From IMG/VR virus record IMGVR_UViG_2563366946_000012: DNA of 37,467 nt. One strand, 5' to 3'. A model generated the notes under the pieces. That model had not been told where the DNA came from. It did not search any database and was given only the letters and a program-made list of their open reading frames with translations. The stretch comes from a virus (taxonomy: Duplodnaviria > Heunggongvirae > Uroviricota > Caudoviricetes). Within the stretch, counting starts at the first letter, position 1. Each line of letters begins with the position of its first letter. This document shows, in pieces, positions 1 to 37,467 of this stretch. The position numbers were made by a program, and so were the translations under genes.

Positions 1-1287
1 ACCAAGGTAATTGAGGACATCTTTTATACTGCCCTTAGCGATAATAGCGCGACCAATAGCTGTAAGGGTTGCCAGCGCTGCGCGGTCTGCTCCGGTAAAA
101 TAAGGCAACCGATCTGCTGCAGTGGCAAGTCCTGCCAGAGCAGTGAGCGTGGCATCTGCCGGTTGTTTTCCGTTTGCCAGATCGTATGCAGCCTTGACCG
201 CTTTCGGTGTGGCGGCCAGTATTTCAGACGTGCTGTTGATGGCACTGCTCAATTGTACGGTGCCTTTTGCCGTCAGCGAGGCAGCAGGCACTCCCGTTAT
301 CTGACTCCACGGGTGAGTGTGGCTGACGGGCGCCTTGCCGGCTGCAAGGTCGTATGCAGCCTTGACCGCCTTCGGCGTGGCAGCCTCAGTTTCTGATTGA
401 CTGTCCGTGGCGCTGCTCAGTTGTACGGTGCCTTTTGCCGTCAGCGAGGCAGCAGGCACTCCCGTTATCTGACTCCACGGGTGAGTATGGCTGACGGGGG
501 CCTTGCCGGCAGCCAGGTCATATGCAGCCTTGACGGCCTTTGGTGTGGCGGCCAGCGTTTCAGAGGTGCTGTTGGTGGCACTGCTCAGTTGTACGATCCC
601 TTTACGGGTCGTTGTTGCATCCTGGGCTGTGTATTTTCCCCGGGCCAGATCATACGCGATTTTCACAGCCTTCGGCGTGGCAGCCTCAGTTTCTGATTGA
701 CTGTCCGTGGCACTGCTCAGTTGTACGGTGCCTTTTGCCGTCAGCGAGGCAGCAGGCACTCCCGTTATCTGACTCCACGGGTGAGTGTGGCTGACGGGCG
801 CCTTGCCGGCTGCAAGGTCGTATGCAGCCTTGACCGCCTTCGGCGTGGCAGCCTCAGTTTCTGATTGACTGTCCGTGGCGCTGCTCAGTTGTACGGTGCC
901 TTTTGCCGTCAGCGAGGCAGCAGGCACTCCCGTTATCTGACTCCACGGGTGAGTGTGGCTGACGGGTGCCTTGCCGGCTGCAAGGTCGTATGCAGCCTTG
1001 ACGGCTTTTGGTGTGGCGGCCAGCGTTTCAGAGGTGCTGTTGGTGGCACTGCTCAGTTGGGTGAACCCCTTAGCTGTCAGTGTCGCGTCCGGGTGGTTAC
1101 GGGAACGTACGTGTTCAGCCAGTGACTGTGCGGCTTCCTCCGTTTTTTTCTTCAGCCATTTCGTCCTGTTTGCCAGTTGCCGGGGGGCTCGATTTGATAT
1201 CCCGTCAGCACCACCCAGAACCGGATCTGATGTCTCCAGTTGATAGATATTTTCTTCCCACTTTTCTGTTTCATTCAGGTTTCCCAT
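1..1287 (-). CDS. Tail fiber protein, N-terminal portion (gene continues past window start, so absent from the ORF track)
   Basis: Hand translation from ATG at 1285-1287 (2 nt after the stop of the upstream gene) gives MGNLNETEKWEENIYQLETSDPVLGG...HPDATLTAKGFTQLSSATNSTSETLAATPKAVKAAYDLAAGK... with no stop down to position 1. These are the classic phage tail-fibre repeat motifs. Confidence 0.8.
   Translation of the reverse strand, partial: MGNLNETEKWEENIYQLETSDPVLGGADGISNRAPRQLANRTKWLKKKTEEAAQSLAEHVRSRNHPDATLTAKGFTQLSSATNSTSETLAATPKAVKAAYDLAAGKAPVSHTHPWSQITGVPAASLTAKGTVQLSSATDSQSETEAATPKAVKAAYDLAAGKAPVSHTHPWSQITGVPAASLTAKGTVQLSSATDSQSETEAATPKAVKIAYDLARGKYTAQDATTTRKGIVQLSSATNSTSETLAATPKAVKAAYDLAAGKAPVSHTHPWSQITGVPAASLTAKGTVQLSSATDSQSETEAATPKAVKAAYDLAAGKAPVSHTHPWSQITGVPAASLTAKGTVQLSSAINSTSEILAATPKAVKAAYDLANGKQPADATLTALAGLATAADRLPYFTGADRAALATLTAIGRAIIAKGSIKDVLNYLG
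160..1080. repeat. In-frame tandem coding repeats of about 168 bp (56 aa; one 132-bp unit) inside the tail fiber gene
   Basis: Near-identical units starting near 241, 409, 577, 709, 877 and 1045, each encoding QLSSAT(D/N)S.SET.AATPKAVKAAYDLAAGKAPVSHTHPWSQITGVPAASLTAKGTV. They also generate the repeated plus-strand frame-artifact ORFs in the track. Confidence 0.8.
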
Positions 1288-1289
1288 AA

Positions 1290-1880
1290 TCAACTGCTCC
1301 CGTGGTTATAACTGCCATCATGGATGGCGGTATTGTTATAGCGAATGGCCACAGACTGATACTCTAGGCTGGCCAGATGGCAGCGGGCCGGTGCAAATGC
1401 AGCGAGCGTCTGACGCAGCATCGCGGCCTGATCGTTAGTAATGGGCTGTTTCAGAATAACGCGATAAACCGCCCAGGCGGCTGCATCTCCATGAACAAAC
1501 AGTCCGTTATAGCTGCGATTGCCGTCGTAACTGAGACGACCTGTGCCTTCAATCAGATCCACTTCACCAAAGCCAAAACGGCGGATAACTTCCCGGATTG
1601 ACCACGGCGTCCCTTTATACCGGTGCAGTTCGATGGCTGCTTTTATAAGCATGCGGCGAACATCGTCCGATTCCGCCAGCTCCCAGCCATCGCCAGACAG
1701 TGAGAACTGCTCGCCCAGCCATGGCAGCGCAGAACTGTCGACGATATCGACGAGAAAGACCATCAGTACGCTCAGGTCGATGTTATCCAGCCGCCCTGCC
1801 AGTCTTCCCAGCGTCCTGAGACTGATATCTCCCTCAAGCGGTGGCGGGAGTTGTAATGGCTCAGTCATCAGACACTCCAC
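1290..1880 (-). CDS. Tail protein, P2 gpI / Mu gp48-like
   Basis: 196-aa ORF immediately upstream of the tail fiber and downstream of the J-like gene; size and position match P2 gpI-type tail proteins. Confidence 0.6.
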   Translation of the reverse strand: MECLMTEPLQLPPPLEGDISLRTLGRLAGRLDNIDLSVLMVFLVDIVDSSALPWLGEQFSLSGDGWELAESDDVRRMLIKAAIELHRYKGTPWSIREVIRRFGFGEVDLIEGTGRLSYDGNRSYNGLFVHGDAAAWAVYRVILKQPITNDQAAMLRQTLAAFAPARCHLASLEYQSVAIRYNNTAIHDGSYNHGSS

Positions 1881-2964
1881 TCATGTTAAGTGTGATCGCC
1901 GTACAGTTTGCCCATTCGTTTTCTGCCACCACCCTCAGTGCCGGTGTCACCAGTTCAACCTGGTACACCCCGGAAACGGACAATGCACTGATAATCTGGC
2001 TGGGGACAATATCACGCCCCAGCGTGGCGGCACGTGATGCCACCCAGTTCTGTATGGCGCTGTTAGCGGCATCTTTTACAGACCTGGCATCCTGATCACG
2101 ATAGATCGTAATCCTGGCTTCAATGGTGTAATCCACCTTCACTGGTGTTTTAGCCCGCACTGTATCAGTGAGTGGCCTGACTTTCTCATCAGAGCAGAAA
2201 CTCTCTACCAGCGTGAGAACACCGCCGTCCGGCAGACCGGTACTGAGCAGCGGATACAGATCTACGGTCCCGGGAACCGGGGAAAGCACAGCAACATCGA
2301 CAATGTTGGGATGGGCCTGCATGGCATGAAAGCGGTATGCGCCACGGCTTCCGGCATTGGTGAATGACTCCGGGGCCAGCCTGATACGCTCCCGGAGCCT
2401 GTCATCGTCTTCCTGTTCTGAACCGCCGGAACTGGCCGTCAGATTGCTCACCAGCAGGTCGACGTTATCAATCTCATCGAGTAACTGACTGACCTGCGCA
2501 GGTTGCCAGCCGTTACCAGCGGTACCGGGTTCGGTACAGGTGGACGTGACATTGACCAGCAGCAATCCGGCCTTCAGTACCACATCTGTATCGGTGGCGA
2601 AAATAACGCTGTCGGAAGCGCTGACGCGGGTGCCTGCCGGGATCAGCACATCAATGGCCAGTGCCTCATCTACGGAGAACTGGAGCGTGGTGGTGGCAGG
2701 CTGCGCGGCAAGACGGTATACACCGACCAGTTCACCGAGGTAATCAATCATCGGCTCACGGGCAAAGGCGACCAGATTCTGCTTTGCTGCCTCCTGTACC
2801 GCAACCCTGACCAGCATTTCGCGATAGGCCCACAGATCAATCAGCAGACGTTCTGCCTGTGCCGGGTACAGCGTTTTGCCGGTATCCGCTTCATACTTCG
2901 CAATCATTTCTGCCGTGATTTTGTCGGCATCGCGTTCAATAAAATCGGGTTCTGTCAGCGCCAT
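1861..2964 (-). CDS. Baseplate J-like protein (P2 gpJ / Mu gp47-like)
   Basis: 367-aa ORF in the canonical V-W-J-I-H order; overlaps neighbouring genes as in a coupled baseplate operon. Confidence 0.7.
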   Translation of the reverse strand: MALTEPDFIERDADKITAEMIAKYEADTGKTLYPAQAERLLIDLWAYREMLVRVAVQEAAKQNLVAFAREPMIDYLGELVGVYRLAAQPATTTLQFSVDEALAIDVLIPAGTRVSASDSVIFATDTDVVLKAGLLLVNVTSTCTEPGTAGNGWQPAQVSQLLDEIDNVDLLVSNLTASSGGSEQEDDDRLRERIRLAPESFTNAGSRGAYRFHAMQAHPNIVDVAVLSPVPGTVDLYPLLSTGLPDGGVLTLVESFCSDEKVRPLTDTVRAKTPVKVDYTIEARITIYRDQDARSVKDAANSAIQNWVASRAATLGRDIVPSQIISALSVSGVYQVELVTPALRVVAENEWANCTAITLNMSGVSDD

Positions 2965-3302
2965 AGCAGCTCCTGAGTCCGGGTCTGTCCGTCTGAGCCT
3001 TTCCAGCTCACCCGGAGCGTAAGATGTTCGCCGTCGACGGCGGGTTTAACTGACATAAGCTGGCAGCGGGGCTCCCAGCGCCGGATGGCATCGACGGATT
3101 CGCGCACCACATGCGGAATGGCCCGGTCTACAGGCCAGTCGATATAAAGATGCAGATTGCTGCCGAACTCCGGGCGATGCGGGTCGCTGCCGCGGGGAGT
3201 CCGCAGGATAATTTGAATCGCCTGCCGGATATCATCCAGCCCCCGGACAATTTCGCCGGGAGCCTGCAGGGCTGGTTGCCAGAATACTGAGGTCGTTTTC
3301 AT
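2955..3302 (-). CDS. Baseplate wedge protein, GPW/gp25-like
   Basis: 115-aa ORF between the spike and J-like genes; size and position match the GPW/gp25 family. Confidence 0.65.
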   Translation of the reverse strand: MKTTSVFWQPALQAPGEIVRGLDDIRQAIQIILRTPRGSDPHRPEFGSNLHLYIDWPVDRAIPHVVRESVDAIRRWEPRCQLMSVKPAVDGEHLTLRVSWKGSDGQTRTQELLWR

Positions 3303-3356
3303 GGGGGCAGTATTGCCCCCGTGCGGGAACGCTGATATTAAAGGCGTTTAAGAAGC

Positions 3357-3953
3357 TCAGTGGGAGTGGTGGCTGGAGTTTTCGCCATCAGACAGCATAC
3401 TGCCCGTGGCATGGGCATTCCCTTTAATCTCGATATTGCCATGGATGGTCGCGGTAACACCTTTACCACCAGAACCCGCCATGCCTCCTTCGTAAATCAG
3501 CTTTCCCCTGACACGCAGATCTCCGGTAAGTTCGGTTTCCGGTGCGTCAATCGTGGCTTTCTGTGTTTTCAATACCACATCAGCACCACACTCAATGACA
3601 ATATGCTCAATGCCGCCCCGGATGGTCAGAGTGTGCGTCTTCCGGTTGTAGCTGTACTCTGCACCATCAGCAAACCGGGTTCCCCGGATATTTTTGTCAC
3701 TGAACGGTGGTTTATCGACGTCTGAATACACCGCGCCCAGAATAACACCATCCTCGCCGTTGGCATCGAGCAGCACCTCAACCTGCTCCCCCACGTCAGG
3801 GAGCCAGTAATCTTTGTTATCCTGGGTATTGCGCTGCAGCACGTTAAGCCAGTTTGTGCGCAGGTTATCGCATTCAGGCAGACGAACGCGGGCCTGAACC
3901 CTGTCGGCATCAACGGCACTGACCGTACCGACCTGACGAGTGACACCAGTCAT
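3357..3953 (-). CDS. Baseplate assembly protein V / central spike (Mu gp45-like)
   Basis: 198-aa ORF with gpV-like organisation and a His-rich C-terminus (…GSMLSDGENSSHHSH); sits between the gpD-like and gpW-like genes. Confidence 0.7.
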   Translation of the reverse strand: MTGVTRQVGTVSAVDADRVQARVRLPECDNLRTNWLNVLQRNTQDNKDYWLPDVGEQVEVLLDANGEDGVILGAVYSDVDKPPFSDKNIRGTRFADGAEYSYNRKTHTLTIRGGIEHIVIECGADVVLKTQKATIDAPETELTGDLRVRGKLIYEGGMAGSGGKGVTATIHGNIEIKGNAHATGSMLSDGENSSHHSH

Positions 3954-5104
3954 TTTTTCTTCTCCTTAATCACCGTCGATGTACTGCCATCCGGGTGATA
4001 AACCGTGAGTTTCTGAGTTTTTTGTTTTTTCCCTCTTGTGACTGGCCCCCGTGCCACTTCCAGCTCTGTGGTGTAGCCGCTGTTACGGTCAAACGCATGG
4101 CGGGCAGTGGTTATGAGCCATGGCCCGGATAACTGCCCAAAACTCACCAGTTCAATTTTGTTGCCTGCTGTCAGTTGAGGTGTTCCCGTCAGCGTCAGGG
4201 AGCCGTTCTGCTGGTATTCGTTATGTCTGGCCAGTGCTGAATCCGCTTTAATCCGGGCACTGTCCGGGTCGCTGACGCGGCTGTTAACTTTAAGTGAGTC
4301 AGCGCTGGTAACCTTACCACCTTTGAGCTTTTTGTCGCTTTCACGGGTACCACCATCAGCTTCGTAGACGATCAGTTTTTTACTGCTGCTTTTCTGGTGT
4401 TTTACCTTTGCAGATTTATAGACCCGGTTGATGGTGTCACGCAGGGAAAAGCGGGCCACATCCTGCGGTTTTAACTGCCTGACCGGCTCCTGACTGCGCA
4501 GTGTGGCCAGATGAGAAAAAATCAGCTGGTCACTGACCACTTTCACTGCATAACCATACTCGCTGGCCAGCCGGCGCAGAAAACCCACGTCGGTTTCAGC
4601 ATACTGGGTCACCCGGTCGATTCTGATGGACTCAATGCTGCCCACCAGTTTCAGTCGGTGCTTTCTGGCAATCCGCCCCGCAACAGCTGCCAGCGTGGTG
4701 TTCTCAAAACCACGACTGGTTTTAGTCCGCAGGGCACTGTTAACCGAGGTGGCCACCCCACGGATAGAAACAACGGAAGCGGGCGAACTCACTTCGATCT
4801 CGTCTATAGAGAACGTACCGCAGGACAGCAGCTTCTCGCCCTGATAGCCCATTTTCAGCGTCAGCGTGTCACCCTTGCCCGGATACCACTTATCCAGCCA
4901 GCGGCCATCGGTGTCGTCCAGCTCCACCTCAATGGTATCGGACTCATTTTTGATGTTATCGCTCCAGGTCACACGGGTGACATAAGGCGCGATATCAGAG
5001 GTGATGTTTTTCTGCAGATACCACAGAGTGAACACCGGTGTCAGCACATCGCTGACGCCGGTTAACGCTGATGTGACTTGCGCAGTGCTGTTTATCTCAG
5101 CCAT
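3950..5104 (-). CDS. Tail protein D / late control D family (baseplate hub, Mu P-like)
   Basis: 384-aa ORF, typical size for gpD-family proteins, located after the gpX-like gene and before the spike. Confidence 0.65.
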   Translation of the reverse strand: MAEINSTAQVTSALTGVSDVLTPVFTLWYLQKNITSDIAPYVTRVTWSDNIKNESDTIEVELDDTDGRWLDKWYPGKGDTLTLKMGYQGEKLLSCGTFSIDEIEVSSPASVVSIRGVATSVNSALRTKTSRGFENTTLAAVAGRIARKHRLKLVGSIESIRIDRVTQYAETDVGFLRRLASEYGYAVKVVSDQLIFSHLATLRSQEPVRQLKPQDVARFSLRDTINRVYKSAKVKHQKSSSKKLIVYEADGGTRESDKKLKGGKVTSADSLKVNSRVSDPDSARIKADSALARHNEYQQNGSLTLTGTPQLTAGNKIELVSFGQLSGPWLITTARHAFDRNSGYTTELEVARGPVTRGKKQKTQKLTVYHPDGSTSTVIKEKKK

Positions 5105-5307
5105 GGGGCAATATCCTCTTCTGTACGGGCTTCTTCAGCCTCAATCACCGGGATCAGTAACAACAGCCCGGAGGGCAGCACCGGCGTGATGGCCACGTGC
5201 GGATTGGCGGCAATAATCCGGGGATAGCCCAGCGGGTCACCGTAGTACTGCCATGCCAGCGAATCCCAGCGCTCTCCGTCACGGGTAACATGTTCAAGAA
5301 ACATCAC
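5092..5307 (-). CDS. Tail protein X-like (small LysM-like tail protein)
   Basis: 71-aa ORF between the gpU-like and gpD-like genes; sequence VTRDGERWDSLAWQYYGDP…IIAANP resembles the gpX family. Confidence 0.55.
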   Translation of the reverse strand: MMFLEHVTRDGERWDSLAWQYYGDPLGYPRIIAANPHVAITPVLPSGLLLLIPVIEAEEARTEEDIAPWLR

Positions 5308-6188
5308 ACACTCCTCGTCAGTATTCTGGCGGCCATTGCACTTAATCCCGGAGACATGCGGTTGAATGCTGTGCCGGCGGCGTTAAGCTGCCCGGAAACG
5401 GTATCCAGAGCACCTGCAATATTTCTTTTGTCCACACCACTCAGCGCAGACTGTGCCTGCTGTACATACGTGGCTGCTTCGCTGGCTGTTCTGGCCAGAC
5501 TGATGGCATCGGGCATGGATTCAGAGAGTGCGTTAAACGCCGGAACACTTTTCCCCAGAGCCCCGGAGATATTACCCAGTCCGCTCATCAGCCCCGGCAC
5601 ACGGGTCAGTGCGACAACGGGGTTATCCTTCATTTTCTGTGTCACCCGAACGGCGCTGATAGTGGTCTGGAGTACAGACTGCGCCTGTTTCGCATAGTTG
5701 ACGCCGTTGCGGATGAACTGCGCCACCCCTGAAGGTGAAGGAATGGCACCGGAGACCGCCCCGACACCCGGGAGCTTCGTGCGTATTGCCGGTGGTTGCA
5801 GAGGATTTTTCGGGTCACCGGTGTATTCCCGGAGAGACACGGTGGCACTGACAGCCAGCACGTTGCCGGTACTGTCAGTCTGCTCGCTGGTTGCAGTCAC
5901 ATCGGTAATCACGAACCAGCCGCGATAGTCACCGTTGCCGAAGACCAGCGCCAGTGCCTGATGGGCTTTCATGGCTGTTCGCAGTCTCGCCAGCTCCACA
6001 TCGGGTACACAATAATGCTGATGGAAAACCAGAGTTATCTGGATTTCGTCCAGCCTGTCGCCGACGAATTGCAGGCCAGGCTTCCCCCCGATGCGGGCAT
6101 GCTCCGCATAATCGACGCCGAACGTGGCCTCGAAGCCGTCCCAGTAGGTAATCAGCTCAAACTCAATATCACCCAGTACGGCAAACAT
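5304..6188 (-). CDS. Tail protein (P2 gpU / Mu DNA-circulation N-like)
   Basis: 294-aa ORF directly downstream of the tape measure gene (start/stop abut at 6188); low-complexity Ala/Ser/Gly-rich C-terminal half. Confidence 0.45.
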   Translation of the reverse strand: MFAVLGDIEFELITYWDGFEATFGVDYAEHARIGGKPGLQFVGDRLDEIQITLVFHQHYCVPDVELARLRTAMKAHQALALVFGNGDYRGWFVITDVTATSEQTDSTGNVLAVSATVSLREYTGDPKNPLQPPAIRTKLPGVGAVSGAIPSPSGVAQFIRNGVNYAKQAQSVLQTTISAVRVTQKMKDNPVVALTRVPGLMSGLGNISGALGKSVPAFNALSESMPDAISLARTASEAATYVQQAQSALSGVDKRNIAGALDTVSGQLNAAGTAFNRMSPGLSAMAARILTRSV

Positions 6189-9139
6189 CAGCGGTACTCC
6201 TTACGTTGTTTCTGAGCCAGCAGACGCTCCAGCATTTTTTCCAGCTCATGCAGACTCATATTCAGGGCACCAGTCAGTCCTGCAGGCGCTGTGGTTTCCC
6301 TGCCATTGAGGAAAAACTGAGGATTAAAGCTGACCTGAATACCACCAGACGTTCCACCGCCGGTTGCAGCTGCACCACGGCCTGAATATCCGGCAGCCAG
6401 GATTTCAGACGAGGGGATACGGGGAACATCCGGTGTCATCTCATTTGCCAGACGTTGCCCTGGTAAAATCGATGCCCGGGTGGAGAGCGGAATAGCGGGC
6501 ATGGAAGACAAACTATTGATTACGGATCCGATCGCATTTTTAGCAGACGACATAAACCCGTTGATATCGGGCAACGGCATGCGGAAGTGAACATCTGAAG
6601 TGTTATCCCGTATTTCTGGCCCCTGAATGCTCACGGGCATTTTGGGGAGCAGTTCACTGGCCATTCGCTGACCGGCCAGAGCTGCAAGCGGAGTGCTCCG
6701 CTGCAGGCCAATGGCGGCCCCCTGCGCGATATTGTCACCAAAGCCCATAAACACGCGGCTCGGCGAATGAATGCCCAGCTTTTCGCTGAACCAGCCACTG
6801 ATGCTGTCGCCCATTCCGGTTACGCTGGTTTTGAGTGACTCCCATTTGTTTTTGATACCGTTAATCAGACCGTCGACAAGATGGCCACCGAAGTCGGTGA
6901 ACTTTGCCGGCAGCTCAACGCCGAGATATTTCAGCGCAGCTGCAAAGGCTTTATAGAGCAGACCTGCCGGCGACCAGTTAATCAGCAGCTTACCAGTTCC
7001 CACGATACCGCCGTTAAAGGCTTCCTGAATGTCAGCCCAGCGTTGTTTAAACCAGCTACTGATGCTGTCACCCATTCCGGTTACACTGGATTTGAGCGCC
7101 CCCCATTTGTTTTTGATACCGTTAATCAGACCGTCGATAAGATGGCCACCGAAGTCGGTGAACTTTGCCGGCAGAGCAACGCCGAAATATTTCAGCGCAG
7201 CCGCAAAGGCTTTATAGAGCAGGCCTGCCGGCGACCAGTTAATCAGCAACTTACCAATTCCCACAATGCCGCCGTTAAAGGCTTCCTGAATGTCAGCCCA
7301 GCGCTGTTTAAACCAGCCACTGACTGCCCCCCAGTTGCGGTAGATAAGGTAAGCTGCTGCCGCGACAGCGGTGATAACGAGACCGATGGGATTCATCATC
7401 AGCGCACGTCCAATCCAGAGAACAGCACGTCCGGCGAGCATAATTCCGCGAACCAGCCCCCCGGAGAGCACGCCACTCAGTGTTCTGGCTCCTCTGGCGA
7501 CGGCGCTAAATCCGGTCACCAGCCAGCGGAGCTTACCGCCTTGCCCCAGTGCGAGCGACAGACGAAGCCAGTTGGCCCGAAGTAAAACAGCATTTTTCCA
7601 GACACTTACAAAGGGGGAAATAAGGAGATTCAGCCCCAGTTTGAGACCAACAGTCGCTATCTTAATCGCAAGGAGCGCACTGATGAGCTTAAAAGCCCCA
7701 CTGACAAATTGCGGGTGAGTCGCTACCCAGTGTTTTGTCCCCTGAATGAGTGGGAGCAAGTCCTGAGTCAGAGAAATAAAAGATGGAGCTAATTGATCGC
7801 CCAGCGTAATTGCCAGATCGCGACTGCTGACCATAAGTGCTTTAGTGGCTTCAAGGGGAGATTTCAGCCGCTGATCATAAGCACTGGCAAGCAAATCGTT
7901 ATCCGCAGTCCTGAGAGCACCGGCGCGGATCTCGCGATATCTGTCCATGTTGGCCAGCATCGGGCGGATAAATGCCATGACCTGCATATCCGCGAACATA
8001 TCACCCAGACCAAAGTTTTTCGCCAGAGCCTGAAGTGCCTCATCTCTTGCCGTATCATTCTTTATTTTCATGGCGGATTTGAAGCCGGCCAGCGCTTCGG
8101 GGCTTTTGGCATTGAGGTAACGTTCTATAACACTCAACATCCCTTCAATCGGAGAGATCCCCGCAGCCTTATAACTCGCAATAGATCCCTGCAAATCAAT
8201 ACCCAGATCAGCAAACTGTTTCTGAGTATCGCGGGCAAAAATTTTGGTAAGAAAGTTTTTAAAATTATTGGCTGCCTCGTCGGTGGAACCTGCACCGATT
8301 TTTGCTATCTGGAGACTGGCCCCGATTTCAGCAACAGCCTCTTTTCCACTGGCAATACCCGCCATCATTGGGGCCAGGGACTGCATCCACTTGACCTGAT
8401 CCGGGATTTCAAATGACCCCTGGTCACCGGCATAAGCCATAATATTCTGAACGGCACCAAAATCTCTGGCCGCACCTTTCAGGGAGTTTTGCCAGACTGC
8501 GGCCACTTTTGCCCAGTCCTGAGCAGACGTGCGTGTTGCCGTTGCCGCGCGGGCAATATCCGGCATCAGAAAACCGATATCTGACACATTATCAATATTG
8601 TCGCTGATGAGTGAACCCACCGCCTCCTGCAGCTCATCCTGATACTGATTGTATTTAAGCGCCCAGCCTTTTATCTGTCCGGCAAGTGCATCCCGCGTTT
8701 TATTGTCATATTTTGCGGTGATCGACATATCAATCATTTTGTCCTGAAAAGACATGGACTGCTGAACGGCAGGGGAAACCGTATGATAAACAGTCTGTGC
8801 CATGCCATACGCTTCAATCCCCTGACCATACAGCGCCATGCGGTTAGCTTTCAGCGCATCACTGGTAGCGGATGCCGCTGACAGACGGCGCTGCTGGCGC
8901 ACAATTTGCTCCATGGTGCGGCTTACCCGCAGCAGCTCGCTGTTGAGATGCTGCATCCGGGAAGAACCCAGTTGACCATAACGTTCTGTTGCACGGGTTA
9001 AAGCGTTCTGACGTTCCTGCAGGCGGCGTGAGGTATCGCTCAGGGAATCAAGCGCACGGCGGGTACCGCTCATTGCAGAACGGAATGTGCTGCCAATCAT
9101 CCCGCCGATAACAACGCCGACTGAAAACTGTCCCGACAT
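6188..9139 (-). CDS. Tail tape measure protein
   Basis: 983-aa ORF, the longest in the tail module. Alpha-helical/coiled-coil N-terminus, hydrophobic central segments, internal repeats; lies downstream of the chaperone pair with a GGAGG RBS. Confidence 0.85.
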   Translation of the reverse strand: MSGQFSVGVVIGGMIGSTFRSAMSGTRRALDSLSDTSRRLQERQNALTRATERYGQLGSSRMQHLNSELLRVSRTMEQIVRQQRRLSAASATSDALKANRMALYGQGIEAYGMAQTVYHTVSPAVQQSMSFQDKMIDMSITAKYDNKTRDALAGQIKGWALKYNQYQDELQEAVGSLISDNIDNVSDIGFLMPDIARAATATRTSAQDWAKVAAVWQNSLKGAARDFGAVQNIMAYAGDQGSFEIPDQVKWMQSLAPMMAGIASGKEAVAEIGASLQIAKIGAGSTDEAANNFKNFLTKIFARDTQKQFADLGIDLQGSIASYKAAGISPIEGMLSVIERYLNAKSPEALAGFKSAMKIKNDTARDEALQALAKNFGLGDMFADMQVMAFIRPMLANMDRYREIRAGALRTADNDLLASAYDQRLKSPLEATKALMVSSRDLAITLGDQLAPSFISLTQDLLPLIQGTKHWVATHPQFVSGAFKLISALLAIKIATVGLKLGLNLLISPFVSVWKNAVLLRANWLRLSLALGQGGKLRWLVTGFSAVARGARTLSGVLSGGLVRGIMLAGRAVLWIGRALMMNPIGLVITAVAAAAYLIYRNWGAVSGWFKQRWADIQEAFNGGIVGIGKLLINWSPAGLLYKAFAAALKYFGVALPAKFTDFGGHLIDGLINGIKNKWGALKSSVTGMGDSISSWFKQRWADIQEAFNGGIVGTGKLLINWSPAGLLYKAFAAALKYLGVELPAKFTDFGGHLVDGLINGIKNKWESLKTSVTGMGDSISGWFSEKLGIHSPSRVFMGFGDNIAQGAAIGLQRSTPLAALAGQRMASELLPKMPVSIQGPEIRDNTSDVHFRMPLPDINGFMSSAKNAIGSVINSLSSMPAIPLSTRASILPGQRLANEMTPDVPRIPSSEILAAGYSGRGAAATGGGTSGGIQVSFNPQFFLNGRETTAPAGLTGALNMSLHELEKMLERLLAQKQRKEYR
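6770..7330. repeat. Tandem duplication of a 261-bp (87-aa) unit inside the tape measure gene (two full copies plus the start of a third)
   Basis: Units begin near 6789, 7050 and 7311; protein repeat SWFKQRWADIQEAFNGGIVG(I/T)GKLLINWSPAGLLYKAFAAALKY…GMGDSIS occurs twice in tandem. Confidence 0.85.
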
Positions 9140-9214
9140 AGTGGTTAACCTCCGGGGAAGGTGAAAAGACGTGAGGGGATAACGCAGAACAGCCGCTACT
9201 GGCGGCTGTCTGTA

Positions 9215-9472
9215 CTATGATTTGTCGCCGTACTCGCTTTTGATTTGCTCTTCAGCCTGCTCCAGCCACATCTCCAGATCGTCAGTATCGAGGGCATCAA
9301 TCTCCCCCGGCTGAAACCGGAACCATCTCGCCAGCAGCCCCTGCGCCTGCGTCAGCGCCCTGGTTGCTCTCACCCATCCCCGTGATGAGCTGAAATCGTT
9401 TCTGTAACTGCAGGTAATCAGCCAGATCCATATTGTCGAGATCTTCCGGGAGAAGACCAGTACTGCGGGCAA
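9215..9472 (-). CDS. Overlapping alternative-frame ORF, candidate frameshift extension of the tail chaperone (E'-like)
   Basis: 85-aa ORF in a different frame overlapping the 3' half of the chaperone and ending just upstream of the tape measure start; acidic protein-like C-terminal sequence (…FQPGEIDALDTDDLEMWLEQAEEQIKSEYGDKS). Confidence 0.4.
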   Translation of the reverse strand: MPAVLVFSRKISTIWIWLITCSYRNDFSSSRGWVRATRALTQAQGLLARWFRFQPGEIDALDTDDLEMWLEQAEEQIKSEYGDKS

Positions 9473-9632
9473 TCAGCGGTTCGTCCCAGTCTGCCGGGTT
9501 TTTGCTGATTTTGCGCACCTGCTTCAGGTCTTTTACCGTCAGGCGTTTCAGTTCAACCTGCTCAATTCTGGTGCCTGCAGCAGTGGTGAAGGGATAAGAC
9601 AATTTAAAAGTATCGGATGGGGTCTGTGACAT
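9297..9632 (-). CDS. Tail assembly chaperone (P2 gpE / Mu gp41-like)
   Basis: 111-aa ORF between tube and tape measure; contains …LLPEDLDNMDLADYLQLQKRF…, resembling gpE-type chaperones. Confidence 0.55.
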   Translation of the reverse strand: MSQTPSDTFKLSYPFTTAAGTRIEQVELKRLTVKDLKQVRKISKNPADWDEPLIARSTGLLPEDLDNMDLADYLQLQKRFQLITGMGESNQGADAGAGAAGEMVPVSAGGD

Positions 9633-9729
9633 GATTGTGCTCCTGTGTAAGTTCAGGGCAGTATGTCGGGAGAAGCGCGTGACGGATATTAAAGGAGATT
9701 AAGAAGAAGGGGCCGGAGCCCCTGTGATG

Positions 9730-10011
9730 TCAGCAAGTGCGAAACCCCTTGCAGTTACGCAGGAAAGCGATGAGAAGCGTCTTTCCCTCAGATTTGCCGG
9801 TGCCGGAGAACCAGTGGTCGGGAGGCTCCCATGCTTCAATCAAATCCGCCAGTTTGCGGGCCTTTGAACGTGTGCAGTCAATCGGGTCATTGGTTTTACG
9901 GGTATTAAAAAGGGTTTCCACCCCCGGAATATCAAGGAGGGTAAACCACGTACCATTTGACATGCCCAGTGCCGCACATCGTCCTCCTTTATCCGTCAGT
10001 TCAACACTCAC
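9730..10011 (-). CDS. Hypothetical small protein between tube and chaperone genes
   Basis: 93-aa ORF starting 3 nt after the tube gene stop; followed by a GC-rich hairpin near 9695-9715. No recognisable family. Confidence 0.3.
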   Translation of the reverse strand: MSVELTDKGGRCAALGMSNGTWFTLLDIPGVETLFNTRKTNDPIDCTRSKARKLADLIEAWEPPDHWFSGTGKSEGKTLLIAFLRNCKGFRTC

Positions 10012-10013
10012 CG

Positions 10014-10535
10014 TCAGCCCCCGATATTGATACGGTAGTCAGTCAGTTGATCAACACCGCCGACCCGGAAGATGTTGGCCAGATAGTCCAGTTGCAGCAG
10101 CTCTTCACCATCCAGTACCTGTCTGATATACGTGCAGGTGAAGCTACTGGAGAACTCGGCGTTCTCGTGCTGTTTGAACGTCCCCAGCGGGTTCTTCTTG
10201 AACATAATCGTCAGGAAGGTGACCAGCGGGATTTCGTCAATCAGCCCCTGCGAGCTGTAGCGCTGGACGCTGGAACGACACTGCAGTGCCAGCGACCTGT
10301 ACGGGTTCGCGGCTGACAGCATCGCATCGCGGTAAAAGCTGTTCCATTTGATTTCGCCTTCCAGTTTGTCAAAACCAGCCGGGAGTTCCACCTTACCCAC
10401 CATCCCCAGCGCCTTGTGTTCCTGCATAATCATGGAGACATCGGGGAGTTTAACTTCCTCAGCCCGTCCCAGCAGGTTAGTACCATCCAGATAGATGTTG
10501 GCATTCGTGATGCGGTTTATCTCAATCTTTGACAT
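10014..10535 (-). CDS. Tail tube protein
   Basis: 173-aa ORF immediately downstream of the sheath gene (overlapping stop/start); size and position typical of contractile-tail tube proteins. Confidence 0.75.
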   Translation of the reverse strand: MSKIEINRITNANIYLDGTNLLGRAEEVKLPDVSMIMQEHKALGMVGKVELPAGFDKLEGEIKWNSFYRDAMLSAANPYRSLALQCRSSVQRYSSQGLIDEIPLVTFLTIMFKKNPLGTFKQHENAEFSSSFTCTYIRQVLDGEELLQLDYLANIFRVGGVDQLTDYRINIGG

Positions 10536-11962
10536 CAGTTGCCCCCTTTCAGGGTTAACAGGTATTCCGAGGTGATCTCAGTCTCAAACGTCAGTCGCTC
10601 CAGCGGCGGCGGTGGCGTATATTTGTAACTCAGCAACAGGTGCCCGGCGGCCAGCTCCGTCTCCGGATTGCGGGCCGGATCAAACCAGCAACGGAAGCCC
10701 AGTACCGCACCATCACCAGTCATTTTGCGACCGTAGGCGTTGACCGACTCCGTCAGTGCATCAATCAGCGCCTGAGTAATCGGCATGTCGATGTACTGCT
10801 GGCTGAAATAACGAATGGACTCGTTGATCACATCACCGGTGCGGCGAACGTTCTCAAAGTTACGCATATGGGTGACCGTTGGCCATGCTGCCGTCCGGTT
10901 ACCCCACAGACGAAGGCCGCTGCCGTAACTGCTGAATACCGTGGTGATCCCCTGTTCGTTAAGCAGGTTCACCTCACTCTGCGGGTCATCAATCATCGCG
11001 GACAGCTGGCGCTCCACGCCGGTGATCCCCAGAATCTCCTGATTGGAGGATGACCACCAGTAGCCCTTGTCCAGATCGACTCTGGCACGCAGACCTGCTG
11101 CACGCTGGCTGAGCGGCTCCAGACGCTCTGTGTTTGTCACCGGGTCATATACCTTCACATGCGGATAGCACAGACGGACGCGGTCGGAGCTGGTATTGAA
11201 GTTGATGGTGCCTTCCGGGCCACGACCTGCCAGAGCCTGTGCAAAGGTGGTACCGACAGGCGCATCAATGTAGGTTACCGCGCCCAGCTTCTCTGCCATG
11301 GCGATAAGCTCAACTGCGACACTCTTCTGGGTGCAGAACACCGGCGCAATCAGAATTTTGGCGAAATAGCCGTACAGGTTGAAGCTGTCGTTAAGCAGCT
11401 TCATGCCGGTTCGGTTTCCGGCGCTGTTCACCCCGCCGATGATGTCCGCCGCAGTCACCTTCGACGGGTCCGCGTACTCATAGCTCACCTTCACGCTGCC
11501 ATCGGCCTCAATAGCCTTGCCCAGGTTCGTGAGCACACCCGCCTGCGCATCAACACGGTAGTCCGTGTTCGCCGTGTGGGTGGTGCTGCCTTCACTGTTT
11601 TTCACCACCACATTAGCGACAACCGGATGCGCCAGTCTGGCCTGCCCTGTCGATTTGTCAAAGGTAACCACCTCATCCTCGATCGCCGTTTTATGTTTCG
11701 CCGGGTCGAGGACGTTAATGACCAGAACGGTGCCTGCACCATGGTCATAAATCGCATCCAGCGCCTGCGGAATGGTAAAGCCGGTGAACTGGCTGCCAAA
11801 TGCCGCTGCGTCTTTCTCAGACAGGCACTGTACCAGCGTATTGACATCCCCCATCGGGGCGGTACCAATCAGGCCAATAACGGCAGATTTCACCGTTTTA
11901 ACCGGGCGGGCTCCGTTTTCCACCTCAATGGTTTCGACGCCATGCAGATAGTTAGCTGCCAT
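10535..11962 (-). CDS. Tail sheath protein
   Basis: 475-aa ORF preceding the tube gene; typical sheath size and order. Confidence 0.8.
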   Translation of the reverse strand: MAANYLHGVETIEVENGARPVKTVKSAVIGLIGTAPMGDVNTLVQCLSEKDAAAFGSQFTGFTIPQALDAIYDHGAGTVLVINVLDPAKHKTAIEDEVVTFDKSTGQARLAHPVVANVVVKNSEGSTTHTANTDYRVDAQAGVLTNLGKAIEADGSVKVSYEYADPSKVTAADIIGGVNSAGNRTGMKLLNDSFNLYGYFAKILIAPVFCTQKSVAVELIAMAEKLGAVTYIDAPVGTTFAQALAGRGPEGTINFNTSSDRVRLCYPHVKVYDPVTNTERLEPLSQRAAGLRARVDLDKGYWWSSSNQEILGITGVERQLSAMIDDPQSEVNLLNEQGITTVFSSYGSGLRLWGNRTAAWPTVTHMRNFENVRRTGDVINESIRYFSQQYIDMPITQALIDALTESVNAYGRKMTGDGAVLGFRCWFDPARNPETELAAGHLLLSYKYTPPPPLERLTFETEITSEYLLTLKGGN

Positions 11963-12206
11963 GGGAGTCCTCCGTTTTCACTTCGCTGTCACTGCTGCTT
12001 CTGCGCTTTGGTGACTGCACAGCCGGTGTGACGGCGGGTTTAGTCTCTTCAGATACCGGCGTCAGGTGCTTCAGCGCCACCAGTACCTTCACGTAGTCAT
12101 GCTCCTCCGGCAGGGAAACCGTCTTCCCCGGCCAGAGCAGGATTTCGGTTCCGTCCGACAGCGTGACGCCGCTGGCCGGGCCGGAATAGCGGTATTCTTT
12201 CATCAC
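11952..12206 (-). CDS. Hypothetical small virion-associated protein
   Basis: 84-aa ORF between the gp37-like gene and the sheath, overlapping both. Confidence 0.35.
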   Translation of the reverse strand: MMKEYRYSGPASGVTLSDGTEILLWPGKTVSLPEEHDYVKVLVALKHLTPVSEETKPAVTPAVQSPKRRSSSDSEVKTEDSHGS

Positions 12207-12667
12207 TCGCTTTCCTCATAGTTCACTTCGGTTAACAGCGGGCCGGACGGTAAATCGCTGTCTTCGATAAAGACGCTTTCAGTCGCGAAGTCGAGGGCGT
12301 ATTGCCACAGCCCCCTGACTTCACCGATAAACACCTCGCGGGTCAGCCAGATACGGCGGCGGCACCCGGGCGGGGTGTGGCCACCGAGAATGCGGCGGAC
12401 AGCATCCAGGACATTAATCGCCCCTTTTTTACCGTTGAGCTGGCGGAAGACCACCGTGACGCAGAGCTGGATAGTCTGAGACTGGATCACCGCACCGGTA
12501 TCATCCGGCCTGTCAAAGCGCGAACCGGCATAGCTCAACAGCAACGCGCCAACCGGATGGTTCAGGCGATATTCAGCCGGTTTCTCCGGGAAGTACTCCA
12601 CCTGCAGTTGCGGCAGCTTCTCGCGTAACCGGGCCAGTACCGCATCAAGGACGGGCAGAACGTTCAT
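12203..12667 (-). CDS. Mu gp37-like virion protein (head-tail joining/neck region)
   Basis: 154-aa ORF in the position of Mu K/gp37, between head and sheath genes. Confidence 0.45.
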   Translation of the reverse strand: MNVLPVLDAVLARLREKLPQLQVEYFPEKPAEYRLNHPVGALLLSYAGSRFDRPDDTGAVIQSQTIQLCVTVVFRQLNGKKGAINVLDAVRRILGGHTPPGCRRRIWLTREVFIGEVRGLWQYALDFATESVFIEDSDLPSGPLLTEVNYEESE

Positions 12668-13113
12668 CAGTATTTCTCCAGTAAACCGTCACGACCGCCG
12701 AAAGTGGCCGGGCGACTGCGTACACGAAACTCGCCAGGCTCAGGCACATCTTTCTGAGTGGACGGCAGCCCCAGCGTGAGCCTGTTATCACGTAACTCCC
12801 TGAGTTGCCGCAGCGCTTCTTTGTGGTCATCCTTCACCGTATCCGGGAGGTCACCTTCCGGGCGGCGGGCGTAGAGCCGGTAACGGACCAGCGTGATGGC
12901 AATGTCCCGCAGAACAGTCGGTATCTCTGCCAGTGGCAGGATATAGCGTCCGCGCAGATGGGCATCAATCAGCTCGTCGGCATAGCGGATACAGCTGTCC
13001 ACCACACGGGTATTCACTGTTGCAGGCGAGTCGAAGTCCATCTCTTCACTGGTGAGCTCGATAAGCGTCCGCTCCGGCACCTGCGCAAGCAAATCCTCCA
13101 GGGTGCAGTACAT
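12667..13113 (-). CDS. Mu gp36-like protein (DUF1320-type)
   Basis: Track ORF 12667..13275 has an implausible N-terminal extension; the internal ATG (MYCTLEDLLAQVPERT…) at about 13113 overlaps the upstream gene's stop, giving about 148 aa. Confidence 0.45.
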   Translation of the reverse strand: MYCTLEDLLAQVPERTLIELTSEEMDFDSPATVNTRVVDSCIRYADELIDAHLRGRYILPLAEIPTVLRDIAITLVRYRLYARRPEGDLPDTVKDDHKEALRQLRELRDNRLTLGLPSTQKDVPEPGEFRVRSRPATFGGRDGLLEKY

Positions 13114-13114
13114 G

Positions 13115-13453
13115 TCACACCCCGCGCAGGATACGAATGACGTCGCCTTCACCCCCGGCTTCATCAAGTGCAATACCACAGGATTTACCGTCGCCGGACT
13201 GCGGCACGGCTCTGGCCTGAGCATCTGACTGAACAGCCACACCACGGCTGACAGCGGCCCCGGCCTCGACAGCAATAATGCCCAGAACGCTCACCGGCGT
13301 GCTGTCGCCGGTAACAGCATCCACTTCGGCAACCCCGAGCGCTGCGGCACCGGCTTTACAGGGGGTATTATCTGCCCCGACAAAACGCTGCTGTGCCAGT
13401 GCTGCCCCTGCCGTTACGGTTGTGATCAGAATGACCTGCTGAGTGGTTCCCAT
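13115..13453 (-). CDS. Small Ala/Gly/Val-rich head-associated protein (possible decoration/cement protein)
   Basis: 112-aa ORF directly downstream of the major head gene; composition typical of small capsid accessory proteins. Confidence 0.35.
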   Translation of the reverse strand: MGTTQQVILITTVTAGAALAQQRFVGADNTPCKAGAAALGVAEVDAVTGDSTPVSVLGIIAVEAGAAVSRGVAVQSDAQARAVPQSGDGKSCGIALDEAGGEGDVIRILRGV

Positions 13454-13462
13454 AACGCCTCC

Positions 13463-14416
13463 TTATTTACTGATACCGGTAATGAGATACCCGGCATCGC
13501 CACCAACCACGGCGACTTTGTAGATATCGGTATAACGGCAGTACTTCACCTTGCCACCGGCTCCGTCGTATTTGTCGGCAACAGGCATCCCCTTACGACG
13601 CAGGGTGTAGCCGAAGGACGGCTCGTTCTCGTCCGCGCTGTCCGCCCCCGGCTGCGGTTTGCCGACATAGTGCAGCATCAGATTGTCTCCCCAGATATCC
13701 GCCGGCACGCTGTTCTTATCCATTGCCGCTTTCATGGACGGCAGGGAGACCGGGGCACCGATGACGATCTCTTCGATCTGAAAGAGGTCCTGCAGGATTT
13801 CTGTGGTGATGCGCTTGCGTTCGTTGGCTCCGATGGCGGCCTGAATCGCCGGGTGGAACTTCAGCAGCGCCATCACGCCGGCCCCCATGGTCATCAGGTT
13901 AGGACGCAGCCCCGTGGCCGTACGGACCGCTTCCATACCGGCTTCAATCACCCCGATGGGGTCCCCCTTACCACCGGCCCAGCGATCACTGGCTGTCAGT
14001 TTTTTGACGTGCCCGGTACGGTAGACCTTTTCATCCTGAGCCAGACGGGCAGCGATAAGTTCACGGCGCAGGTTCACGCCATTCGTGGCGCGACGGATGG
14101 CCTTGCTCTCTTCGTTAAACATGGACTCCGCCTGCTCGCGATAGTCCACCGGCGCAGCCAGATCGTGTTCACCCAGCACCAGGTCCAGCGTGCCTGTTTT
14201 TTCACGGACCAGAACATTGCTGTCCGCCCCGACGGCACGCTCGGTGTCATATTCCACAAAGGCGGTTTTCCCGAAGGTCGGTACACGCACGCCTTCCTTG
14301 TCCGTCAGCACGACGGGGAAAATACGTTCGCCGATGAATGCGGCATTTTTATAGCCACGGGCGATACTGGTCAGTACCGGATCAACGACACGTTTACCTT
14401 TTAAGTAATCAGACAT
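13463..14416 (-). CDS. Major head subunit (Mu gpT-like)
   Basis: 317-aa ORF following the protease/scaffold gene; size and position match Mu T. Confidence 0.75.
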   Translation of the reverse strand: MSDYLKGKRVVDPVLTSIARGYKNAAFIGERIFPVVLTDKEGVRVPTFGKTAFVEYDTERAVGADSNVLVREKTGTLDLVLGEHDLAAPVDYREQAESMFNEESKAIRRATNGVNLRRELIAARLAQDEKVYRTGHVKKLTASDRWAGGKGDPIGVIEAGMEAVRTATGLRPNLMTMGAGVMALLKFHPAIQAAIGANERKRITTEILQDLFQIEEIVIGAPVSLPSMKAAMDKNSVPADIWGDNLMLHYVGKPQPGADSADENEPSFGYTLRRKGMPVADKYDGAGGKVKYCRYTDIYKVAVVGGDAGYLITGISK

Positions 14417-14430
14417 GCTCTCTCCTTAAA

Positions 14431-15546
14431 TTACAGGCAGCGTGCGACAGCAGCCTCATAGCTGATGCCTTCTTTTTTGGACAGGGCCACTGCTTTCTGA
14501 TGCAGGGCCAGACGCTCAGGATCGGCTTCCGCAAACTCTGCCACATCCACCTTCACCGTGTCGCCGACACGCTCTTTTGTGGCCTGTTCGGCGAAATTCA
14601 TCACCGGCTCCCCGTCGGAGAGCAATGAACGAAAGGCGGTGGCCAGCGGTGTGCGGCTTTCCCCCTCAGCAAACTCCACCGGCTTGTCGCCACCGGCGAC
14701 GGCATCCAGCAGGGCAACCACCACGGAGGAGGCGCGGGGAGCCAGACGGCCCTCTGCGACCAGTTTTTCTGCAAAGGCCACATTGTCCTTATGCAGTTGC
14801 TCCTGTCTGACCTGTGCATCACGCGCATCGCGATCAGCAGCCTGCTGCTTCAGGCGGCGGTTCTCCTCCTGAAGGGCTTCAATCTCTTCTTTTGTCATCG
14901 ATGATTCCTCGTTACTTGCGGAAGACGGCCCCGGGCCTGTCTCACTGAATTGTGCACCTGCTGCATCCTGCGACAGTGTGTCGCGGTACGCCTCTTCGCG
15001 CAGACTGTTGAGCTGCCATTCCGGCAGGACTTTTTCTGCCTCGTCCAGACTGAAGCGGGCGATCAGAAAATCGCGCAGCTTTCCCCACAGGGAGGCATTC
15101 GTGATGGCCTGCCAGTCGGCGAACTCCACCACACCTTCTTCCTGCTCACTGAAGGACACCTGTTTCAGCCCCTTGACGGAAGGTGGCTGTGCCCCGAGAA
15201 AGCCCACATGGCGAAGGTAGAGCACGCCGGGCTTCGGATTGGACGGTGAATCCGGGAGGTAGAAAGAGGCGGACACTTTTTTGAATCGTCCGTCGGTGAC
15301 CATCTCAGCAAACTGCGGGTCCAGCTGGGCAGGCTCTGCCATCAGATCGACGCCGCTGAGCGACAGGGCTTTCACCCAGCCCCACGCCGGGTCTTCCGTT
15401 CTGGGATGACCAATCACGAGTGGTGCTTCATGGACGGACGGGTCATAGGCTTTCACGCAGGCGGCAAGATCGTCTGGCGTGAACGGCAGTTTTTTGCCGT
15501 GCATATCGGTATGAGTACCGGCTTTAAAAATGTGAATGGCTGACAT
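14431..15546 (-). CDS. Head maturation protease / scaffold (Mu gpI-like)
   Basis: 371-aa ORF with globular N-terminal half and Glu/Ala/Arg-rich coiled-coil C-terminal half (…KEEIEALQEENRRLKQQAADRDARD…), the Mu I/Z arrangement. Confidence 0.75.
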   Translation of the reverse strand: MSAIHIFKAGTHTDMHGKKLPFTPDDLAACVKAYDPSVHEAPLVIGHPRTEDPAWGWVKALSLSGVDLMAEPAQLDPQFAEMVTDGRFKKVSASFYLPDSPSNPKPGVLYLRHVGFLGAQPPSVKGLKQVSFSEQEEGVVEFADWQAITNASLWGKLRDFLIARFSLDEAEKVLPEWQLNSLREEAYRDTLSQDAAGAQFSETGPGPSSASNEESSMTKEEIEALQEENRRLKQQAADRDARDAQVRQEQLHKDNVAFAEKLVAEGRLAPRASSVVVALLDAVAGGDKPVEFAEGESRTPLATAFRSLLSDGEPVMNFAEQATKERVGDTVKVDVAEFAEADPERLALHQKAVALSKKEGISYEAAVARCL

Positions 15547-15760
15547 TTTGCTGTCCCGCGTTATGTTGTCGGAGACAGTTTGTGAGAAATGCAGGCCCGG
15601 CGATTTTAATCTGCTTTAGAAAACATCAGGGGAGAAGGACAGGGAAAGCAATGCGGTGAACCGGAGGCGGTTATAAAACAGAGGCTGTAAAGCCTTTATA
15701 AAGGTAATACAGCCCCTCATTCGCTGGCAATGATAAATCACCCGCCTGAAGAGAGAAAAC

Positions 15761-16219
15761 TCAGCGACGGGCCGCTGATTCAAGATGGCGGACAATGGTA
15801 TCGAGGATGGGGATTACCACTTCAGGCTGTAGTTCTCCATCCCCCGTCACCGGCAGGAACGGGCGGGCCGGAAGTTCAACAGACTCATTACGCCCCGTTT
15901 TACCCCCGAACTGGTGAATGGCACCGTAAACAACGTTGGTCCCCACAACAGCCTGCCGGTCGTCATGGTCGGTTGATACTGACCCCATCAGACGCCCGGT
16001 ATCCTGCAGTGTCTGCCCGTCACGTTCTTCCGCTGCCAGCGAGGGGATCCACCCCGGACGCCCCTCATCAAGAAAGTTAAACTGTGTTTCCGCCAGCAGG
16101 GTTCCGGCGATTTTGCGCATCGCGGGCTCCAGGTCTGTGGCAGCAAGATCCAGCGCACGGAGGCTCCGGCGCAGGGATTTATCGTTAATGGTGATACTGA
16201 CCAGGTTATCGGAAGCCAT
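15761..16219 (-). CDS. Virion morphogenesis protein (Mu gpG-like)
   Basis: 152-aa ORF between the F-like and I-like genes, the position of Mu G. Confidence 0.7.
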   Translation of the reverse strand: MASDNLVSITINDKSLRRSLRALDLAATDLEPAMRKIAGTLLAETQFNFLDEGRPGWIPSLAAEERDGQTLQDTGRLMGSVSTDHDDRQAVVGTNVVYGAIHQFGGKTGRNESVELPARPFLPVTGDGELQPEVVIPILDTIVRHLESAARR

Positions 16220-16221
16220 TG

Positions 16222-17043
16222 TTATCCTCTCAGTTCCTGTTGTGCCAGTGGCTGAAGCGTACCCTGATAGCGGGCCAGGTCGGGACGGTATGCTGCCCCC
16301 GGTGCATAAGACCAGCCGACGTCGGTGGTCACCTTCGTGGTGCCGGTATTAAAGGTGGCCACGTTCCGCATTTCGCCGGTTTTCTCTGAGACCAGTTTCA
16401 GTTCCTGGCCCATGGCAGAGCCGGAGCTGATAACCTTCAGGCCACGGGCACGTACATCCGCCGCACTCAGGGCAATCACACTACAGCGGCAGCGCCAGCC
16501 GTTCGGCGGGTAAAATGCCTGCCAGAACGGGTCATCCCAGCGCAGCACCAGACCATGCAGCGCCAGATGGCTCCTGCGGGTATGGCTGTCGTTGATGCCG
16601 GTATACATCCAGTACGGCCTGTCGTCGACGTTTTCCATCTGTTCCGCCCAACGACCGGCGCTGTAGAGTACGGACATATTGGTGCGAAAGATGGTATCGA
16701 GCCGCCACGGACTGCCCTGCTGAATGGTGACCGGCTTACCCGTTACCGGGTCAGTCGTGTCACGTGGTCCCCACCATCCCTTACGCTTCAGCACCGGCTC
16801 CAGCTCCTGCCGGAACCAGCGATCGGTTTTTCCTTCATCGACAGCCTGCTGCAGTGCCCCGCGAATATCTTCCAGGATATCCAGGCGGGTCACTTTAGCA
16901 ACGGTAAAGGCGCGGGCATGGGCCTCCTGCCACATTTCTTCCCAGTCCCAGGTAATCTGATACCCTTTGGACTTCAGGTAACTGACTGCCCGCTTCGGGG
17001 GAAGCGTCATGCAGTACGCCAGTTCAGCCGTTGTCACGCTCAT
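16222..17043 (-). CDS. Head morphogenesis protein (Mu F-like)
   Basis: Contains …YTGINDSHTRRSHLALHGLVLRWDDPFWQAFYPPNGWRCRCSV…, typical of the Mu F family. Track ORF begins at 17070; an internal ATG near 17043 with a GGGG RBS is the more likely start. Confidence 0.8.
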   Translation of the reverse strand: MSVTTAELAYCMTLPPKRAVSYLKSKGYQITWDWEEMWQEAHARAFTVAKVTRLDILEDIRGALQQAVDEGKTDRWFRQELEPVLKRKGWWGPRDTTDPVTGKPVTIQQGSPWRLDTIFRTNMSVLYSAGRWAEQMENVDDRPYWMYTGINDSHTRRSHLALHGLVLRWDDPFWQAFYPPNGWRCRCSVIALSAADVRARGLKVISSGSAMGQELKLVSEKTGEMRNVATFNTGTTKVTTDVGWSYAPGAAYRPDLARYQGTLQPLAQQELRG

Positions 17044-18520
17044 GCAGACGTCCCCAGATATTTGCCACAAAGAGAATGCGGGCCAGCCGTTCCTGCAGAT
17101 CGTCCGTGTTCATCTGAGGGTAGAGCTCCGCCAGTTCGCCCAGCAGCTCAGTCGGGTTAACCCCGTTTTCGACCCGCTTAAACAGAGGTGCCAGGACGGG
17201 TTCCAGCGTGCCATTTAACACACCTCCGTTCATCAGAATGTCCAGCGCGTCGTCAAGCTGCTGCTGAGCCTGAATATCGGCATCAATCGCCTCGGCAAAT
17301 GACAGCGGCAGCATGTTATTCTGGCGTTCCGACGGTGGTGTCTCGTCAATATCGCCGTCCTGCAGCTGGTACTCACGCTTAAAGTATTGCGGGGTCAGAC
17401 GCAGACCCGCCCGGGTGAGTTTTTCGTCGCGGGTGGCGCGGGTGTCATCAATGGTCTCCTGTTCCCACATGGCCCAGACCGGACACGGCACATCGCCGAA
17501 GTTCAGGGTGACCACCGTTCTGATAACCTGATTCACTGCTGCCTGAATGATGTCCGCATCCGCATCGCGGATATCAGCCGTTACCTCCAGCCCGGCCTGT
17601 GCAGAGGCCTTGTTACTGTTCGCTTCCGTGGTCTGATTCTGACCAAGTAATGCAATGGAGATCTCACTGCGTGACAGTGTGATCAGCTCGCGGAATACCT
17701 CGCTGCTGTCCGCCTTACCATCCGCGGCTTTGAGTTCGATGCTGCTGTCATCGGGGATGGCGGCCACCGCGTCCTCCACCATCTGCTCCATGGAGTCCAG
17801 CAGTTTTTCAATCTCTGCATCATTTGCACCCCTCGGGTGCTTACCGATCACCCACGGGGAGCCAAACTTTTCGGCAAAGCGGAGCCAGAATTTCATCCCG
17901 CCTTTCTTGAAGGCGACCGGCCAGAAGCACATGGACAGGTCCGGGAAACCGTAAGGATTGTCATACGAGGCATCCTGTGCCGGCACCACGAATTTTGACG
18001 GTGACAGCAGCTCACCCTCCACACCCGCACCACGCGCCCGGAAGCGCAGGCAGTTGTCCGTATCAAACTGAAACCACTCAGGCGGTTTGCCGACAATATC
18101 CGTCACTGCCCACGCCCTGACCGAACGGCCCCACATGATTTCACAGGGCTGATACCCGTAGAGCACGGCATCACTCATCTCACCGATGATGCGGGACAGA
18201 TCCAGATCGTCGAGCATGTCGCGGATGAAACGGAAGACCCGGGCAGAAGCGTGACCGCGCTCCAGTCCACGCTCCAGTGATTTGAGCGCTGCTTTACGTC
18301 TGCGGATACAGCCCCCGACCAGCGGGTCGGTGCGCAGTTCGCGGTAGATACGGATATCCCGTCCCTGAGCCTTGAGAATGGGATCAGGATTGGGCAGATA
18401 CATGCCCAGTCCGTAAAAGTCGATCGCGCGGCTGCGGGAGGCAATCTGCGCGGTCAGTGATTTCTGAGGCTCAGAAAAAGCAACAAATTCATCGGGTGAA
18501 ACCCAGATACCCCTCGCCAT
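17024..18520 (-). CDS. Portal protein (Mu gp29-like)
   Basis: 498-aa ORF immediately downstream of the large terminase (overlapping stop/start), upstream of the F-like gene. Confidence 0.8.
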   Translation of the reverse strand: MARGIWVSPDEFVAFSEPQKSLTAQIASRSRAIDFYGLGMYLPNPDPILKAQGRDIRIYRELRTDPLVGGCIRRRKAALKSLERGLERGHASARVFRFIRDMLDDLDLSRIIGEMSDAVLYGYQPCEIMWGRSVRAWAVTDIVGKPPEWFQFDTDNCLRFRARGAGVEGELLSPSKFVVPAQDASYDNPYGFPDLSMCFWPVAFKKGGMKFWLRFAEKFGSPWVIGKHPRGANDAEIEKLLDSMEQMVEDAVAAIPDDSSIELKAADGKADSSEVFRELITLSRSEISIALLGQNQTTEANSNKASAQAGLEVTADIRDADADIIQAAVNQVIRTVVTLNFGDVPCPVWAMWEQETIDDTRATRDEKLTRAGLRLTPQYFKREYQLQDGDIDETPPSERQNNMLPLSFAEAIDADIQAQQQLDDALDILMNGGVLNGTLEPVLAPLFKRVENGVNPTELLGELAELYPQMNTDDLQERLARILFVANIWGRLHERDNG

Positions 18521-20115
18521 CAGAATCCCTCCAGCATACGGGCCGCCTGACGACGACAGCGTGAGCTTGCCTTCACCGGCCCTTTGTTAATTTCACGGCT
18601 GGCGAAATACGCCAGCGCCAGTGCGATGGCTGAATCCCCGTGGCGTTTACCACCGTCAGCCTTTGCTTTTGAGCGTTGCTCCGGCACGCGGGGGACACCG
18701 TTCACCACCTGAACGGCCCGCAGGTCATCCAGTGTGTCTTCATCCTTTGGTAAGTCCACCAGGTTACCGTCTTCCAGTGCAGCTTTGACCGGAGGCATAT
18801 GCTCCCGGTACCAGCCTTCAGTTGGCATCACCTGCTGAACCCGGCTGGAGCCGTAGCGCTGCATGGCGTATTCAGCCAGATAGGCACCATTACCACGGGC
18901 ATCAAACGCTGCACCCAGCAGACCGGGCAGGCCATCCATCAGATACCAGGTGATTTGCTCCTGCTGTCTGAACGGCACGTTACGCAGCTCCAGTACGAAT
19001 GGCACGCGTCGTACCAGGTTCTTCTCCTGCAGCAGGGGATAGTCCACCGACAAATCACCGCTACGGCCAAAGTCGCGCCCCAGGAAAGAGCGGGCATCAG
19101 CGGGGAGTGCCTCCAGCAAGGGTTTCAGATGCTCATCAAGCCAGTCCTGTGTCTCGTGGAAGCGAACCTCATCAGACAGCAGTTCATAACCTTCCTGACA
19201 GGTCAGACGCAATACCGGCGTATCAGCGGACATGCGGGACTCTATCAGGGCACGGGACAGCCAGGCGCCGCCACCGTTGGCCGGAATACAGTCAAGCTCT
19301 TCGGATGCGCCGGCAGCGTAGAATTTGTACACCGACGCCATCCAGGCCTGCTCGGATGCCTCTGACCATTCCTTCCCGGTGCGCAGACAAACGCGCCGGA
19401 ACAGCCCCTCAGATACGGCTTCCCGGAAAGTGATGCGATGTACGCTGCCTCCCTGACGTCCGGCACGGATATCCCCGATAAGCGTATTGAACGGATTGTC
19501 GTCACCGTCATGGGTGGAGATAACGCGTACCTTTCCCCCCCAGATAAGCATCGCCAGCGCCGCTTTCAACAGTTCGTCCAGTTGCTCATGGAACGCCGCT
19601 TCGTCGATAACAATAATACCCTGACGGCCACGCAGGTTAGACGGGCGGCTGGAGAGCGCAACAATACGAAAGCCGGAGTCAGGAAATTTGATGGTGTAAG
19701 TCTTGATGTGTTTGTCGTCGTCGTCCTCTTCCCAGAATCCTTCTTCAATTTCACTGGCCGCATAGTTGAATGCCCGTGCCCACATCGCACACGCCTGAAT
19801 GTATTCGACGGTCATGTCCTGGTTATAAGCGATGTAATACACATTCATCCCGCCTGCTGGCGCAGAAGAGGCGGCGGTCAGTACGTTATCGGATGCCTCA
19901 GCCCATGTAATACCGGTACGACGGCTCTTTTCTATCACCTTAAGCGGAGAGGTGTCTGCCACCCAGCGCTGCTGGTAAGGCAACAGAACGGGAGGGGCAT
20001 CCAGCGCCGAGGTATCGGGCAAAACGGGAGCAAGGTTATTCCTCCCGTCCATGGGACTCATCCCTTCGGGGCCGCCGCCAGCGGCGTTTAAAATCACTCC
20101 GGATGATTTTGTCAT
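18520..20115 (-). CDS. Terminase large subunit (Mu gp28-like)
   Basis: 531-aa ORF with Walker-B-like GIIVIDEAAF and a C-terminal acidic nuclease-type motif (…HGDSAIALALAY…); ATGA overlap with the upstream gene. Confidence 0.85.
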   Translation of the reverse strand: MTKSSGVILNAAGGGPEGMSPMDGRNNLAPVLPDTSALDAPPVLLPYQQRWVADTSPLKVIEKSRRTGITWAEASDNVLTAASSAPAGGMNVYYIAYNQDMTVEYIQACAMWARAFNYAASEIEEGFWEEDDDDKHIKTYTIKFPDSGFRIVALSSRPSNLRGRQGIIVIDEAAFHEQLDELLKAALAMLIWGGKVRVISTHDGDDNPFNTLIGDIRAGRQGGSVHRITFREAVSEGLFRRVCLRTGKEWSEASEQAWMASVYKFYAAGASEELDCIPANGGGAWLSRALIESRMSADTPVLRLTCQEGYELLSDEVRFHETQDWLDEHLKPLLEALPADARSFLGRDFGRSGDLSVDYPLLQEKNLVRRVPFVLELRNVPFRQQEQITWYLMDGLPGLLGAAFDARGNGAYLAEYAMQRYGSSRVQQVMPTEGWYREHMPPVKAALEDGNLVDLPKDEDTLDDLRAVQVVNGVPRVPEQRSKAKADGGKRHGDSAIALALAYFASREINKGPVKASSRCRRQAARMLEGF

Positions 20116-20657
20116 GTGGCAATCCCCAGAATCTCGCGACGAAGCGCCTGTACTGCGTCGCTTGACAGTCCCCCCTTACGGGCAATTTTCTCGGCGTTGC
20201 TGGCTGCCTGCTGCGCTCTGGCCCGTACTTCAGACTGGAACTTTTTGAGGTTGACGGACGCGCGGGACAGCGTAGCCACATTCTTCGCCACCTTCGACAG
20301 CAGGGCCACGCGTTCTTTAGGATCGACTTCGCCTTCTTCCGCCTCCTGCAACTGGACAATACTCTCGAACAGCTCGGTCTGAATAAGGGCTATCACGGCC
20401 TCCGAACGCGCATCCTGATCGTCTGCTGCGCCTTCGGTCAGCATGCGGGCCGCTTCTGTTGCTGCGCGGATAGCACCATAGCGGCGCTCAATCTTCTGTC
20501 CATAGCGATGGATAGCGGATTTGCTGATGACGTACCCCCGCTCACGCAGCAGGGACTCCAGCTCGTTATACCCGCTGAAGCCGGATTCAGTGAGCGCCCG
20601 TTCAAGCCAGCGGCGCACGTCTTCCGGCAGCTTTTCTATTGTGCTGCGTCTGGCCAT
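20112..20657 (-). CDS. Mu gp27-like protein (putative terminase small subunit)
   Basis: 181-aa basic helical protein directly upstream of and coupled to the large terminase. Confidence 0.55.
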   Translation of the reverse strand: MARRSTIEKLPEDVRRWLERALTESGFSGYNELESLLRERGYVISKSAIHRYGQKIERRYGAIRAATEAARMLTEGAADDQDARSEAVIALIQTELFESIVQLQEAEEGEVDPKERVALLSKVAKNVATLSRASVNLKKFQSEVRARAQQAASNAEKIARKGGLSSDAVQALRREILGIAT

Positions 20658-20968
20658 TATTCACTCCAGTACTTTTCCGGGCGGGCAATACCCGGACCAC
20701 ATTCCACGGTGTATTCCACCAGGTCTACGCCGAGGCGGGTCAGGTCAGCAAACCAGTCGCCAGAAGGTTTTTTCTCCAGATCAACCATTTTACGGTCAGC
20801 CAGATAATCCAGTTCGCGGCGCAGTTCCAGCGGTGTGGTGTCCGGGTAGATGGCACGGGACACATCCAGCAGCAGCGTCTCGCTGGCGGTGTAAGGGCGG
20901 GTCTTGTTCAGGGCAACCAGCAGACTCCAGCGCAGGGATTCGCGGCGTACCCGGGTAATATCGACCAT
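20657..20968 (-). CDS. Hypothetical phage protein (Mu gp26 position)
   Basis: 103-aa ORF between the lysis cassette and terminase genes. Confidence 0.4.
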   Translation of the reverse strand: MVDITRVRRESLRWSLLVALNKTRPYTASETLLLDVSRAIYPDTTPLELRRELDYLADRKMVDLEKKPSGDWFADLTRLGVDLVEYTVECGPGIARPEKYWSE

Positions 20969-21294
20969 TATTGACCTCCGGTATTGCGGTACTGCTGTAC
21001 CACTTCCAGTTTGTTATAAAGCGCGTCCAGTTTGGCCTCAATGACTGTCTGGCCACGGATATAATCCTCTCGACGGACATAATTCAGCGGTAAATCCGCT
21101 TTAAATCGCATAAATTCTTTTTCCAGCTCGCCCCAGTTGGAGGCGGATTGTTGCAGGGCCTGTTCAAGGGAGGCGAATCGTGCCGCCTGGCGTTCTTCTG
21201 TTTTACTGAACAACCATTTGGCGAGCCCTCCCACAAACCCCATGAAGGTGAGCAGAAAACTCACTACCGTCCAGAATTCAACCTGCAGTGTCAT
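20968..21294 (-). CDS. Membrane-anchored coiled-coil protein (Mu gp25 position)
   Basis: 108-aa ORF with N-terminal hydrophobic helix (WTVVSFLLTFMGFVGGLAKWLF) followed by a helical domain. Confidence 0.4.
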   Translation of the reverse strand: MTLQVEFWTVVSFLLTFMGFVGGLAKWLFSKTEERQAARFASLEQALQQSASNWGELEKEFMRFKADLPLNYVRREDYIRGQTVIEAKLDALYNKLEVVQQYRNTGGQ

Positions 21295-21941
21295 TTCTGT
21301 AATCCTTCCCGTTCATCCAGCAGCGCGTTTATCTGGTTCCGCCAGCGACGACATTGCCATGCGTTGTCGATGATGTTGGCGAGAACGTCACGCTGGGAGA
21401 CACCCGAATCGCGTAACCGGGTGTCAGTGGTTTCAGGTTGCCCGGTCGCTGTGCCAGAGCGGGTGCCAGTGGCGGCAACTGAGTCTGAATGACCGGTGTC
21501 GACGGATGCGTTGTCATACCCGAGTGCGGCGTTGTACTGGCGCACGAAACCGCGAGTAAACACGCACTCAATGGGATGACTCTTACCTTTTTCATCAATC
21601 CAGCGCTGTGTGACATCGTTAATTTGCCCCTGTAGTTGTTTGTTCCGGCTCTCCAGTTGAGCAATCTGCTCAAGATAACCGGCTTCAGCCCGCTGCCCGG
21701 CGGCCACCTGCTCCTGATACCGTCTGGCCCAGGCCCGCAGCGCAGCATTCTCAAGCGTTGCCTGCTCCGTTTTGTACGCGTCAAATGCTGACTGCAACTG
21801 ACTGAGCGCGGTATCACCGTCACGCTTTGCAGAGTCATGACCACTTCTGTATCCCATGGCATACAGGCCGACCAGAAAGGCATTGATAAGAATGGCCAGC
21901 AGAATGCCGCGCCACGGCAGCTTTTTAACCAGATGCCACAC
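21291..21941 (-). CDS. Inner-membrane spanin (Rz-like i-spanin)
   Basis: N-terminal TM segment (LPWRGILLAILINAFLVGLYAMGY) followed by a long coiled-coil periplasmic domain; directly downstream of the endolysin. Probable GTG start near 21941 rather than the ATG at 22043, which lies inside the endolysin gene. Confidence 0.5.
   Translation of the reverse strand: MWHLVKKLPWRGILLAILINAFLVGLYAMGYRSGHDSAKRDGDTALSQLQSAFDAYKTEQATLENAALRAWARRYQEQVAAGQRAEAGYLEQIAQLESRNKQLQGQINDVTQRWIDEKGKSHPIECVFTRGFVRQYNAALGYDNASVDTGHSDSVAATGTRSGTATGQPETTDTRLRDSGVSQRDVLANIIDNAWQCRRWRNQINALLDEREGLQK
21329..21595 (-). CDS. Outer-membrane spanin (Rz1-like lipoprotein) embedded in the +1 frame of the i-spanin gene
   Basis: Internal ATG in the 209-aa track ORF gives MKKVRVIPLSACLLAVSC… (lipoprotein-type signal with lipobox-like LAVSC) followed by a Pro-rich mature region (TPHSGMTTHPSTPVIQTQLPPLAPALAQRPGNLKPLTPG…). 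Confidence 0.45.
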   Translation of the reverse strand: MKKVRVIPLSACLLAVSCASTTPHSGMTTHPSTPVIQTQLPPLAPALAQRPGNLKPLTPGYAIRVSPSVTFSPTSSTTHGNVVAGGTR

Positions 21942-22659
21942 AACTGCTGCCTCCCCATGTGAGATATCGTGGTGCCAGTTCGCGCAGGATGCGCTGCGGA
22001 TAATGGCGGTTCTCCCGCCAGCTGGCCGCATTGCGTCCGGCATTCACCGTGGCGACATGTCCGAACCAGCGGGTGCTGTCCAGACCTTTCTGTGATGCAA
22101 GCCGCCTGTCCCGTTGTACCCAGCCCAGACCACCGTTATAGCCCGACAGTGTCATGGCCATACGCTCGCAGTCGTTGGCGGCGCTGACGCGCTGCCACAG
22201 CCAGCGGTCATAGCTGACCAGCGCCCGGATAGCCCATGCCGGATTAAACGGCTCACGACTGCTCAGCATCGGTATCAACTGGCTTATCCAGTCGGCAGTG
22301 GCAGGCATGAACTGCGCCAGTCCCTGAGCGCCAGCCGGCGAGACCGCATCAGGTCGCCAGCCGCTTTCCTGATGCAGTTGCGCGGCGAAATCGGCCACCG
22401 GCGCAGACAGTCCCCATTCAAGCCGGGCATTACGGATCACATCATCGCGATACTGCAGCGCAGCCTGCGGGGGCTGCGCTGCGCATGCCTGGCTGAAAAA
22501 GCCGCCACACCAGAGCAGCCAGACAATCACCAGGTTGCCAGCAAGCTGCCACCAGAAGCTGTATTTATCGTTACGTGGTTCTCCGTGTCTGATGGCGGTT
22601 ACGCCCAGACCAAAGGCGAACAGAATAATGAGGGTGATTTGAGGCCAGTTCATGGTCAC
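21925..22659 (-). CDS. Endolysin, soluble lytic transglycosylase (SLT) domain with N-terminal signal-anchor (SAR-type)
   Basis: Contains …QLHQESGWRPDAVSPAGAQGLAQFMP…, the catalytic-Glu block of SLT domains; N-terminal hydrophobic segment WPQITLIILFAFGLGVTAI. Confidence 0.8.
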   Translation of the reverse strand: MTMNWPQITLIILFAFGLGVTAIRHGEPRNDKYSFWWQLAGNLVIVWLLWCGGFFSQACAAQPPQAALQYRDDVIRNARLEWGLSAPVADFAAQLHQESGWRPDAVSPAGAQGLAQFMPATADWISQLIPMLSSREPFNPAWAIRALVSYDRWLWQRVSAANDCERMAMTLSGYNGGLGWVQRDRRLASQKGLDSTRWFGHVATVNAGRNAASWRENRHYPQRILRELAPRYLTWGGSSCVASG

Positions 22660-23039
22660 AGTCCTGTTGCCACAGCCAGACAGACCGCTGCAACAATCAG
22701 TGCACGGCGGATTAACGCAGCAGAAAATACAAGGTGAAGGCCGGTCTGCACAGGGAAACGCCCTTCAGCCATCAGCCTGTCTTCATGTTTCAGGTACTGA
22801 CCGGGACGGGCTTTGGGGAAGAGCGAACGGTCAAGCCAGTAACCCAGCACTGCTGCCAGCGTGATAAGTGCCAGCTTGTAGATCACAACAGGCAACTGCT
22901 GTGGCGAGACCAGAGCGATGATGCCCAGCAACAGCACTGAGGTCAGCAGCCAGCCGCTGAGGCGAGGTTTTTTAACAGGGGGAATGAATTTTTTCAGGTT
23001 TTTCATGTGTGTCTCCTCGTTTGGTGGAGACAGCATCAC
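22656..23039 (-). CDS. Putative holin/pinholin (first gene of the late operon)
   Basis: 127-aa ORF (GTG start in track; internal ATG giving MKNLKKF… near 23006) with 2-3 predicted TM helices, overlapping the endolysin start. Confidence 0.5.
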   Translation of the reverse strand: MMLSPPNEETHMKNLKKFIPPVKKPRLSGWLLTSVLLLGIIALVSPQQLPVVIYKLALITLAAVLGYWLDRSLFPKARPGQYLKHEDRLMAEGRFPVQTGLHLVFSAALIRRALIVAAVCLAVATGL

Positions 23040-23120
23040 AAATGTGGCGGGATACGGATTTTAAACAGCGTTAATAGTGAAGATGTAAACGTGCACTGCA
23101 TGATGACTTTGAAAGAACGA

Positions 23121-23148
23121 CCAGCCCGGTACCCGAACACCGGGCTGG
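23121..23148. promoter_or_regulatory. Perfect 10-bp inverted repeat with 8-nt loop upstream of the late operon (activator site or minus-strand terminator/insulator)
   Basis: ccagcccggt-acccgaac-accgggctgg read directly from the sequence, about 85-130 bp upstream of the holin start. Confidence 0.4.
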
Positions 23149-23194
23149 CCATCGCCCCACAGGAATGCGCTGTGAGCCGACCGAGGTTCAGTCA

Positions 23195-23234
23195 GTCTCG
23201 CGAGACCAGACTAGCCTGCCATATTTTTTATAAT
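23195..23234 (+). promoter_or_regulatory. Methyltransferase promoter region: 12-bp palindrome GTCTCGCGAGAC and consensus -10 hexamer TATAAT
   Basis: Palindrome at about 23195-23206; TATAAT at about 23229-23234, about 20 bp upstream of the ATG at 23254. Confidence 0.45.
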
Positions 23235-23253
23235 TGTAAAAGGCTTACAGATT

Positions 23254-24024
23254 ATGAAAATGCAGACATTACCCATCGTTCCATGGATTGGTGGCAAACG
23301 CCGCCTTGCAAAACACATCCTGCCGTTGTTTCCGGCGCATGAATGTTATGTGGAGCCGTTTTGTGGGGCAGCAGCGCTCTATTTTCTTAAGGTACCCGGC
23401 AAGATCGAAGTCATTAATGATATCAACGGTGAACTGGTGAACCTGTATCGGGTGGTAAAACATCATCTGGAAGAATTTGTACGCCAGTTCAAATGGGCGC
23501 TGGTCAGCCGGCAGATCTACAAATGGCTGCAGATCACCCCGGAAGAAACACTGACGGATATCCAGCGTGCAGCACGGTTCTACTACCTTCAGAAGCAGGC
23601 GTTTGGAGGCAAGGTGGCGGAGCACAGCTTTGGTACCTCCACCATATCCCCGCCACGCTTCAACCTGCTGCGTATTGAAGAAGAACTGTCAGCGGCACAC
23701 CTGCGGCTTTCCAGAACGGTCATAGAACACATGGACTGGCAACAATGCATAGAACGATATGATCGCCCGCATACGTTGTTCTACTGTGACCCTCCATACT
23801 GGGGAACGGAAGGTTATGGTGTGGAGTTCGGACTAGAAAATTATGATCATATGGCAGATTTAGCACGCAGGATCAAAGGGAAGATGATTATATCGGTGAA
23901 CGATATCCCGGAAATGCGGCAGGCATTCAACGGTCTAAATATTCAGTCGGTTGATATCAGCTACAACCTCAAGATCACTGGCAAATCCAGTCGCAAGAAG
24001 GAACTCATTATCCTCAACTTTTGA
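23254..24024 (+). CDS. Orphan DNA N6-adenine methyltransferase (Dam-like, alpha class)
   Basis: N-terminal AdoMet-binding block (VEPFCGAAALYF), C-terminal catalytic DPPY (FYCDPPYWGTEGYG), about 256 aa; no adjacent restriction endonuclease gene. Confidence 0.85.
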   Translation: MKMQTLPIVPWIGGKRRLAKHILPLFPAHECYVEPFCGAAALYFLKVPGKIEVINDINGELVNLYRVVKHHLEEFVRQFKWALVSRQIYKWLQITPEETLTDIQRAARFYYLQKQAFGGKVAEHSFGTSTISPPRFNLLRIEEELSAAHLRLSRTVIEHMDWQQCIERYDRPHTLFYCDPPYWGTEGYGVEFGLENYDHMADLARRIKGKMIISVNDIPEMRQAFNGLNIQSVDISYNLKITGKSSRKKELIILNF

Positions 24025-25219
24025 CCGAATAGTAAGACTTCATGCAGTGAATCAAGTACTGCATGAAGTCAAGGGCTGGTTTTGTGTACCAAAAATAAAC
24101 AGTGATAGCGGTAATAATTCCCATAACTAGAACACCACGTATAATCCAGAACGTACGTTTCTGCGTGTCTAGTCGCGCAGAAATACTGCTAAATACACCA
24201 GCCACGTCATCTTTAATGAAGGAATATTCCTTATTAATCTGTTTTTCTTTGTATTCAATTTCTTCGCCTAAGGCCTTTATAGATTGCATCTGGTTCGAAA
24301 GTGCCAGCCAGATTAACGTTGCAGCAAAAATGCATCCCAGAAGAATTATTGTGTTTGTTATCCCTTGGCCTGACCATTTCGTAGCCACTTTGAATTGGGT
24401 AGCTACGATAACAGAGGCAACAGGAATGCCAAGTATATGGTTCTGGATATCTGAAAACGCTTTGTGGATTTTACCCATTTCTTCGACTTTTGCAGCACGC
24501 AGTTGATCCATTACTTTGTCATAAGAGAATCCAGAAGAGTAGATACGATACCCTTTCAGAAACTTTTCATGCAGACGCTGAATATTGTCCAGTAAATAAG
24601 CGAATACTAGAGGTGAATCAATTCCATCACTAACTGCTTGGATACTTTCAATCAGAATATCTAGCTTCTGATCCTTATGGGTATCATCATTGAAACAAGC
24701 TATAAGGTTATCAAGATACTCTCTTTGCAAATTTTGTACATTTTCTGCAGCGAAGTGCGGTAATAGCTTGATAACTTCTTTTTTCAGAAAAACTAACTGA
24801 CAAGTTGAGTTATCAAAGTAGGCCGCGGCCTCTTTTAGCAGGTTAACGAACTCGAGAATCTTCCGGTAGTTGCTGATGAAAACGGGGATATCTTCATCAT
24901 CATTACGAAACTTTGTTTCTAGGATGAAGTAATTAGCTGGCTCAAGGCACTGATGCTTTGGAGCATTTAGCAATTTTTCATGGGTGGAAAACACAAGTCC
25001 CAGTCCACTCCGTGGTGACGTCACACGTAGGATGATCGTGTTACCTGGAGCGATAGTGCCTGTATCAATAGAAAGACCATATTCACGAGGATCATCAAGC
25101 AAAGTATCAACCAGATCACAATCGGACTGATCTAAGAGCAACAGCGAACCGACACGAAACCCCTCTTGGAATTCCATACGACGATACAGAGCTGTCAGCA
25201 TCTCAAATGAAATCGCCAC
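24014..25219 (-). CDS. Cassette gene 2: protein with large cytoplasmic N-terminal domain and two C-terminal transmembrane helices (candidate effector)
   Basis: 401-aa ORF; hydrophobic helices near residues 295-320 (ITNTIILLGCIFAATLIWLALS) and 360-385 (FWIIRGVLVMGIITAITVYFWY). Start is 2 nt after the stop of the upstream gene; AT-rich by eye. Confidence 0.6.
   Translation of the reverse strand: MAISFEMLTALYRRMEFQEGFRVGSLLLLDQSDCDLVDTLLDDPREYGLSIDTGTIAPGNTIILRVTSPRSGLGLVFSTHEKLLNAPKHQCLEPANYFILETKFRNDDEDIPVFISNYRKILEFVNLLKEAAAYFDNSTCQLVFLKKEVIKLLPHFAAENVQNLQREYLDNLIACFNDDTHKDQKLDILIESIQAVSDGIDSPLVFAYLLDNIQRLHEKFLKGYRIYSSGFSYDKVMDQLRAAKVEEMGKIHKAFSDIQNHILGIPVASVIVATQFKVATKWSGQGITNTIILLGCIFAATLIWLALSNQMQSIKALGEEIEYKEKQINKEYSFIKDDVAGVFSSISARLDTQKRTFWIIRGVLVMGIITAITVYFWYTKPALDFMQYLIHCMKSYYSVKS
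24036..24087 (+). terminator. Rho-independent-type terminator hairpin downstream of the methyltransferase
   Basis: Perfect 13-bp inverted repeat gacttcatgcagt / actgcatgaagtc with 9-nt loop (about 24036-24070), followed by GGTTTTGTGT; overlaps the last codons of the convergent minus-strand membrane-protein gene. Confidence 0.5.
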
Positions 25220-25221
25220 GA

Positions 25222-26229
25222 TTAAACCTCAGTCATCCACATTTCCCTAAATTCTTCAGGTACATTACGTAGGGTGATAATATTTGTTTCCGGATCATAA
25301 TCAATATAGCCTTCAGTTTTCCCTTCCCGGTCAAACTTAAGTTCCCAATATTTAGACTTGCCTTTAAAAGATACCAGAGCCCGAATGACTCGACCATCAG
25401 GAACGAAGCCATCCGATAACTCCAACTCTTCAGCAGCAAGTTTACCAGATAACTCCTCGGGAGCCTGGGGCCAAATGGCATTAACAAGGGTTTCAAGACT
25501 AAGTGGTTCACCAGCCTTACTTAGTGCATGTAAGTGTTCAAACGCACTCTTAAGAAATGCATCTTTTTCAGCGCCGTCAAGTCCTTTCTCTGCCGCAAAT
25601 GCTTTTAAAACGTCACGTAACTTTTCAGACTCTCGTTTGGCGATTAAGACATCATTACAGCCGAGGAACTGTTTAAAATAGTTTGAAACATTACCTTGCC
25701 CCTTAAGAAAACTGATATAGCGCTCTGCGCCACTTTCCCACGCGGTTAAGTCAATGCGCCCAGCCATACGCAGCTTAGCAATATCAAGATAGGTACTATC
25801 TTGGATGTTAAAATCATCTGTGACAGTGGACCCAATGGTAGCGCTTACAATAGCTATCAACAGGTGTTCATTGTGTCCTATCACGATATTTGCAAAAAGA
25901 ACATAACCACCAGTAGCCATGTTTTCTCGCTGAGAACGTTCCGTCAGGTGATGCATCATTCGGCAGGAACTTTGGTAGAAATCATCAACACCTTCGAGAA
26001 AGTCCCCAGCCATTCGTTCCATAGGATAGTTATCCGTATCGCCTTCAAAATAGCCATAACCTTTACCTGTGCGTCCTGCATATTTTGCACAAATATCGTT
26101 TATAAGGCGCTGGGAGGCTTCAGTAACTAGACCTTCTTCAGGACTCAATCTCTCAGAAGCGTCTCCATTTTGTTGTTTGTCTAAAATGTGAACTACAACG
26201 TGTTTAACTTCAATGGTCTGCTCAGACAT
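25222..26229 (-). CDS. Cassette gene 1: YejK/NdpA-like (NA37 family) nucleoid-associated protein homolog
   Basis: 335-aa ORF with blocks recalled from E. coli YejK (…GGYVLFANIV…HLLIAIVS…YLDIAKLRMAGRIDLTAWESGAERYISFLKG…FKQFLG…). Good RBS (AAGGTGGA) before the ATG; begins 70 bp downstream of the repressor stop on the same strand. Confidence 0.55.
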   Translation of the reverse strand: MSEQTIEVKHVVVHILDKQQNGDASERLSPEEGLVTEASQRLINDICAKYAGRTGKGYGYFEGDTDNYPMERMAGDFLEGVDDFYQSSCRMMHHLTERSQRENMATGGYVLFANIVIGHNEHLLIAIVSATIGSTVTDDFNIQDSTYLDIAKLRMAGRIDLTAWESGAERYISFLKGQGNVSNYFKQFLGCNDVLIAKRESEKLRDVLKAFAAEKGLDGAEKDAFLKSAFEHLHALSKAGEPLSLETLVNAIWPQAPEELSGKLAAEELELSDGFVPDGRVIRALVSFKGKSKYWELKFDREGKTEGYIDYDPETNIITLRNVPEEFREMWMTEV

Positions 26230-26299
26230 TAGCTATCCACCTTATTTTTTATTGCTTAATGGCAAATAATTTCTGCTATATGTTCTCGTTAGGAACACA

Positions 26300-26707
26300 T
26301 TAACCCACATTTTTTAACCGCTCAATCGTTGCGGATAATTCCTTCAGTTGTTTTTCCATCTCAATCACACGCTGTTTTTCTTCAGCGCCTCGCATGAGAT
26401 CTCGCCGAACCTCAGGATCTAACTGGTTTAGAAGTTCAAGCATTTTAAGGTCTGACGGGCTGAATTGATGTTGTGTTGGTACAGCAACAATTTCTTTAGA
26501 TGGAATATGTTCTTTACCGGTAAGTAGCCAATCGATCGATACACCCAAATGGGTGCTTAGCGCAACAAGAGCCTCTGCGTTTGGTTCTCTCTCTCCACGC
26601 AAATAGTTTTGAAGTGAGCGATATGGAATTTTTGATAAGTCAGATAATGCCTTTATTGTCATGCCATTAGCATCCATCACTTCACGCAATCTCTCTTTTG
26701 TACTCAT
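26300..26707 (-). CDS. Prophage repressor, XRE-type helix-turn-helix
   Basis: From the internal ATG (MSTKERLREVMDANGMTIKALSDLSKIPYRSLQNYLRGEREPNAEALVALSTHLGVSIDWLLTG…) an HTH-type DNA-binding domain plus C-terminal coiled coil; divergent from the early operon. The track N-terminal extension (TTG start at 26803) is implausible. Confidence 0.7.
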   Translation of the reverse strand: MSTKERLREVMDANGMTIKALSDLSKIPYRSLQNYLRGEREPNAEALVALSTHLGVSIDWLLTGKEHIPSKEIVAVPTQHQFSPSDLKMLELLNQLDPEVRRDLMRGAEEKQRVIEMEKQLKELSATIERLKNVG

Positions 26708-26789
26708 TTGAACACATCTCAATTTGACACACTCATTTGGGTGTGTACAATAGACCCAATAGAGTACATCATAACCTAACAGGAACACG
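26708..26789. promoter_or_regulatory. Divergent repressor/early promoter-operator region
   Basis: 82-bp gap between divergent repressor and ner-like genes containing the inverted repeat ACACAC-n8-GTGTGT and the adjacent palindrome TGTACA. Confidence 0.5.
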
Positions 26790-26795
26790 GTGCAT

Positions 26796-27020
26796 ATGAA
26801 CAAACAACAAGTTCGGGCACGGCTGGTTGAACGAGGCAGTAGCTTGCGCCAGTTCGCGCTTAACGCGGGCTATGAACCACGAACAGTCACCCAGGCAGTC
26901 AGTCGCTGGGCTGGTAAAAGTGAACTACCTCGCGGTCGTTTGACTTATCGGATTTTGCGAGATCTATCGGTTGCAATAGGTAAAGAAGTTACCCCCGGTA
27001 TCCTTAAGGAGGCGTCATGA
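26796..27020 (+). CDS. ner: Ner-like DNA-binding early regulator
   Basis: …LRQFALNAGYEPRTVTQAVSRW… resembles the Mu Ner HTH; first gene of the early operon, about 75 aa. Confidence 0.65.
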   Translation: MNKQQVRARLVERGSSLRQFALNAGYEPRTVTQAVSRWAGKSELPRGRLTYRILRDLSVAIGKEVTPGILKEAS

Positions 27021-27325
27021 ATAAACCAAATACATCAAGCTCAGGTACCCGTATTTTGCGCGTTCTTAAGGCCTTACGTGGCCACGCTTTGAACGGTGTT
27101 TCTAACGGGGAACTAGCGGTTGCACTGCACGAATCACCGGCAAACATCAACCGGGCACTTAACACGCTCATTGAAGAAGGGTTGGCTCTGAAACTAGAAA
27201 ACGGGCGTTTCGCACCAGGCATCCAGTTGCTGCAGATCGCCATGGCCCACAGTAACGAGATGGCACGTGCACAGGATCGCATTAACGAAATCAACCAACG
27301 TGTTATTTCAGGTAGTCGTTTGTAA
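27017..27325 (+). CDS. Winged-helix DNA-binding protein (IclR/MarR-like HTH)
   Basis: 102 aa; …ILRVLKALRGHALNGVSNGELAVALHESPANINRALNTLIEEGLA… looks like a wHTH; ATGA overlap with ner. Confidence 0.45.
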   Translation: MNKPNTSSSGTRILRVLKALRGHALNGVSNGELAVALHESPANINRALNTLIEEGLALKLENGRFAPGIQLLQIAMAHSNEMARAQDRINEINQRVISGSRL

Positions 27326-27335
27326 GGAGTAATCA

Positions 27336-28247
27336 ATGGGACGCACCAAATCACCGGTTAGCACTGAACTGAACGTCGAGGTACCGCTGTCGGATGATCT
27401 CAATGTCAGTCTAAACGCCATGACACAGCATCGCATGGAAATCATGCAACAGTTCGGCGATGGTCTGCCCTATGAGCGCGATCGTGTTGTCCATGAGGCA
27501 CGCTTTTATATGGCACAGAGCGCTGAGGCCATGCTGGAGGCAGGTAAGCGGCTGATAATCCTTAAGGAAAATGAACCACACGGGGAGTTTATAAAGATTC
27601 TTGAAAGTGAGTTGGGGCTGGCATACCGGACATCTGTGAGAATGATGCAAGCATCGACAAAATACTTATCCCCGGCGCTGAAACCAAATGTGCCAACGTT
27701 GGCACATTTGGGAAAAGCCAAACTTTTCGAATTAATGACAGAAGACGACGAAGAGCTTGCCGAACTGGCCGACGGCGGCACAGTTGCCGGCCTGACGCTT
27801 GACGACGTTGATCGCATGTCAGTACGTGAATTGCGTCAGGCCCTGCGCGAAGCGCGCGAAACCAACGCAGCACAACAGCGCGTACTCGCTGACAAAAATG
27901 AAAAAATAGACTCACTCTCCACCAGACTGGAGAAGAAATCCCGTATTCAGCCGCCTGAGCCTGATGAAGAGGTTAAGAAGCTGCGGGCGGAAGTGACAGC
28001 ATTAGCGGTTGAGGCGGAATCTGCTATCGCCGTTCGACTGTCCAGCGCTTTTGAGACGCTGTGCGCATATTGTGCTGAAAACATGATTGATACCCCCAGA
28101 GACTTCATGGCAGGCCTGGTCTGTCAACTGGAAAGCACAGCGCGTAGCCTGCGCTCCACATTTGACCTGCCGGATGAGCCAACAGGCAATGCCGCGCCTT
28201 CATGGCTGACTGAGCCGACGCCACAGATTAACGGGCTGGAGGCATAA
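27336..28247 (+). CDS. Hypothetical early protein
   Basis: 303-aa ORF with strong RBS (AAGGAG) upstream of the transposase; acidic, helical; no family recognised. Confidence 0.45.
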   Translation: MGRTKSPVSTELNVEVPLSDDLNVSLNAMTQHRMEIMQQFGDGLPYERDRVVHEARFYMAQSAEAMLEAGKRLIILKENEPHGEFIKILESELGLAYRTSVRMMQASTKYLSPALKPNVPTLAHLGKAKLFELMTEDDEELAELADGGTVAGLTLDDVDRMSVRELRQALREARETNAAQQRVLADKNEKIDSLSTRLEKKSRIQPPEPDEEVKKLRAEVTALAVEAESAIAVRLSSAFETLCAYCAENMIDTPRDFMAGLVCQLESTARSLRSTFDLPDEPTGNAAPSWLTEPTPQINGLEA

Positions 28248-28250
28248 CCA

Positions 28251-30020
28251 ATGAATGCTGCCCTGACTGAACGACTGGTTTATGTCGCCCGCGCGGCACG
28301 TGACGCGGGGCATGGTAAACGCGGTGCAATATACGACGCTGCCTGTGCTGAACTTGGCATGTCCCGCGCCACTCTGCTGCGCAGGCTGAAGGAGGTCTCT
28401 GTGACTGATAAACGCAAAAAACGCGCTGATGCCGGACGCAGCGCCCTGACCCGCGACGAAGCCGCGCTGATATCTGCCACACTGCGTGAGGCCACCCGCA
28501 AGAACGGTAAACGCCTCTATTCCATCGCAGATGCAGTGGAAACCCTGCGGGCTAACGGCTTTATCACCGCAGGCAGAACAGATGAAACCACCGGTGAGTT
28601 TTTCCCGTTGTCTGAAGATGCCATCAGCCGTGCTCTGCGTAACTATGGCCTGCACCCGGAACAACTGGATGCTCCTGCACCGCATACCGAAGTGGCCAGT
28701 CTGCACCCCAATCATGTCTGGCAGATTGACGCCTCACTCTGCACGCTTTACTACCTGAGCAATGGACATAAAGGGCTGCAGGTGATGGACAGAGCGAAGT
28801 TCTACAAGAACAAGCCCGCTAACCTTGCCCGTATCGCCAGTGACCGCGTGTGGAGTTACGAGATTACCGACCATGCCAGCGGCTGGATTTACGTTGAGTA
28901 TGTGACGGGCGCGGAATCAGGTGAGAACCTGTGTTCTGTGCTTATCAACGCCATGCAGGAGCGTGGCGGCGCAGACGTGCTGCACGGTGTGCCGAAAATA
29001 CTCTATCTCGACCCCGGCTCGGCAAACACCGCGGGTATGACGAAAAACATGTGCCGCTCACTGGGCATCGACCTGATAGCGCACAAGCCGCATAACGCCC
29101 GCGCCACCGGACAGGTGGAAAAGGCGCGGGACATTATCGAACGCAAGCTGGAGCCGGGTCTGAAGTTCCGGCCGGTTCACAGTCTGGAAGAACTCAACGC
29201 GCTGGCCGCGAAATGGCGCAGCCACTTTAACGCCACGGCTGTTCACAGCCGCCACGGTAAAACCCGCACGGATATCTGGCTGAAGATTACTGCTGAGCAG
29301 CTGAAAAAAGCGCCTCCCGTTGAGGTATGTCGTGAACTGGCTGTGGCGGCACCAGAACTCCGCAAAGTCACGCCAAAACTTCGTGTCTCGTTCCGGGGCA
29401 CTGAATTTGACGTATCAACGGTACCGGGCGTACTGGTTGGTGAAAAACTGATGATTACCCGTAACCCATGGCGCAGCGATGTGGCACAGGTGGTTCTGAC
29501 CGGTGAGGACGGCCACGAGACGTTCTTCCTGGTCGAAGAGGTCAGAAAGAACGAGTTTGGCTTTGCTGAAGGCGCGGCGGTATTTGGCGAAAGTTACAAA
29601 GCCCTGCCGGAAACCCCGGCACAGATGGCGGCAAAAGAAACCGAAGCGCTGGTTACCGGTACAGACAACGCCGCAGATGCAGCCGCCGCACGCAAGGCGA
29701 AGGCGCTGCCGTTCGGCGGGCGGCTTGACCCGTATAAACATATCGACGACACCACACTTCCGGCCTATATGCCGAAGCGTGGTCAGGCCTCTGACGTACG
29801 CGGGCCGCGCACTGAACAACGTCCCATGACTCATGTGGAGGCCGCGAAAGCCCTGCGCGATAAGTTCAGCGCCGACGGCCTTACCTGGACGCCGGAACAT
29901 TACCGCCAGTTAACGGCACAGTACCCGGACGGCGTACCGGAAGCCGCACTGGATGAAGTCATGGCCACGCTGACCACACCGGCCCGCAGCAGTGTTATCA
30001 GCATTGTTAACGGCAACTGA
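28251..30020 (+). CDS. DDE transposase (MuA-like / rve-type integrase core)
   Basis: 589 aa; candidate catalytic triad in …HVWQIDASLCTLYY…, …ILYLDPGSANTAG…, …ATGQVEKARDI…; followed by the ATPase partner. Confidence 0.8.
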   Translation: MNAALTERLVYVARAARDAGHGKRGAIYDAACAELGMSRATLLRRLKEVSVTDKRKKRADAGRSALTRDEAALISATLREATRKNGKRLYSIADAVETLRANGFITAGRTDETTGEFFPLSEDAISRALRNYGLHPEQLDAPAPHTEVASLHPNHVWQIDASLCTLYYLSNGHKGLQVMDRAKFYKNKPANLARIASDRVWSYEITDHASGWIYVEYVTGAESGENLCSVLINAMQERGGADVLHGVPKILYLDPGSANTAGMTKNMCRSLGIDLIAHKPHNARATGQVEKARDIIERKLEPGLKFRPVHSLEELNALAAKWRSHFNATAVHSRHGKTRTDIWLKITAEQLKKAPPVEVCRELAVAAPELRKVTPKLRVSFRGTEFDVSTVPGVLVGEKLMITRNPWRSDVAQVVLTGEDGHETFFLVEEVRKNEFGFAEGAAVFGESYKALPETPAQMAAKETEALVTGTDNAADAAAARKAKALPFGGRLDPYKHIDDTTLPAYMPKRGQASDVRGPRTEQRPMTHVEAAKALRDKFSADGLTWTPEHYRQLTAQYPDGVPEAALDEVMATLTTPARSSVISIVNGN

Positions 30021-30030
30021 GGAGGGAAAC

Positions 30031-31197
30031 ATGCTGGTACTGAAGCAGCAACTGAAAGAGGCCCGTATTCCACAGGCGGTGGTGGCGAGAGCTGTCGATG
30101 TTTCTGAGGCCACGCTGGCCCAGATTGTGAATCATAACGCGTGGCCCCGCACCAGCCCCGGAGAAGTGCGCCGGCGTCTTGCGTCCTGGCTGGAAAGTCA
30201 GGGGATTGATACAACGAAGAGTTTTGATGCTGTACAGGGCGCGGCCACGCCCCGTACAGCGGGTACCACAGATAAAACGAGCCTCAGTGAGGAAGAGAAT
30301 ATGTTACTCAAAAAACAGGTGTTATTTCCAGCAACCAAAAAAGCGTTTGGTCTTTTCCGTGACCCGTTCGCCGACGAAGCCATGCAGGGTTCTGATGATG
30401 TGTTCACCACCCCGGACATTCGCTACGTGCGTGAGGCGTTGTACCAGACAGCCCGTCATGGTGGGTTTATGGCCGTCATCGGTGAGTCCGGTGCGGGTAA
30501 ATCCACGCTGCGCCGTGACCTGACTGAACGTATCAACCGCGAGAATGCGCCGGTGATTGTTATCGAGCCATACATCATCGCTATGGAAGACAACGATGTG
30601 AAAGGGAAAACCCTGAAGGCAGCAGCGATTGCCGAAGCCATTATCAGTACCATCGCACCACTGGAAAGCATCAGACGCAGTCAGGACGCCCGCTTTCGCC
30701 AGCTGCATCGCGTCCTGAAAGACAGCAGCCAGGCGGGGTTCAGCCACGTTCTGGTGATTGAGGAGGCCCACAGTCTGCCCATTCCGACACTGAAACACCT
30801 CAAACGCTTTTTTGAGCTGGAGTCCGGTTTCAAAAAACTGCTGTCCATCGTGCTGATTGGCCAGCCGGAACTGGCGACAAAACTGTCTGAACGCAATATG
30901 GAAGTCCGTGAAGTCGTTCAGCGCTGTGAGGTGGTCGAACTTCTGCCTCTGGACAATAACCTTGAAGAGTTTCTGACGTTCAAACTGCAACGGGCCGGTA
31001 AACAACTGACGGACATTATGGACGCCAGTGCAGTGGATGCCATACGTACCCGCCTGAGCAATCCGGGAAGTCATCGTAAAAATATGGTCAGCCTGCTGTA
31101 TCCGCTGGCCGTCAGTAACCTGGTAATAGCCGCCATGAATCTGGCCGCTGAAATCGGGGTTCCACAGGTCAACGCTGACGTTGTCAAAGGGGTTTAA
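30031..31197 (+). CDS. Transposition ATPase (MuB/TniB-like AAA+)
   Basis: Walker A GESGAGKST and Walker B-like HVLVIEEAH; ATG at 30031 preceded by GGAGGG (the track ORF begins earlier at an alternative start). Confidence 0.8.
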   Translation: MLVLKQQLKEARIPQAVVARAVDVSEATLAQIVNHNAWPRTSPGEVRRRLASWLESQGIDTTKSFDAVQGAATPRTAGTTDKTSLSEEENMLLKKQVLFPATKKAFGLFRDPFADEAMQGSDDVFTTPDIRYVREALYQTARHGGFMAVIGESGAGKSTLRRDLTERINRENAPVIVIEPYIIAMEDNDVKGKTLKAAAIAEAIISTIAPLESIRRSQDARFRQLHRVLKDSSQAGFSHVLVIEEAHSLPIPTLKHLKRFFELESGFKKLLSIVLIGQPELATKLSERNMEVREVVQRCEVVELLPLDNNLEEFLTFKLQRAGKQLTDIMDASAVDAIRTRLSNPGSHRKNMVSLLYPLAVSNLVIAAMNLAAEIGVPQVNADVVKGV

Positions 31198-31199
31198 TA

Positions 31200-31469
31200 A
31201 TGAAATCCACCACAGGTATCAACCAGCAAATCAGTAAAGTGCAGTCAGCCATTATGGCGCTTAAGGCGACGAACACGGATGTACAAAGCATCACCATCAG
31301 GGGTAACAAACCTGTCATCCGCGTTTCCAGGAGTGCGCATTGCATGCGCATGCTTGAGCAGGGAAAGGCCTGTTATCTGTATACCGGACATGACCACAGG
31401 GGATATTTCCGTCAGGGCGTTTTCGAACTGCACGGCTGTCGCGTCGTGTGGCCGGAATCTTTGTGGTAA
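31200..31469 (+). CDS. Hypothetical early protein
   Basis: 89-aa ORF coupled to the ATPase gene; Cys/His-containing. Confidence 0.35.
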   Translation: MKSTTGINQQISKVQSAIMALKATNTDVQSITIRGNKPVIRVSRSAHCMRMLEQGKACYLYTGHDHRGYFRQGVFELHGCRVVWPESLW

Positions 31470-31496
31470 TCAGCACAACTGGAGAAATCATAAAAA

Positions 31497-32027
31497 ATGG
31501 CAAAAAGTACAAAAGGTGCAAAACGTATCAAGGCCGCAGCAGCACTCTGGGTGCCGGGGACACGTGAAGAGGTCATTGAGGGAATCAGACTACTCGGTGA
31601 CGCACAACGTGAACTGGTCAGGGCTGAAACAGAAATGAATGACGCCATTGGCGATATCACCGCACGTTATGCCACGCTCACCGAGAGCCTGAAAAAACGC
31701 ATGGCCGAACTGCAGTCCGGTATTCAGACATGGTGTGAGGCACACCGTGATGAACTGACCGGCAACGGGAAGGTGAAGTTCGCTAACCTCACCACCGGCG
31801 AGGTGCAGTGGCGAAACCGTCCGCCATCAGTCAGTATCCGTGGGGCGGATAATGTTATTGAATTACTGAGACGTCTGGGGCTTGAGCGCTTTATTCGTGT
31901 AAAAGAGGAAATAAATAAAGACGCTATCCTGAATGAAAAAGAGGCCGTGAAAAATATTCCCGGTATTTCCATTAAAAGCGACATTGAGGATTTTTCAATA
32001 ATTCCTTTTGAGCAGGATGTGCAGTAA
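31497..32027 (+). CDS. gam: Gam-like host-nuclease inhibitor (DNA-end-binding)
   Basis: 176 aa; MAKSTKGAKRIKAAAALWVPGTREEVIEGIRLLGDAQRELVRAETEMNDAIGDITARY… resembles Mu Gam in sequence and length; GGAG RBS. Confidence 0.75.
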   Translation: MAKSTKGAKRIKAAAALWVPGTREEVIEGIRLLGDAQRELVRAETEMNDAIGDITARYATLTESLKKRMAELQSGIQTWCEAHRDELTGNGKVKFANLTTGEVQWRNRPPSVSIRGADNVIELLRRLGLERFIRVKEEINKDAILNEKEAVKNIPGISIKSDIEDFSIIPFEQDVQ

Positions 32028-32124
32028 ACACACCACGTTAATTATTTAATAAAAACATTTTCTTTTTTATTCCGGCGTCAGCGCCGCGGGCTTCTGCACG
32101 CCGGAAACAGAGGAGAATTAAATC

Positions 32125-32319
32125 ATGATATTTAAATGTATTCAGTGCGAGAGGGATATAACAGCCCTGCGTTTTCACAGCGCCATCGCCGTGATGTCCG
32201 GTAAATACCACATCCCTGCGGTACGCGTCACCCTGGTCTGCCCGTACTGCAGCCAGCATTTTTCGGCAGACGTGCCCGTCATGGAATTCTCCCGCCCTGA
32301 CAGGGAGGACTCGCAATGA
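32125..32319 (+). CDS. Small zinc-ribbon protein
   Basis: 64 aa with CxxC (CIQCE) and CxxC (CPYC) pairs; AGGAG RBS. Confidence 0.4.
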   Translation: MIFKCIQCERDITALRFHSAIAVMSGKYHIPAVRVTLVCPYCSQHFSADVPVMEFSRPDREDSQ

Positions 32320-32588
32320 TTACCCCACAGGAAGCACGACAGCGCACCCGATCCCTTGTTGAACACTATGTCAACGAGTGTGAATGCCGCGACCTCACCG
32401 ATGTGAAGCACGTCCTGACGGCGCTAATCAGCATGACCGCTCAGGCCATTGTGGCGACCAACGGAAAGGCGGCTGCCCTGCAGGTACTGGTGAACACACT
32501 AACCCACACGGCAGCGCATGAGGTGCCGTACCGGATGGAAACCACTGCAGAAGGCGGTCTGCACATCACCGTCAGCCGGAAGCACTGA
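32316..32588 (+). CDS. Hypothetical early protein
   Basis: 90-aa ORF, ATGA-coupled to the preceding gene. Confidence 0.35.
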   Translation: MITPQEARQRTRSLVEHYVNECECRDLTDVKHVLTALISMTAQAIVATNGKAAALQVLVNTLTHTAAHEVPYRMETTAEGGLHITVSRKH

Positions 32589-32597
32589 GGGCGCAGC

Positions 32598-32903
32598 ATG
32601 ACACGGTACACCATACTCACCCGCACCGCCCTCTACCGTCTGGCCCTGCAGCGTTTCGGGCCGGACGCACAGGCCCTGAAACTGACAGAAGAGGCCGCTG
32701 AACTGGCAGCCTGTGCTGCCCGCAACCTGAACGGACAGGGCAGTGAAAGTGACCTCGCGGCAGAGCTGGCAGACGTGGAAATCATGACAGAGCAGTTGCG
32801 CCTTCAGGGGATGGACCGGCTGATTGACTTCCACAAACAGAAAAAACTGGAACGCCTTGCCGCACGGCTGGGCGTCATGTACACCGGAGATACTGAACAA
32901 TGA
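32598..32903 (+). CDS. Possible MazG-like nucleotide pyrophosphohydrolase domain protein
   Basis: 101 aa; acidic helix motifs (…LTEEAAELAA…AAELADVEIMTEQL…) reminiscent of the EExxE-type MazG fold. Weak call. Confidence 0.35.
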   Translation: MTRYTILTRTALYRLALQRFGPDAQALKLTEEAAELAACAARNLNGQGSESDLAAELADVEIMTEQLRLQGMDRLIDFHKQKKLERLAARLGVMYTGDTEQ

Positions 32904-33583
32904 CAGACCTGGATAAACACATTGAAAAACTGAAAAAGTTGCTGGCGCTGGCAGCATCCGGCAACCCGTATGAGGCTGCTCTGGCACTGCGCCGCGCCCG
33001 TAAACTGATGGATGTTCACGGCATCACACATTCCGACATCGCCATGAGTGATATTGATGAAACCATCAGTCACTACTGGCCGACAGGCAGCCTCCGTCCA
33101 CCGCGCTACATGCTGGGCCTGATGAACATCATCCGCGAGGCATTTGGTGTTAACTCCATCATTCACCCCGGCACATATCCGGGTGTGGGGTTCTACGGCA
33201 ACCGGGAACGGGCCGCACTGGCTGCGTACACCTGGGAAGTGCTGGCCCGCCAGCTGAAAAAGGCGCGTCAACAGTATATCAGCGCACAGAACAAAAGAAT
33301 AAAAACTGCCACCCGTACCAGCCGTGGTGACCAGTTTGCTGAAGGCTGGGTGCTGGCCGTTATCAGTGAAATACAGTCCTTCGCCCTGACCGATGACGAA
33401 CGTGAACTGATGCAGCAGTGGCTGGAACATAAATACCCGCAAACGCAAACCACCAGGGCGCGTAAACCGGGAAGAAGCCGCAATGGCGACGCCTCGCGCT
33501 ATGCGGGGTTTCGTGAAGGGCAGAACGTCAGACTGCACCGCCCGGTCAGTGGGCAGGAACAACAGAAACTGGAGGCCAGATGA
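32900..33583 (+). CDS. Hypothetical phage protein (DUF2786-like N-terminus)
   Basis: 227 aa; N-terminal …IEKLKKLLALAASGNPYEAALALRRARKLMDVHGIT… motif common in phage early proteins. Confidence 0.4.
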   Translation: MTDLDKHIEKLKKLLALAASGNPYEAALALRRARKLMDVHGITHSDIAMSDIDETISHYWPTGSLRPPRYMLGLMNIIREAFGVNSIIHPGTYPGVGFYGNRERAALAAYTWEVLARQLKKARQQYISAQNKRIKTATRTSRGDQFAEGWVLAVISEIQSFALTDDERELMQQWLEHKYPQTQTTRARKPGRSRNGDASRYAGFREGQNVRLHRPVSGQEQQKLEAR

Positions 33584-33810
33584 TTACGCTATCAGGTAAC
33601 AGCCGGAAATTAAAAGCCTGCCGAATATCTGCCAGATACCTTTTTGCCCGCGCCTTTTTTAAGAACGTCAGGCCGGGGATCACAATTGGTGTTATTGCCG
33701 GACGCGAACAGGTTGAAAAATACATGTCAGGTGCATGGTGGAATAACGCCCCTGTCATTGCTGCCCGTAATATTCATATCAGTTGGGGGGATATTCAGAA
33801 TGACGGCTGA
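33580..33810 (+). CDS. Hypothetical small protein
   Basis: 76-aa ORF, ATGA-coupled to the upstream gene. Confidence 0.3.
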   Translation: MITLSGNSRKLKACRISARYLFARAFFKNVRPGITIGVIAGREQVEKYMSGAWWNNAPVIAARNIHISWGDIQNDG

Positions 33811-34015
33811 ATCTGTTGTATGTGCCCTGTTCTGGTATTGTTTTGTCGGTTGGTGTACTGCTGAACTGCACCGCCGTTCAGGGTTTTATTCACGTTACAG
33901 TGGTGCCGGCTACTGGATTAGCTGGTCGGTGATGTTCCTGTGCTGGCCTGTGGCGCTTCCTTTATATGTCGATTATATCGGTGGCGCAGGTAAAAGGAGC
34001 AACGATGATGACTAA
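33800..34015 (+). CDS. Small two-helix membrane protein
   Basis: Internal ATG of the 123-aa track ORF gives MTAESVVCALFWYCFVGWCTAEL…WISWSVMFLCWPVALPLY… (about 71 aa, two hydrophobic helices), overlapping the neighbouring genes. Confidence 0.3.
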   Translation: MTAESVVCALFWYCFVGWCTAELHRRSGFYSRYSGAGYWISWSVMFLCWPVALPLYVDYIGGAGKRSNDDD

Positions 34016-34457
34016 ACAACGTCTTATCCAGCTCATTCATATTGCCCGTAATGAACTGGGTATGGATGAAGACACCTACCGCCAGATGTTACAGGGGCTG
34101 ACCGGTAAAGCCTCAACCAAAGGAATGGATACCACACAACTAAACTGCGTGCTGGAATCCATGAAAAGGAAAGGCTTTCGCGTTAAGCCTGCCAGAAAAG
34201 CCAGCTCCGGTTTACCGCTGGATAACCATCCGCAGTCCAGGAAAATCCGTGCGCTATGGCTTGAAATGGCTGCTGCCGGCATTGTTCGTGACCGTTCAGA
34301 AAATGCATTAGCGCGGTGGATCAAGCGGGAAACGGGCATCAGCGCCCTGCGCTGGCTCAATACTGAACAGGCAAGCAGTGTTATTGAGAAACTGAAGAAG
34401 TGGCAGCACAGAGCTGCGGGAGTAAAACATGAGCGACCTGAATCAGTTTCGAAGTAA
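34005..34457 (+). CDS. gemA: GemA-like regulatory protein (Mu gp16 family)
   Basis: MMTKQRLIQLIHIARNELGMDEDTYRQMLQGLTGKASTKGMDTTQLNCVLESMKRKGF… resembles GemA; ATG preceded by AAAGGAG. Confidence 0.65.
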   Translation: MMTKQRLIQLIHIARNELGMDEDTYRQMLQGLTGKASTKGMDTTQLNCVLESMKRKGFRVKPARKASSGLPLDNHPQSRKIRALWLEMAAAGIVRDRSENALARWIKRETGISALRWLNTEQASSVIEKLKKWQHRAAGVKHERPESVSK

Positions 34458-34818
34458 AGGGCCGGAACTCTTGGTGGAGCTGGCACAGCATACCTCTGAG
34501 ACCGTTCGCGAGATTATTGATATTGAGCCCGCAATTGCCGACCAGATTGGTCAGGCCGTCGCGAACCGCATGATGCAGGTCTGGGGCGGGCAAAACGTTT
34601 ATTTCCCGATGGGCATGGTATGGAAGGTCAGTCAGCGCGACCGGGAAATCTTCAGGGAGTTTAACGGACGTAACCACCATGAACTGGCCCGCAAATTTGG
34701 TGTTTCGCTTCAGTGGGTCTACAGCGTGGTTAAGCGGGTAAGAAAAGAAGAACTGGATCGGATGCAGGGCAAGCTATTTGCTGATGAACCCGATGTAGAT
34801 ACGGAGAAAAAAGAGTAA
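34429..34818 (+). CDS. mor: Mor-family transcriptional activator (middle operon regulator)
   Basis: 129 aa; …QVWGGQNVYFPMG…RDREIFREFNGRNHHELARKFGVSLQWVYSVVKRVRKE… matches the Mor/C-family C-terminal HTH pattern; last gene before the prophage end. Confidence 0.75.
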   Translation: MSDLNQFRSKGPELLVELAQHTSETVREIIDIEPAIADQIGQAVANRMMQVWGGQNVYFPMGMVWKVSQRDREIFREFNGRNHHELARKFGVSLQWVYSVVKRVRKEELDRMQGKLFADEPDVDTEKKE

Positions 34819-34847
34819 TATCTGCAATCAGGCTGGAGCGAGTTCTG

Positions 34848-37467
<2,620 letters not shown>

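Follow-up and report, generated by a model that had tools for sequence, protein, structure and literature searches.

Small early genes between the transposition ATPase and gemA of a BcepMu-like Escherichia coli prophage: a mosaic region with a probable role in host interaction

Do the small genes downstream of the transposition genes of this phage DNA act on the host cell, and are some of them directed against its defences? The preliminary description had suggested as much for part of the window, i.e. the whole 37,467-nucleotide stretch of DNA that was analysed. The host element is a BcepMu-like, transposable E. coli prophage with 97% identity to the Bcepmuvirus phage PhiKM, and 629 of the 5426 complete E. 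coli genomes carry the block in question, at differing insertion sites. It belongs to the early operon at the right end of the prophage, where mor stops about 161 nt from the prophage end, and the late genes lie on the opposite strand, which is the BcepMu-type layout. Positions 31200-34015 hold eight small genes, all on the plus strand, with the transposition ATPase on one side and gemA/mor on the other. On the left, the block is anchored by this ATPase (the B gene; MuB analogue of the ExeA family, 30031-31197, plus strand, named after the RefSeq annotation of an identical prophage), which retains 81-100% identity across 80 related loci. The right anchor consists of gemA (34008-34457, plus strand; PF06252, E=7.7e-41) and mor (34429-34818, plus strand; PF08765, E=1.3e-43), the last genes of the early operon.

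This position is that of the semi-essential early region of Mu, which confirms the equivalence drawn earlier. In transposable phages, this region is long and poorly conserved and encodes small uncharacterised proteins (PMC8705779; PMC3820752). The block resembles it in following the transposase and ATPase genes and preceding gemA/mor, in early-operon transcription, in its many small genes including gam, and in its poor conservation among relatives. In contrast, the gene set differs from that of Mu, as Pfam-level counterparts are restricted to Gam, GemA and Mor, and the block has, unlike Mu, a MazG-type enzyme and a DUF2786-DUF7168 protein, in an operon at the right end with late genes on the opposite strand. 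The block is an ordinary example, with annotation already in place, of the variable early region known from transposable phages. We consider it probable that 31200-34015 is the semi-essential early region of this BcepMu-like E. coli prophage and serves as a mosaic early host-interaction toolkit.

The string of small ORFs from the ATPase to gemA is real, but it had been taken to end at 33810 and to be coupled throughout, and neither holds: an eighth gene, orf71 (33800-34015), precedes gemA, and the junctions are of different kinds. Overlaps of 4-29 nt connect orf64/orf90, MazG/DUF2786, DUF2786/orf76, orf76/orf71, orf71/gemA and gemA/mor; gaps separate B from orf89 (2 nt), orf89 from gam (27 nt) and orf90 from the MazG-like gene (9 nt), and gam and orf64 are set apart by a structured spacer of 97 nt. 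Scans for promoter and terminator consensus sequences returned sites no more common than in shuffled sequence, and spacing together with the absence of consensus signals is consistent with a single operon. The compact and mostly translationally coupled string would then share a transcript with the transposase and ATPase genes from the onset of lytic growth. All eight ORFs are annotated as CDS in RefSeq, and their dN/dS values of 0.11-0.39 (Nei-Gojobori, among relatives; dS is close to saturation in some pairs) identify them as real genes. That the uncharacterised ORFs arose by chance in a spacer separating real genes, as their short length (64-90 aa) and the lack of a Pfam family might suggest, is barely conceivable, since their dN/dS lies at 0.14-0.39 with homologues down to 41% amino-acid identity, each belongs to a PHROG family of its own (E ≤5e-15), and invariant cysteines and motifs, tight spacing and start/stop overlaps are found as well. 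Spurious ORFs are ruled out by this conservation.

Comparison of the gene content among relatives, which the preliminary description had called for, revealed a strongly variable block. There are 36 gene orders among 81 related loci, and presence ranges from 38 of 76 loci for Gam and orf76 to 75 of 76 for orf89, with the MazG-like gene in 67 and DUF2786/DUF7168 in 63. Against the related locus L053, the flanks show 87% DNA identity, whereas the interior is unaligned or reaches only about 71%; even among close relatives, the MazG-like/DUF2786 slot has zero, one or two extra genes. Because the block is such a mosaic, the opposite expectation, namely that all small ORFs have conserved replication or transposition roles and show no variability, does not hold. 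Gam/DUF3164, orf64, orf90, orf76, orf71 and the MazG-like/DUF2786 slot are swappable, but orf89, the MazG-like gene and DUF2786/DUF7168 look near-core rather than like fast-turnover cargo. The region may accordingly be pictured as a scaffold of an orf89/HI_1482-like gene, Gam or DUF3164, the MazG-like gene and DUF2786-DUF7168, followed by gemA and mor, into which small exchangeable cassettes would be fitted (orf64, orf90, orf76, orf71 and others in relatives).

Profile and structure-based annotation identified Gam, a MazG-type enzyme and a DUF2786+DUF7168 protein and left orf89, orf90, orf76 and orf71 without an assigned role. The Gam protein of Mu is known to bind the ends of double-stranded DNA and to block RecBCD. 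Its counterpart here (31497-32027, plus strand), already named as such from the first reading, is a predicted Mu-type DNA-end-binding host-nuclease inhibitor by its full-length match to PF07352 (E=6.8e-41; 140.1 bits, cut-off 28.3; residues 23-169 cover profile positions 1-148 of 149) and its match to phrog_491 (E=7e-73). Judged from this family membership, it would bind double-stranded DNA ends and thereby block RecBCD. About half of the related loci encode a DUF3164 protein instead. A distant homology between both proteins was rejected with an hhalign probability of 0.2%, obtained with shallow profiles, and DUF3164 is therefore a non-homologous replacement of Gam.

The spacer behind gam contains an intergenic RNA hairpin (32057-32118, plus strand; core stem 32070-32078 paired with 32098-32106), which is strongly conserved and lies 5' of orf64. 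It folds with -29.5 kcal/mol (z=-3.4). Despite differing flanking genes, 75 of the 87 related loci have a single copy, all copies except one carrying no more than three substitutions in 31 nt; in the alignment, 96.7% of cells are paired and one pair is compensatory. No Rfam family matched the hairpin, and a scan of genome contigs with a loose 18-base hairpin pattern returned chance matches only, from unrelated taxa (loci L088-L167). An intrinsic terminator was considered and rejected, because no U-run follows the hairpin on either strand. A U-run upstream of the stem (32058-32067) can pair with the Shine-Dalgarno sequence of orf64 (32110-32115).

The gene behind this element, orf64 (32125-32319, plus strand; phrog_3401, E=1.6e-40), encodes the 64-aa zinc-ribbon protein of the preliminary description. 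Both CxxC pairs (C5xxC8 and C39xxC42) were confirmed, and none of the four cysteines varies among 22 distinct homologues, the most divergent of which has 23% identity; metal binding is a prediction from this pattern. The gene occurs in 65 of the 76 related loci with a dN/dS of 0.19. It is no homologue of the restriction-alleviation protein Lar, as PF14354 was not matched at E up to 0.1, and the only gene to match the profile is a different one, in the relative L049; Lar and orf64 share just the generic zinc-ribbon pattern.

As for the proteins without an assigned role, orf89 (31200-31469, plus strand; phrog_2041, E=3e-36; 'HI_1482 family protein' in RefSeq) is a basic 89-aa protein (pI 9.9) encoded directly after B in these Mu-like prophages, with 35-100% identity among loci, a dN/dS of 0.14 and conserved G..P.I, C and CR..W.E positions. 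The 90-aa orf90 (32316-32588, plus strand; phrog_3691, E=1.5e-54) is present in 41 of 76 loci and has the highest dN/dS of the block (0.39), its identity being just 74-99% even between loci whose B proteins share 99% identity or more. A basic 76-aa protein is encoded by orf76 (33580-33810, plus strand; phrog_3681, E=6.6e-53; dN/dS 0.14), and orf71 (plus strand; phrog_6436, E=5e-15; RefSeq CDS) encodes a 71-aa protein with two membrane helices predicted from hydropathy. The latter comes in two alleles of about 40% identity, and PhiKM-type loci carry an allele at 38-41% identity. These remaining small proteins, together with orf64, would most likely act by binding host proteins.

A possible MazG-like pyrophosphohydrolase had also been noticed, and this assignment is right at the superfamily level: the 101-aa product of 32598-32903 (plus strand; phrog_2245 'NTP pyrophosphohydrolase', E=3.4e-33) is a single-domain, all-alpha MazG-type nucleoside triphosphate pyrophosphohydrolase with intact catalytic residues. 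Of the acidic motif EExxE...ExxD, 20 close homologues share E31, E32, E56 and D59 without exception, with E35 conserved at 90% or more. A set of 61 more distant homologues still has E31 and D59 throughout, conservation of E32, E35 and E56 being 90% or higher. The AF2 model (pLDDT 83.8) has an all-helical MazG-type fold with MazG, HisE and DCTPP1 as best structural matches. The protein itself matches no Pfam model at E up to 0.1; among 61 homologues (29-67% identity), 14 match PF03819, two PF12643 and two PF01503 at E up to 0.01. PDB sequence searches with the protein alone and as a profile found nothing significant, and with a wider MazG profile all matches were weak ones to the MazG family (E 0.018-0.39). 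At the C-terminus, '...YTGDTEQ' forms a chimera with the end of a gene that in relatives encodes a 71-aa membrane protein, i.e. the last residues come from a deleted neighbouring gene. The ~100-aa helical build with EExxE...ExxD is shared with integron iMazG, Sulfolobus SSO3215, DCTPP1/RS21-C6 and HisE. Given fold and catalytic motif, the protein is predicted to act as a metal-dependent NTP pyrophosphohydrolase that would alter some nucleotide pool. The depletion of alarmone or signalling molecules suggested earlier is only an analogy to one preprint, in which the phage MazG-like enzyme Atd1 is reported to hydrolyse (p)ppGpp and to protect against TIR-STING toxicity (bioRxiv 10.1101/2022.06.09.495361); both proteins are phage-encoded and consist of the catalytic domain only. 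A tblastn search for a link to Atd1 in 50,697 phage records (E up to 0.01), for which the presence of its source, Pectobacterium phage PcCB7V, is not established, yielded five matches, four from Escherichia or Klebsiella phage records and one from a faecal phage sequence, and none from a Pectobacterium phage.

The DUF2786-like protein (32900-33583, plus strand; 227 aa, pI 9.9) was likewise recognised correctly and carries DUF7168 in addition, with both Pfam domains above their curated cut-offs and in the expected N-to-C order: PF10979 at residues 8-44 (E=2e-9; 37.7 bits, cut-off 23.9) and PF23771 at residues 46-189 (E=5.8e-26; 91.2 bits, cut-off 25.5). Its architecture comprises an N-terminal helical hairpin, a KH-like alpha/beta core and a basic C-terminal tail. 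DUF7168 is not a member of the KH domains, defined by the beta-alpha-alpha-beta-beta-alpha fold with a GXXG loop, because GXXG is absent; charge and KH-like core suggest that the protein probably binds nucleic acids. PDB sequence searches with the protein alone and as a profile gave nothing significant, and in the literature five papers name DUF2786 without going into it, whereas neither DUF7168 nor the RefSeq protein accessions turned up. DUF2786/DUF7168 also occurs in Mu-like phages of Pseudomonas (B3), Shewanella, Pasteurella and Ralstonia.

The near-core genes (orf89, MazG-like, DUF2786/DUF7168) might just as well function in replication, in transposition or in nucleotide housekeeping. Taken further, the block as a whole might be there chiefly for replicating and transposing the phage DNA instead of acting against host defences: the MazG-like enzyme would sanitise or bias the dNTP pool, DUF2786-DUF7168 and orf89 would act on phage DNA or RNA, and the sole job of Gam would be the protection of transposition intermediates and of linear infecting DNA. 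We regard this as rather unlikely. It is in line with the wide retention of orf89, the MazG-like gene and DUF2786, with the strong purifying selection, with the same relative position of DUF2786/DUF7168 in the distant phages B3 (ORF5) and Shewanella MuM16-2 (p12), and with housekeeping pyrophosphatases as the closest structural relatives of the enzyme. However, each of these genes is missing in some relatives with intact A, B, gemA and mor, and thus none is indispensable; the equivalent region of Mu is dispensable for growth under laboratory conditions (PMC3820752), and relatives fill the same slots with cassettes of a different kind.

These cassettes bear directly on the defence question. The relative L049 encodes a restriction-alleviation domain of the Lar family (PF14354; 34.7 bits, cut-off 28.6), and others carry a second host-nuclease-inhibitor family (phrog_1518 'host nuclease inhibitor', E=3.7e-19) or an alternative dATP/dGTP pyrophosphohydrolase (PF04447, a dNTP pyrophosphatase). 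The Lar and nuclease-inhibitor cassettes lie between Gam/DUF3164 and gemA in L049 and in L077, L078 and L083, and they are absent from the block at 31200-34015. The expectation of anti-restriction or anti-defence genes at this place is hence borne out in relatives, but the uncharacterised genes of the block itself have no such match, and nothing connected them with a defence system: Gam apart, none matches a characterised host-takeover or anti-defence family in the Pfam, PHROG, NCBIfam and PADLOC profiles, with nothing informative from NCBIfam and no PADLOC defence-system model matched at E up to 0.1 by any of the eight proteins. Publications dealing with counter-defence genes in this early region, whether of BcepMu-like or of other transposable phages, were likewise not found. 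Variability alone is no proof of a counter-defence role, and for the uncharacterised genes of the block such a role is plausible. A bolder proposal is that at least one of orf64, orf90, the MazG-like protein, orf76 and orf71 is a new inhibitor of an E. coli anti-phage system, and that the block from the hairpin to gemA is a counter-defence hotspot whose expression is gated by the hairpin masking the ribosome-binding site of orf64; this we put forward tentatively, with clearly more doubt than confidence.

Some of the small genes, especially those encoding predicted membrane proteins, namely orf71 and a 71-aa cassette found in relatives, might instead benefit the lysogen through low-level prophage expression, e.g. 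by superinfection exclusion or effects on host physiology, and not serve lytic counter-defence. Such a benefit has been proposed for Mu lysogens, which show low-level early transcription across the semi-essential genes (PMC3820752), and a membrane location is predicted for the products of orf71 and of the F8 cassette. Nevertheless, there is no independent promoter signal ahead of these genes, they overlap with neighbouring early genes, and the lack of any PADLOC match also speaks against it, so that we consider this quite improbable.

As things stand, no new mechanism is added to the host-interaction toolkit that we favour for this region. Since the prophage family resides in more than one tenth of complete E. 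coli genomes, the early block constitutes an abundant pool of small phage proteins expected within minutes of lytic onset. The comparison narrows the candidates for counter-defence screens by separating near-core from swappable genes, and it locates the insertions of known anti-restriction and nuclease-inhibitor domains in relatives, which leaves a short and concrete list of genes.

The window carries a BcepMu-like transposable prophage (Bcepmuvirus) of E. coli. Over 31200-33810 it shares 97.3% identity with phage PhiKM and 100% with prophages of two complete E. coli genomes, and 629 of the 5426 complete genomes of this species contain the stretch. Our prophage is inserted within sslE/yghJ and those of other strains next to yhfW, cbrA and aceK; these differing chromosomal sites are consistent with random transposition. 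Since the sequence common to other insertions ends 161-164 nt beyond the mor stop codon, the right end is placed near 34980, about 161 nt 3' of mor (34819-34980), within the host lipoprotein gene sslE/yghJ, whose truncated ORF (34948-37467, minus strand) continues into the phage-end sequence.

The early operon lies on the plus strand, and every gene of the window already has a RefSeq annotation. A small ORF (26790-27020), an HTH protein (27017-27325), a DUF3102 protein (27336-28247), the transposase (28251-30020) and the ATPase B (30031-31197) precede the block under study, and gemA (34008-34457) and mor (34429-34818) follow it. The gene identities are known at family level: orf89 (31200-31469; phrog_2041, RefSeq 'HI_1482 family protein'; small genes are numbered by protein length), Gam (31497-32027; PF07352, E=6.8e-41, full model covered), orf64 (32125-32319; CxxC...CxxC, all four cysteines invariant in homologues down to 23% identity), orf90 (32316-32588; phrog_3691), a MazG-like protein (32598-32903; phrog_2245), a DUF2786-DUF7168 protein (32900-33583; both Pfam domains over threshold), orf76 (33580-33810; phrog_3681) and orf71 (33800-34015), which encodes two hydrophobic helices and occupies the rest of the gap up to gemA. 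All that the preliminary description had named (Gam, the zinc-ribbon orf64, the MazG-like and DUF2786-like proteins and several unknowns) was found; orf71 had not been listed. At most junctions the genes overlap by 4-29 nt or lie 2-27 nt apart; only gam and orf64 are set farther apart, by a 97-nt structured spacer. A scan of the block for consensus promoters and terminators gave matches no commoner than in shuffled sequence, and the block is probably co-transcribed with the transposition genes.

These ORFs are real genes under purifying selection. Against divergent homologues, dN/dS was 0.14 for orf89, 0.19 for orf64, 0.39 for orf90, 0.20 for MazG-like, 0.14 for DUF2786, 0.14 for orf76 and 0.15 for orf71, compared with 0.06 for B and mor and 0.11 for gam and gemA, all figures being rough because many pairs approach saturation of dS.

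At the same time, the block is a mosaic with cassette exchange. We mapped the window proteins onto 80 viral-contig loci with an ATPase 81-100% identical to ours. Among the 76 loci spanning B to gemA, orf89 is present in 75, MazG-like in 67, orf71 in 66, orf64 in 65, DUF2786 in 63, orf90 in 41 and Gam and orf76 in 38 each. Crude ORF chaining gave about 36 distinct gene orders among 81 loci, an approximate count because chaining at times fuses orf76 with orf71. In loci whose B is 90-98% identical, median amino acid identity is 93% for both B and Mor, compared with 56% for orf64, 65% for DUF2786, 68% for orf89 and 69% for MazG-like. Likewise, DNA identity to L053, one of the related loci, is 87% over 28251-31441 and 88% over 33800-34818, the interior being unalignable or about 71% identical. 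The earlier proposal of host-takeover or anti-defence factors in 31200-33810 would sit badly with uniform conservation of all ORFs; gene content and sequence vary among relatives, and the proposal therefore stands on this point.

Single slots illustrate the exchange. In about half of the related loci Gam's position (window 31497-32027; equivalent slots L053 8457-9068 and phage B3 3310-3933) is taken by a DUF3164 protein (PF11363, E=7e-80), and Pseudomonas B3-type phages alternate likewise, H72 carrying Gam and B3 DUF3164, each directly 5' of the DUF2786 gene. As hhalign detected no relationship between Gam and DUF3164, this alternation suggests interchangeable, possibly analogous functions. 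Cassettes of relatives include a protein carrying a Lar restriction-alleviation domain (L049; PF14354, 34.7 bits, cut-off 28.6), a protein of 152 aa assigned to phrog_1518 'host nuclease inhibitor' (L077, L078, L083; E=3.7e-19), a PF04447 dATP/dGTP pyrophosphohydrolase (L063, L066, L072), a DUF2528 protein and several proteins without any match. Anti-restriction genes, which the earlier proposal expected here, thus do turn up in relatives, but not in the window's own copy of the region. Several cassette proteins of the orf64-to-DUF2786 interval (L016, L044, L063, L066, L070) have modules in common: a shared N-terminal segment ('...RLAQVYRNLKRWADHDNVLNSYISGQKIDPIFHDC...') precedes the PF04447 pyrophosphatase domain in some and, in others, an unknown domain, which in L049 also follows the Lar domain. 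The pattern indicates probable domain shuffling within the slot.

The MazG-like/DUF2786 gap holds zero (window), one or two extra genes in near-identical prophages, the one-gene form being a 71-aa membrane protein and the two-gene form a 127-aa protein plus the same membrane protein. The window allele is a deleted form: its MazG-like protein ends in '...YTGDTEQ', combining the MazG '...YT' with the 'NTGDTEQ' end of the absent membrane protein, and this chimeric C-terminus therefore derives from a 221-bp deletion that fused two reading frames. The final MazG-like codons (32880-32903) thus represent the 3' end of the membrane-protein gene, which most relatives retain.

The spacer 5' of orf64 contains a hairpin (32057-32118) of 15 interrupted base pairs (core stem 32070-32078/32098-32106; -29.5 kcal/mol, z=-3.4), and a U-run upstream of the core is predicted to pair with the orf64 Shine-Dalgarno sequence. 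The 31-nt core occurs as a single copy in 75 of 87 related loci, with at most three substitutions in all copies but one. It is kept whether the left gene is Gam or DUF3164, and the gene to its right is an orf64 with no more than about 55% identity, replaced in two loci by another gene; the hairpin is far better conserved than both flanking genes. In total, 96.7% of cells are paired, with a single compensatory exchange (U-A/C-G), five C-to-U changes retaining G-U pairs on the plus strand and four disruptive changes; loop and stem are conserved to the same degree, and variation is too low for a strong covariation claim. No Rfam family matched, and an intrinsic terminator was ruled out. Most likely, the hairpin would mask orf64 translation or serve as an RNA processing or stability site at the border between the genes upstream of it and the cassettes.

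A Pfam search with the window's MazG-like protein gave no match. E31 and D59 do not vary among 61 homologues of its family (29-67% identity), in which E32, E35 and E56 are conserved to at least 90%; these residues form EExxE...ExxD, the metal-binding signature of MazG-type enzymes. Fourteen of these homologues match PF03819 MazG, two PF12643 and two PF01503, and the AlphaFold model is all-helical (pLDDT 83.8). Membership in the MazG superfamily is therefore well supported, which upholds the suggested 'possible MazG-like pyrophosphohydrolase' at superfamily level, and this putative enzyme has intact catalytic residues. The family is very large (10,375 cluster representatives at E ≤1e-3 in an exhaustive profile search); detectable relatives occur in only five phage records, four Escherichia/Klebsiella phages and one faecal phage sequence. 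The enzyme would act on the nucleotide pool. The phage MazG-like enzyme Atd1, reported in a preprint to hydrolyse ppGpp and to protect from TIR-STING toxicity (bioRxiv 10.1101/2022.06.09.495361), is a precedent rather than evidence.

The DUF2786-DUF7168 protein is basic (pI 9.9, net charge +11). In its model (pLDDT 84.8), a helical hairpin at the N-terminus is followed by a beta-alpha-beta-beta-alpha core and then by C-terminal helices that carry a basic tail; the protein probably binds nucleic acid. Homologues (30-38% identity) at the equivalent position in Pseudomonas B3, Shewanella MuM16-2 and Pasteurella and Ralstonia Mu-like phages argue for an old, semi-core role and not for fast-changing counter-defence cargo.

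Two neighbouring loci deserve mention. Adjoining the repressor, a low-GC (39-44%) cargo (24014-26229, minus strand) encodes two proteins, one of 401 aa that weakly matches the PADLOC model of KwaA of Kiwa (E=8e-5) and one of 335 aa of the NA37 nucleoid-associated type (PF04245, E=1e-80). PhiKM lacks this pair at the corresponding spot, and it may be a prophage-borne defence module. Outside the early block, a D12-class N6-adenine DNA methyltransferase (23254-24024, plus strand; PF02086, E=7e-28; PADLOC type II/orphan MTase, E=4e-115) is, by homology, a plausible genuine anti-restriction function of the phage.

By analogy with Mu, Gam would act on RecBCD. The small proteins other than Gam and the MazG-like and DUF2786-DUF7168 proteins would bind proteins. 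For all genes but Gam the anti-defence reading, which withstands the comparison among relatives, is a reasonable hypothesis. The block represents an ordinary instance of the semi-essential early region familiar from Mu, B3 and further transposable phages, a region that is long, poorly conserved and rich in small uncharacterised genes (PMC8705779, PMC3820752).
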